64,000 bases of DNA, from contig MU053873.1 of NCBI GenBank assembly GCA_013239625.1, positions 262,524 through 326,523 on the forward strand. The letters are read 5' to 3'. Position numbers and translations under genes: made by a program. A model generated the notes under the pieces. That model had not been told where the DNA came from, did no database searches, and saw only the letters and a list, made by a program, of their open reading frames with translations. Shown here one piece after another: positions 1 through 64,000 of the stretch. The stretch is from Lama guanicoe. Its lineage: Eukaryota. Numbering within the stretch: position 1 is the first letter of the stretch; each line of letters begins with the position of its first letter.

Positions 1-849
1 ATCCTCTGTCTGTCATTTACAATCTGCAACACTGAGCGTCATCCCCACCGGGAAGGGTCCTGGTTTATAACCCCATCACCCAGGTTGCTTTCTCGATGGA
101 AAGGAAGCCCTGGTTCTATTTTTGCTGTGACACGGGAGGCTGTTCCTTCCCCTGGGAGAGGTGGGGAGCGTGAGATACACGCATATCTGCTGATCGCCTG
201 CAGCGTTTTCTTGGCAGTCCTGCCACTCCCTGAGTCGTCTGAGAGGGGGGCTTGCAACCACCAGGATATCCTTTCCTCAGTCGAGTCATTTGAATTTCCA
301 GACCCAAATTGGGGAAGCACCCTGAATTTGCAGGCGTAATATTCTCAGTTTCATCAGAAGTTTGCTGAGTCTCTGTAGTGTGCCAAGCTCTGTGCCAGGC
401 CCCGGGCCCCAAGGCTTCACGGCTGGCAGGTATGTGTGCCCTGCACCAGATGGAGTTGCTCTGACCCCTGAAGAAGCTGGGGCTCAGACTCGGCAAGGAA
501 GGGTGCAGCCAGGCAGTCAAGTGCCACTGAACACAGCTTGGTGTTTCTCACCTCATCATTTAAGAATGACCAGTTGCGTTACAAACACAGTCATTTTTAT
601 TGAGTGTGAAGGAGTAACTTAGAATGTTAAATTAGTCTTGAGGGCATTTTTGAGAGAAGTTTTGTTTTGCCATGGTGATGGTCACAGGGGATGCCTGTGA
701 AGCTTGGGGTGGAGGCAGGGCGAGGACCACGGGGAGAAGGGCCAGCGCCTAGTAAGAGGGATGTTATGCAAGGAGGAAGGCCGACTTTGCAGGCCAGTGC
801 AGCAAGGCTGCACTCCTGGGTCAGTGGATGGTGACTCTGGATGCACATT

Positions 850-990
850 ATATGGACCTGGGAGCTTAAAAAAAATCTGTGCCCGGATCCCAGCCCCACC
901 TGATGAAATCAGAATCTCTGTGGGGAGACGCTCAGGCTCCCTTGTGTTGTTGCTAAAGCTTTGCAGGTGATTCCTATGTGAAATTAGGCG
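850..990. mobile_element. MER5-type hAT-Charlie relic
   Basis: cctgggagctt...aaatcagaatctctg...caggtgattc motifs. Confidence 0.65.
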
Positions 991-1063
991 TGAGCGGAGA
1001 GCTTGGCCAGGAGTGAGGTTGTGCCTTCTTGCTTAATTGTACTTGACCCGGTACAATGAAAGC

Positions 1064-1110
1064 ACACCCACCCACACACACATGCACATATATAGACACA
1101 GACACACATG
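1064..1110. repeat. Degenerate (CA)n microsatellite
   Basis: cacacccacccacacacacatgcacatatagacacagacacaca. Confidence 0.7.
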
Positions 1111-4100
1111 TAAAAGGCCTGGTCAACTTTGCAGTTTTAAACAAACAGAAAATCTTTGGCGTGTGTGCTGTCAGGTATCATTGTGACTCTCGGGGATACG
1201 CTGACGAAGCTGTGTGCAGAGGACAACTGCAGTGATGCTGCAACCTTAGACCAGTCTCTAGGAGTTACGCACAGTGCTTGATGGTTTTCTTTCTCTTTTT
1301 CTCTTTTTGCCCATTGTTGATTTCTTTTTCAAGGTCTAGGAAAAAAAGATTCTGGAGATATAGAACCAGATGGCTTTCTCATCCTACAGGGTCAGTGTCC
1401 CTGTTGTTCACCCCGTCATCACCCTGATCTGGGTTCATTTGACTCAGTCATTTCCCATGAACACTTTCTTTCTTTGAGGATCTCTCTTGGCCAGTTTCTT
1501 GGCTGGGGGGCTCAGCAAAATGTTGAGAGGGTTCTGCTTGTGCCTTTTAAAGAATTTGCCTACAGACTATAATGAAATGGGAGACCCCCAAAAGGCTTTT
1601 TCTAGAAGTTTCCATGTTTGTCAGGGATTTGCTCCAAGAGAGGGTAGGGTCATGGTTCTGAGTTAAGCACCTTCTTGCTGATGCCAGTTAGTTGGACACA
1701 TTCTGACTTCAGAATCCCAGCACCAGTGTGAGCTGGTCACCAGGTGATGTAGCCCAGAAGAAAAAAGCATCGTAAGGTTTGGGGATGGGGAGTCCATCCC
1801 TATGTGTATAAGAAACAAACCCAGGTTGACATCAGAACTCAAGAAACTAAAAGAGATAATCCAGCCCTTTTCAGAAGAGCCAGCCCTTCCCTGTCCCTGG
1901 GTGACCCTTGGCATCACCCAGTGTCACCTCCAGGGAAAAACCTGCCTAAAACTGTAGCCCCAAGAAAACCCTCCTCTGAGTAGGAACTTGGGAGCAGCTG
2001 CTCCCATGGAAGGAGCTGGACTAGGGCTAACAGGGCAGGCCTCTGCGAAAATCTTCCATGGAGGGGAAGGAGGGGGGAAGAAAGATTCCTCATTTACATC
2101 GAGAGCAAACTTCCTGTCCTATTAAACAATGAGGCATTCAGAACCCGCCTGAGTAAAAGTCCCCTGATGCAATGACAGGGTGAGCAATTTCATGTCAGCC
2201 TGTTGTTATGGATTTATACATGTCCTAGCTAGGGCTTGAGGTGAAAATCGGAGCCAAAAACAATAGCCCTAAGCCCCACAAGCACAAAAACCTCATTCCA
2301 GCGGAGTTTCCTTAAGAGAGAGAACAGCAGACTTTTCACAAACAAAGTGACTTCAAAGGCAGGCTTGCATCACCGGCCTCCCCCACTTGACACTTCCCTT
2401 TAGCCCAGACCTGGCCCTTCTGTTTTTTGGTTGACTTTACGAGGTTCTCACACACACACATCGCAAAGCAATTATCTGAGCTCTCAGGCCAACAGGAAAG
2501 TCATTGTAACTGAGTACTTCCTTTGTCGAGCGCTGACGTGGCCACTGCAGTGGGGATGGCAGAGGAGGCTGGCCGGGCAGCTCGGCACCCAGGGATGGAC
2601 TGAATTCCCGGGGGAGGAGGATGCCAGGGGGATGGGGGAATGGGGGAATTTTCTTACATCACTTGACGTGCTTGCTTCCACTCCCCAAATCCTGAGTCAT
2701 GACTAAAGCCGATTGCCTCGGGTCTCTGGCTGAAACCAGGGGTTATAGATTTGGAAACTGGATTCCATCAGCTGACTCTTGTCCAGTTCATCAGAGGAAA
2801 TGTGTATTATTTCAGGGGCCCCTCTTCAAGCTGAAGTGCCTTCTCATTGAGGAGCTTACGTGAGGAAAGTGGCTCTGGAGTGGCTTAGTAAGCCGATGCC
2901 AGGCTGGTGAACAATATTTGACGTTGGGTGAGTTTACAAAAAGGGCAGTCTCTCTGTTTGTTTAAACTGAGATTAAGTGAAAGGAAAAGTTTTTCTTTCC
3001 CATCCCAAGACAAATGTGAAACACATGTTTTCCCTTTTGACTTTGTAGTACAAGGCTCAAACAATACTCCCCACCCCCCTCAGCTGTGAGTGTTCAAGCA
3101 TTGCAGAATGTTTCCTCTCTTTGGTGGCCAAAGCCAATATGAGCCTAGATGTTTCCAGACAGTGAAGCTAATGGACTTGACCCAGTTGATTCCAGGTAAT
3201 TGGGGCCGGGAGGGGGAGGAGGTGTGTTCCCGGGCCGACCATTTTACGGGCAGGTAGCATGGTAAGATTTAGGACAGGTAATCCCGGGAACTGGGTTCAA
3301 GTCATGGATAGCTACGCCTTTGCCCGTGTGACCTCACTGAGCCTCAGTTTCCTCAACTGCAGCGTGAAATTGGTTCAACTCGAAATGCCTCGGGTAATTT
3401 CCAACTCTGGAAAGACTGTTGGTTTCGGTTGGTTTTTCTGGACGTGAGAGACGTTCCTTGTGGAAGGCACCCTTCACGTGGGCTCAGGGCAGCGTGGGAG
3501 ACCTCAGTCAAGGAGTCTGCCCCGCACCGTGCCCATGACTCACCATGACCTTGAACAACTCACTGGCCCTCTTCTGAGGGAGTCCTTCTCCTTATCTGAG
3601 AGAGGAGGTTTGATGGTCTTGCCCTGACATAGTAGTTCAGATATGTGACAAGTGAATGAGACCAGGGTGTAAAGAACTTTGAGTTCCTTGGACTAAATAG
3701 ATCATTCATCTTGGAAGATAAGTTAAAAAAAAAACAAACCCTAGTCCCCAAATATTTTTTGGATTATCTCAAGAATAAAGTAATGAAAATTTATATTCTT
3801 TACTCTTGGCTTTCCTTAAATGGCTACTGGTTCAGGAGAGGCAAGCATTTGAATGACCAACGTGGGCTGTGAACGTACAGATTTCCTCCTCCTCTGTGGG
3901 CCAGAGCATGTTCCCTGCTTTTATCGTGTTGCTTCTCTGCTCAGAAGCTGTCAAGATTCCCCCTTGTCTCCAGGATTCAATCCAAACTGGTATTCAGTTC
4001 CCATTGTGACCTGGCTTCAACTTGCATTGTCTGCCACATCTCCTACCTAAAATCCTAGAATTCACTAGGATCTCTAGGGGTGATGCCAGAATCACCCCGG

Positions 4101-4149
4101 GTAAATGTCTCCTTACAAGTGGGTGGCCAGTCTCTGCTGGGACACAGTG

Positions 4150-5950
4150 CTGGGGAGAAGCCGCTGACCCTGAATGCAACCTGGCCTTTTCCAAATCATC
4201 CCTGATCATTGGAAACTTCCCCCCTATGTTGAATCAGAATCTGCCTCATTATGAATCACAGCCACTTGTAGGAGCCCCTCCAATTCAGCTTCATCCCCCT
4301 CCTCACTGATGGTGGCCGTGATGCCACTCCTGACCTCTGAGTCGCTTTCCCAGACTAAACAACTGAAGTATCTTTAACAGATTTTCATTGACGTGTTTTT
4401 GGGATTCCTAAGTGTCGTCCTGACCATCACCTGGACATGCTTCAAATGGTCAGTGTCTCTTAAGAATAGGTGACCTTTGAACTGAATGCAATTTTTTAAA
4501 CGTGCACCAGTTGGTGGAGCTAGTATCTCCTTTGTTTCTGGAACAGTCATGTTGGGTAAGAGATGTGACAGTAATTCAGTGACTTAGAGAATATAGAATG
4601 TCTTTTTTCCCTCTCTCAAGTTACTGCCTGAGGTGAGTGATCCAGGTTAGCAAGTGCCCCTGCTCTCTGCAGTCATTCAGAGACCCAGGCCCCTTCCAGC
4701 TGGGGCCCTGCTGTTGCATGTGGTGTTCTGGTCCAAGCTGGATTGCTGCCAAGTTCCTGATGCAACCATGAAGAAAGGAACAGAGAGTGAGGAGGTGCTT
4801 TGCCCACCTCTTAAGGGCCCCAGGTCCCGACACAGACCACTTGTTAGATCCCACTGGTGAGAACTTGGTTCCATGGCCTGGCTCTGCTGCAAAGGAGGCT
4901 GGGAAATGTGGTACAGCGTCTCGGCACGCATCACCATGAGGGAACCGGAGGATGGAGGCTGGCGGCCATGAACATGGACAAGCCTCGTTGGACTTTCAGT
5001 GCCGGGAACACACCAAGCTCCCGTCCCTCGCCACTCTCTTTCTGACCTTCATTTGTGTCCCTCCAGGCCCCTATCCTAACTCTTGGTGAATTTTTTCGTG
5101 TTTCTTTCCCTTAGTAAACTCCAGCCTGCACAAGAGCAGGGAATTCGCTGCCCAGCCCAGCCTAGCGCCTGACACGTATTGGGGGCTCAATAAGAATTTG
5201 TTGAATCAGAGAATATGTAGACACTATATGCTTCCTAAATTCAGTCTTTCCTGCCAAGCACGTTGCACTGTGAGGTCATTTGTGGTAAACTAAAAGCCCT
5301 GTGTCTCTTTTCACATCAGCTGTTGCTGAGACATATTTCTCTGTCTCAGAAGTTGATTTTTTGACCTTAGACACAGCATTTTACACTTAATACCTATTGC
5401 ATTTTCGCTGCTTGGTTTTGACATCATTCTAAACCCCAAAGACCATTTTTCTGATATATCAAATAATACATGCATTTTCCCTTCATTTCATATTATCTGA
5501 AACTCTGATACATACGTCCCATGTGTTTCCTTAGTGATGCAGATGGTAAAAAAGGGCCAAAGCTGGAGCCCCTCCCAGTACGGGAGCCGGTCCTCCATCA
5601 CCAGCTGCCCATGCGGATGAATGTTCACGCACACAAACCACGCTCGTGACCGGAATCTCACTGAGCCCAGCTGATCAGGTGCCCTGCTGAAAGGAGGCCC
5701 TCACCGGAACTCAGGCCTCCTGTTCTGCTCCTGCACAGACAGGACCATAGAGGCTTCCAGCCAATAGCAAGAATCCCCTTGACAACACCCTCTAGTTTAC
5801 CAGTCCAGTAAACTTATAAAAAACAGGAAATGACTCGTTCTTAGTGAATCCATGCTTAGCGACTCCTAACAATTACTGTTCTCTGCTAAGTGTTTACAAA
5901 ACTTTAATTCTTAATTTCTTCTGAACCGGTTCCAGGATCTAACCTTTCTT
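4150..5950 (-). mobile_element. Fragmented L3/CR1 relic interrupted by MLT1-like (~4620-4930) and L2 (~5110-5210) pieces
   Basis: ggaaacttccccctatgttgaatcagaatctgcctc and tgactcgttcttagtgaatccatgct resemble L3. cagagacccaggccccttccagct resembles MLT1. ctcaataagaatttgttgaat is an L2 tail. Confidence 0.5.
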
Positions 5951-7875
5951 GGAAACCCTGCCACATCGGTCCATTTTCTGTCCCCAGATGTACCTCTGTC
6001 TTCACACCTCTGTAGGAAACGCTTTTCCTGCTTGACTTTGTCTAAACCCTGATGTCTCCTCCAGATCTAGCCCCATAGTCCCCTTCACCAATGGCACTGT
6101 CCCTCACCATTCCAGACCTCTCTGTGCTCTTGGTCCTTGTGGGATTCGTACACCCCATCCCTCCTCAGGGCAGCCTTCCCCTCATGATGTGCCTTGCACA
6201 AAACCCTTCTGAAAACCAGCATCCATTTATGCCCACAGACTAGCCCTGCATTAGAACTTCAGCTGAAGCTGTGTTCCAGGGCCAAGTGGTGTGCTCTTCC
6301 AGAGTGTTTGGAAATATTTATTTTTAATAAAATAAAAATTTGGTAAAGTATATGATAAAGTCCCAAGGAAGCTGTAGAATTACTGGATTATTGACTACGG
6401 GAAACCAATCCGTTTGATATAACGTTCTGAGACATCAGGATGGGTAGTGACATAATTAAACCATAGCATTTACAACTTCCTGAATGTTTCAGTGGCAAAG
6501 GAGACAAATCAAAATTCAGAGTGGCATGCGAAATATTTTCGGAAGTGTTTATTCACTTTTCACAAAGAGAGATTTATGAAAGAGTTCAAGTAGGGTTTCT
6601 TTAACTACCTTGGTAGATTTAAAACAATTTAATTTCCATGTGACTTTAGAAAGAAAAGTCCGTGCTGTAAAGTGAAATCCACCTGTGTTTAACCTCCCCC
6701 GAGCAGCCTCCAAATCTCTGAGAGGAGAAAGTTAGCTCTGTTAGATCATCGAGTCCAATTGCAATTGAAAACCTTGTACCCTGGAGGGGAGGGGACCCAG
6801 AAGGGAATGAATCTGTCACCCCATTCACAAAAGCCCCCTTCCCCCAGCCCCAGCGCCTGTCACCTCCTTCAGACCAGAGAGAAACTTTCGTTTCTCTAGA
6901 AATGCTGATGACTCTCATTATAAAATCCCTCTCTGCTGCTTGCTTTCTGAGCCTTAATAAATCTTGAATTAATATGAAAACCACCCAGGCACTGACTCCC
7001 CACATTTCCCAACGAGCTGTCTGGAGGTGGCTGCTTCTTCATGAGTAACTTCCCCAAATGTTTGGAAAATTGCCTGACGTGGTGAACTTACGGCCACCGC
7101 AGGCACTCAGGCAGGGAGGCAACACTCATCCCAGTGTCAGCCTGGAGCGAACCCTGACCTCCCCTGGTTTCTTCTTCGCTCCTTCCTTGCTCTCCTTTCT
7201 TGCTCAGGGCGAGTCATGCCTCCTTTTCTTCTCCCCGACAAAGAATGGAATTTGGGTCCCCAGTTATCACTAAGGACTTAATGACGTGGATTTTTGGCTT
7301 TGCCTTTTCTTGTAACTTCTCTGTGATTGGACGATCCGAGATCAAGAAGAAGCCAATTTTCCAGTTACATCCACTCGGGACCTCATGACCTTCATCGGCA
7401 TTTCTAGAAGACAGCGGTGCTACAGCTGTTCTCCCGAAAGGCCCACACTAACGTTTTCCATCTTAACACTTTCCCTGGCTTTCACCTTGGGTGAGCTCAG
7501 GGCCACTTTCGCCGTGTCTGAAGCTTCTTTCCAGCCTCCCCGTTTCCCTCCCTTGTTTCCTCCTGTTCTTCCTTCCCTGGGGGGTGAGCCTCCATAACCC
7601 AAGAGCCTCTGTCACCACTTCGGCAGGTGTTAGGCTGAGGTCTGAGCAGGTGCTGATGCAGAACTTCCCTGCGGCATCAGAAAGCGGCATCCCGGGAATG
7701 GCTGCAAGAGAGAACAAACCATTCCCGGGCTGGCTGAAGGCACAAGGTTAAAGCGGTCGGGTGACCTTAACGTCCAGAGACCACGTCCAGAGTCCAGCTG
7801 ATTTGTAAATATGTCTTCCCATCCACAAAATGGTAAATGAAATCTGCTTGAAGGGCAGAGAAAAAAATTGATTCC

Positions 7876-8290
7876 TTTTTTTATTGGTGTAAAATATACA
7901 TAACATAAAATTTTACAATTTTGACCATTTTTAAGTATACAATTCAGTGGCAACAAGTACATTCACCTTGTTGTGCAGCCATCACCACCATCCAGCTTCA
8001 GAACTTTTTCATCTCCGATGAAAATTTGTACCCACTGAACAGTGACTCCCATTCCTCTCTCCTCAGGGCCCTGATAACCACCATGTGCTTTGCGTCTCTA
8101 TGATTTTGACTACTCCAAGCACCTCGTATACATGGACGAAGACAGTATATATGCTTTTGTGACTGGCTTATTTCACTGAGCATAATGTCCTCCAGTTTCA
8201 TCTATGTTGTAGCAGGTGTCAAAATTTCCTTCCTTCTCAAAGCAGAATAACATTCCATTGCATGTATATACCATATTTTGTTCATTGTTG
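7876..8290 (-). mobile_element. L1MB-like LINE-1 3' UTR fragment
   Basis: ttttattggtgtaaaatatacataacataaaattt...gactggcttatttcactgagcataatgtcctc. ORF 7998..8201 (LEDIMLSEISQSQK) is the L1 ORF2 tail. Confidence 0.88.
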
Positions 8291-9449
8291 ATTGATTCTG
8301 TTTTTTTTTTAATGTTTTATTTAAAATGTATGAACTTTGTATTTTAACAACTGGGGAATTGAACAGTGAGTGGAGTATGGTGGGGAAAGCACTGAACTGG
8401 ACTTCAGGAAAACTGGAACTTAGTTCTGGCTCTGCAGCTGGTGATCCTGGACCAATGGATCCCACCAACGTGGGTTGGAGGAACCCCTGCATCAGAACTG
8501 GTGGGGCTACTTGGGAGGGTCGCAGATTCCTTAGAGAATCTGCATTTCTTTTCCCAGATGTTGCTCTGTATTTAAGTTTGAAAGCTACTGCTCTGGGCTC
8601 CATTCTCCCATCTGGGCTAGACCACAGATTTTTTTAACAGGGCTGCACCCTTGCTCGGAAGAAAGCCAGGGTTTCAGGGAGGGACAGTAGGGGCTCCCAA
8701 GTGGATGGGTATGAGGCCCAGCACCAAGGGGAAATTCAGGGCAGGAGTCACTTCCCCACCTCTACTTCCTTTATCTCTTTTGCTTCTAAGAGTCTACAGA
8801 ATTCTTAAAAGAAAATTTAAAACCAATAGGCTCAACATGAAACCACTTCTACTGAAAGTAAATGAATTACCAAATGTGTTTTTGAAATTGCCGTTGAGTT
8901 TAAAAATGATTGTTTTATAAACTTAATTGGTTTTGAATTCTCTTGTTTGGGATTTAACATACGGTTGTTTTAATTTAATTTTAAGCTCTGGCAAAAGGTT
9001 TCTGTAGCACTTTGATGTCCCTCCTGCCACACTGCTGACAGGCCATTTCTGCAAATGGGAGTTTAGCAGGTGCATTTTGTGCCCCCCACACACTGTAGAA
9101 TGCGTATTTTTGTCCATATGTCATAATTCTGCCTGATCTCAGTATTTCTGATTCTTGGTTTTAAAACATAATCGCAGACCTTTGGGGAAAGCTAGTGTCT
9201 GACTCCTACAGCATCTGGGCCTCATTTGCTTCTAGATAAGTCTTTTAACCTGTTTTTAGGGGACCCCTTTCTCTGGGCGTTTCCATCCCCACCAGCCCCT
9301 CTCCCCATCATCACAGGGTCAGGAGAATGGGCCCCTGTATGGTGTGATTGCCATCCCTCCCAGGCATTGTGGCCGACCCAGCCTCCTCCACGACTCAGCT
9401 GGGCCATCAGACCCTCTTCCCCGAGGACCTGTGCCTGGATTTCCCCTCC

Positions 9450-9772
9450 CCATGTGGCTGGGCCTGTGAATGTTGACCTTGGACCATGGGCAGCCATCTT
9501 TGACCAGTGGCCTGGGTACCAGAAAGAGCCATTATGAAGAGAGAGAAGATTGGGTTGTATGCATGGAAAGAAGCGGACACAAGACCCCAGAAACCCTGGG
9601 TTTCCAAAGGCTTTGCCATTTCTAACTCCCTTTCCAATCTCTGACTATAGCCTTGGCTTCCACCCCTGGAGAGTTACAACAAACTCTCCTCCTCCTCCTT
9701 TTTTTTTTTTTTCCTTAAACTAACTCAAGGATGGTTTCTTTCACTTGCAATTGTAGAGTTATAACTAGTATA
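9450..9772 (+). mobile_element. Old MLT1 (ERVL-MaLR) LTR relic
   Basis: ggcagccatcttt core and a 3' end ggtttctttcacttgcaa...taactagtata. Confidence 0.55.
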
Positions 9773-10259
9773 TCCTGTAAAATATGAGTCCAATCCAGTT
9801 TACTAGAGTATTATAAAAATAAATTGAGATATTTGTATGGCTATTATTAATGCTAATTTATCTAATTATAATTATGAGTCCTGCTTTTTCCCTTTAGATT
9901 AAAAAGTATTCTATTTATTGGCTAGACTTAATATTCCAAAGTTACTCTTTTATTTGGGATAAGGCATTGAAGGCGGAGTGGATTTTGAAATGCAAAGAAA
10001 AAAAAAAGGGTAGACATTTTGAAATGCAAGTATTTTCAAGAAAGAGTAACATATTTTAAAAAAATAATTGACCACACTCAGGAAAGGTGCCAGGATGAAT
10101 ATTCATTCCTTCCTTGCTTGCCCTGAGTCAGGAGCAGGGCTGGGGGCCGGCATGGTTCAGGCCCCCTGAGAGCCAGGCACAAGCGTGGGGTGGGTAGCCA
10201 GGCAGGTACAATGTGTTCTAGGTGTGGGATGGGAAGGACAGGAGGGGGCCACGGGAGAA

Positions 10260-10690
10260 GGCATCTGAACCAACTCAGGAAGACTTCCTAGAGGAAATGA
10301 TGCTCAAACTAAAGAATGAATAGAAATTAGAAAGGCCACTGGAAGAGAGTGCTGTAGGCGGACAGGCTACTCAGCGCCCTGGAGTGGAGGAAAGCATGGC
10401 TCATGCCTTACTGAGCACGAGGATGCTGGTGAGGTGAGCAAGGGCCGAGGGTGCAGGGCTCATAGGCCATGCTGGGGAGTCTGGACTTGACTCTGAGGCC
10501 CCGGGGAGGCATGGGAAGTTTTGTGTAGGATAAATCTGGTCATACTTTGGAGAGATGCCTGTAGCCAGGGTGGAGAATGTGTGGTGGGGACGGTGTCTGA
10601 AGGCAGAGAGACTGGCCAGAAGGCCGCTACAGTAATCTAGGTGAGAGAGGATGGTGCCCTGAAATTTGCGTTAGGAGAGAAAGAAGGGTT
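10260..10690 (-). mobile_element. L2 LINE relic
   Basis: caggaagacttcctagaggaaatgatgct, ggagtctggacttgactctgagg and gtaatctaggtgagagaggatggtg motifs. Confidence 0.7.
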
Positions 10691-12106
10691 GAGGGGAATA
10701 GAAAGAATTCAGCTGATATACAGAATATTCTGAATTACGATCTCCATTTTACAGGTAAAATTCAGGGGGATGCTGAGTTGCTTACTCAAGCTCACACAGC
10801 TGGCAAGTGGTCCCAAGGGCTTTGGGGTATTAGAATGTCATACCACTGCCAGCTTATAGTCTCTTAGCACAAGTTGCCCCCCTCATGGGACTTGGAGAGT
10901 TGAGATGCAGAGTAAGTAGGTTTAATTGTGGGAGAAAAGGTCTAAGTTCGAGGCGCAAATGGTTATCCAGGAGAACAGGCCTGGGTGCGGTGTTCCCTCG
11001 GGGAGTCCTAGAGGGGAGGCCTGGGGACAGCACAGTCGCAGGAGAGGAGCCTTCAGGACGGGGTCGAGGAATACCTAGACCAGACGTTGGCTATTTAACA
11101 GAATCATTCAACTGATCAGTATGCTTGGAGAAAGACCGCCTTGGACTGCAGTAAAGGCACTTTACTGACTTGGACAAGATGTGGACGAAGGAGACTGAGG
11201 GCAAGGGGACAGCAAGGCCACAGTGCACACCTCACAGCACTTAGACCAGGTCCCAGGTAAACTGTGTGATCCGGGTCATACGAGACAACCGTGAAACTTC
11301 AAAGAAATGATAGACCTTAGAGGCACTTTGTAACTCCTACATAAAGGTGAGTTCTGTGTTGTCCTGAGCTGTCATAACTACCTGCTCAAGTCGTCTCTGG
11401 AGACAGGTTGTTAGTCTGGTTCTCACCACTCACCTCTCCCCAGATCAGCCCCTCCCTTCGAGGGGGCTCCGGGGGACCTGGGAGAAGTGGCGACCTTCCA
11501 CTCCTAACGGCTGTTGGTTTGAAGAGTTGATTGTTTCCTGTCCTTGTGCCTTGTCATTCCCTCAGGAAAAGACAGAAAGAAGTAGAACTAGTTTTCAAAA
11601 CACTTGAAACAGAAAGAAAGAGAAAACAGATTTGAATTTAGTTTTAGGGCCAAAGAAAAATTTCCTTTGATCCATTCGGCTGCCTGGTATTGCGTCTTAA
11701 ATTTCAAATGGCTCCTGCCTCCACAGTTCCAAGGGGACCTAAGACTAGTGACTATTGGTAGAAGGTGATTTAAAGGGGAAAAGGTTGGAGGTGGGGTGGA
11801 TTTAGTGGCTCAAGTTAGTGAGTTCTAGTTTCCAGAAAAAGCCAAGTTTGACTTAGCATTTGAGATACTTACCTGATTTTCTGGTAGCACAACTTAAGTT
11901 AGAACATTGGACCAGAAGCTTGGAAGAGCAACTCCATTGCATACAAACTCCAGAAGGCACTCATTGTGAAAATTTATGTGCATATGAAAGTACTTCCCAG
12001 AGAGGGCCCTTTGAGAAGGTTGGCCCTTGGCCTTCCTCTCCAGTCTCACCTGCAAGTGGGTCAAACAGCGCAAGGGAAGGGTGAGGACTGATGCAGCTGT
12101 GTTTCT

Positions 12107-12731
12107 TTCTTTTTTTTTTTTTTACATTTTTTATTGATTCATAATCATTCTACAGTGTTGTGTCAAATTCCAGTGTTCAGCACAATTTTTCAGTCATTCA
12201 TGGACATATACACACTCATTGTCACATTTTTTTCTCTGTGAAAATTAACCACATTTTGTGTATATTTCCCTGTGCTATACAGTGTAATCTTGTTTATCTA
12301 TTCTACAATTTTGAAATCTCAGTCTATCCCTTCCAACCCTCTACCCCCCTGGTNNNNNNNNNNNNNNNNNNNNNNNNNNNNNNNNNNNNNNNNNNNNNNN
12401 NNNNNNNNNNNGGTAACCACAAGTCTGTATTCTCTGTCCATGAGTCTATTTCTGTCCTGTATTTATGCTTTGTTTTTGTTTGTTTGTTTGTTTTTGTTTT
12501 TTAGATTCCACATATGAGCGATCTCATATGGTATTTTTCTTTCTCTTTCTGGCTTACTTCACTTAGAATGACATTCTCTAGGAGCATCCATGTTGCTGCA
12601 AATGGCATTATGTTGTCGGTTTTTATGGCTGAGTAGTATTCCATTGTATAAATATACCACATCTTCTTTATCCAGTCACCTGTTGATGGACATTTAGGCT
12701 GTTTCCATGTTTTGGCTATTGTAAATAGTGC
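12107..12731 (-). mobile_element. Young 5'-truncated LINE-1 (3' end, camelid-like)
   Basis: Poly-T at the left end and L1 3' sequence (tagtattccattgtataaatataccacatcttc). Perfect 17-bp TSD gatgcagctgtgtttct at 12090-12106 and 12732-12748. Confidence 0.93.
12354..12411. other. Assembly gap (58 N)
   Basis: Run of N inside the L1. Confidence 1.
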
Positions 12732-13774
12732 GATGCAGCTGTGTTTCTAAAGACGCGATGACTCGTTTTTTGGTTGTTTTTTTTTTTTCCAGAAATGAGG
12801 GTCATTCTTGGACTTTCCCTTTTGAACATTGTTTTCTGTTTCTGCCTCTTTAATTAGAGCTAGAAATTCGATTAACCAGGAGGAAAAAAGAGAAAGTCTT
12901 TTCAAGCCAATTTCCTTGTGCTCCCGAGAGGTTTTGAGGTTAGGTCAGCACATACCTGTGCTGTTTACCTCTCTGGCTGTTGACGGGACGGCATGGGACT
13001 TGGCCAGAAGCTGTCGTTGGTCATAGCAATGACCACTACCGTCTTGGCTTCTCTTTAGTCTCTTTAAGACTGCTCTTTAATGTCTTGGCATATAATAACG
13101 ATTGTGTTTACCAGGTAAATGGTTCTTTTGAACATTTATTATTATTATTTTTTGCAATACCTATCAAAGAAAGAGAAGCACCATGCCAGGGTGTGATTAG
13201 AGGCCACTGTGCTGTATCGAGGACTTCAGGTTTCCTGTTGACTAGCCTACATTTTTCTTTGCACCAAGACTCACCCCCCCCCCCCCGCCCCTAAGAAAAC
13301 TGAACAATATGAAGTGGACATAACACAAAACTCTTTGAAGGGAAAAGTCATGCTATGTTTCGAGATGCAACACTTTTTTTCAGGTCACTTAAAAGAAGTC
13401 ATGCGGAGTCCATTTTCAGGGAAACACTGAGTTTGGGGAAATAAACCATCTGTAAGTCAGCAGCCCCCTGCCTCCACCCTGCCAATCATGAGCGCTTCCA
13501 AACTTGGCTGGACTGGTATTTACAAAGTAGACTAAGAAAATTGTTTGAAAGTACAATCAAATTAATATCTTTCTATGGGAGAATGTTCACAGGGTATAGC
13601 TAACTGAAAAAGAGAGAGCAAGAGAGAGGAGAGATTCCACTAAATTAAATATTTTTGGACACACACACACAGAGGAAATACACTAAAATGGGCCATGGGT
13701 CTATGGGTGATTTTTTTCTTCTTTATGTTTTTCTTATTTTTCTAAACTTTCTAGCATAAGCAGGTGTTATATTA

Positions 13775-14000
13775 GAGCATGGTGACCAAAAGCAGACCTT
13801 GGAGCCAGAATCCTGGCCCTGTCACTTCCTGTGGTGACAGTAAGCAAATGGCTTAATTTCTCTGTGCCTTTTTTTCCTCATCTGTAAAATGGGGACTAAG
13901 GATTGTACCTGTTTCATAGGGTTGTTAAAAGAAGTAAAGACTTGAAATGTATAAAGTGCTTAGAAAATGTCTAGCACATAGTAACCACTAAGTGTTAAAT
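13775..14000 (+). mobile_element. MIR SINE
   Basis: Core tctctgtgcct...ttcctcatctgtaaaatgggg and tail gtataaagtgcttagaa. Confidence 0.85.
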
Positions 14001-17000
14001 GAAGAAGACAGTCACTTTTAATTTAGTCAAACTGTGGTCAGTTTTCTCTGGAACGCTAGCGGCCGGGCTTCTGTGGTAGTCATGTTTTGTGGTACGTGTT
14101 GCTGAAGGGAACACATCTGTATCCCCATGCCTGTGTTTGTCCTCAACTAATACAGTTAGGTTAGATGCATGACATTTGATGGGTGGCTAAAATTCTTTAA
14201 GTTATTCGCCAGGTCATGACATGACAAAGGGCAGGGATTTCCCACCCCCCACCCCCCATTTTTTTGGTTGTAGTTGAATTACAGCGAGCCTAATTCTCTC
14301 TTAAACCACAGGTTATGCTATCACAGTTTGATTCATGACGTTCACAGAGCTGGAAGGATCCTTGACCTTTGGTAAACGATGCCCCCTTGCCCGGGCTGAA
14401 ATGCCCTGGGTAAACCTGTGTGCGGTGATACGTGCTTCACTCCCTCACGTAGGCCAGGGAGGAGCAGAGGGGAAGGAGAGCCGGCTTTGTGACAGATAGT
14501 CAAATAATTGTGAAACTGTTAATGACTGATAGGAGAAGGCGAGGGATGATGTACTGACGGAGCGGAATGAGTTCACGAGGACCTTTTCCCAACATTGAGA
14601 GGGTATCCGTGCGAAGGCAGATCCATGACTCAGTGTCGTCTGCAGATTAAAGAACTGAGTGGTGGAGCTCATTTTTCTTTTCATAATTAAAAAAAAAATG
14701 TGTGTGTGAGGTGTAGCCCAAGAACTGACAAAGGAAGAAATTGAAAAAAAAGAAAAGGAAAAGTACACAAAAGGGGGCTGAGAGGGTGCCCTCTGCTCTG
14801 GGGAGGGAGGACAGGACGGCGCTGAAAATCACATAAAACCGCACTAAAGCTCCTTCCTTTCAGCCAAGGGGAAAATATTCTAGAAAAAGGAAACTCCAGA
14901 TCTCTTGTTTACCCAGCTGTCTGTACAAAGTGAATTATTCATGATTAAATGTGAATAATAAACCTATGCAAATATTTGTTGTATTCTCAATTTTGAGGAT
15001 GTTGGAGGAGCAGCAGGAAATGAAATCACTTTAAAGTGAGTTAGCTAACTATTTTCTTCACAAATATATCGCGAATATAGATTTTGATTGCTACTTATGT
15101 ATACCCTCCCTCCGAAATAAAACCCATTTGTTGTTCCTTTAGGAGGTTATGTCCTATTGGAAACGACAATCTAAAGCTTTTCTCTTAGTTATTATGACCT
15201 TTATATAATTTCCTTAGAAACTAATTGTGAAAGTTTTTTTTTCTGACTTTAGAGGGTTAAAAAGCGTACAGCAGTTCTTCTCTAATGGGAAACCTTAACT
15301 GACAAGTTTCCAAGTACCTGCTACTTACTGTAAATTCTTACCTATAAATTTCAGTTATAGGTTTTTGATAAAAGGAATATTACAATAATACTGATACCTG
15401 GCAGTTTTAAGCTGTTTGTCTTTTGGTTGCAGAATTGGTTGAACAGTTTCCATCAGAACTGTTAGACTTTTAGCTAGAACTAGGTTAGATTCTATGTAGC
15501 TTGTCCATTCTAAGAAACACTTCAGATCCAAGCAATAGCAAGACAGTGAAGGTGTTTAATCATCCTGCAACCTCAGCAACTTTTCAGAGTCACTTTACAT
15601 AGGGTGTCACCACCATAATCTCTCAAAGAGCTTATAGCATGCAAATGACTGTTCTGTGTATACAATAATCATAAATGAGTTTCATTAATAATAATAATAA
15701 TCAAATCTTTCCCCTAGGCTCCATCCTTAAGGCTGAGTTCATTCTGAGTGAAGCCCATGTTACAGTTGGCCATAGCCTAGGTTCGGATAAATCTCACTTT
15801 GGCTCAACAGTAACCTCAGTGTCTGGAGGAGGGGACAGAGGGCTCACGTGGTCTCTCCTGGTTCCTGGGGATCAGGCTTTCTCTAGAACCACTGATGAAT
15901 GGGTTGCCCCTCACCCCAAAAGGGAGCTCTCCTTTCCTCCTCCAAACCACCCCAGAGCCCAGGCAGAGGGATTCCAGGCACCAGGCCAGATCTGGAGTGG
16001 ACTGTCACCGCTCATTGCATCTATGTCCTGGTTGTTGAAAACCCTAGGTGGGTCACTGACTGCATTTTGCAACTGATGAAACAGAAGAAGAGAGGAGATA
16101 AATGACTTGTCCAGAAATAGAGGGAGAACCAAGATTAAGGTTAAAAATCCAGACTTCGACTGACAAATTGCTAGTAAATTCTCCACGTTGTATGACCCTG
16201 CACCACTCTCCTCAGTCTACCTAGAAACCGACAAACTGGTGGTTTTTCAGAAACTAGCACAATCCCTAGCACTATAGTTAATCTTCTGTTCTTATCTTTT
16301 TCTCCAGCTAGTGTCACTTCGGGAGATTTGAACAGTGTGAAAACGGGCCATACAGAGGAATAACAGACCAGAAGGTCATCTAATCCTCACCCCAGGCTTT
16401 CAGCAACACTGGACTGAAACCAATCTGGACTTCTAGCAAAAGCAGTTCCCCCGCCTCCTCTTGAACTTGAAGGCCACATAACGCACCCTAAGCCCATTTT
16501 CTTTTATTCTGTGTTGACTGGAGAGACTATTTTCTTATTAAAAAAACATATTAAAATTGCATTTTAAAGTTAATGGGCAATTTTAATAAGTGGCAAACAT
16601 AGGTCTCAAATAAGACGTGGTAATAAAGAACTTGAAACTGTTGGGAAAGTATGAGCCATATTTAATAAACCCCATCAGTGAGCAAAACTTGATTTCATTA
16701 TTAATATTTTCACTGTCCTGTTTCTCCCAGGGTCTACAGTCATCTAAGCAAACTTGCCTCTCACTTTATAGGAACTTGTCTCAGGATTTAGATCAGTGGT
16801 TTCTTTCTCATACTATTCAAGCTGGGGAGATATTTCATTACACTGGGAAGTTTCTGAACCTGTAATGTAATTAATTCCTTTAATAGGCTCCTCTTCAGGG
16901 AAGACCCATTAGTAGACATCACTGTGAATTAACATCTTAGTCTGGGAAGAAAGCTCTTTGGAGGCAACAGTGAAATAGATAAATCTTTGTTGAGAGATGT

Positions 17001-17389
17001 GACCAGGGGACTTAACCACATTTCTTGTGGTTTCAGAATGACATGCATATTCTAGGACCCATAGATAGGCAGAGATAGTTGTCTTCTCAGTAATACCCTG
17101 ACCACACCAGTTCTTTAACATAGAGAGATAGTTCTAAATGTTGTAATTTCTAAGAAGAAAGCAGCATGGCAGGTGTGCACATTGAAGGCAAGGGGTGACA
17201 CTCTGCTTGCTGACTGACTAGTGTCTGTGCAGAAAGGCCGCCAGCCATTTAAAGCACACTTGAATGCTGCTGGACAAATCTATTCTATATTAACCTACGA
17301 AGGATTTCACCCCCCTCCCTTGATCTTGTTAAATAGTAATGACATCTTTCTGTTGGAGTTTGAATATTTTCTTGATTATTTTCACATTA

Positions 17390-17600
17390 CTTTGAGTTCA
17401 AAATTCTGGCTCTGTTATTTACTAGCTGTGTGACCTTGGGCAAGTCATTTCACCTCTCTGAATCTTAGATGTCTCATCTGAAATCAAGATAACAGCAGGA
17501 CCTGCCTCCCTTGGTTGTGGAGGGGATTAAATGAATGAGCATGGGTCGGGGCTTAGTAGAACGCCTGGCCCAGAGCAAGTGCCACTGATGCTGACTTACT
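17390..17600 (+). mobile_element. MIR SINE
   Basis: ttactagctgtgtgaccttgggcaagtcatttcacctctctga...ctcatctgaaa. Confidence 0.85.
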
Positions 17601-18569
17601 GTGATTATCTCTGCTGAGTGGAGGTCCCACCACGCCACGCAGGCCTGAAACAGAAGCTGAAAAACTCTGACTAAGCAGAAGAGTGGGTGTGTGGGCCCAG
17701 GGAGGGGCACTGTTACAAAGGGACATGAAAGAACTTCTGGGGGTGTCAGAAATGCTCTCTATCTTGATTGTGGTGGCAGTTACCCTGGTGTAAGCTTTAA
17801 AAATAACCCTAGTCAAACAGTTTTTTCCCTGATTACCTCCTTTAATATGCTGGCCCAGGCCCTAATCACTGTACATCTGGGTTAATGCAGAAGTCACCTG
17901 GTTGACTTTCTGTCTGAACTTTCTTCTCTGATTGCTCCTTAGCGTGCCCACACTCACCCCCACTTCCGTGACCGCATCCATAAACATACCTGGAACAGTG
18001 TATGTTGCCATTTGTTTAAAAAGGAGGGAGAGAAACAAACAGTGCATATGCTAGCGTGTTTACTTATTTGTGCCTGAAATAGCTCTGGACAGATACATGA
18101 GAAGGGGTGGGGAGCTGGGGACAGAGTGGGAGGGCTGCTTTTCACTGGAAAGCCTTTTGTTCCTTTTGTATTTTAAATCATGTGAATGAATTACTTAATC
18201 AAAAATAAGTAAATAAAATGTAGGAAATAACAAGCACCCTGACAAGTTCATCTATTCACTCAACAAGGATTTACCGGACGTCCACCACTTGCCAGGCGTG
18301 TAGCAGGGTTCAGGTATCCACAGCCGTGACTGCGTTTCATCAGTGGTCCTTCGTGAGCTGTGCATCACAGGCCCTGTCTGCTGGTTCAGCTTTAAAGCTT
18401 GTTTACAGGAGATAGAAAGTGCACTGGGTTAAGTACAGAGGCCAAGGCTGGCATATGATTTAGGAAAAACCAAGGTTAGGGTCAATTATAGTACAAGGGA
18501 CTTCCTTCCACATACTGAAAAGACGTAAAAAGGCTGTCCGGTGGCAAGGGTACCAGGTGACACCTCATC

Positions 18570-18810
18570 ACTAACGTATATTGAGCCCTAACTTTCTTGG
18601 TGCCAGGCATCCTACTAAGTGTTTTACCTGTATTAATTGACTTAGTTCTCACAATAAGTCAGTGAGAAAGACAGTATTATGACTCCCATTTTACAGGTGG
18701 GAAAACTGAAGTACAGAGTCACACAGCTCTCGGTAGGGTGACCAGGGTTTGAAACCAGGCAACATCTAACTCCAGAACCCTCAGCTTTAACCACGTCACC
18801 CTACTGCCTT
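18570..18810 (-). mobile_element. MIR SINE
   Basis: cccattttacaggtgggaaaactgaag (reverse of the MIR core). Confidence 0.85.
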
Positions 18811-18879
18811 TTGGGAAAAGGATTTATAAAACGTTCCTTTGCTCCAAAATCTCTCTGTTGGAATTCTACTTTTAATAAA

Positions 18880-19280
18880 AGTGTCTTAGAATCTAACAGC
18901 CAGAAGAGGCCTCAATATTCATTCGATTCGATTCTTATCCAAAGAGCAACATCTTGGACAACTGGGCTTGAACACCTCTAGTGATGGGGAACTCATTACA
19001 GCCAGAAGCAGTCGCTCTAACTGTTAACAAAAACATGAAAATGCTGATTACTGTCCGTGTGCGAGGCACTCTGCTGGAGCGAGGGGGAGAAATTCTTCAG
19101 TATTTCGAGGCCAGACCTGCCTCCCTGCAACTTCTTCCTAGTGGGTCTGTGTTCTGTCTTTGGAACAACACAGATTGTGTCTGTGGTTCCTGCATTTCCT
19201 GACAGCCACACATGTGTTTGAAGACAGCTGCAAAGTTCTCCTTAGACTTTCCTCTTCCCTGTTTACTCAATCTCTTCTCA
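18880..19280 (-). mobile_element. L3/CR1 relic
   Basis: gcttgaacacctctagtgatggggaactcattac and cctgcctccctgcaacttc. Confidence 0.6.
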
Positions 19281-19599
19281 TATCACATTACCTACGTGAG
19301 ATTTCATTTTTCTTCTTAATAAGCTTCTGTTTTAAAATGCAAATGTGGGAGGGCAGCACATTGAGCTTAATCTGATGCCTCCCTTCCATCAAACTGTCTT
19401 GAGGGAAAGGAAGTTTCGATTCTGGAAAAGGAGTGCTGAGAACAGAGGCAGTTGGGCGCATGGTTCAAGTGCGAGCCCGGGCTTGGAGAGGGTGTTGAGG
19501 CAGGATCTCTGGGTAGGCACAAGGCAGCACAGGGACGCTGAGCTTTTGAGACTAAGGAAGGGGATGTGCCAAGAGTTAAAAATAGGTTAAAATAGCAAA

Positions 19600-19815
19600 A
19601 ATGATGAACTCCTGTTGAGTACCAACTTCATGCAGGCTGGGCAGTTTGCCTGAATCGCCTCACTTAACCCTTGCAACTGTGTCATGAGGTGGGTACCACT
19701 GTTGTCCACATGTTACAGATTGAGTAATTGGAGGGCTAGAGCGGTGAAAGAACTTGTCCAGGAAACAGCAGTCAGGTCTTGAAGCCAGCAGCCCAGGCTT
19801 TTTCTTAACTACCTT
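19600..19815 (-). mobile_element. MIR SINE
   Basis: atgaggtgggtaccactgttgtccacatgttacagattgagtaattggagg. Confidence 0.7.
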
Positions 19816-20525
19816 ACTAAAAGGAAGATGAAAACTTTGCAGGCTTGTCCTAGAGCCAATTAGTAATTATCCAAATAAAATCCAGATGCCCCAGGCTTCT
19901 CTGGCCTTCAGGAGTCCTCAGATACCCAAACAACGACCCCCATTCTTATACCAGATTTTTGTCTCTAAGTATTTGAATCTTTACGGAATGTTCCATGCCC
20001 CACCAGCCTGCCTGAGATGCTTCTGACTCTCTCCATCAGCCTGCCTCTCCACTCCTACCACAGGGACACCCCTGTACTGCTGAACCTCACGGCACAGTAA
20101 AGACCAGACTAAACTGTGTAGTAAGACTTGCTCCCAGGGTGCCCCACTGAGCAGATCTCATGGGCAGCTTCCAGCCGGGTTGCAGGGACTGGTTTACCCA
20201 CCGCCTCCCAGCCAATCAGCCAGGAGTGCTTGTGAGCCCACCGCCTTTGAGAGTCAGTCTCAACAGCTTTGACACTCCCAAAGGGAAACCCTCTTTGGAG
20301 AGACGTAGTCACCCAAAGGGAAGTTGTATGAGCAGATTAGCACCTCAAGTCTCTCTGTTTCTGGATAGGACCTTGGCTTTACCATTGCAGAACCAAGGAG
20401 CCTGTTAACTAAGGCCCCCAATGGTGATCTTATCCTCTATAGAAACCGAAAACTGCATAGCAAGTCTCAGTCAGGGCCTCATTATACAAACACACAGTCA
20501 CATTTAAAATATTATCTTTTTTTTA

Positions 20526-20560
20526 ATCGCTTCTCAGCCTTTTGGCTAAGATCAAGTATA
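20526..20560 (+). pseudogene. 3'-truncated U2 snRNA retrocopy (nt 1-35) with target-site duplication
   Basis: atcgcttctcagccttttggctaagatcaagtata versus the U2 5' end ATCGCTTCTCGGCCTTTTGGCTAAGATCAAGTGTA (33/35). Flanked by aaaatattatc-Tn-a at 20506-20525 and 20560-20576. Confidence 0.92.
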
Positions 20561-21859
20561 AAATATTATCTTTTTAAAAAAATATATAAATGAGTTATTT
20601 CCAAAGAGGATACACTTGGGACAAACAAAGGTATTTCCTTGCTTGTATAGAATCACACAGTGTGGAGGACCTTGCCTTAAGTCTGACAAGCACAGTGTGT
20701 TAAGTCTCATGTTATCATCTGGGTCTTCCTTCTGACTGATGGTAATTATAACTGAGAATTATTTTTACTATAAGAATCTGGAAATCTCCAAAGATTCAGT
20801 ACTGTTGGCTTTGAAACCATTAATTTTAAGACACGTTGAAAACTGGCTCTTAACGGCTAGTGTTATTTTAAAAATACAACTTTGAACTTGTGTGAATGCA
20901 ACTTTGACACTGATGAACGTTTCCAGTCTCTTCCTGGTAGAGGTGCGCTGGAGAATGAAAGAGCCCAGAAACCAGAGGGACCTGCGAGAAGGGAAGTGAG
21001 GGTGTGGTTTTGGTGCCTGGCTTCAAAGGCTGGTGGCAGTCACAAGCCTAACCTGTCTCTTTCCAGCTAGACCAATTTTCTGTAGACAGAAAAACCTCAA
21101 CCAGCCAAAGTCAGATTTCCCCTGCATGACTTTTAATTTAACGGCGTCCCACTTTCCAAGCTATCTGCATCTAATCTTTGTAAGCACACTGATAAACCAG
21201 GCACCGTCAGGCCGAGGGACATGGCTGATGCGGTTCAGCCTACGCTCCCCAGCTCAATGGCTAAGTTTTCATTCTTTTCACAGAAGTTCCAGCTCCTTGA
21301 CGAATTTGTGTTTACTCATTCCATTGTCGTTAAGGACAGAAATGAATAGACTAGAGAAAAGGTGGTTTTTTTTCCCCTCCCAATAAATCATCCAGTAAAT
21401 AGAATTGAATGCACTCCAGTCTTAATAGCTGGTTGCATTCATGAGCTCTGCTGCGTGAAATCAGCTAGTTTACATCTTCATGGTTCTTGGCCCCTCTTGA
21501 TAACAGATCTCCCTCTCTTTGTGTCCAGCCAAGGGCGCAGACCCAGCACCTTCTTTCTGCTGCCTCACACACACACTGCATCAGACACGCACGTTCCACC
21601 TACTGGCATCAATAAAGGACTGTTCCACTGAAGGAGGGGAGTGTCAATAGAGACAATAAAATCACTATAAAAATTTTCTTGACAGATTCAGATTCTAGAC
21701 TTTGACTGAAAGGATCTGCCACCCTAGGCTAAGTTTATGAAATGATAAATATAGATTGGGAGTTAAATTCTTCTTTTAAACCAAATGGTTCTTTCCAAAA
21801 TCCAGATTGACAACTAATGTGCCTGAGAGTCAAAGACTCTTGGAGTATTTGTAAAGCTT

Positions 21860-22104
21860 CTTTGTGCTCAAACACCTAGCGGGGAGGTAGGCTCGCTACT
21901 TCACAGAGTAGGCCATTGCACCAAACTGGTGAAAGCTGCAGGACGTTATCTGGGCTCAGTATAAGGAGGAACTTCAAAATTCCATGGCTTGTCCAAAAAT
22001 TGACACAAGGTAGGCCATTTCAAATTTTTTGACAACCTGTAGAGTTGGAAAGTCCCTCTTTCTACTGAGCCCAGATAACCTCCTGCAGCTTTCACCAGTC
22101 TGGT
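21860..22104 (-). mobile_element. L3/CR1 LINE 3' relic hosting the inverted duplication
   Basis: Minus strand ...gctcagtagaaagagggactttccaactc...tgtcaaaaaatttgaaatggcctac...gtgaagtagcgagc...ggtgtttgagca resembles the recalled L3 3' consensus. Confidence 0.6.
21920..22104. repeat. Long inverted repeat (82-bp arms, 21-nt spacer) within an L3/CR1 relic
   Basis: 21920-22001 pairs without gaps with 22023-22104. Manual count gives 68/82 Watson-Crick pairs, and 40/42 in the outer half. Confidence 0.95.
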
Positions 22105-22689
22105 CTTAGACCTGCGCTCTGGAGAGACACAAAGTAAACCTAATTCCTCTACTAGACAGCTAATCTCTTTATATGATTCTTTTAAAAGAATCGTGGTGAT
22201 TCAGGCTACAGTTGTATCGAGGATGTAGTAAACCCAGTATCTCTCCCCTCCTTCTCCTTTTAGTGGCAGAGTAAGCTTATGTGAGTGCTCAGCCTGCTGG
22301 GAGAAGGGAAAATGCTCCTCCCTGGCAGGCTCTGGTGCCTGGTGCCCAACTGGAGGCTGCCTGTGGGCGATCAGAAATGGATGAGCATCTGGCAAAGGAT
22401 GGTGCTGCACAGGTGGGATCCCTCAGCTTTTAGTCTGGTAAGATAACCCACAGCCTCCTGCTGCCTAAAGTGCGTGTCTGGCCCCAGAGAGTCTCCTGTT
22501 AGTCTGGATCACAGGTCCTGGGCTCTCAGTCTTTTGTGTGTATTTGAACCCGGGGAGTTTTCCCCAGCGCCCACCCCTGAGATTTTGATTAGTAGAAATG
22601 AGGTAGGCCCAGTAATCTGTATTTTAACAAGTACTCCGTGTACTGGTGTCTGTACTACACTGAGCTAAATGAAGACAAAAAGGCGACCA

Positions 22690-23580
22690 AAGGAAACCTT
22701 GTCTTGGTTTTATTAAACCAGAAAGCACACACACTTATAACAGTTAACTTATTGGTCCTATCCATTTAAATTAAATTATTAAATTTCATGTTATATAAAT
22801 AATACAAATAATGCTTTAAGTCATTTATTATTCATCTGACACTAATCATAAAGCCTATCAAAATTCTCCCAGAATAAGGGGGGACTAGTGGCATCACCTG
22901 CAGGTCACAGACTGGTAGCTGAAGTTTTGGTGGGAAGCATTCAACATGGGCCTTAAGAAGGCAGCCTGGCTCCTGCCTTGAAGCCTGTCCACGTCTCAGG
23001 CCGACTACCAGAATAGGGCGTAGGGCCAGATTTGAGGAAGTCTACAGACAGAGTACATTCTGGTCCAACACTTAGCTGATCAACCTTGTGATTGAAGTTA
23101 ACACAAAAATCACAGCTGGATAAGCACCACTACATACGTTCTGTGCAATTCTGTCGGAATTCTAACAAAGCCACAGAGGGATTCCAGCACACAGGTTACA
23201 ACAAGTTAAAACATTTCACAGTAGTCTAAATACCTGAGGAGTTTAATTATGCAAAGAAAACCCTCTTTCCTTTGAGAACAACAGCTTATTTCTTTTCAAA
23301 ACAGCTACTGTGGTTCTTTTACAGATATAAAGAGTGTCTCATTTCTAACTCAGCCTTGAGGTAATTCTGTCCCAAAGCAGCCCTGGTGACCCTGTTTCCT
23401 TGTGGCAAAGTGAACCCATGTTCACCCAGTAATTTAGCACTTAGTAAATTGAAAAAGTTGAGCAACAAATTTAGTAAAAGATTTTGCTAATAGGAACTTA
23501 CTTTCCTGCTAAGACATTTCATGCATATGTGTTGTAAAGTAAAATTATTTTAGAATAAAAGTAGCGAAGGCACCTAACTT
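22690..23580 (-). other. HORMAD2: Probable HORMAD2 3' UTR
   Basis: AT-rich sequence between the stop codon and the AATAAA signals. The 3' end is inferred, not observed. Confidence 0.65.
22709..22714 (-). terminator. Polyadenylation signal AATAAA (distal); a second copy is at 22824-22829
   Basis: TTTATT on the plus strand. On the minus strand it is followed by a U/GU-rich tract (gtttcctttggtcgcctttttgtcttc). Confidence 0.65.
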
Positions 23581-23685
23581 TCATTTTCTGTTAGGGATGA
23601 AGACTTTCACTGGTTCGCTGACCTTCCTCTTCTTCCTGGAGCTCTGAGGACTTTGCTGACTGTGCATAAAATTCATTCTTTGCAT
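23581..23685 (-). CDS. HORMAD2: HORMAD2 last coding exon (105 nt), [34 protein letters not shown]
   Basis: Minus strand reads gattctcacag|ATGCAAAGAATG...AACAGAAAATGA. It is phase 0, matching the donor at 53690. The C-terminus matches the recalled HORMAD2 tail [18 protein letters not shown]. Confidence 0.95.
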
Positions 23686-25419
23686 CTGTGAGAATCACCA
23701 AAGAGAGGCACAATTCAGCAGAGATTTTTGACGTCTGCATGGGGCGTATACAAGACAGGTAGACCAAGCGTTAATCCCTCCAGCACGTAACGGATCCCAA
23801 CCTGCTCTCCTGTGGGCTGGTCTGGCCCTGCACAGAGGCCCTGCTGCCAGTATCAGAGTCTGGCATTCCAAGTTTCAGGAGCTGAGGGCCCCTGGAAGCA
23901 GCCAGTTTCAGGGACAGTTTCTTGGCTCTCTTCCGTGGATTCAGCACATCTAACTCTTGAGGGAAGAGTTGTCAAGGTGCGGGGCCAACAAGGAGCAATG
24001 AAGGGTCAGGAGAGATATAGGGCACTGACTGAAGTCCCAATTTCAGTTAGCAGAAACATACAGCTTTATCTTTTTAGTCATAGGTTCAGATTAATCAATT
24101 AGGAAGGACCATGACCTTTCTTTCTGCTTGAAGAGAATTATGTTATTGATTAAAGAGAAATTGATTAGTGAATCATCATAGATATGTATTTCTCCACTGG
24201 ATAGAGATTTCTCCAATGGATAGATATATATCCATTTCCCATAATATATACTTACCAGCTCAGCTTTGGTAAAGATTTTAGAATTTATTTTTGCTTAACT
24301 GAGTGAACAACTGGATGTCAGACAATCCCTAATGCCTGAATTCCAAGAAACACACAGAAGACATTTTTATATATTCCAGCCACTAGATGGGAGGAAAGGT
24401 TTTTCCATGTTCTCTGTTTTTTCTTTGGTAGGAAAATGGAATAAGATACATATTTTCAAGAAAGACTTGTCAGAATATCTTCTTTTGTTATAGATACAGT
24501 TTGTTAATTACTGATATGTCTTAATGACAAAATAGTGGAAATGTCAATAAAGCATTTAAGTACCATTTAGAACCAAAGATTGGGTCTACAAATGGCTAAT
24601 TTAATCACTACATTTTCATTTTAGAGAGCAGTTGAATCTCAGATCAATTGATTGATCTCAGATCATCAGATTGATCTCAGAAACCACAAATTCCCTTTGA
24701 CTTAAACCAAGACATTGACTTCATAGAACAGTAAAACTGAGAAAAAAGTAGAGCTGTTCATCAAATAACTGGTTTGCTTAGATATGCAAAAGTTTGAAAT
24801 GGTCTGCTCTAAAGGAAAAGAAACAGCAGCATAAAAACCCAAAGCACAAAATCCAACTTCTTTATCTAGAAGATGAATTTGTTACAGTGTGGCTGTAAGG
24901 AAAAATACTTGGTAAAATTCAGCTTTTCTAAAAATGTTGCTTGGACATGCTTTCCATTCAAATGAGATTATCTTCACACCTATCAAGTCTGGGTACACTG
25001 GGAAGGAAAGAAGATGGATGTATAAGTTGGCCTGATGGTTTAATAGTTTTGTTCTCTTTTTCTTCTTTGCTCAAAAGTAAACCAGAATTTTATTACAAGT
25101 TTCAGAGCTGCAATTTTATTGCAGTGAGTTAATCAAAACATCTTTGATAATGTATACAATCTCAAGGCTACCAGTGAGGTCCCTGGGAAGTCTCAATGGT
25201 GTATAGAAAACTAGTGGATTTAAAAGCAAGTATGTGATCAGTGAGGGAATACTTCCTAACATAGATAAATAATCCATGTCAACTATATAAGCCAACAAAT
25301 TTGTCGATACAAGACAACATTTGAGAAACATTTTTCAGGTGTATTCCAACTGGCTGAATTTGCAACTTGGATGCCAAAGCGAGCCAGGGAAGCATCCCTC
25401 GGAGATGTTCAAGTTCAAA

Positions 25420-28400
25420 TCCATGGCCCCTCCATTATCCTCACCCTAACTTCTAACTAATCATGAATGCCTGTTGATCATACCTCCTTAATATCTTTCA
25501 AATCCATCCATCGTTCTCTAATGCCACTGCCTTTGGCTTAGCCCAGGTCAACAACATCTCTCCCAACTGCTGGGCCTCAGACTCCCGCTATCACTGCCTC
25601 TCTGATCCATTCTCCACTCTGGACCCCATGTAGCCTCTTATTAAATCTGACCACATTGCTCTACTGATTCGCCATCTATCCACTGATGACTTTCCCATTG
25701 TCCTCGGGATAGAGTCCAGACTCTCTACTGCCCGGCCCATTTCTGCAGCTTCATCTTGCACCAGACCCACTCGGCACTTGCAGTTCTCAGATGGGCCCTG
25801 CTTGCTCACCTCTGGACTTTGCCTTTAGTGCCCCTCCCCTGCTCCGAACCTGCAGGGCCAGGGTCAGCCCTGGAGTTTCTTCTGCCTGCTGGCCTCCCTG
25901 ACACCCTGGCTATGCTCTGTTCTTACCCCTTTGTAGCATTTACTGCATTAGTACCGTCTGGTCTACTTACTAGTCTTCTCATCCAGAGTGTACACTCCTT
26001 GAGGTTAGGGACAATATCTTCGTCATTTTTGTATTCCCACATCCTGGCATCTGGTAAGTGCTCTAAAATTATTGTCTGAATCAATGAATACATTTTGAAA
26101 TTGATTTTTAAGCCAGACACTGTGCTGGGCACTAAGACCACGTCTCTAGTAATATAAACATGAATAAGACAATTGTTTTCAAGGATTGAGTCTTATAAGG
26201 GAGAGACATTAAGCACATGATTGCAATATAATGCAATACAGTGTAATAGACATTTATTCAATTCAGCTGCAATACACATTCGTTCAGCAGTATTTACTGA
26301 GTGCCAGCTCTGTGCCTGGTATTGTTCCAGGGGCACATTAGTGAACAAACAAGATAAAAATCCCTGCCCTGTAGATTTTACAATCTGGCTGTGTTGCTTT
26401 TTGGCTTAATAATTTCCAGTGGCATCTCACTACTTTTAGGACAAAGTCCAAAGTTCCTACCTTGGCTTTTCATATATCATCAGTGGTTCTTTACCTCTAG
26501 GGAAGAAGAGGGGTCACAGATTTGTTGTAAGATCCCGATGAAAGCTCTGCACTCATTCCTTAGAAACATGCTCCCATCCCCATTCACACACCCATCCGCT
26601 GCAGCAAGCCAGTGAGGGGCTCCTACCCCGTGAATCTCTCCCAGTTAGAGTCGCTGCCCCCCAGGGCCTGGCTGGGTCCAGCAGCACTGGCCTCATCCCC
26701 ATATACTGCCTCTCACTCCCTGCCCTCTCAGGTTTCTCATACTTTGCTTCTTCTTGATTCTGGATGTTTGCACATGATATTCCTTCCGCTAAAAAAGTTC
26801 TTTCCTATCCACCAGCCCTCTTTCTGCCTAGTAAATCCCTACATGTTCTTCACATCTCAGATGAAAAATTATTTCCTCAAAGAAATATTCCCAAACCCTA
26901 TTCTGATTAAATTGGGTACCCCAATCATATGCTCTCAGTAGAGTTCCAGGAGATCAAGGGCATGACTCTCATCACAACTTGCACATAGTAGTTTAATATT
27001 TTTTTCAATGAATGAATCTTCAAAGAGCACTCTGCCAGTTGTGTAGAAAGGTACTGGAGGCATCAAGTGGATGCAGGATGAAAAGTCATGGTATTATAGT
27101 CATCAGGTGATAACCTGGGTACCAGTGCAGATGGAGAGAAGTCGGCAGTGAGAGAAGTATTTAGAAGGTAGGGTCAGAAGGATGATCAGTCAGATACAGT
27201 GGTAAAGGAGAGGCAGCAGGTCAAATAACGACTCCCCGTTTCTGGTTTAGCTAACTTCATGGATGGAGGTGCTGTTCTCAGGTAGAGAACAAGAGTTTCA
27301 AACCTGTAGTGTTTGGAGCACCTGAGAAACCCCCAGTAGGCATATTGAATAAGCAGCTATATCTGGATGTCTGGGGCTCAGGATGGAAGTCTGGGTTGGA
27401 GATGTAAATTCGAGAGTCATCAGCATATGGAGGCTAATTAATGCCATGGGTGTGGAAGAGTTTGCTTGCTGAGATCAGAGCGTGAGAAGGAAAAGGGGCC
27501 AGGACATAGCCTTAAGGGACTCCAACATTTAGAGATTAGTTAGAAGATGAGCCAACAAAGAAGATTGAGAAAGAGAGATAAAAGAAGTCTAGTATATTGT
27601 CCTCTAAAGAAAGCCAAGGGAAGAGAGTTTTAAGAAGCAGGAGTAGAGGAGATAAAAGAGGCGATGGTGGTGGTCAGTAATGTCAGGTGTTGCTGAGAGC
27701 TCAAAGAAGATAAAGACTGAACTATGTCTACTTGATTTAGCCACATGAAGGTTACTAGGTACATTGGATTAGTTGGGGCAGAAGTCACCTTGAAGTCAGT
27801 TGAAGAATGCATAAAAAACAAAAGAAATTGAGACGGCAAGTATACAGAGTTTTATAAAAGTCAAGAGGGAGTGACCAACTCAGCCTGGGGAATTTAGAGA
27901 AGGCTTCTTAGCAAAAGAGGGACATTGAGTTGGGTCTTGAAGAATGAGTAGTTCACCAGTCTGGAGATGATGGAGGAGTGAGTAGGAGAGGTCATTCTAG
28001 ATGGAAGGTTCATTAAGCATATTTAAAGACACTAAGTTATGGAAAAACATGGAAGGTATATGGGACAGTGAGAAATGCCCCTTTATTAGATTGGCTTTTA
28101 GGGTTAGGTGTTAGATATCCGAAATACTCCTGTTAAAAATGTAAATTCCTCTGGAATTATTACTGAATATAACGTGTAAATTAACTTATCAAATGGTCTC
28201 CAAGTGGTAGCCTGCTGAAAGCAGGGCCTCACAGGTTTTGGAAAGAAGACAGATAAGTATCAATGTAGAAAGAGCAGTTCAGGGCGCAGTACTTTGCATT
28301 AGGAAGTAGATCAACTTGGCGAGCCACGGGGTGGGCAGCCCCAGACAACAAGGAAGTATTGTGAGCACTTTTTGTGCCTGGGGTGAAAGTGCAGTGAATT

Positions 28401-30200
28401 TTGCTTACTTCAAAATGATTCGTCAGGTCAGATCTGGCAAAACATTTTCTCTTTAGAAAACCAGTCACTGCCAGCATATATTTACAATTAAGTGTTATGT
28501 ATGGAATCTTTGGACTTGGAAGTTCCCAGATCAAGGAATTTCATGGTTCAGAGAGGGTCTGTGCCCCTTTAAGTAAGTTAGAGCAGAGATGATAGTTTTG
28601 AGTCCTCTCTCTTATCATTTATTCTTTTTGCACAGTGAGAGGTAGATTAGCGGCAATTATAAAATAAATGCTGTTTAGTATAAATGTAGCTCCTGTTAAC
28701 GCTGTGATGAACGAGCAATAAGAAACCAAATGCTTAAAGAGACCACTTACCTCCAACTCTAGCAGAGCGGTGAGCTCTCTGACATGTTGGGAAGTATCTC
28801 ATGTCTTACTGAGATTTGTGAAGAGTTTGCCCATTGATTTACTTTCTCGATTTTCTATAGTTTATGACCAGGGTTCTGGACATGGTTATTCCCATTTAGG
28901 AGGTAAATAGGTATTCTCCTTAGAGTCATAACCACATATTTCCATTAATCTCTAAAAGTTATTATATCAGTTCTCCCTTCCTCTACATCTTCTAAGGCAT
29001 CATGTGACTTTACAATTCTGTAATTTATTTAACAAATGTTACTGAGCATCTTCTCTGCGTCAGACATTGGGCTAAGCACTAAAGATACAAAGCTGATCAA
29101 GACACACTCCACGTCCTCAAAGAGACCATGATAGGGGAAAACAAACTGGTTACAGATGAAATGATAGGTTCATGTGCACGGTGCTCTTCCTGGGGAGGCC
29201 TGGCAAGGGTTCAAAGGGGATGTGAAACTTGAACTAAGCAGCACAAGATGAGCAGATGTCCACCAGGCAAATTGCACTGAGGACTGATGTTGCAGTGTGA
29301 ACATCCTGCACAAAAGAAACGCAGGGACAGGGACATGAAGCAGAATACTCTGGAGAACTGGGAATCTTTCGGTGGGACTAACAGGCAGGGTGTAGGTAGG
29401 GTGGTGGGCTGGGTCAGACAGCGTCATTCTCTGAAGTTTGGATGTTGTACTGTAATGGAATGCCGCCCAAGGGTTCTAAGAGCAGAATTGTTTTAGAAAG
29501 GTCCTTAAGGCAGCAGAGTGAAGGATGAACTGGGGCAGAGAGACACAAGAAGCAGTGAGGCTACTTCAGAAGAGAACTGATCCAGGCAGGAACAGAAGCA
29601 TCAGTGAAGTCAGACAGGAGAGGACTCATGGGCAGATGGCTGAGGAGAGAGAACAAACGCCTGAATCTGAGCCCTGACGTGTCTCTGTCATTAATTGTAA
29701 TGTGCACAGTGATGGCAAAGGAAAGAAAGGAGTAGAGAATGACAAAATACCCAGGCTTCTGGTAATGTCATTGACTAAGATGGGACATAAAGAGGGTGGG
29801 TGGTACAAACATGGTGGGAAGGATGGATGGAGAAATAACTGACTCTGTTTTCCTGATTCTGAATTGGAGATGAGATGTCCAACTGAAGACATCCACCAGG
29901 GCACTGACTGTGACTTGGAGCTCAGCGGTGGAGGAAACTGCATCAAGTGCACATATAGAAAGTGTATTCACTCTGGACAAAAGATGGGATATTACCTGAG
30001 GTCTGGAAAGAAGGAGATAAAAGTGGATACAGAGATAGGTACATCTTTAAATATGGGGGCAGGAAGGTGAATGATTCACACTTGGTGGACTTAATCATTT
30101 CTTACAAAGTAGAGTTTATGTCATCTACTTAAAGGTAGGGGATTGGTCTTGGGTGGCACCTAAGACACTTACGTGGTGAAAGTATGGACAATGGGGAAGG
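25420..30200. mobile_element. Cluster of L2 relics in both orientations, with some unique sequence between them
   Basis: L2 tails (tctgaatcaatgaat, tcaatgaatgaat, cagcagtatttactgagtgccag, aacaaatgttactgagcatc) and internal motifs (ggagatgtaaattcgagagtcatcagcatat). Confidence 0.75.
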
Positions 30201-30951
30201 AGCCAATCAGACTTCTAAAACTGTTATCTATTGCTTAGGATCCAGATAACTTTGAGATATATTACCTTCAAATTAAAATATTTAAGTTTGACATATTTAA
30301 AAATTTCTCTTATTTTTACAAACATTTGAATGTTTACAACAGATTATTCTAAGAATATAACAAATGTTATCTCATTTATTCTTTGCAATAACTGTGTGAG
30401 GACAGGGAGGCTTTTATTCCTCTCTTACAGGTGTAGAAACTGAAGCTCAGAGAAGTGAAATGTCTAGTTCACACACTCAGTAAATGGAAGCCTTGAACAC
30501 AGGTCTCCTGATTTCAAATTTAGTGCTCCCTATAATTATCTTCTTCAACCCAAAAGGGAAAACACAGGGAGGAAAGTGTAGGAAAGGCCATCAGGGCTCT
30601 GTGCAGGGTTCTTAGGCTTCTGTCTGGGGTTGACCATTTTAGGGCATAGCCTCCTGGGACCTCAAACTAAAGCCAAAGCTGAGTTCATTGATTTTCCTTT
30701 GTAACCAATTTTTCCTCATGACTTTTCAATTTCTGTTAATCACTATTTCCCAGGCATCAAAGGTAGAAAACATAGTCACCCTAGATTCCTCTCTCATCTC
30801 CTAATGCCTACACAGAGTTCTTGTAATGAGTAAATGAAAATAGCACAGAGAGAGTGCCTGGTACATCTCACACGTGCAAGTCATTCAGTGACTGAGGGCT
30901 GTTACCATTCCTACTGCCACAGGTATCCCTTCGCCAGCCAAACTGGGTCCT

Positions 30952-31432
30952 TGTGGTGGGATGAGGAGTGGACCACCAAAATATGTCCACGTCCTAGTCC
31001 CTGGAACCTGTGAAAGTTACCTTATATGGCAAAAAATGGGGTGAGGGGGCAGTCTTTGCAAATGTGATTAAGGATCTTGGGATGGAGAGATTATCCTGGA
31101 TTTTCCAGGGGGACCCTACATATGAGCACATATATCCTTCTAAGAGGGAAGCAGAGGGAAATTTGAATACTGACAGATGAGGAGAAGACAGTGCGATCAC
31201 CGAGGCAGAGACTGGAGTGATGTGGCCACAGGCCAAGGAATGCCAGCAGCCATAGAAGCCGGAAGAAGCAAAGAACAGACTCTCCCGCAGAGCTTCCAAG
31301 GGAGCGTGGCTTGATTTCAGCCCAATGACAATGACTGTGGCCTTCTGGCCTCCAGGGAGAGAATACATTCCTGACATTCTAAGCCACTGAATTTGTGGTG
31401 CTTTGTTACAGCAGCCCTAGGAAACGAAAACA
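30952..31432 (+). mobile_element. MLT1D-like solo LTR (ERVL-MaLR)
   Basis: TG...CA termini. atatgtccacgtcctagtccctggaacctgtga and ggccacaggccaaggaatgccagcagcc motifs, ending tttgttacagcagccctaggaaacgaaaaca. Confidence 0.9.
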
Positions 31433-31855
31433 GTTACTCCCCAAACACACCCCATTCTTTTCCCACTTCTCTATTTCCTCCACACTTCAGAATACAGAAA
31501 TCTTCTCTAACTTACTCTCTTGAATTCTGAATAAGTCCTTCAATGTCAGTCTCTAAAACTATTTCATCCACAGAGCCTTTCCTACTCCTTTAATCTGGTA
31601 TGAGCATTCTTTCCTGAGCAAATACACACAGCATGTTTTGTCATTGTGTTTTCCTGGCAGCATTAATATTTGTAAACAACTTGCTCTTTACCTGGGACAG
31701 GGTTTTTAGTGCTTTAGGAATTCATTTGTATTGATATTATGATCTTTAGACTCTTTGCAATACTTTACACAGTGTCTTTCACACAGTAGGTATCAATAAT
31801 TCCTTCTACTACCTACGAAAGTATTCATTCACACAGTGAGTCACACATCCTAAAG

Positions 31856-32068
31856 CTGCACTGGTATCGTAGCCATTAGTCACACATGACCATTTAAGTT
31901 TAAATTAACCAAAATTAAATAAAATTTAGAATTCAGTTCCTCAGTCGCTTTAGTCACATTTCAAGTGTTCAATAGTCACATGTGAGTGTTCAATTCGTGT
32001 TGAACAACCAATTTCAGACATCACAGATACAGAACATTTTATCATCACAGAAGTTCTGTTAGAACTGC
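31856..32068 (-). mobile_element. MER3 hAT-Charlie MITE
   Basis: aattcagttcctcagtcgctttagtcacatttcaagtgttcaatagtcacatgtg...agaacattttatcatcacagaagttct. Confidence 0.8.
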
Positions 32069-32159
32069 TTTACAACAGCAATCTTGGTGTAATCCAAGCA
32101 AGCAAGTTTCCTAGGGACCATGGTGATAATAGGAATACAGAAGTTAGAAATCCATTTTC

Positions 32160-32790
32160 CTCAAAATGCAAAGACTCATTATTGTAAAACTGTCACAGTT
32201 TTCCCAAGACTGATTTATTAAATCAATGCAATCCCAATCAATATCCCAATCATATGTTTTTTGGAATAAAATGATTTTTGATACCTACTGTGTGAAAGAC
32301 ACTGTGTAAATTATTAAGGTGATTCTAATAGTCATCTAGAAGCAAAGACGTACAGGAAAATCTTTAAAATACTTTGGAAAAGAAGAACTATGAGGGGAAA
32401 AGAGTGGCCCTTCCAGGTAGCAAAATGTAAACATAGAGTAATTAAAACACAATAGTAGTAATATAGGAGGAGACATACGGAGCAATACAATAAAATGCAA
32501 CAGCAAGTCTAAAACAAACCTATCTATCTATGGGTTTTTAATTTATGATGAAAGTGGCATTCAACTTAGCAGCAAAAGGGCAGACAGTTCAAGTGGTACC
32601 AACACAATGGAAAAACTTTCTCACATGAGGGGGAAAAAATCCCAGCTACTTTAGGGAGCCAAAAGTAAAAAAGCAAAACTACTTTATTAGAAAAAGATAC
32701 AGAAAAACTTGTTAGAAAAAAACATGGAAAATTTTGTTTATAACTTTAGCATTGCAAAGACCTTCCTCAGCAAAATATAAAATGATAAAA
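32160..32790 (+). mobile_element. Old L1 (L1ME-like) ORF2 relic; appears to resume at ~34470-34920
   Basis: aatcaatgcaatcccaatcaatatccca and ttatgatgaaagtggcattcaa are decayed ORF2 motifs. Confidence 0.7.
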
Positions 32791-32792
32791 CT

Positions 32793-34445
32793 GTGGAAAG
32801 ACATCTCATGTTCCTAAATTGGAAGACAATATTGTTAAGATGTCATTACTACCCAAAGCAATCCACAGATTCAATACAATCCCTGTCAAAACCCCAATGA
32901 CATTTTTTTTGAGACTTTTTTTGAGGAATTTCTATTTTCAGAAATAGAAAAAATCATTCTAAAATTCATATGAAATCTCAAGGGACCCTGAACTGCCAAA
33001 ACAACCTTGAAAAAGAAGAACAAATTTGGAGGCTTCACACTTCCTGATTCAAAACTTATTACAAAGCTACAGTAATCAAAACATGATACTGGCATAAAGC
33101 CAGACATATATACCAAGGAACAGAATAGACAGCAGAGAAATAAACCCTCACTTATATGGTGAAATGATTTTCAACAAGGATGTCAAGAGCATTCTATGGG
33201 GAAAGGAAAGTCTTTTCAACAAATAGTGCAAAAGAATGAAGTTGGACTCATACCACATACAAAATTAACTCAAAATAGATCAAAGACCTAAATGTAAGAA
33301 GTAGAAACTATAAAACTCATAGAAGAAAATGTAGAAGGGAGCCTCATGACATTGGATTGGACAAGAATATCATGGATATGACACCAAAACCAGGCAACAA
33401 AAGAAAAAATAAATAAATTGGACTTCATCAAAATTAGACTTCTGTGCATCAAAGGACACTACCAAGAGACAGACAACCCATGGAATAAGAGAAAATATTT
33501 GCAAATAATACATGAGATTGATATCCAGAATATATAAAGAGCTCGTACAATTCAGCAGCAACAGAACAAACAACATGATTAAAAATTGGGCAAAAGATTT
33601 GAATAGGCATTTCTTCAAAGAAGATATACAAGTGGCCAATAAGCAAATGAGAAGATTCTTGACATCACCAATCATTAAAGAAATGCAAATCAAAACCACA
33701 GTGGAATATCACTTCCCATCCATTAGGATGATTATTGGTAAAACAAACAAACAAAAAACTCAGAAAATTAACAAGTACTGGGGATGATGTAGAGAAATTG
33801 GAACACTTGTGTATTGCTGGTGAGAATGTAAAATGGTGCAGCTGCTGTGGAAAACAGTATGGCAGTTCCTCATAGATTTAAAAATAGAGCTACCATATGA
33901 TCCAACAATTTCACTTCTAAGTATATACCCAAAAGACTGAAAGCATAAACTTGAACAGATATTTGTACACTCAATAGCAGCGTAATTCACAATAGCCAAA
34001 AAGTGGAAGCCACCTAAAGGTTCACAGATGGATGAATGAGTAAACAAAATGTGGTTCATACATACAATGGAATTATTTAGTCTCAAAAAGGAAGGAAATT
34101 CTGATACATGCTACAATATGGATGAACCTTGAAGATATTATGCTAAGTAAAATAAGCCAGTCACAAAAGGACAAGTGTATGATTCCAGGTACTTCATACT
34201 TATATGAAGTACCTAGAGCAATCAAATTCATAAAGACAGAAAGTAGAATGGTTGTTGCCAGGGGTTGTGGAGAGAGATGGGGAGTTAGCGTTGAATGAGT
34301 ATGAGTTTGGGAAAATGAAAAAGGTTCTGGAAATGGTTAACAATAATGTGAATGTACTTAATGCTGCTGAACTGTACACTTTAAAAAATAGTTAAAATGA
34401 AAATTTTTATGCTATATATATTTTGCCACAATAAAAATAAAAGTA
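32793..34445 (+). mobile_element. L1MB-like LINE-1, ORF2 3' part plus 3' UTR (decayed)
   Basis: ORF 33512..33787 (ISRIYKEL...[24 protein letters not shown]...[10 protein letters not shown]) is L1 ORF2. Ends in cacaataaaaataaaa. Confidence 0.95.
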
Positions 34446-34920
34446 AAAGTGCACGTGATTAAAAAAAGATGAAACTCTAAGAAAAACATATTTCTTGTGG
34501 TGGTTCAGTCTTTGAACAGGACAATCTGGAGGATTTATAAAAACTTCAAATACATGTATCCTCTGACCCTTCGTTATCTATTCTAGAGAAAAGTTCCCAT
34601 ATGCATACAGACTCATGTTTAAGGACATTCCCCGAAACAATGTTCCTAAAGAAAAGTGAAAACAACTTGAATGTTCTATTAATAGCAGAAAATTGAAACC
34701 AGAACACTTTCCTGCTAAGGAATACTATGCAGTATTTTAAAAGAATGGGGTTAATCTAAGTATACTGACAAGGAAAAATCTCTTAAGATATATGTTAAGT
34801 GAAAAAAGCAAGTTTAAGGAAAAGATATTATTATTATTTATGCTTTCAAAATATCCACAAATAAATGCATATATGTGTGTGTGTTTATGGTATATATGCA
34901 CACATATCTGTACATGTACA

Positions 34921-35226
34921 TAGTGCTGTCCAAAAGAAGCAGAGTGCAAGACACAATTACAAGCCACATATAAAATTTTAAATTTTATAGTAGTACATTT
35001 TAAAAAGTAAAAGGAAACAGGTGACATTAAATTTTACTAATTATTTACTCCAGTATATAGAAAATATTATTTCACTATGTAATCAACATAAAAAATGAGA
35101 TTTTCACATTTTTTATATGAAGTCTTTATAATCCAGTTTATATTTTACACTTATAACACATCTCAAATTAGCCACGTTTCAAGTGATTAATAGCCAGATG
35201 TAGCTAGTGGATATTGGACAGCACAT
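34921..35226 (+). mobile_element. MER33 hAT-Charlie MITE
   Basis: Termini agtgctgtccaa...ttggacagcac and internal aaaagtaaaaggaaacaggtga. Confidence 0.85.
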
Positions 35227-37538
35227 CTTGTATAAATGCGTGTTCTAAACACAATGTTAAAGGTATGGAATATCTTTGTTGGTAGTTTTTAAATTATCTA
35301 TGAGACTGTATTCATGTATAACTTGTCTAATTAAAGTGATGTTAAAAATATGAAGTTATGTATTAATTTGCTTATTCTGCTAAAATTATATCTTCTATTA
35401 ATTGATATGTTTATAATCAACATGCTTTATTACTTCATCTCTTTGTTTTCCTTTATTTCAATGTGATGAAAGCTTTATTATGAAACTACTTTTATTTGTA
35501 AACTGGAAAGGTAATAAAAGAACATAAAAAACCTTAAAGTTTGTTTGGCTTATCTTTTGCGATGATAAGGTATCCTAAACTATCATTAGATACTTTTCAA
35601 TACTTTCCTACCTTCAAATGCCTGAGTAATCAACTATTAATTCCGTGGTAGCTAAAGGTAGACATGTAAAACACATAGAAACACACTCAAGCACATACTT
35701 GAAGTAATTATAAAAATGAAAATGTTATTTTTGGTTTGTGGCCTGGAGGAGGAAACCTACAGGCAATGACATGATGGTGTTATTAGATGTGCTAAACTTG
35801 ACATAGGTTTGCTGATTCTTCAAAAAAGAGATGAACTGATAATAGATACAGAATTGGAAATGTAATAGCCAGCTTCTCACAGATTTGCTATGTAGGTCAT
35901 TTGCTTGAATTTGAGTCTGTATAAAGTGCTGTATAAAGTGCTTCAGCACATGTTGAAAGGAACATAGTATAACTGTAAGTACAGAAATGACTATAGAGAT
36001 AGGTCCCATAAAATATACAGGAAAAGACGATTCTGGTAATAAAGATGTCTGAGATGGAAGATCTCTATCAGTGTGATATCCAAACCCTTTGTCATGACGG
36101 CCTACGCTTGCTGGCAGGAAGGAGAGGGCAAAGAAGACGACCCTTAGGAGCTCTGGCAACCTCTGAATAGTTCTTCCATACAGGGGGAGGTGAGGAGGCA
36201 AAGACACATCCACTAAGAAGTCAGATTTTCACTTTAAACTGGCCCTAAGTTCACTTGAAGAGAAAAAAGAAAAAGAAAACTCCTAAAAAGAAGTAGCTGA
36301 GTGTTCAGAGTGAGGATAAGTTTTACATGAGGGATGGACACTTAAACTTAATTTTTATCTTACTTTTCCAGCAAGAAGTGAAACATTTTCAAAGTTTCTA
36401 AGACAAAATGAAAATAATCAGACCTCTCTTTCTGATCTACTTGTATTATTTTTTTTTAATATATTTGAATCCTTTCCTATAGTTAACAGAACTTTCCATG
36501 GCATCAATTCAGTTCACATCTAGTTATTTAATTGCTGCTTCCTTTTTCTTGATTTTATTTATCTATTTCAATAACAAATATAGTCACATAGTATGAAATT
36601 TAATCAAAATGGAAAATACAGGTATACAGTGTAAAATAAAGATACAGAAATAAATATCTCTTTGCAATCCCAGAGGTACTCAATTCCCCACCTAGAAGGC
36701 AACCACTGTTACCAGTTTCCTGTACATCCTTCCAGAAACTGTTCTGTTTTCCTTTTGAAACCAACTCTACCGCTTAAAAAAATGCTATAAAATTCACAAT
36801 ATTATCCTCTTCAGATTGTTTTACTAAAAGCTGGATCAGGCCTGGCCACAGCAAGAATAAATGAGGGAGTGGAGGGTTGTGACCAAGGAACACAGACCTG
36901 CCATCAGGGTCCCTCCTGGTCTCATATCTTATGGAGGCGGGCTTTCTTCCCATTCCTCCAATTATCCTCCCCATCTAGACGCCACAAGTTTTCCTCCTGA
37001 CTAAAGGAAAGGAAAGAGAACCAAAGAGTAGAGGGTAGGAAAGAGGTCAGGAGAGCAGAGATCCAGGTGCCACACTAAGTGCTGTGGTGGTGATGGGGGC
37101 AGCAGGACTACAGGGGAGGGGTTGTTTCAAGGTAGCGAGGAACACAGATGCGCTAACCAACATCTAACACATGGTGTAAACAGACACAAGCAGGACACTG
37201 TAGGAAGGTAGCGGGAGAAGGACAATGGGGGGGGGGGACTTCACAAATGAGCCCAGCACTGGTCCAGCACATCTGACGGGTCTCTTCTCAAAACAGTATG
37301 CATTTTCCCTGACTCATGAAAACCTAGAGCTGGGAGAATGCCAGGCCAGTGTGTTGAGGCTCAGTCAGTAGGGAAGTCTTTTAAAACCAATGTGGAGAGG
37401 AGAAACTAAGAACTTGTATACACACAAAAACATAGGGATTAATAATAAAAGTCCCACTGCAGCTTACAACTTGTCTTCGTTGTGAATCTGAGAAAAAAAA
37501 ACAGGAACATTTTCAAAGCTTTACTAATTAGTTAACAT

Positions 37539-37652
37539 CGGGGCTGCCAGGCATTGCTCACCTCCAGGGGGCGCCATTCACATTGCTGTTTATGTTTTAG
37601 ACCGCCCTAGGATTGGGCACAATCAACACAACCATGCATGGCAACTCTTCTA
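37539..37652. mobile_element. MER91-like hAT-Tip100 MITE
   Basis: ctccagggggcgccattcacat and cacaaccatgcatggcaactct motifs. Confidence 0.7.
37561..37574 (+). promoter_or_regulatory. Candidate CTCF site
   Basis: CCTCCAGGGGGCGC is one mismatch from the core CCASYAGRKGGCRS. Confidence 0.55.
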
Positions 37653-39225
37653 GGGCAAACATCACTTTTTCGGACTACCACTTTCTCAGTTTCCCCATCA
37701 CTAAGTTATTTTCTTGGGATACAGAATATTCCTTTGGAAAATATTTCCAAAGAAAAAAACAAACATTTAGAATATGAATGCATTTTCCTACAAACCCAAG
37801 TTTGTTGAGTATAAACTGCAGTGTAGCTATGCTACAGAACATGGCTAGATTCTATACCTGAAGTATGACATACTGTACATATTTTCCAACCTATTAAAGA
37901 TTTTCCATGATGGGGAAGGGCTGTTCAGTTTCAAATTAAACACTATTTATTTAGAAATGTAAGGCTATTTCAAATCAGCCTGGGCCAGAGAGTAGAGTGG
38001 GATAGTATTGTTGTTGCAGGGCATCTGGCACATTTTCACTCTGAGGCTTTCAGAATTTAAAGATTAAAAATGGAAAGTTTCTCCTTGTTTTAGAAGAAGA
38101 ATTTTTTTTTCTAATTTCCCCCAGGACCCCTCTTTTCACTGTCATTTTCTAATTCAGCAGTGTAAAGACATCCACCAGTTTGGAAAACAACAGGACAGTG
38201 GGTTATATAAAAGAATTGAAAAATGAGATGAGAAACTGATTTCTGTGAGTGTTTAAAGTTATGCCACCATAGTTCATAAATCCTGGTTCTAATATTCCTG
38301 ATTAGGAAGTGTCTAACCAAGTAAAATCAAGAAATACTCATCATCATTAGATACAGTCGTGTTTTGTTCTCTTCTCTGTGCTTTGCGTTAACTGTTGAAT
38401 GTACAGAAACCAATCTTTTAAGTTATTGGGTTGTTTGTTTTTTTTTTTGGTGGATATTGAGCTAATTCCTAGTGGTTTTTAGAATTTGCCCACATTTTCC
38501 CTTTTTGTGGAAATATTTATGCTGGGGATTTCCACTAAGGGAATGAGATTTAATTGAGCTCTTTTGGGGCTGGGGGTGGGATGTGTGCCGCGGGAGAATG
38601 TGGCAGCGGAGGCCTTATTTCTGTTAGTGACTTTTTTTCCTTGCCCTACTCTGAGAGTGTTTCCATGCACCCAGGACTTAATCTAACAGGTTCTCATAGA
38701 ATACTATGTAAAATAAGAGCATGTATATGAAAATGTTTGGCACATTATCTGGTACATGTTAATCTCTTAGTACAAACTGGTTGTATCTAGTTGAGCATTG
38801 CCTGATTTTGGTGAATATGTGGTTGCTACTAACGAAATGTGCCCTGAACTGGCATAGGGATTAAAAAAATCTAATTTATCTTAGGATGTGAGACGTTTAA
38901 GGGATCTCTGAGTGCTAAGTGAGAGTACATATTCAATAACAAGTCTTCTACTTCAAATTTCAGCTAGAAACTCCTAGTGTTCCTGTAAATGCAGCAGTGG
39001 CACTGAAAACTGAAACACATACAAACTGACATCCTCTCAAATCCCACCCAAGAAGCAATGAATAAGCTTGAAAAAATTATTCATCTGGTTATTTTCACAG
39101 TATAGGGCAAAGACTGAGAACTAGGGGGCTGGGTTCCATCACTGACTTCCAAGTTTCCAGCACAGTAAAAAAAAAAAAAAAAAAGGGGGGGGGGGAAAAT
39201 ATTTGCCATGTACCAAACAGCAATG

Positions 39226-39312
39226 CTTTGAGGATTAATGACATAATGTCTGTAAAGAGGTTGGAGCTCCTTGGAAAAAAGACACTACATAAATATAAAG
39301 TAGTATTAATAT
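39226..39312 (+). mobile_element. Ancient CORE-SINE tail (MIR1_Amn-like)
   Basis: tgaggattaatgacataatgtctgtaaagaggttggagctccttggaaaaaagacactacataaatataaagtagtatta. Confidence 0.55.
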
Positions 39313-40409
39313 TTAGGCTTAGTCCACAATGTGAGACCTGCTTTCTTTGGCTCATGAGGTCATCAGCAGTTCTGTAAAGTGTGCTCACACACCCACAGAG
39401 GAGCCTTGTTAGCTTCCTCATAAGTGGATTGTAAAGCTAATCTGGACCCACCTGGTGGGAGCAGTCACGGAAGCCATGTTCCCTTTTCATGGTCCCTGAG
39501 AGGGTACAGATGGAGAGTTCTTGACTCACTAAAGGAATGAGACATGGCCCAGAGAGCACTTCCACAGCATTTAGGGCTTCCCAGGAATGCAGTGGGAGTT
39601 TGGGAATGTTTTGGCTTAGAATTAAACACAAGTCCAGTCATATCATGTCTTGATTTAGAAGACAGGCTAAATTTGCCTTTCTCAGACAAAGAAAATTTGG
39701 AGTAAGAGTAGGAATGAGAAAGCTACTTCTTGAAATGGTTAGTTTATATCTTTAAAGGATCTGGAGGCAAACTTGGGTATTTTTGTCCTGGGAAAGCTGT
39801 GGTCTCTGGGGCTGCAGTCTCTCTGATGGCACCATCCTGACTTCTCACTAGCGCTTCCTCTCTGTGAAAGGGTTATCAAGAGCAATCTTGCAGAGGTCTA
39901 ACGGAATGACAATAGTGCTATTGTGATGAAATATTTGCATTTCTCAGTTTTAAAAGATAAAATTCATCTTGAGCCCCAGGCATCAGAAACCACTATCTTC
40001 AAAAATGTAAGGTTCATGAATTTACCATAATCATTAGCACTTGGTAGTGATTCTGAAGCTGTGTCCATAATACCAAAATATCTGAACAAAAAGAGGAAAA
40101 AAATGTGAAGAAATATTTCTTTTTTATTGGGTGTTTTGTTTATACATTGACCTAGGTTAGGTATTCTTTCAGGAATGATCTGGCTTCTTGTCCACTAATT
40201 TCTATGGAATTTCAGACCAATTGATATTGATAATATATGCTTTTTTAGGAGAAAGGAAACAGAAATATTGTAGCCTTCTCAATTTGCAGTCAGATCTATA
40301 CTAACTAGAAAGCTTTTTCTAAATAAAATATTGGCCTTAGTTCTTCTTCCTCTTCCTGTCCCTTGATGAGCAGTTAGTTCAGTCCTAATGCCAGTGTTAA
40401 GTGTGGCAG

Positions 40410-42150
40410 AGCCAGATAGACTGTGCATGGAGGGGTGTCAGAGTCTGAGCAGGGTGAGGAGGGCGTCCTTGTGGAGGACAGGCCTGGCATGAAGAGTTAC
40501 AGGTCAAACAGAAAGAGGGGGCCTCAGAAGTATGGGTGACCCATAGTAGGATGTCAGAGTCCGAGCAGGGTGAGATTGGTATCTGTATGTGTTGGGGTCA
40601 GGTAGCAAGGATGGGAGCTTGGTTACATTTGAGGAGACTGATAAAATAAGTTAATATGTCAAGTATAATGGTAGCCAGGTTTCTCACTGGTGGAGAAAGA
40701 AATTACAAATATGGAAAGTGAGAAAACTAGAATGATTTCTGTAGTACTGGTTTTGAATTGGAGGTAGAGGTGTGAATTCGTGGATTTCTATATAAAGACA
40801 TTTATATATATGTATAGTCATCCCTTGGAATCCATGGGGAATTGCTCACAAGACCCCATGGATACCAAAATCTTCAGACATCAAAATCCTTAGATGCTCA
40901 AGTCCCTTATATAAAATGGTAGAGTATTTGCATACAATCTACACACATCCTCCCATATACTTTAAATCATCTCTAGATATGTAAATAGTTGCTGATGTGT
41001 GGCAAATTCAAGGTTTGCTTTTTGGAACTTGCTGGGGTTTTTTTTTGGTTTTTGGTTTTTTTTGATCTGCAGTTGGCTGAATCCACAGATGTGGAAACCA
41101 CAGCTATGGAGGGGTGACTGTATATGTATGTGTGTATTCAGACGTGTATTCTCTATGCATATGTTCTCCAGCTCTGTCCACTGAGAGAGCCCACATCTTG
41201 GCTCCCACAAGAAACTACCAAAAACCCAGTGATCCACAGAGAAATGGTTAATTCCAGGACTGAAACAGAGAAAGTACCAGATGAGCCTGGAACAATTCGT
41301 TGTGCCAGAACGTAAGGAGTGGGACTTGTCAGAGAACATGACAGAAGCTTGAAGGGGCTCCCACTGGCAAAATCGGAGACAATGAGAGCATCAAAATAAA
41401 TAATGAGAGTAATGGGTAAAACCGGCACCCACGAGTCTCTACTGCCCTAAATAAAGAATGAATAAACGGGAAGTTTGATGAGGAACAGGATAACTTACAT
41501 AGTTTCAAAGGGCTTCCCTCTACTACTTATTCATTACAAAGGGGAAGAGAGTAATTGTACAGTAGAGAAGCCTGGCAGAAACCACCATAATCAAGTGACC
41601 AACTTCATCAGTGATGGACAAATGGAAATCATGCACCACTTGACAGGAAGCCATCAGAACTCGATTCAACTCTGTGCTATTAAAGAAGATGTGTACCCTG
41701 AATCTGATCATGGGGAAACATCAGCCAAACTCAAACTGAAGGACAGCCTACAAAATAACTGGACTATTCTGTAAAAACATGTCAAGGTCATGAAAGTCAA
41801 GGAAAGACTTGAAGAACTATTCCAAGCTAAAGGAGGCTGAAGAAATTTAACAACTAAATGCAACATGTGATCTAATGAGGTTCCTTTTGATATATTGGAC
41901 ATTATTGGGACAATTGGAAAAATTTGAATGGAGTCTAAAGGATAGGTGATAATAAAGTAGCAAAGTTAATGTACTGGTTTTCATGGTTGTATTGTGATCA
42001 TGCAGAAGAATGTCCATGCTCCCAGGAATTGCACACTACAGCATTCAGGGGTGGTTAAACAACTGGTTTGGAAAAAACATTATTTGTGTCATACTTGCAG
42101 CTTTTCTGTGGACTAGAGATTGTTTCAAAATAAAAATAAATTTATATAAA
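40410..42150 (+). mobile_element. L1MC-like 3' UTR with nested MER2B
   Basis: gaaggggctcccactggcaaaatc and gtcaaggtcatgaaagtcaaggaaagact...caactaaatgcaacatgtgatc, with an A-rich end. Confidence 0.85.
40815..41120. mobile_element. MER2B-like TcMar-Tigger MITE
   Basis: TA-flanked termini agtcatccctt...aggggtgactg and internal gatgctcaagtcccttatataaaatgg. Confidence 0.85.
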
Positions 42151-42319
42151 ATATTAACTTTAGAAACAAGATTGTATATTTTCTTGGTTTTTCCTGTTAA
42201 TACATATTTTACTGACATACATCATAAAAACTAAAGACGTTTATTCTTTGCAAACCTAATAATGATTATTTTGAAATGTCCATGTGTAAGTGAGATGTCA
42301 ATAACCTTAGTTTGTTCTA

Positions 42320-43850
42320 GAAACAGAGAGAAGGCCAGAGAAGCTGGTGATAAAGGAAATCGGCAGGAGATAGGGTCGGAGCCTTGGGCTAGAGCAGACC
42401 AGGTATGGTCTTGAAGGCCATGGAAAGTGAAGTGACATAAGCAGATTTATCTTTAAAAGATGACTCTGGATGCTTTATGTTGAATAACCTGTGTGAGGGC
42501 AAAACTGAAAGCAAGGAGACTGCAGTGAAATAGCGAGACGTGGTCAGATTTGAATCCATTTTGAAAGGAGAGCTCACTGGACCTGCTGTGGACTGGATGT
42601 GGGTTATGAGGGAGAAGAACCAAGGATGGTTCCTAGAGTTTAGTTAGAGCAAGTGGGTAAATGATAGTGTTATGTACCAAGATAGGAAAGGCTGAAGAAG
42701 TGACAAATGATAGGAGAATAATAAGAATGTGTATTGGACAGTGGTGTAATGGGGACAAACACCTGATTAAAGTGGGTTAAAGAGAATGGAAGGCAAGGAA
42801 GTAGACAGAGCAAGCAGAGACAGTTCTCTTGCAAGATGGATATGATTTGGGTCAATGGAAAGAAGAAAGGCATTCCAGGCAAGAGTAAGTATATTCATTA
42901 AGATAGGGAGGCAGAAAGGAATTTGTCTTGTTCTTGTGACCATAAGAAAACTGACCTAACTCAAGGAAGGGGGAACAAGTTGGGTGGGAAATAAAACAGA
43001 TAACGTGGAGCCAGATCATGAGCAGCCTGAAAGCCAGGAGGAAGTGTTTAGACTTGATGCAGTAGAAACTAGCAATCATGAGATATTTTGATTAGGGAAG
43101 TGATAATGGTGAAAGCTGTATTTAAAGGACATTAGACTGGCATTGGTATGCAGGATGGAGCAGGAGGCTGTGGGAGAGCCTGGAGGCTGTGGCAGGAATT
43201 CAAATGCAAGAGGATGAAGGCCTGGCCTTGAGTTTTGGCGGTAAGAACAGACTGGAAAAGGAAAGCTTGGGGCAATACTGATACCTGGTTAAATAAGAAT
43301 GATTTCAAGATTCTGAACTTAAGATATTGAGAGGATAAAAGTGATGCCGAGAGGCAGGGAAACTGGATAAGGAAACTTGTTCAGGTGTGGAAAGGGGAGG
43401 GCAGTGGTGAATAAAAAGATGAGTTACTGGGTTTGACATGATAGTAGGACATCAAAGTGGAAATGATGTAGAACTGAAGCCCTGGGGCATGGTTAGGGCT
43501 CAGGATAAGACATTTGAGAGTCAACAGCATGCATGTGATGATTAAAGCCCTGAGAATGGGTAAATCCTCCAAAGTAAAGAAGGTAGACATTGGAGAGTAT
43601 ATGGTCAGAGACCTTGAAGAGGTTGGGGTTTGCCCACAATTAGGGGTGGGAGAAGGAACAAAGGTAACCAAGAGAAACAGATGACAGGTCAGACATGGGA
43701 AGAGAATAAGAAGTGTAATGTCACAGAAATAAGAGGGAACATTTAAAAGAGAGTATATAGTCAACATCATAAAACAGGTCAAGAAGAATGAACAATGGAT
43801 TAGACTTGAGATCTCTTCATTAAAAAGTCATTGTTAGGAAACACGAAGGA
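42320..43850 (-). mobile_element. L2 relics
   Basis: tttaaaagatgactctggatgct, catttgagagtcaacagcat and gcaggaattcaaatgcaagaggatgaaggcctg. Confidence 0.7.
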
Positions 43851-44519
43851 AAAATTTGGTAAGGAAAGAGCACAGTAACCAGAGGGACAGTCAGGATCAC
43901 GTGAAGGCTTTTCTACCTAATGTTTAGAAAACTTCATTCAAAGTTTCCTCCTCTCCTTCTACTCTGAGAATTTCACAGTCTTGCTTTCAAAACATGTCAG
44001 GAGTATGACACAAAGCATCCAAAACCAAGCAGAAGAATTTGATCTCTGTGTGTTCTTAGAAGTTAATAGGAAAGCATCTTTGTCGACTTTCAAACTATCT
44101 TTTACCAATTCCCCCCCCAAATTGAGACTATGGCTGTTCTGGCAAGCTCTGAAAGGATAGATTATGAATGAAAAATTTTAAACATGCAAATAATTTCAGA
44201 TATTTCATTATTATCTCCAGTGGCCTCTACCCATCTGAGGTATTTATTTCCAAGTGGAAAAATTTGAGCTAATATCTCTTCTTGAGACCATTTAGACTTC
44301 AATTCTTCAAATACGATTTTATAGTATCTTTATAGTAGTATGAAATGTTTTTCATGTAAAAATTGCTAAGTACTACTTTAACAAAGTCTCAGAAATCCTG
44401 GCTAAAGTAAGTAATAATATCTTTAGCCTTCAGACCAAAATGCTTAAAGAAAAAAAAAAATACATTGCTGGTCCTATAAACTAATTCTTGACATATTTTT
44501 TTTTTAGGAAAATATTTAC

Positions 44520-46215
44520 TGACTTCTGGGTAAAGATAGTACATTGACATGCACATTTATTTAGTTTCCTCCCCAAACCTCACTAGCTTGACAGAAAGAA
44601 GTTTATTTATATAGTAGAAACCCCAAAGGACAGAAAAAATAAAAAAACAACAGCAATGAGATTTCAGAAGCTGGAAAGCAGAGGGATGAGAGGTAGCTAA
44701 TGGAGCTGGTAACTTGAACCAGCAGTGGGGCAAACCAAGAACCAGCCAAATGTACATCAGTCTAAAGAATTTCCAGCATCAGGTGCTTTTGGAATAAGGG
44801 ATAAAGAGGGTGGGTAGAGGAGCTAAAATAAGACAAACTAAAAGGCATTTATGAAGCAGTTGGAATCCTCGGACCCCTTCCTCAACTTTGCAAAACCAAA
44901 TAGTTGCCCCTTGCCCGCCCAGGCATAAAGTTGGAAGCCTATTCTCTGGAGAAATGATAGGGGAGTTTGGATAGTGGGATCCAAAGCATAGTTGAGGCAG
45001 GGTTATGGCACTGGAAATGGGGGAATTAAGTGAAAGCATGCGTACTGAATGCAAATACCCTCAGCCCTCTGTCTCTATTTGGCTTTCAAAACACTGGTGG
45101 CCAACATAGATTCTGAAGAAACTGACCAAGAGGAATGATTTAAAAATGCAAATACTGAGCATTCCTCCCCAGAGGCCTGACTATACCATTCTACAGTGAA
45201 GCCACAACCACAATCACCCACAAGCTCAGAGCTTTCCAGTCCCCACTGTTAAATATGAGCAGATGACCAAGGACTACCAGCCATCTTTGGCCTTCTGAGG
45301 AGAGAGAGGCAGGGGAGGTGGATGGGGGTCGAAGAGGAAACAGCGAAGAAACAAGCATGGACATACAGAGAGAAGAGACCTATCTGGAGAGAGCAATATC
45401 TTCTGAGATGAGAGACAGTTCTGTAAGCGTGACTAGGAGCAGGATGCCAAAAAGGGGCACTTAGAGAACAACCACAAAAGGGTCTTGGAAACAAAAATAC
45501 AACCACACAATTAAAAACTCAGTGGAAGAGTAGGGTTATGTTGAAGAGTTATCCATGAGAGCAGAACCAAAGCACAAGGATATGGAAAATTGTAGAGAAA
45601 AGACTTTTAAAAATAAAGTAACTGTACAGGAGGTGTACTATCTAAATATCAGGAGATTCAAAAAGAGAATAGAGAGTTTTGAGGGGACATAATTTTCATC
45701 AAGGAAATAATTTAAGAAAATTTCCCAGAACTGAAGGAGCAACCAAATCACCAGATTCAAATTGGCCACTGAGTGACAAGCACAAATAATTAATGAAAAT
45801 AGACCTACATCAAGGCACAACATTATGAAATTTCAGAAACCCGAGGAAAAATCATCCAGACAGGAAAAAACAGATAAATATAGAAAAACTCGGAACCAGA
45901 ATGGCTTGGAAATTCTTAACAGTAACAACAGAATCTAGAACACAGGAACAGTGCCTCAAAAATCTCGTGAAAAATAATTGTCCACCTAGATTTTTATTTC
46001 CACCCAAACTCTCAATCAAATATAAGGGTAATATAATGATGTTTTTAGGGCTTGTGAGATCTCAAAAACTTACCTCCCATCACCCCTGTCTAAGGAAGTT
46101 ACCTGAGGATATGCTCCTTGGAAATGAGGGAGAAAACCAAGAAGAGGAAACAAGAGGTCTAACATGGGAGAGGCAAAGAATCAAACTGATGCAGTGAGAT
46201 TCCAGGATGGGAGCC
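44520..46215 (+). mobile_element. HAL1/old L1 relic with decayed ORF1
   Basis: Starts gacttctgggtaaagat. ORF1-like gaaaatttcccagaactgaag and agacctacatcaaggcacaacattatgaaatttcaga. ORF 45901..46197 (PRFLFPPKLSIKYKG) resembles the ORF1 C-terminus. Confidence 0.7.
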
Positions 46216-48209
46216 TCTTTGCACTAACCATCCAACTCCCACTCTTAGGCAAACACTAATTTGTTTCCTATCATTTTAGATTTGTTTTACTTCTAGGATT
46301 TCATGTAAATGAAATCACACAGTCTGTACTCTTGTCTGACTTTTTTCTCTGACTCTTAAAATTTCATTCACAGTTTTGCATTATTGGTTATTTATTCTTT
46401 TTATTATTATTGCTAATAATTCATGTACAAAGATACCTCAACTTGTAATCCCTTGACCTGTTGATGGGCATTGGGTTGTTTTCAATAATCAACTCTGCTT
46501 CCAAGAATCTAAGATATTCTTGCCACTACATTGTATCAAACAAGGCGTATATGCTTCATCTGATGTGATGCTATGAAAATTGTCAGACTATACCTCAAAA
46601 ATGCAAAAATTCAGTTCAGAATTTGGTGGGAGAAAGTACATTCTAAATAAAAAGGCTCTTGTTTTAATCCACTGGCTAGAATACAAAGCAATTCTAAGGA
46701 ATTCCAGGAAATATCTTTCTACTCCACACTTAAATGTTACCATTTACTTTGGCACCAATGTATTTTACATTCTAATTTCTCAAAAACAAATCATTTGTAC
46801 TTTAATCAAACGTGTTAGCACAAAAGGGTGAGAACTGGCTTTCACACAGGAAAAAAAAAAGGCATTCATGTAGACTATATATTGTTATAGTATATGCATT
46901 CTTTTGTGGAACTCATCAAAAAGAAAAAGTAATCCTTTCTAGCATGAAGATACAAAGACTCATAAAGATCTCAGAAAATTGGAAAATTATAGCACATGGA
47001 CTCCCTACTTAAAAATTGACAAAAATACAAATTCCCAAAGAGCTGTATGGCTTAAGAAACCAGGACTACTGGTCTCTAAAATAGACATGTACAACATTAG
47101 CCCTCTGTATTTTCATAGCTGTTATGTGTTAGAAGCTTTTAAGGAGCCTGGATTAACTACCTCTATTAGAAAGAAGTACTTTCCCCTCAGCATTTAAACT
47201 TAGCATAAAATTTAAATAAGATTCTACATCCAGTTCCAGTTTCAGAACATGTCGCCATACAGGTGAGTTCTTTAAAGAAGCCTGACCAAGACTCTCTCTC
47301 TAGTGTATACGTCTACTGCTGTCTGTCCAGCTGATTATGACGGAGAAGACAGGTCCAGCTTCACAGAGTACTGTGAGCTGCTGCTGTGTTTGTGTCTCCT
47401 CCCTACCTAGGCCTTCAGTCCAAACCGCCCCGACAAGGAATGAAGGCCTGTTCTGAAGATGCTGCAGAGGCAGATAAGGTGATAAGGACACATTTAGGAT
47501 AGGTTTTTCCAAACAGCTCTACATAACCTGTTCTGTTCTAGGATTCCTTGGTCTCTTTACTTGGGTTCTGTGTTCTATTTTCCAAGTGGAGTTAGGTTTT
47601 AAGAGTCCTCATAATGTAAGAATTTTTAAATTTCAAGTTTGTCTGCTTTGACCATTTCTGAATTCGTTACTCAATTACCGTCTCACTTTTATGATGTTCC
47701 TCAGATCTTAAGGATCACACCAGGAAGTGAATAGTACAAATATTGAATAATTTCAACTAGTGATAGAAATCTTTTTATATTTATCTTTCTGTAGCCAAGA
47801 TAAGAAATAACCTGGAAAAGAAAATTGTATTAAAATATTTTTTTTCATTCTTATCATAGTCTCACAAGATTATGTTACATTACTTCTTTACAGTGGATCA
47901 CTGGTGAAAAGGCAGTATAAGCTGTTTGATCAAGATTTTGTAAACTTTCTATTTTTAATAGAAATTTTATGATTTAAATAAGTTTTTAAAAATCTGGCGA
48001 TTTCCCTATATAGGATACAGGGAAAGGTGTAGAAGGTTCAGTACTGGAATTTCAGATCATAGAGACAGAAGTTCGGATGCGACCATACTGTACTTTCCAT
48101 CTTGCCTGGAATGGCCTCTGCCTTAATCTCGGCCAGTCAAAACGATATATCCATAAAACAACTCAGTGAAAGCCTTCCTACACAGTGCCAGTTTATCCTG
48201 ATTTCTATG

Positions 48210-48430
48210 TCCTAAGAGTACAGGTTTTGGAGTCCAGATGCCTTAATTTAAATTTGGCCCTGTTACTTAGTCATTGCATATGTAGCCTTGGGCTAGTTTC
48301 TCTAAGTCCCAGTCTCCTCATTTGTAAAATCAGGAATAATGGAATCTGCCTCATAAAACAGCTGGGAAAATTTAAAGTGATAATACACGTAAAGCCGTGC
48401 GAATAATGCTCAATATTGTTAGTTAACATT
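48210..48430 (+). mobile_element. MIR SINE
   Basis: ggttttggagtccagatgcct...cagtctcctcatttgtaaaat. Confidence 0.75.
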
Positions 48431-49849
48431 ATTTCTCATTCATACACTCTCCAGTGTTGTTTCCTATTTTACCCTGCAGGTATTGTCTCTTCAGCCAGAG
48501 CTCGCAAAGGTAGAAACTATATTTTATGTGTCTTAATTTTCCTCACAGGGCTTAGCAGGACATCATGTTCTTAATAGAAATTCAAACTATAACCCAGAGA
48601 ATCTTAGCATGAGAGGAATCTCAGAGGTCCGTCTAGTTCAGATCTTCCCCCTAAATCGTGATTTTTCTCTTGCAACACCCTGGAGACAATCATCTATACT
48701 CCATCTTGAACACAGTGTGTATCTGTACTGGAACACAGCTGGTGACAAAGAGTTCACCCTTCTCAAGACAGCCAGATTTATCAAGTAGTTGTCATTGTTA
48801 GAAAATCCATCCTGAGGCAATAGGGAACCTGGAAGCTTCTGGAAAGTGATAATACTCATTTGAGAGCTATACAAATTTTTAGGCTCTGTAAGTTTCACTT
48901 CTGATACTATATCCTTAGAAAATAAGGGAAAATTCTGCCATGCATATAAAGGTATTTATTACAATACTATTTATAATAGCAAAATAAGAAATTAACTGAA
49001 ATGTTTAAAAGTAGGGAAATGGTAGAATAAGTGACTAAATGAAAAAACAAAGGTCATTAATATTTAAAAATATGTTACGTATGGAAATGAAACAAACTCA
49101 TATTTCTACCATGATTCAAATCACATACAAATATGTGTATCTATGGAAGATGGCTAGAGGGCATGCAACATATAAAATGAAGACAGTACTGATAGGATGG
49201 TAGGACAGTTGGAAGATTTGCATTGCTTTTTAAATTACTTTAACATCATCATGATATTGCTTTTAAATTTTTAAAGTGAAAGTTCTTCCTTCTACTGAGG
49301 CAAAATCAACCACTGCCCACTGCCCCCGCCAATGTAATTTTCACTTTCTGGCTCTTATTCTGCCCTTTGAAATTACACAAAATAAATCAACTTGCAGTAT
49401 TCGAAAATGAACATCATAGTTTTAGTACCCTCACTCTCTGGCACTCTGGAAGACAAATTAGAGAGGCAACGCTGACCTCAGGGAGACTCAGGAGACTCGG
49501 CTGTCATTCACCGAGAAAGCAATGATGACAGCCTGAGTCAGCACAACAGCAACAGGGCCAGACTTGAGAAATGTTTCAAATACGGAATAGATAGAAATGG
49601 TAACCAAAAGGGTGTGAGAAGTGAGAAGGAAATAGGAGGTGAACACATTCCTGGTCAGGCTCTTTGGTAAAGTTTTAATGCAACACAAAGATAAGGAACC
49701 TAGGGGGAGGAAGAGCAGGTTTGGTTGGATGTTGAATTTGAGATACTCATAGAATATGTCTATGTGTTGATGGCAAGATCAGTTTTGAATAAGGGAGACA
49801 AACCAAACCAGAGAAATAGAAGAAGGCAAAGATAAGAGCAAAGCATGAA

Positions 49850-52500
49850 TTAAAAAAAAAAAAGCAACAGAAGTGATTGGCATAACTAAAAGATGATTTT
49901 GAATAGAGTAATAAGAGATACAGATTTGGGACAAATATAATAAAAAAAAATGGGGCACAAATGAATACCAGTATAAAAACAGGGAAATAACTACAGAAAC
50001 AGAAGCAATTTAAAAAATTATAGAAGGCCTCCCCGAATAACTTCATGCCAAAAATATTTATAAATAACTGATCTTTCTCTCCTCTATTTTCAAGTATTTA
50101 TATATTTTGGTGTGAAGTTATTCATGGAGGTCTCTTATAATTTTGAAAATTACATTTTTCTGCAGTTATTTCTCCTTTTTTTAGAGAAAAATATAGAGCA
50201 TATCCCTGTAAACTTTAGGGTGGACAAAATTTTTCAAATAAAAACTGCAGAAAATAGATGAAAAGATTAATAAATTGAACTAAACAAAATTAATATTCTG
50301 TTCATCACAACACACCATTAAGAGAGTAAAAAGGCAACTCATAAGATTGAAGAGATATTCCCAATACATGTATCTGCAAAGGACTTACACGCAGAATATA
50401 TATTCAGACCTACTACAAATCCATAAGAATGAGAGACAACCCCAATAGAACCCAATAGGAAAAATGACAAGTGACTTGAAAAGACACTTCATAAAAGGAG
50501 ATATCCAACATGGCCAATAAACACATGAAAAGGTGCCCATCTTCATTAGTCATCAGGGAAATGCAAATTAAAAACCATAATGACATATCACTACACACCC
50601 ACCAGAAGGGCTAAAATTCAAAAGATGGAAAATGCCAACGGTTGGTGAGGATGTGGAGCAACTAAAACTTACAGATGGAAGTATAAACTGGCACAATCAC
50701 CTTGGAAATGGTTTTATAGTATCTATTAAAGCTAAATGTACACATATCCTGTGACCCAGCAATTCTGCTCCTAGCAATCCTATTCCCACCAGAAATGCAT
50801 ACATATTTCACTAAAAAACATGTTCAGAACATTCAGAGCAGTGAAAAAATGTTTCACACTCCGTGATTCCACATCTACAAAATAAAAACAAGAGAAACTA
50901 ATCTATTCTAATAGAAGTCAGGAGAGAGATACTTGTTGAGTAGAACAGTGACTGCAAAGTAAGACTGAGCTTTCTCGGGGTGCTGGTAGTAGTTTGTTTC
51001 TTGATCTGGGTGCTGACTTCACATGTGTATTCAGTAGGACTGGGACAGGGTGAGGCAAACAAGATACCTAGGGAGCAAAATTTAAGGAGGCACTCTCTCT
51101 TACCTTGTTTGCCTCACCCTCATCCTAGCCCAGGTGTTCAGTTTGTGAATATTTATTGAGCTAAATCATTATGATGTGTATATTTTTCTGTATGTATATT
51201 ATACTTGGATTTAAAAATATAAAAGGAGTGGAAATAAAATAAAAAATAAACTCCAAATAAAAATTAACTCTAGGTGGAATAAAAACCTAAATATAAACAG
51301 GAAAACTTTAACATGTGTATAATAAAACAGGAGAATATTATAAATGACCTCAGATAAGGAAGGATTTCTTAAGAATAACCAGAAGCACACATCAGAGGAA
51401 AAGATTTGACTACATTAAAATTAAGAGCTTCTCTTAGGAAAAATATCTTAAAAAGTGAAGAAGCAAGACACAGACCTGAAAAAAAATTACAAAATAAATA
51501 AGTGAAAAAGAATTATTATTCAGAACATATTTTTTTAAATCAGCGAGGAAAAGATAACCTAGTAGAAAAAGGCATGGAAGACTTGAACAGTTACTTTATA
51601 CATAAGAAAACCAGAAAGGCCAATACACATGAAAAGATGCTCAAACTCATTAACAATCAGGGAAATGCAAATCAAAATCAAATCATGAAGCATTACCATT
51701 TCATATCCAGTAGTTGCGAAAAAACATCAACTTGGGTAATAGTAAGTGCTGACAAGATTGTAGGGCATTCCCTCCACGATTGGTGGAGCATAAATTGGTA
51801 CAATTACTTTGGAAAACAGTTTTGCATTACCTACTGAAACTGAAAGTGTACAAGCCCTAGGACTCTTTGGTATATGCCCTAGAAACACTCTTGCATATGT
51901 ATATGAGGAGATGTGTATATATATAAATGCTTCTAACAATTAAAGATGTCTATCAAGAGTAGAATATTCTACAGCAGTGAAAATGAATGCACAATCACAT
52001 ACAGTAGGATAAATTTCATTTTTGATGGTCAAGCAAAAGAAGAAAATCACAGGATACCTAGAGCATGATTACATTTATATAAAACTTTTAAACAAGTGGA
52101 TATACTGATAGATGATAACACTATAAAGAAGAGTAAAGGCCAACTCAAAACCAAAAAAAAAAAAAAAAAAACCACAAACAACCTGATTAAAAAATGGGCA
52201 GAGGACCTGAATAGACATACTTCCAAAGAAGACATGCAGATCTGCCAACAGACATGTGAAGAGGTGCTCAACATCACTAATCATCAGGGAAATGCAAATC
52301 AAAAGCACAATGAGATATCACTTCACACCTGTCAGAACAGCTACTATCAAAAAGAAAACAAATAACAAGCATTGGCAAGGGCTGCGGAGAAAAAAAACCC
52401 TCATGAACTGCTGGTGGGAATGTAAATTGCTATAGCCACTATGGAAAACAGTGTGGAGTTTCCTCAAAAAAATAAAAATAGAACTCCCATGTGATCTGTT
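49850..52500 (+). mobile_element. Stack of L1 ORF2/3' UTR fragments of different ages
   Basis: The motif catcagggaaatgcaaat occurs three times (~50550, ~51660, ~52285). ORF 52096..52365 reads IKKWAEDLNRHTSKED. Confidence 0.88.
51035..51133. mobile_element. Short MER96-like hAT MITE
   Basis: 8-bp TSD gtattcag/gtgttcag (51027-34, 51134-41). Perfect 17-bp inverted repeat at 51047-51063 / 51104-51120. Confidence 0.8.
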
Positions 52501-53689
52501 ACTTAATCTATCAACTGAATTATTCATTCTCAAGTTGTCCTGCTTTTCATCTCAGTTAATAAAAGAGAAAGAAATTCTTAATTTTAAAAGATAAAAATCC
52601 AGTTGAAACATGCTCATTTTTTCTTAAGCTTTGTTTTAAAAACCAATCTATGTTAGCTATAGCTTCCTTGAGTGGAATCAGAAGAAATTTGCATCAAAAT
52701 CTAGAGCCATTATCATGTCTGACATTGTTAAAATATGTACTGACTAATACTGAAAAAAATCCTGTTGTTTGGTATATTATTTATATTAACTGAATCAAGA
52801 CTTCTTTTCAATATATTAAACGTAATACAAAGTTAAAGAATCACAAGGAAACTTCAAAAGCTACCTACTACAGCCATCTATCTTTAAATAGGACTCAAAC
52901 TTTCTCAAGCAAATAAATTAGCATCCTAATCTTAAAATACCTTCTGAAAAGATTTTATAACATTCCTTCCCATGAAGCGGTCTGAAAATTCTTTATGTTT
53001 AACTCAGAACCCTTTTAAGACAATGTTGGCATATGGTGAACTTTATTATCCAGACAAAGGGTTATAGATTTACCTAGGCCACAGAAGGACGCTAGCAGGT
53101 ACTCAACACCAAGTCTCTCTTGGAGGAAGCAGGAAGGTTAAACAGTTTAGAGCCCTACCTTTTTGGCTCCATTGGCTCCAAATCATCAGCTCCCTGGTTT
53201 TCCCCAGTGACCTACCCCCAAAGCTGGTCTCTCTCCACATAACCAAGGATTGACTATCATTTTGTTTTAATGCTGACTTAGATTTATCCGTAACATTATT
53301 CTACCCGAGTAATCAAGAATTTACTTATACTTCCAAGTGAGCATGAATAGATACCTAGAATATTTTAAAATATGTTTAATATGCCCTTTTAAATTAAAGA
53401 AAGAAACTCCCAAATTCCCTAAATTCATGGGTACCTTTTATGAGAGAAATATATTAGAAAGTCTTGTTTTCTCCTAGCCATGGACAATGTCATTTAACAA
53501 AGTATATTTCCTTCTTGAAGACAGTGCCTTTTTTTAGAATAAAGACTCCTTGAGGTCAGGCGCTAGTCTTGTTTTCGTTTTTATATCCAGCACACTGTAT
53601 TGGACCCTCACTATGATATGACCTGTGTAGGAACCGAAAAACGTCAACAGTGTTTAACTGAAGCGAGGAGTTACTAAGCTCCGCCTTAC

Positions 53690-53943
53690 ATGATTGTCGC
53701 ACTCCTCTTCCTCCTCCTCGCAGTCTAGTCCTTGATGGGCAATCTCTGTAGTGCTGCTCTCCTGGAAGAGATTGTTCTCCAAATCAGACACTCTGGTGGC
53801 CTCGGTTGTGACTTTCACTTTCATGCTATGAAAGCCAGTGGAGACCAATCCCACTTGCAGATTTACAGGCTCCCCCTCGAACAGCAGGAAGTGTGAGTTC
53901 ACCCCTTCTTTAAAACCAGGGGGTTGGTAATCATGTGGGGTCA
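53690..53943 (-). CDS. HORMAD2: HORMAD2 penultimate coding exon (254 nt), (V)[13 protein letters not shown]...[14 protein letters not shown]
   Basis: Lies within ORF 53654..53977. Acceptor cttttcattttgcag|TG, donor CAT|gtaagg. Carries the HORMA motifs TPxDYQPPGF and V(S)[10 protein letters not shown]. Confidence 0.97.
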
Positions 53944-54118
53944 CTGCAAAATGAAAAGGGCAGAAAGCCAACAACACTGAGTTTCAGGAGAACAAGTCAG
54001 GTTAATCTTTCATATGTAATAACATACATCTCTTTCAGATGCTTGCCAAAATCCTCCTATTTATCCAAAATATTACTTCAGCACTTCAGAAGGAATTGCA
54101 CGAGAGGTGTCCACCTAC

Positions 54119-54270
54119 CTGCATTATAGTAGTGGAGTTTCATGGTAAGTATAACATCATTAGGAAGGGGCCCAAGGTTCTGCATCAGTATGTACAATTT
54201 ACGGATCAGTAGAACACTGGCTTTCTTAATGTCATCACTGTTTGTCCCACTTTCGAAGCTTGTACTACTG
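54119..54270 (-). CDS. HORMAD2: HORMAD2 exon (152 nt), (S)[50 protein letters not shown]
   Basis: Lies within ORF 54078..54308. Acceptor gctatag|C, donor GCAG|gtaggt. Carries the HORMA motif [16 protein letters not shown]...LTMKLHYY, and its phases (2 in, 1 out) fit the neighbouring exons. The exact start is ambiguous by 3 or 6 nt. Confidence 0.96.
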
Positions 54271-54942
54271 CTATAGCCACATAGAAAAACAGCAGCCTTT
54301 TCAATCACATATAATATCTATTTCAAAAAGAATAAAACTTTTTACTCTATGATTAAATAAATATAAACTAAACTCAGGACACCCTTGAGACTACTTAAGA
54401 ATGTAAATTAGAGGAATTATTGTATTTTTGCAATGTCTATACAAAGAATTTCTTAAGTAGCGAGTTCCCTTAAGACATTTTTTAATTTTTTTTTTTATTG
54501 AAGGCATTTTAAATGTGACGTGTTATTTTACAAACTTAATTTACAAATAACCGCATACTATAATAGTGGGAACAGTGGGCTTGACATTTAATATTGGCTG
54601 TGCCCCTAACTAGCTGAATGACCCCAGTCAAGTCACTTAGACGCTGTAGGTCAGTTCGTTCATTTGTGAGATCAGCTCATGCACATTTCTACAGCTCTCC
54701 AAGTATAAACTCAATCATCAGCTCTGGGCCTTTGTACCATCTGGTTATCTCTCAGAGGCATCCCCTCTTCACTCTTACATGGATGGTGACAATGACTATC
54801 TATTCTTCCTGCTTTTCTTCTTGTCCACACTCTCCACATCACTGCCAAAATAATATTCCTAAGGGCTGTCTCTGGCCACAAGAGGCTTATGTTTACCTCA
54901 ATCCTATGTACTTCTCATGTTTATTAAATGATTAGATTCTAC

Positions 54943-55010
54943 CTGTCAAAATCCATGGTGGCTCCTTCTTTTGTGTATTTGAATTTGAACTGGTATATCT
55001 CAGTCACTTT
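54943..55010 (-). CDS. HORMAD2: HORMAD2 exon (68 nt), KVTEIYQFKFKYTKEGATMDFD(S)
   Basis: Minus strand reads atatttctag|AAAGTGACTGAG...TTTGACAG|gtagaa. It contains the HORMA-domain E-x-Y-Q-F-K-F-K-Y motif and is not in the ORF track. Confidence 0.96.
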
Positions 55011-55309
55011 CTAGAAATATCAAACGGAATAGAGAAAGACATTATTTAAAGCAAAGACCAGAATCTCATCTGATAATAGGTAAGGAACACTTTTATTTTA
55101 TACCTACTATACTTCCTAGATACCTGTCTGTTTCACAGCATTACATTATTCAGGAGTAGTATTTCCAGATATAAGGACAACAAATTTTCTCCTCCATGCT
55201 AAAAATGAGTTAGATGGCATATCCTATTGTTACCATTTTAAGGCTGGAGAAATTAAAGCACACAGTCAAGTGTCTGACCTGGCTTTGGTAAATAGCAGTG
55301 GAACCAGTT

Positions 55310-55970
55310 AAGAAACCATTTACTCATGAAGCAGATATTTATGGGAAGGTCCACTTTGTGTCGGACACTGGAGTCACAGTTGTGAACATGACCAAAAAGG
55401 TGCCTGATGTTCTGGAGTTTACAGACTTTGGGGAGAAATGGTCAATAAAATGTAAGTAAATAAAATAATTTCAGATAGTAATAAGTGCTATGAAGAACAC
55501 AAAGCAGCTGCTGTGACAGTACAGAAGGAAGGAGGTGCTGATCTGGTTTGGAAAGGCCGAGGAGGGCCTTCCTGAAGAGGTGACATGTGAGCTGAGCCTC
55601 AGTGAAAAGAGGGGGCCAGTCGTGTGCACACCTGGGGAAGGGCCGGGCACTGGGGAAGAAGGAACAACATGCAAAGGCTCTAAAGTAGGAAAGGAAGTGT
55701 CTCCCAGGGTCAGAGAGGAGGCCGCGTGGCTGAGGATGAGTGAGCATGGGGGAGAGTGTAGGAGATGAGGATGTAGAGGAAGTTGTGGGGCCTTATTAAC
55801 TATGGTAAGGGGTTTGGATTTTATTCTAAGTAAACCAGAAGTCCACTGAAGAGTTTTAAGCATGGGAGTGCTTTGCATCTTTTAAGATCACATTGGCTAT
55901 TTTTAAAGTGCAAAGAAGTGGGAACCATTACCTGTAGTAATTTAGGGATGACCAGAATGGCAACAGGAAA
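55310..55970 (-). mobile_element. L2 relic
   Basis: tttcagatagtaataagtgctatgaaga, ggagggccttcctgaagaggtgacatgtgagctgag and tttggattttattctaagt. Confidence 0.85.
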
Positions 55971-56187
55971 ACTTGAAAAATTTGAAAAGCACCCAGGATC
56001 TATGGTATCAGATTTTTTTTTTTGATTCTGCACTAAAAACTAGATACCAATGCTATAAATAGGGACAAAGATAGATATAAATAAGCTAGAAATAAAGAGG
56101 GACAAATTTCCTCATGAGAGGGGCACTCTATTTAAAATAAAATGACTGCCTCGTAGTTGAAGCTAACATTGGACCCAGATGCATATA

Positions 56188-56419
56188 CAGCTGACCCTTG
56201 AACAACACAGGCTTGAACGGGGCAGGCCCACTTGTACACTGATTTTTTTCAATAGCGAACACTACAGTTGTATATGATGCATGGTTGTTGAATCCAAGTA
56301 TGCAGAACCAAGGATACAGAGGAACCGAGTACCTGGAGGCCCTACTCTAAATTATACACAGATTTCCTACTGCACGGGGGTTGCCACCCCTAACCCTTGC
56401 GCTGTTCAAGGGTCAACTA
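56188..56419. mobile_element. MER8-like TcMar-Tigger MITE
   Basis: TIRs cagctgacccttgaacaac / gctgttcaagggtcaacta, preceded by TA. Confidence 0.85.
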
Positions 56420-57289
56420 GAGTCTGTCCACAGAGCTGGAGAAGGTGCTGACACAGGCAAAGGGTATGAGTTTCAGTCAGAACTCAAAAAAATACCCTTC
56501 ATTCATCTGTTTCAGTGTTTGTCCCTTGGCAATGTGGAAATGGGAATGTTGGATTGATCAGAAAAAATCACAACGTTCTTATTACTTTATTCTATGATTT
56601 GATATCCCATTAATCACAGGTGAGCATGTCCTGGGGAAACTAGCTCACGCTGCTTAAATTAACTCTAAGAAGATTGATTTGTAATGGAGTTAATTTTAAG
56701 AGGAAAGTATTTTTTCTAGCAAAACAGTCTCCTTGAGAAATCAAACCAAGCTCGGAAGGCTGCTTTGTGAGTGGGATAGGAGATGTACATGAGGCTAGAG
56801 GTGCCTACAGCGGCAGGCTCACTCCAGACGGATTAGATACACAGCATCCTCTCTTCCCTGATTTGCGGTGTAGATGCCCTGTCAAGTAAACAATGCCTAT
56901 TCTTCCTGCCTGCCCGTGTTTCTCAACCAATACTAGCTTTGTAATGCTCTGAGCTATCTTTTATATTTAAAATTATATCAAGAGTAGATCCTTTAGTGGT
57001 TGATAATTTTATTAACACTTCATTATTTGGCCCCTGATGCAACTAATAAAAGAGTTACATTTATCATTGTTTTGCAGAAGATGCTAATCCTTATAACTTC
57101 AATCTGACTCTGACTGATCAAGGAAGGTATATTTACAGCAGCCACTAATCTCTTCTTAACACCCATAAAACACTATCCTGCTTTTCAGATTAATGTTTTG
57201 CCTAATAAAGATGAGCCTGTAAATTGCTCACCAATCGCTTCTATTAATCATATTGAATGCATCCACCTGGACCAACACAAAAGCAACAG

Positions 57290-58210
57290 GAACAGCTTTC
57301 CCTTCTCCCTCTGCATTCCAGTCTACAGGCTAGACTTTTCAGTCTGTCTCCAAAGTGTATCCCAAATCCGCCTGGTTCTCTTCACCCTATCCAAGCCACC
57401 ACCATCTCTTTCCATCTGATCTGCTTGCCTCCAAATTCCTCCTCCTATAATTCATTCTCTGTTCTACGGCCAAAAATTTTTGAAAATACAAATCAGATCA
57501 TGTGACTCTTTTGCTAGTGGTTTCCCACTGCCCTTAAAATAAAATCCAAAATTTACCTTGGCCCACAAGGTCTTACTCATCTGTCCCCTGCCTACCTCTC
57601 TGAACTTATCTCCTGCCTTTTCCCCTCCCACTCATTCAGCTCCAAGCTCTCTGTCCCTGGACACACAAGATGCCTTCCTGCCTTCCAGCCTTTATACAAC
57701 CGTACTCTGGAATATGCTGCCTTCAGATGACGATAGTGATGATAATATTTGGGCGCGGCTGTCTAACTGCTCTACATCTATTCATTCTGAGCAGGGATTA
57801 CATCATTATAGATGAAGCTAGTAAGCAGAACTGGTATGCGGCTCCATTGTCTGCAGTGCAAACTACTGTGTGGTTCTGCCAGTTGCAAGCTATTGCTTCT
57901 CACAGAGCTGCATGAGGTGACTCTTCTAACCAACCAGTCTCAGCTCAAACGGCGGCCCCTCCAGGAACTGCCCTCCAGGCTTTCTTCCCCTATTCCCTAC
58001 CTCAGTACTCTCCAGCTTATCACCTTTTTTTATTTTCTTCATAGCACTATGATCCATCTGAAACTGTTTTGCTTAATTTTCGTTTATTTATTGTTCATCC
58101 TCCCTCATAAGAACGTTGTTTCCAGACAGAAGGGACCTTGTTTATCCCATTGACTCCTGTGTCTCAGGCACATGAAGGAAACCCAGTTAATATTTGCTGA
58201 ATGAATAAAT
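57290..58210 (+). mobile_element. L2 relic
   Basis: aaatcagatcatgtgactc and aaaataaaatccaaa, with tail taatatttgctgaatgaataaat. Confidence 0.8.
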
Positions 58211-60567
58211 ATTCAGCCAGGATAAGAGTTCATATTCAATTAGGATTTCATCCTACAGGATTTTTTTTAAAACAGAGTCTCTAAAAAGTATATTGTGGCT
58301 AGAAGCAGGGACCATCTATAGTTCAGTTCCTGAAGCAGGCTATTAAAAGTCGTGTTGACCACCTCTAATAGGCACAAAGAAAAACAGAGGGTGAAACAGT
58401 AAGAATTGTGTCATCACAAAATTCAAATACAGTAATTCTTTAAGAGTCTGTCATGCATTAAGCTGTGTAAACATTTTCTTAATATATTTACATTTTGGCT
58501 TACCTACCTTATTAACACCCTCCACCCATTCTGTAGTGTGTGGCTATAGAAAAGCCACATTGTCACTCTTCACTACTTCAGTTACTTTCGTCACTTCATC
58601 TCTCTCTTGAGATGGAGCAATCAGAAGAAAACCTCAAGTGCAGAAGCATCACAACTTTGTGCGATGCCCAAAACTCTGTTGGTCTCTGGACTGGGGAAGC
58701 ACACTTATTTAAGACAGAGGTTCTCAACTGGCAGACCCTTCACAAAAGTGCTGCAAATTTTAATCCACATGTGAAATTTATTTTTGCTTTGAGTACATGT
58801 TAATGTTGTTAATGTGAGTATTGTTTTGCTTAGGGGAGGACATACTTCTACCATTATGAGCCAAGAATCACGGCATCATATCAGCTACATGCCAAAGACA
58901 GTTTATGTGAGAATGTTGTTTTGCAAGTATATAAAAGAACAAAATCAAAGAGGTAAATTGTTCTACCAGTGATTAGCCGCTGAACAGCAACCACAAAGCA
59001 GTGTAACCCTACGGATGCTTTCAGGCACTACGAACATATCCATGTCATAGATATACTGTAATTATTGCTGACATGTTTGGTGTCCTGTTGAGTCTTTTAA
59101 CACCCTTAAACATGCCATCAAATTTTCTAGCAATCATGTGTGTCATGAACACATAGAGATTAGGAATCACTCACTGCTAAAGGAAATAATCTGCAAGAGT
59201 TCAAAAATTTTTTTTCTGGGTCATAAATGATAGCTCAGAATTCATCATATAATAAGCTTTTGTTTCCTAACTTTGTTATCATATATATTGCCTGCATCAA
59301 GGCTCATTTAACAGTTTTCTTCCATTCTGTAATATTTTTTGGTAGATAAGCCCAATTTCCTCAGCATTTCACTATCTCAAAACCACTAGTTTCAGACTAG
59401 GAGTTTTGCATGAATAAAAAAAATGTAATAATTTATTGCACTAAAGAAATGACCAATTTATTAATAATTTATCAGGAGATCTTAGTTTGGAAAACTTCCC
59501 TCACACCTACCAGAAAAAAAAAAGAAAGAAAGAAACTAAACAAGAGACAAAGATTTTTTAAAAAAAGGTAGCTTGGACATTGAGGAATTGTTACCCACCT
59601 GTACAAACCAGTTTTCTTCTGCCTTGCTCAAACAGATATTTATAATATTGCCAAGAAAGAATATTAAAAGCTAAAAAGTGCTTAACTTAGTCTCAAAGGT
59701 CAACAGTTAGGCTAAATCCATAGGCTTAAGGAAGGAAAATTGAAAGCAAGGGAAAACAAAGGGAAGAGGAAAGAAAGCTGGGAGGAAAATAAAGAGGGCA
59801 GAATGAGAAGAAAGCAGGAAGGGCTTCTCCCTCCACTTCTGTGCCACGCCACAGCTGCCACACCACAGCTGTCACACACGGCAGCACAAGAAATTATTAC
59901 ATGTCTGGCACTATGACATTCACTCTGGGAGGCAGAAAACAAGACAAGACTCTTGTCCTCAAGAATTCACAATCTGATTAGGGAGATAAAGTAATCTATA
60001 TGAAATTGTGAGGTCCTGCTGGAAAAAGAATTTAGAGAAGGAAGATATTAGTGTGCACAAAACAGCCAAGGAGGCTTTCATAAATGTTTTGAACATAAGT
60101 TGGCCTCGAGGATGAGGATGAGTAGGAGTCTATAAGCAGAGGGAAGAAATTTAGAGAGAAAAGTAAAGAGGTAAAGTTTGAAAATCTATGAAAAGATCAA
60201 AAGGGGGAGAATTTAGTTAGCCATTAAAAAAAAAAGGTTTAGCATTATGCCAAAAAGGCCACAAACAAAGAATTTGGCATCAGTTAAAATAAAAGTAAAA
60301 TGTGGTTTTCATACAAGCAGAGATTCTTACTGTTAGAGTGTTAGGGAATAGGCTAGTTCTACCCAACGCTTTTTTCCCCAGCATGCCTAGGTAGCTTCAA
60401 AAATCTCATAATAAAGAATTGGTGTTTTTATAATAAAACACACTGAAAGAGCTCACTGTGAGTTACTTTGCTCATATGGTAGTCTAGAGGTATAACCTAT
60501 AGCCTCAACTCTGATAAACATATTTAAATATAACATACATATACTGCTCATCTCTGTGTGTTCTTAC

Positions 60568-60594
60568 CTCAGGTTCCTTGGGATTTGTATAAAG
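60568..60594 (-). CDS. HORMAD2: HORMAD2 internal micro-exon (27 nt, phase 0-0), LYTNPKEPE
   Basis: Minus strand reads tttttccttaaatag|CTTTATACAAATCCCAAGGAACCTGAG|gtaaga. It matches the (L/V)YT(N/D)P segment of HORMAD1/2. Confidence 0.9.
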
Positions 60595-61278
60595 CTATTT
60601 AAGGAAAAATAAACAACATTTAGTTTCTGAAACTTACTAGGTTAGTCTTCACAGAATACATCTGCTATGTGAAGAGTTCAGCTGGTGCTATACTAAGTGA
60701 GTGCTGAGATACATATTTCAATCTAGAGATAGAATAAGCTCTTGTTTTGTGAACGTAGACAGTCTTTCTAGTATTCTGTGAACACTGACTATAAGGAAAT
60801 TGATACCTTTGACTACTGTGACTGAACTACAAACAAATTTTAAAAAATCTGTTATGGTTTAAAAATTTTTAAATAAGTCGTATATCTAAGACTCTCAGTG
60901 GTATCTTATTTTCCTTCTATTCTTGACTACATCTACCATGTTATACCAGAAGTATACAAAACTTCAAAAAAGTCTACAGAACTTCCAAAGTGAAAACTTT
61001 ATATAAAGTAACTCAAATAGTGAAATCCTGATAGCCAGTAGATGAAGCAGAGGGTACATGCTACAGACCTCCCCCTGTATAGTAACATGTCAAAGAAATA
61101 TATAGGTTATGATCTTTTATTAAAACTTCTGATAGAGTCTATTTTTTTTTGAATTCCAAAATGTCATAGGATAGACAATGAAATTCAGGTAGAATGGGGG
61201 AAAATCCTGTTTTAATATTTCACTTTCTAAAAGACAATGTAACAGAGACAGAGGCTTGGTCTTTAAATGTGTACTTAC

Positions 61279-61299
61279 TGTAAGTACTGCCATGTGTAG
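61279..61299 (-). CDS. HORMAD2: HORMAD2 internal micro-exon (21 nt, phase 0-0), LHMAVLT
   Basis: Minus strand reads ttttcttttctcttaaag|CTACACATGGCAGTACTTACA|gtaagt. The peptide matches the LRMAVLT segment I recall from mammalian HORMAD2 and is in frame with the downstream exons. Upstream exons lie beyond the window. Confidence 0.9.
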
Positions 61300-62357
61300 C
61301 TTTAAGAGAAAAGAAAACTATTGTTATTATATACTTGCACCTATATTATTATTATTTTCAATAAAGACTAATTAAAATATAACTTCAAAGAAGTTACAAA
61401 GATTTAGGTAGAAAAAATATTCAGAAGATCAGAGAAACACATATTAATCATTCATTCAAGTGATTGTTTATTGCACACTCAGGGTTCTGCTGGGAAGAAG
61501 GGGATGCAAAAAAAAGATAACTATCCTACTGTCTATAAGTTATGTTCCAATTTAGGAGGCAAGATATACACAAAATAATTCATTATTACTAAAAATTAAA
61601 TATGCCATAAGCATCTCTAAAACATTTTGCCTTTTGAAAGTAATCTACTAAAGCAAAAAATCTGAAATCTGATGTGTCTATAAAATCTTTGTCCTCCCTA
61701 CATATACATTACTATAAATAGATTTTCTGTTTGACAGAATAATAGAATATATACAGAGATAGAGATATAATCAAGCCTATCACAAATTTTTAAAAACTAG
61801 GATACAAATTAGAAAATTTTAGGACCATAATTTCATATCAAAGTATTCACCTATTTCACCCAACGGACTAAAACATTAGTGACACTGTGTGGCCATTTTG
61901 GTTACTGCATACAATTGATTTTAAGGCTACACAGTGAAACTCTAATTTATAGGAATTATTTAATTAATAATTTACTCATTCATTCTTTCAAAAATAGAAA
62001 TGGCCCCTAACCTCAAAGAACATGGCCACCAGCACAGGAGAACAGAAAAGTACACGGAGAAGCACATCCTTACACTTGTGTTAATTGCTACGAAGCAGCA
62101 GCACAGGGCGCCTGAGGACATTAAAGAGAGAGACAATCTAGGCTGGCAGAACGACGGGAGGTGTGTGTCAGGAAAGGCCTCCTTAGAGAGGTAAACATTT
62201 AGGCTGAGACCTGAAGGATACATTGGAATCAGCCAGATAAAGGGTGTAAAGTAAGGAAGAGAATTTTCCAGGCAAAAGGAGCGATATGTACAACAGTAAA
62301 AGGCACTTGGCATGCTCTGGAATCCTTGTGTGGCTTGAACATAGTGAGCAACGGAGA

Positions 62358-62526
62358 CAGTGATGCCTTGGAAAGTACAATCCCCAGAGCAGCGGTCCCA
62401 GCATCACTTGGAATTTGTCTGAAATGCAAATTCTCACACCAGAAATTCTGGGGTGGAGCCTGGCAATGTGTGTTTTAACAAGTCCTCCAGGTGATTCTGA
62501 TGCAAGCTAGTGTTTGAAAACTACTG
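62358..62526 (+). mobile_element. MER5A hAT-Charlie MITE, between an L2 (~61970-62350) and a MIR (~62530-62720)
   Basis: cagcatcacttggaatttgtctgaaatgcaaattctc...ttttaacaagtcctccaggtgattctgatgca. Confidence 0.88.
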
Positions 62527-64000
62527 CTTTAGATTATTAACTCATCTAATTCTCAAACAATCCTAAGAGGTAGATTCTGTTAATATTCCCGTTTTATTGT
62601 AAAGAAACTTACCAAGAAATAGGTTACATGCCCAAGATCACAAGATATTAAGTGGCAGAACTAGGAGTCGCTTCAGACTGCCATTTTCTAAAGCTTGGGC
62701 TCCTAACTGTATTGTGCTGCCCCTCAGTGATGGACGCTCAAGAACTGTTGCTAAAGGAGTGTCAAGGGAGATGGATGAGTGCTGCTCTGTGTACTGGTGG
62801 TGACCTTCTCCTCCTCTCAACCCATCTAGATACTGAGGGCCTTCAATCCCAGAAGTCGTCTTCTCCCACAGATTTCCTCCATGCCCCTCACTGGGTATAA
62901 CCCTACCTTGTCCATACTTCCACTGCACATGATCAGTATCTTGCCTCTGGCATGCAGTGCTTTCTAATGAATGTTATGGTTATTTATATTTGTGATAAAG
63001 GTGATATTTTATGTAAAAATATCAAATAGATATGAAAAAATCAAAATGTAACAGCCCAACATGGCACAGGTACTGACCAATCAGAAAAGATGCCAACTTA
63101 GCCCTGGAACTGGGTTCCTGGATGCTCCCCCTGGGCCAGGTGCCAGCCTTTAGTTGCTAGATTGTGGTATAGTCTGAAGAGATCCCAACAGAGACACTGG
63201 TTGTGGGAGGGGGAGGACTGGTGGGAGTCATTGGGGGTCTCAGAGAAACAACTATTCACCACCTGATATAGAATACTTCAATATTTTAACAACAGGTACA
63301 GTTAGGCCAGTATGCAATAGCTGATCATCAGCCACGCATATGAATGTCATTTATCTTCTGCCATGGTCTATAGCTCTTCGTGAGCACAACCCCGTATCTG
63401 TTTTACTTTTGTATTCCTCAGTCTCCCAGGTCAATGTTTAATAAATCATAAGTAATAACTGTTCAGTGAAAAAGGAAATGTACCAGTGCAACTAAAACCA
63501 GAGCAACCAGGCTTGCTCCACCATAACGGTTCTTAAAGGAATAGGAATTGAGGAGGAGGGAAAAAAGACACAGATAGGGAATGGGGGAGAAAGCAGTGAT
63601 GGAAAACTCATTTATATACATACTGAGTCGTCATCTAGGACTGGAGCCTCTAATTTTTACACCCTTCGTAGCTTGCTTGGGCAGCAAGAAAGATCTAATG
63701 CACTTAAAATTCAAGCTGCATTTTAAAAAAAATTCAAGCTACAATACTAGCTGTTTTGAGGAACCAGATTATATTCATGTGCCAAATATAGCTAGCAAAA
63801 AAAAAAACTGACATAGAATAAAACCAATTATTCGTCCATTTTTTCCTTTCTGCAGTATCTGCAAATTGAATCGCCAGTATTTTGAACATGTTCAATGTGC
63901 TAAATGCCAGATTCTTGTCTGCCCTGTCCCACATCCTGTGGATCTCTTCCAGTGACTTCAGAGGAAATTCTGTGGTCAAAAAGATACAAGTACGTAAAAA

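Follow-up and report, generated by a model that had tools for sequence, protein, structure and literature searches.

The stretch of Lama guanicoe DNA analysed here (64,000 nucleotides of contig MU053873.1, assembly GCA_013239625.1, hereafter the window) carries on its minus strand a HORMA-domain gene, recognisable from the exon at 53654-53983 (Pfam E 4.6e-08). We take this gene to be HORMAD2 and not its paralogue HORMAD1 on account of its C-terminal peptide. The coding part of the last exon occupies 23581-23685 on the minus strand, with coding ending at 23581, and a PDB search with this exon returned no match. Further downstream on the same strand, candidate poly(A) signals can be read from the sequence, namely an AATAAA at 22709-22714 that precedes a U-rich tract, another AATAAA at 22829-22824, and a putative distal ATTAAA at 21132-21137 that is followed by a GU-rich tract.

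A long hairpin downstream of HORMAD2

A hairpin lies beyond the proximal AATAAA (22714-22709), the distance to its right arm being 605 nt, which bears out the earlier placement of the structure in the HORMAD2 termination zone about 0.6 kb past the signal; it would fall within a long 3' UTR if the distal ATTAAA (21137) were used. Its arms (21920-22001 and 22023-22104, 82 nt each) pair without gaps around a 21-nt loop with 68/82 Watson-Crick pairs (83%). The 14 mismatches are spread unevenly, 2 of them falling among the 42 outer pairs and 12 among the 40 inner ones, and they cluster at stem positions 43-69 (11/27), while positions 1-42 hold 2 and the 13 loop-proximal pairs (70-82) hold 1. The counts for the outer and the inner part agree with those of the initial annotation, which the position of the cluster refines, as does the number of mismatches open to G-U pairing, which is four on the plus and four on the minus strand and hence, as stated there, favours neither. 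In the outer stem, the left half (21920-21961) forms 40/42 Watson-Crick pairs with 22063-22104, or 41/42 if G-U pairs on the minus (HORMAD2) strand are included.

Folding of 21900-22124 gave -116.8 kcal/mol on the plus and -127.0 kcal/mol on the minus strand (z -13.5 and -13.0, respectively), and none of 200 shuffled sequences was as stable on either strand. The duplex of 21920-21961 with 22063-22104 was calculated at -74.9 (plus) and -81.3 (minus) kcal/mol, and on both strands the outer 55 bp show high pair probabilities throughout. As such, the stem is predicted to form on either strand if it is transcribed.

Among short-spacer fold-backs of the window the hairpin ranks first, and only one other exceeded the score cut (50007-50151). 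This second structure (49974-50183) is located in the last HORMAD2 intron and would hence surely be transcribed, unlike the hairpin downstream of the gene. It has an ungapped core of 81% (50007-50053 with 50105-50151), reaches 71% over about 210 nt with gaps, folds at -74 (plus) and -77 (minus) kcal/mol, and looks like an inverted local copy within a relic that we presume to be of an L1 family; an 8-mer test of this fold-back detected no repeated loop.

Several other features were noted in the window. A perfect 18-nt palindrome (22175-22192) is found 70 nt past the right hairpin arm, and a 62-nt inverted repeat (31739-31800 and 32274-32335, 473 nt apart) is 95% identical over 42 nt. On the plus strand, 21268-21660 combines a splice-acceptor-like tract near 21283 with AATAAA motifs at 21382, 21611 and 21655, and possibly represents the end of a transcript that converges on HORMAD2 and stops at least 260 nt before the hairpin. 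At 20526-20558 there is a U2 snRNA 5' fragment of about 33 nt, which scores 45.8 bits against Rfam U2 (E 2.8e-08), slightly short of the cut of 46 bits, and is flanked by 16-nt direct repeats (20506-20521 and 20560-20575) and thus represents a truncated retrocopy with target duplication.

Repeat layout and formation of the hairpin

The initial annotation derived the hairpin from an ancient L3/CR1 relic and likened it to inverted LINE copies. The surroundings of the two arms, however, point to a single element with an internal fold-back insertion. When the window is searched with a profile of both arms, one further match appears at about 49.3 kb (49250-49410, minus strand; nhmmer E 0.0024). Here the LINE-like repeat is present a second time in a more decayed form, and this copy served as an outgroup. 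The right arm together with its outer flank aligns to this copy with a local score of 78, in an alignment that runs from 22134 inward, whereas the left arm reaches a score of 39, aligns over 37 nt only, and has a flank that does not align at all. Since the repeat extends from the right arm into the neighbouring flank, which is not the case for the left arm, the right arm appears to be in its original place and the left arm to be the newcomer. Judged from these alignments, the right arm (segment A, 22023-22104) would thus belong to an old minus-strand interspersed repeat, and this relic would continue upstream beyond the stem to at least 22134 (22105-22134), a portion that is unduplicated, colinear with the 49.3-kb copy and without pairing to the left flank.

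The derivation from an old LINE-like repeat is hence supported by the diverged second copy. The more specific label of L3/CR1 agrees with the translations of segment A, its flank and segment C (21790-21901, minus strand, ends approximate; the likely 3' remainder of the relic), which we take to resemble the end of a CR1/L3 ORF2. A phmmer search with the 34-residue read-through of segment C against 1.84 billion proteins lent this label no support, as there was no LINE protein among its two matches, a TPR/ankyrin/patatin protein and a tandem-repeat protein, both of which are spurious and unrelated to LINEs. By eye, an approximate comparison with the L3 consensus suggested that many derived changes of the outer stem are common to the two arms, an impression too unreliable to be given any weight. 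A search of the window for SINE motifs of the tRNA type was negative.

The loop provides the second line of evidence. A 16-nt segment within it (segment B, 22004-22019) is found again in direct orientation at 21902-21917, where two bases separate it from the outer end of the left arm, with 14/16 identical positions. None of 20000 flank shuffles produced an equal match, and in a search of both strands this was the only other B-like place in the window. Along the minus strand, the right arm (A) is followed by the loop (B), the left arm (A', 21920-22001, 68/82 complementary to A), B again and finally C, so that the original sequence resumes with the second copy of B; the slack of the breakpoints at the A/B junctions is 2-3 nt at most. 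The left arm is hence an inverted copy of directly adjacent sequence within otherwise colinear DNA, which is the layout that template switching or snap-back synthesis leaves behind.

From our point of view, the hairpin is probably the scar of one fold-back copying event within a single dead LINE copy (probably L3/CR1), which has since decayed on both arms, whose outer stem is cleaner by chance or through later correction, and which most likely does not act as a working RNA, even though nascent HORMAD2 read-through RNA probably passes over it for a short time in germ cells. In such an event, a DNA strand whose 3' end coincides with the end of B would fold back and pair with a few complementary bases where A ends. 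It would then copy about 82 nt of A backwards and let go, and the released end would rejoin the original sequence where B begins, as a result of which B is copied twice. Either a staggered break with snap-back synthesis or a replication template switch could thereby generate A-B-A'-B-C in one step, and the stem would have been perfect at birth and would then have decayed on both arms, mostly without constraint. Template switching is described as making perfect stems in one step, and also combinations of inverted and direct repeats, in the available parts of two studies (10.1101/2023.04.19.537475; PMC8794818). The second long fold-back in the same 64 kb (49974-50183) was counted in favour of a scar as well, since it implies that such scars are not rare here.

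The duplicated loop bears on which of the two routes was taken. By our own mapping, the second copy of B would place the return point before the exit point in either reading direction, and switch orders of this kind are absent among 794 human-chimp events according to the accessible portion of PMC5453318. The four-point template-switch types observed in primates return after the exit, an order that the hairpin does not show, and a plain replication switch therefore fits poorly. Break repair with staggered ends, on the other hand, would duplicate B naturally, and snap-back synthesis at breaks is known to yield inverted insertions (PMC5728401, available in part).

Metagenome contigs were also scanned for related loci. 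A degenerate motif of the outer stem returned 0 loci there. A two-arm motif returned 10 (L001-L010), all of which were rejected as orthologues since they are unrelated fold-back elements with local scores of 22-28, corresponding to the motif alone. These loci fall into three apparent groups (L001-3, 6 and 9; L004-5; L007, 8 and 10) and are probably MITE-like elements or terminal hairpins, those of L004-5 being near-perfect over about 110 bp.

Stem decay and possible RNA function

The distance between the arms (K2P) is 0.20 overall, 0.05 in the outer and 0.39 in the inner part, and 8 of the 14 mismatches are transitions. The 49.3-kb copy allows five mismatches to be polarised, all of them within stem positions 36-57, and assigns three changes to the left and two to the right arm. 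Changes are hence found in both arms, which means that the mismatch cluster is not the product of one event in one arm and agrees with the old duplication proposed at the outset. An indel was rejected as the cause of the cluster, as a gapped alignment keeps the same register through it. The two copies of B differ at 2/16 positions. The neutral rate is near 2 x 10^-9 per site per year, and as a rough estimate we infer that the stem is some tens of millions of years old, with the age of the placental orders as the upper end.

The contrast between the outer and the inner stem had been read as a possible sign of selection or of arm-to-arm conversion. At the split chosen in the initial annotation it is pronounced (Fisher p 0.003) and with a free split it was equalled in 5/300 permutations; the chance of any 42-bp window with at most 2 mismatches is 1.9% of layouts, 5.5% with B counted and 0.4% if the clean half has to be terminal, all of these values applying to a locus that was picked for this very look. 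The unevenness is hence real and barely beyond chance (p 0.02-0.055), i.e. borderline once the split is not hand-picked, while correction of one arm by the other is still a live option. Homogenisation of arms by template switching is well documented, as far as the available text of PMC8604942 goes, and re-homogenised arms also appear in the accessible parts of 10.1101/2023.04.19.537475 and PMC8794818. Fold-back priming within the stem would correct an arm outward from the loop, matching the polarity seen, so that apart from chance a later correction primed in the inner stem and rewriting an arm outward may account for the cleaner outer half.

A different explanation accepts the same fold-back origin and proposes that selection has preserved the outer 42 bp as an RNA duplex, which would be transcribed by HORMAD2 read-through or within a long 3' UTR that extends to the distal ATTAAA, and would either be cut by Dicer/Drosha to yield small RNAs of the germ line or be bound by proteins of the ADAR type and edited. 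We regard this as unlikely. It would account for the difference between the outer stem (2/42 mismatches) and the adjacent pairs (11/27) and for that between the K2P values of the outer and the inner part (0.05 against 0.39), and it draws on the 41/42 outer pairs available on the HORMAD2 strand, on the distal ATTAAA with its GU-rich tract at 21137, and on the precedent of miR-582, the arms of which are listed as L3 and L3b derived (PMC10671384). Read-through can express template-switch hairpins, as stated in the available part of 10.1101/2023.04.19.537475.

The properties of the stem itself fit a microRNA precursor only in part. For such precursors, at least 16 paired bases are expected in the 22-bp loop-proximal duplex, and here 19/22 are paired on the plus and 17/22 on the minus strand; the loop also has the length of at least 10 nt that is required of a pri-miRNA. 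However, the preferred pri-miRNA stem is 35 bp (10.1101/2023.04.19.537475, in the part at hand), and with 82 bp the stem is more than twice as long as the roughly 35 bp expected between single-stranded flanks. Moreover, the 35 pairs next to the loop represent the worse-paired half, with 28/35 paired on either strand, and as a microRNA precursor would rather keep these loop-proximal pairs, the cleaner outer stem speaks against such a role, as does the even split of the G-U options (4:4). The prior is likewise low, since in the human lineage 57 of 6054 template-switch hairpins of microRNA size, i.e. about 1%, are annotated microRNAs (accessible part of 10.1101/2023.04.19.537475).

For an ADAR substrate or a source of endo-siRNAs the length of the duplex is sufficient, and the question is rather whether the stem is transcribed, for which the sequencing runs show no sign. 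For 21500-23500, the predicted share of words is 0.40 if the 3' UTR alone is transcribed and 0.79 if a transcript passes through the hairpin, and the eight runs on record as RNA (from two studies) contain 0.16-0.43, where the shares do not refer to particular positions, rare RNA is lost from the contigs, and the runs would fail to capture RNA that is nascent or small. Of 24 runs for this region, six unlabelled ones contain 0.87-0.97 of the words; six further runs that were guessed to be RNA (0.08-0.15), the RNA run at 0.16 and four raw-read runs without an index carry no weight either way. The shares from the RNA runs match those of a UTR alone and thus weakly suggest that it ends at the proximal site.

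Searches for a known RNA point in the same direction, as no part of the window matched an Rfam 15 family at the gathering threshold, and neither of two stem motifs in RNA spelling occurs in the literature text searched. Two weak Rfam hits near the left flank, snoZ194 (26 of 50 bits) and DUF805b, were dismissed as unrelated chance matches below the threshold (E up to 10). A search of the literature for HORMAD2 together with RNA topics, with most subscription papers and all supplements lying outside its range, yielded nothing on this locus; in the accessible parts of two papers, HORMAD2 is named in a target list (PMC8100685) and HORMAD2-AS1 in a network (PMC12940169). The initial suggestion that the hairpin could be a small-RNA source, an editing substrate or a termination-zone structure therefore gained no positive evidence from Rfam, run shares or literature motifs.

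One could nevertheless speculate that an ancient break-repair insertion made a perfect duplex in the termination zone of this meiotic checkpoint gene, that the outer 42 bp have since been maintained as a functional RNA element, and that spermatocytes or oocytes produce a long HORMAD2 isoform which extends to the distal ATTAAA and includes this duplex, and which would be edited, retained or diced and thereby tune HORMAD2 output. We consider this full scenario quite improbable. If it were true, it would represent a dated regulatory RNA born from a type of switch that is thought not to occur.

Alternative histories and known systems

The same order of segments could also have arisen in two steps that do not involve fold-back synthesis, namely by a tandem duplication of A and B after which the second A was inverted in place, with a product that is equally functionless. 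Such a history predicts the identical A-B-A'-B-C arrangement and avoids a switch order that has not been observed, and inversion-only events make up 45% of template-switch events in the available part of PMC5453318. Against this, both breakpoints of the inversion would have to fall precisely, one on the junction of the duplication and the other on B, a coincidence that a single event does not need, and we therefore consider the two-step history very unlikely. Two independent LINE copies lying tail to tail or nested (of the miR-582 or miR-28 type), or a palindromic MITE, are most improbable, since, although the divergence of the inner arms (30%) is as large as it might be between two old copies and such pairs have given rise to microRNAs (PMC10671384), the left arm is an exact-length copy of its neighbour, with 95% identity over 42 bp and far closer to it than to the 49.3-kb copy, the direct repeat is present in the loop and outside one arm only, where a MITE would have it outside both arms, the repeat to which the right arm belongs continues beyond it, and the 64-kb window holds one whole copy and no second whole hairpin.

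The preferred reading, a single fold-back copying event in one relic, would make the hairpin an ordinary mutational scar and a textbook case of one copying slip building a long hairpin, with the duplicated loop as a small twist that points to break repair over a plain replication switch. It would further imply that a hairpin in a LINE relic need not stem from two insertions, and that a clean sub-stem is by itself no sign of selection. Should the outer stem turn out to be conserved and expressed, it would represent a new germ-line RNA element beside a meiotic checkpoint gene with a known mechanism of birth.

Several known systems can be compared with the hairpin. LINE-derived microRNAs are similar in that they come from old relics; the hairpins of miR-28/151/708 are reportedly derived from L2. 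Like the hairpin, miR-582 (L3 and L3b; PMC10671384) is an old LINE relic within or beside a transcription unit, although no match was found between the hairpin and the printed miR-582 sequence. In contrast to these microRNAs, the guanaco structure consists of one element with an internal inverted insertion, is located beyond the annotated-type 3' UTR, and has an 82-bp stem.

The homogenisation of quasi-palindromes (Ripley model; PMC8604942 and PMC8794818, both available in part) likewise explains a cleaner sub-stem without selection. Such homogenisation is recognised by tracts of simultaneous changes between orthologues, and the present case is a single sequence.

The closest parallels concern the formation of the stem. 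Template-switch hairpins, in the accessible portions of PMC5453318 and 10.1101/2023.04.19.537475, likewise originate as an inverted copy of neighbouring sequence made in one step, with a perfect stem and a short loop, and with later decay or correction; compared with these, the piece copied here is long (82 nt), the loop is directly duplicated, and the return lies before the exit. In SD-MMEJ (PMC5728401, in the part available), a 3' end likewise folds on a short inverted repeat, is extended, unwinds and rejoins, which results in an inverted templated insertion. The repeats and insertions in the Drosophila assays range from a few to about ten bases, whereas the event that we infer from one sequence would have been an ancient one in the germ line and comprises 82 nt together with a 16-nt duplication.
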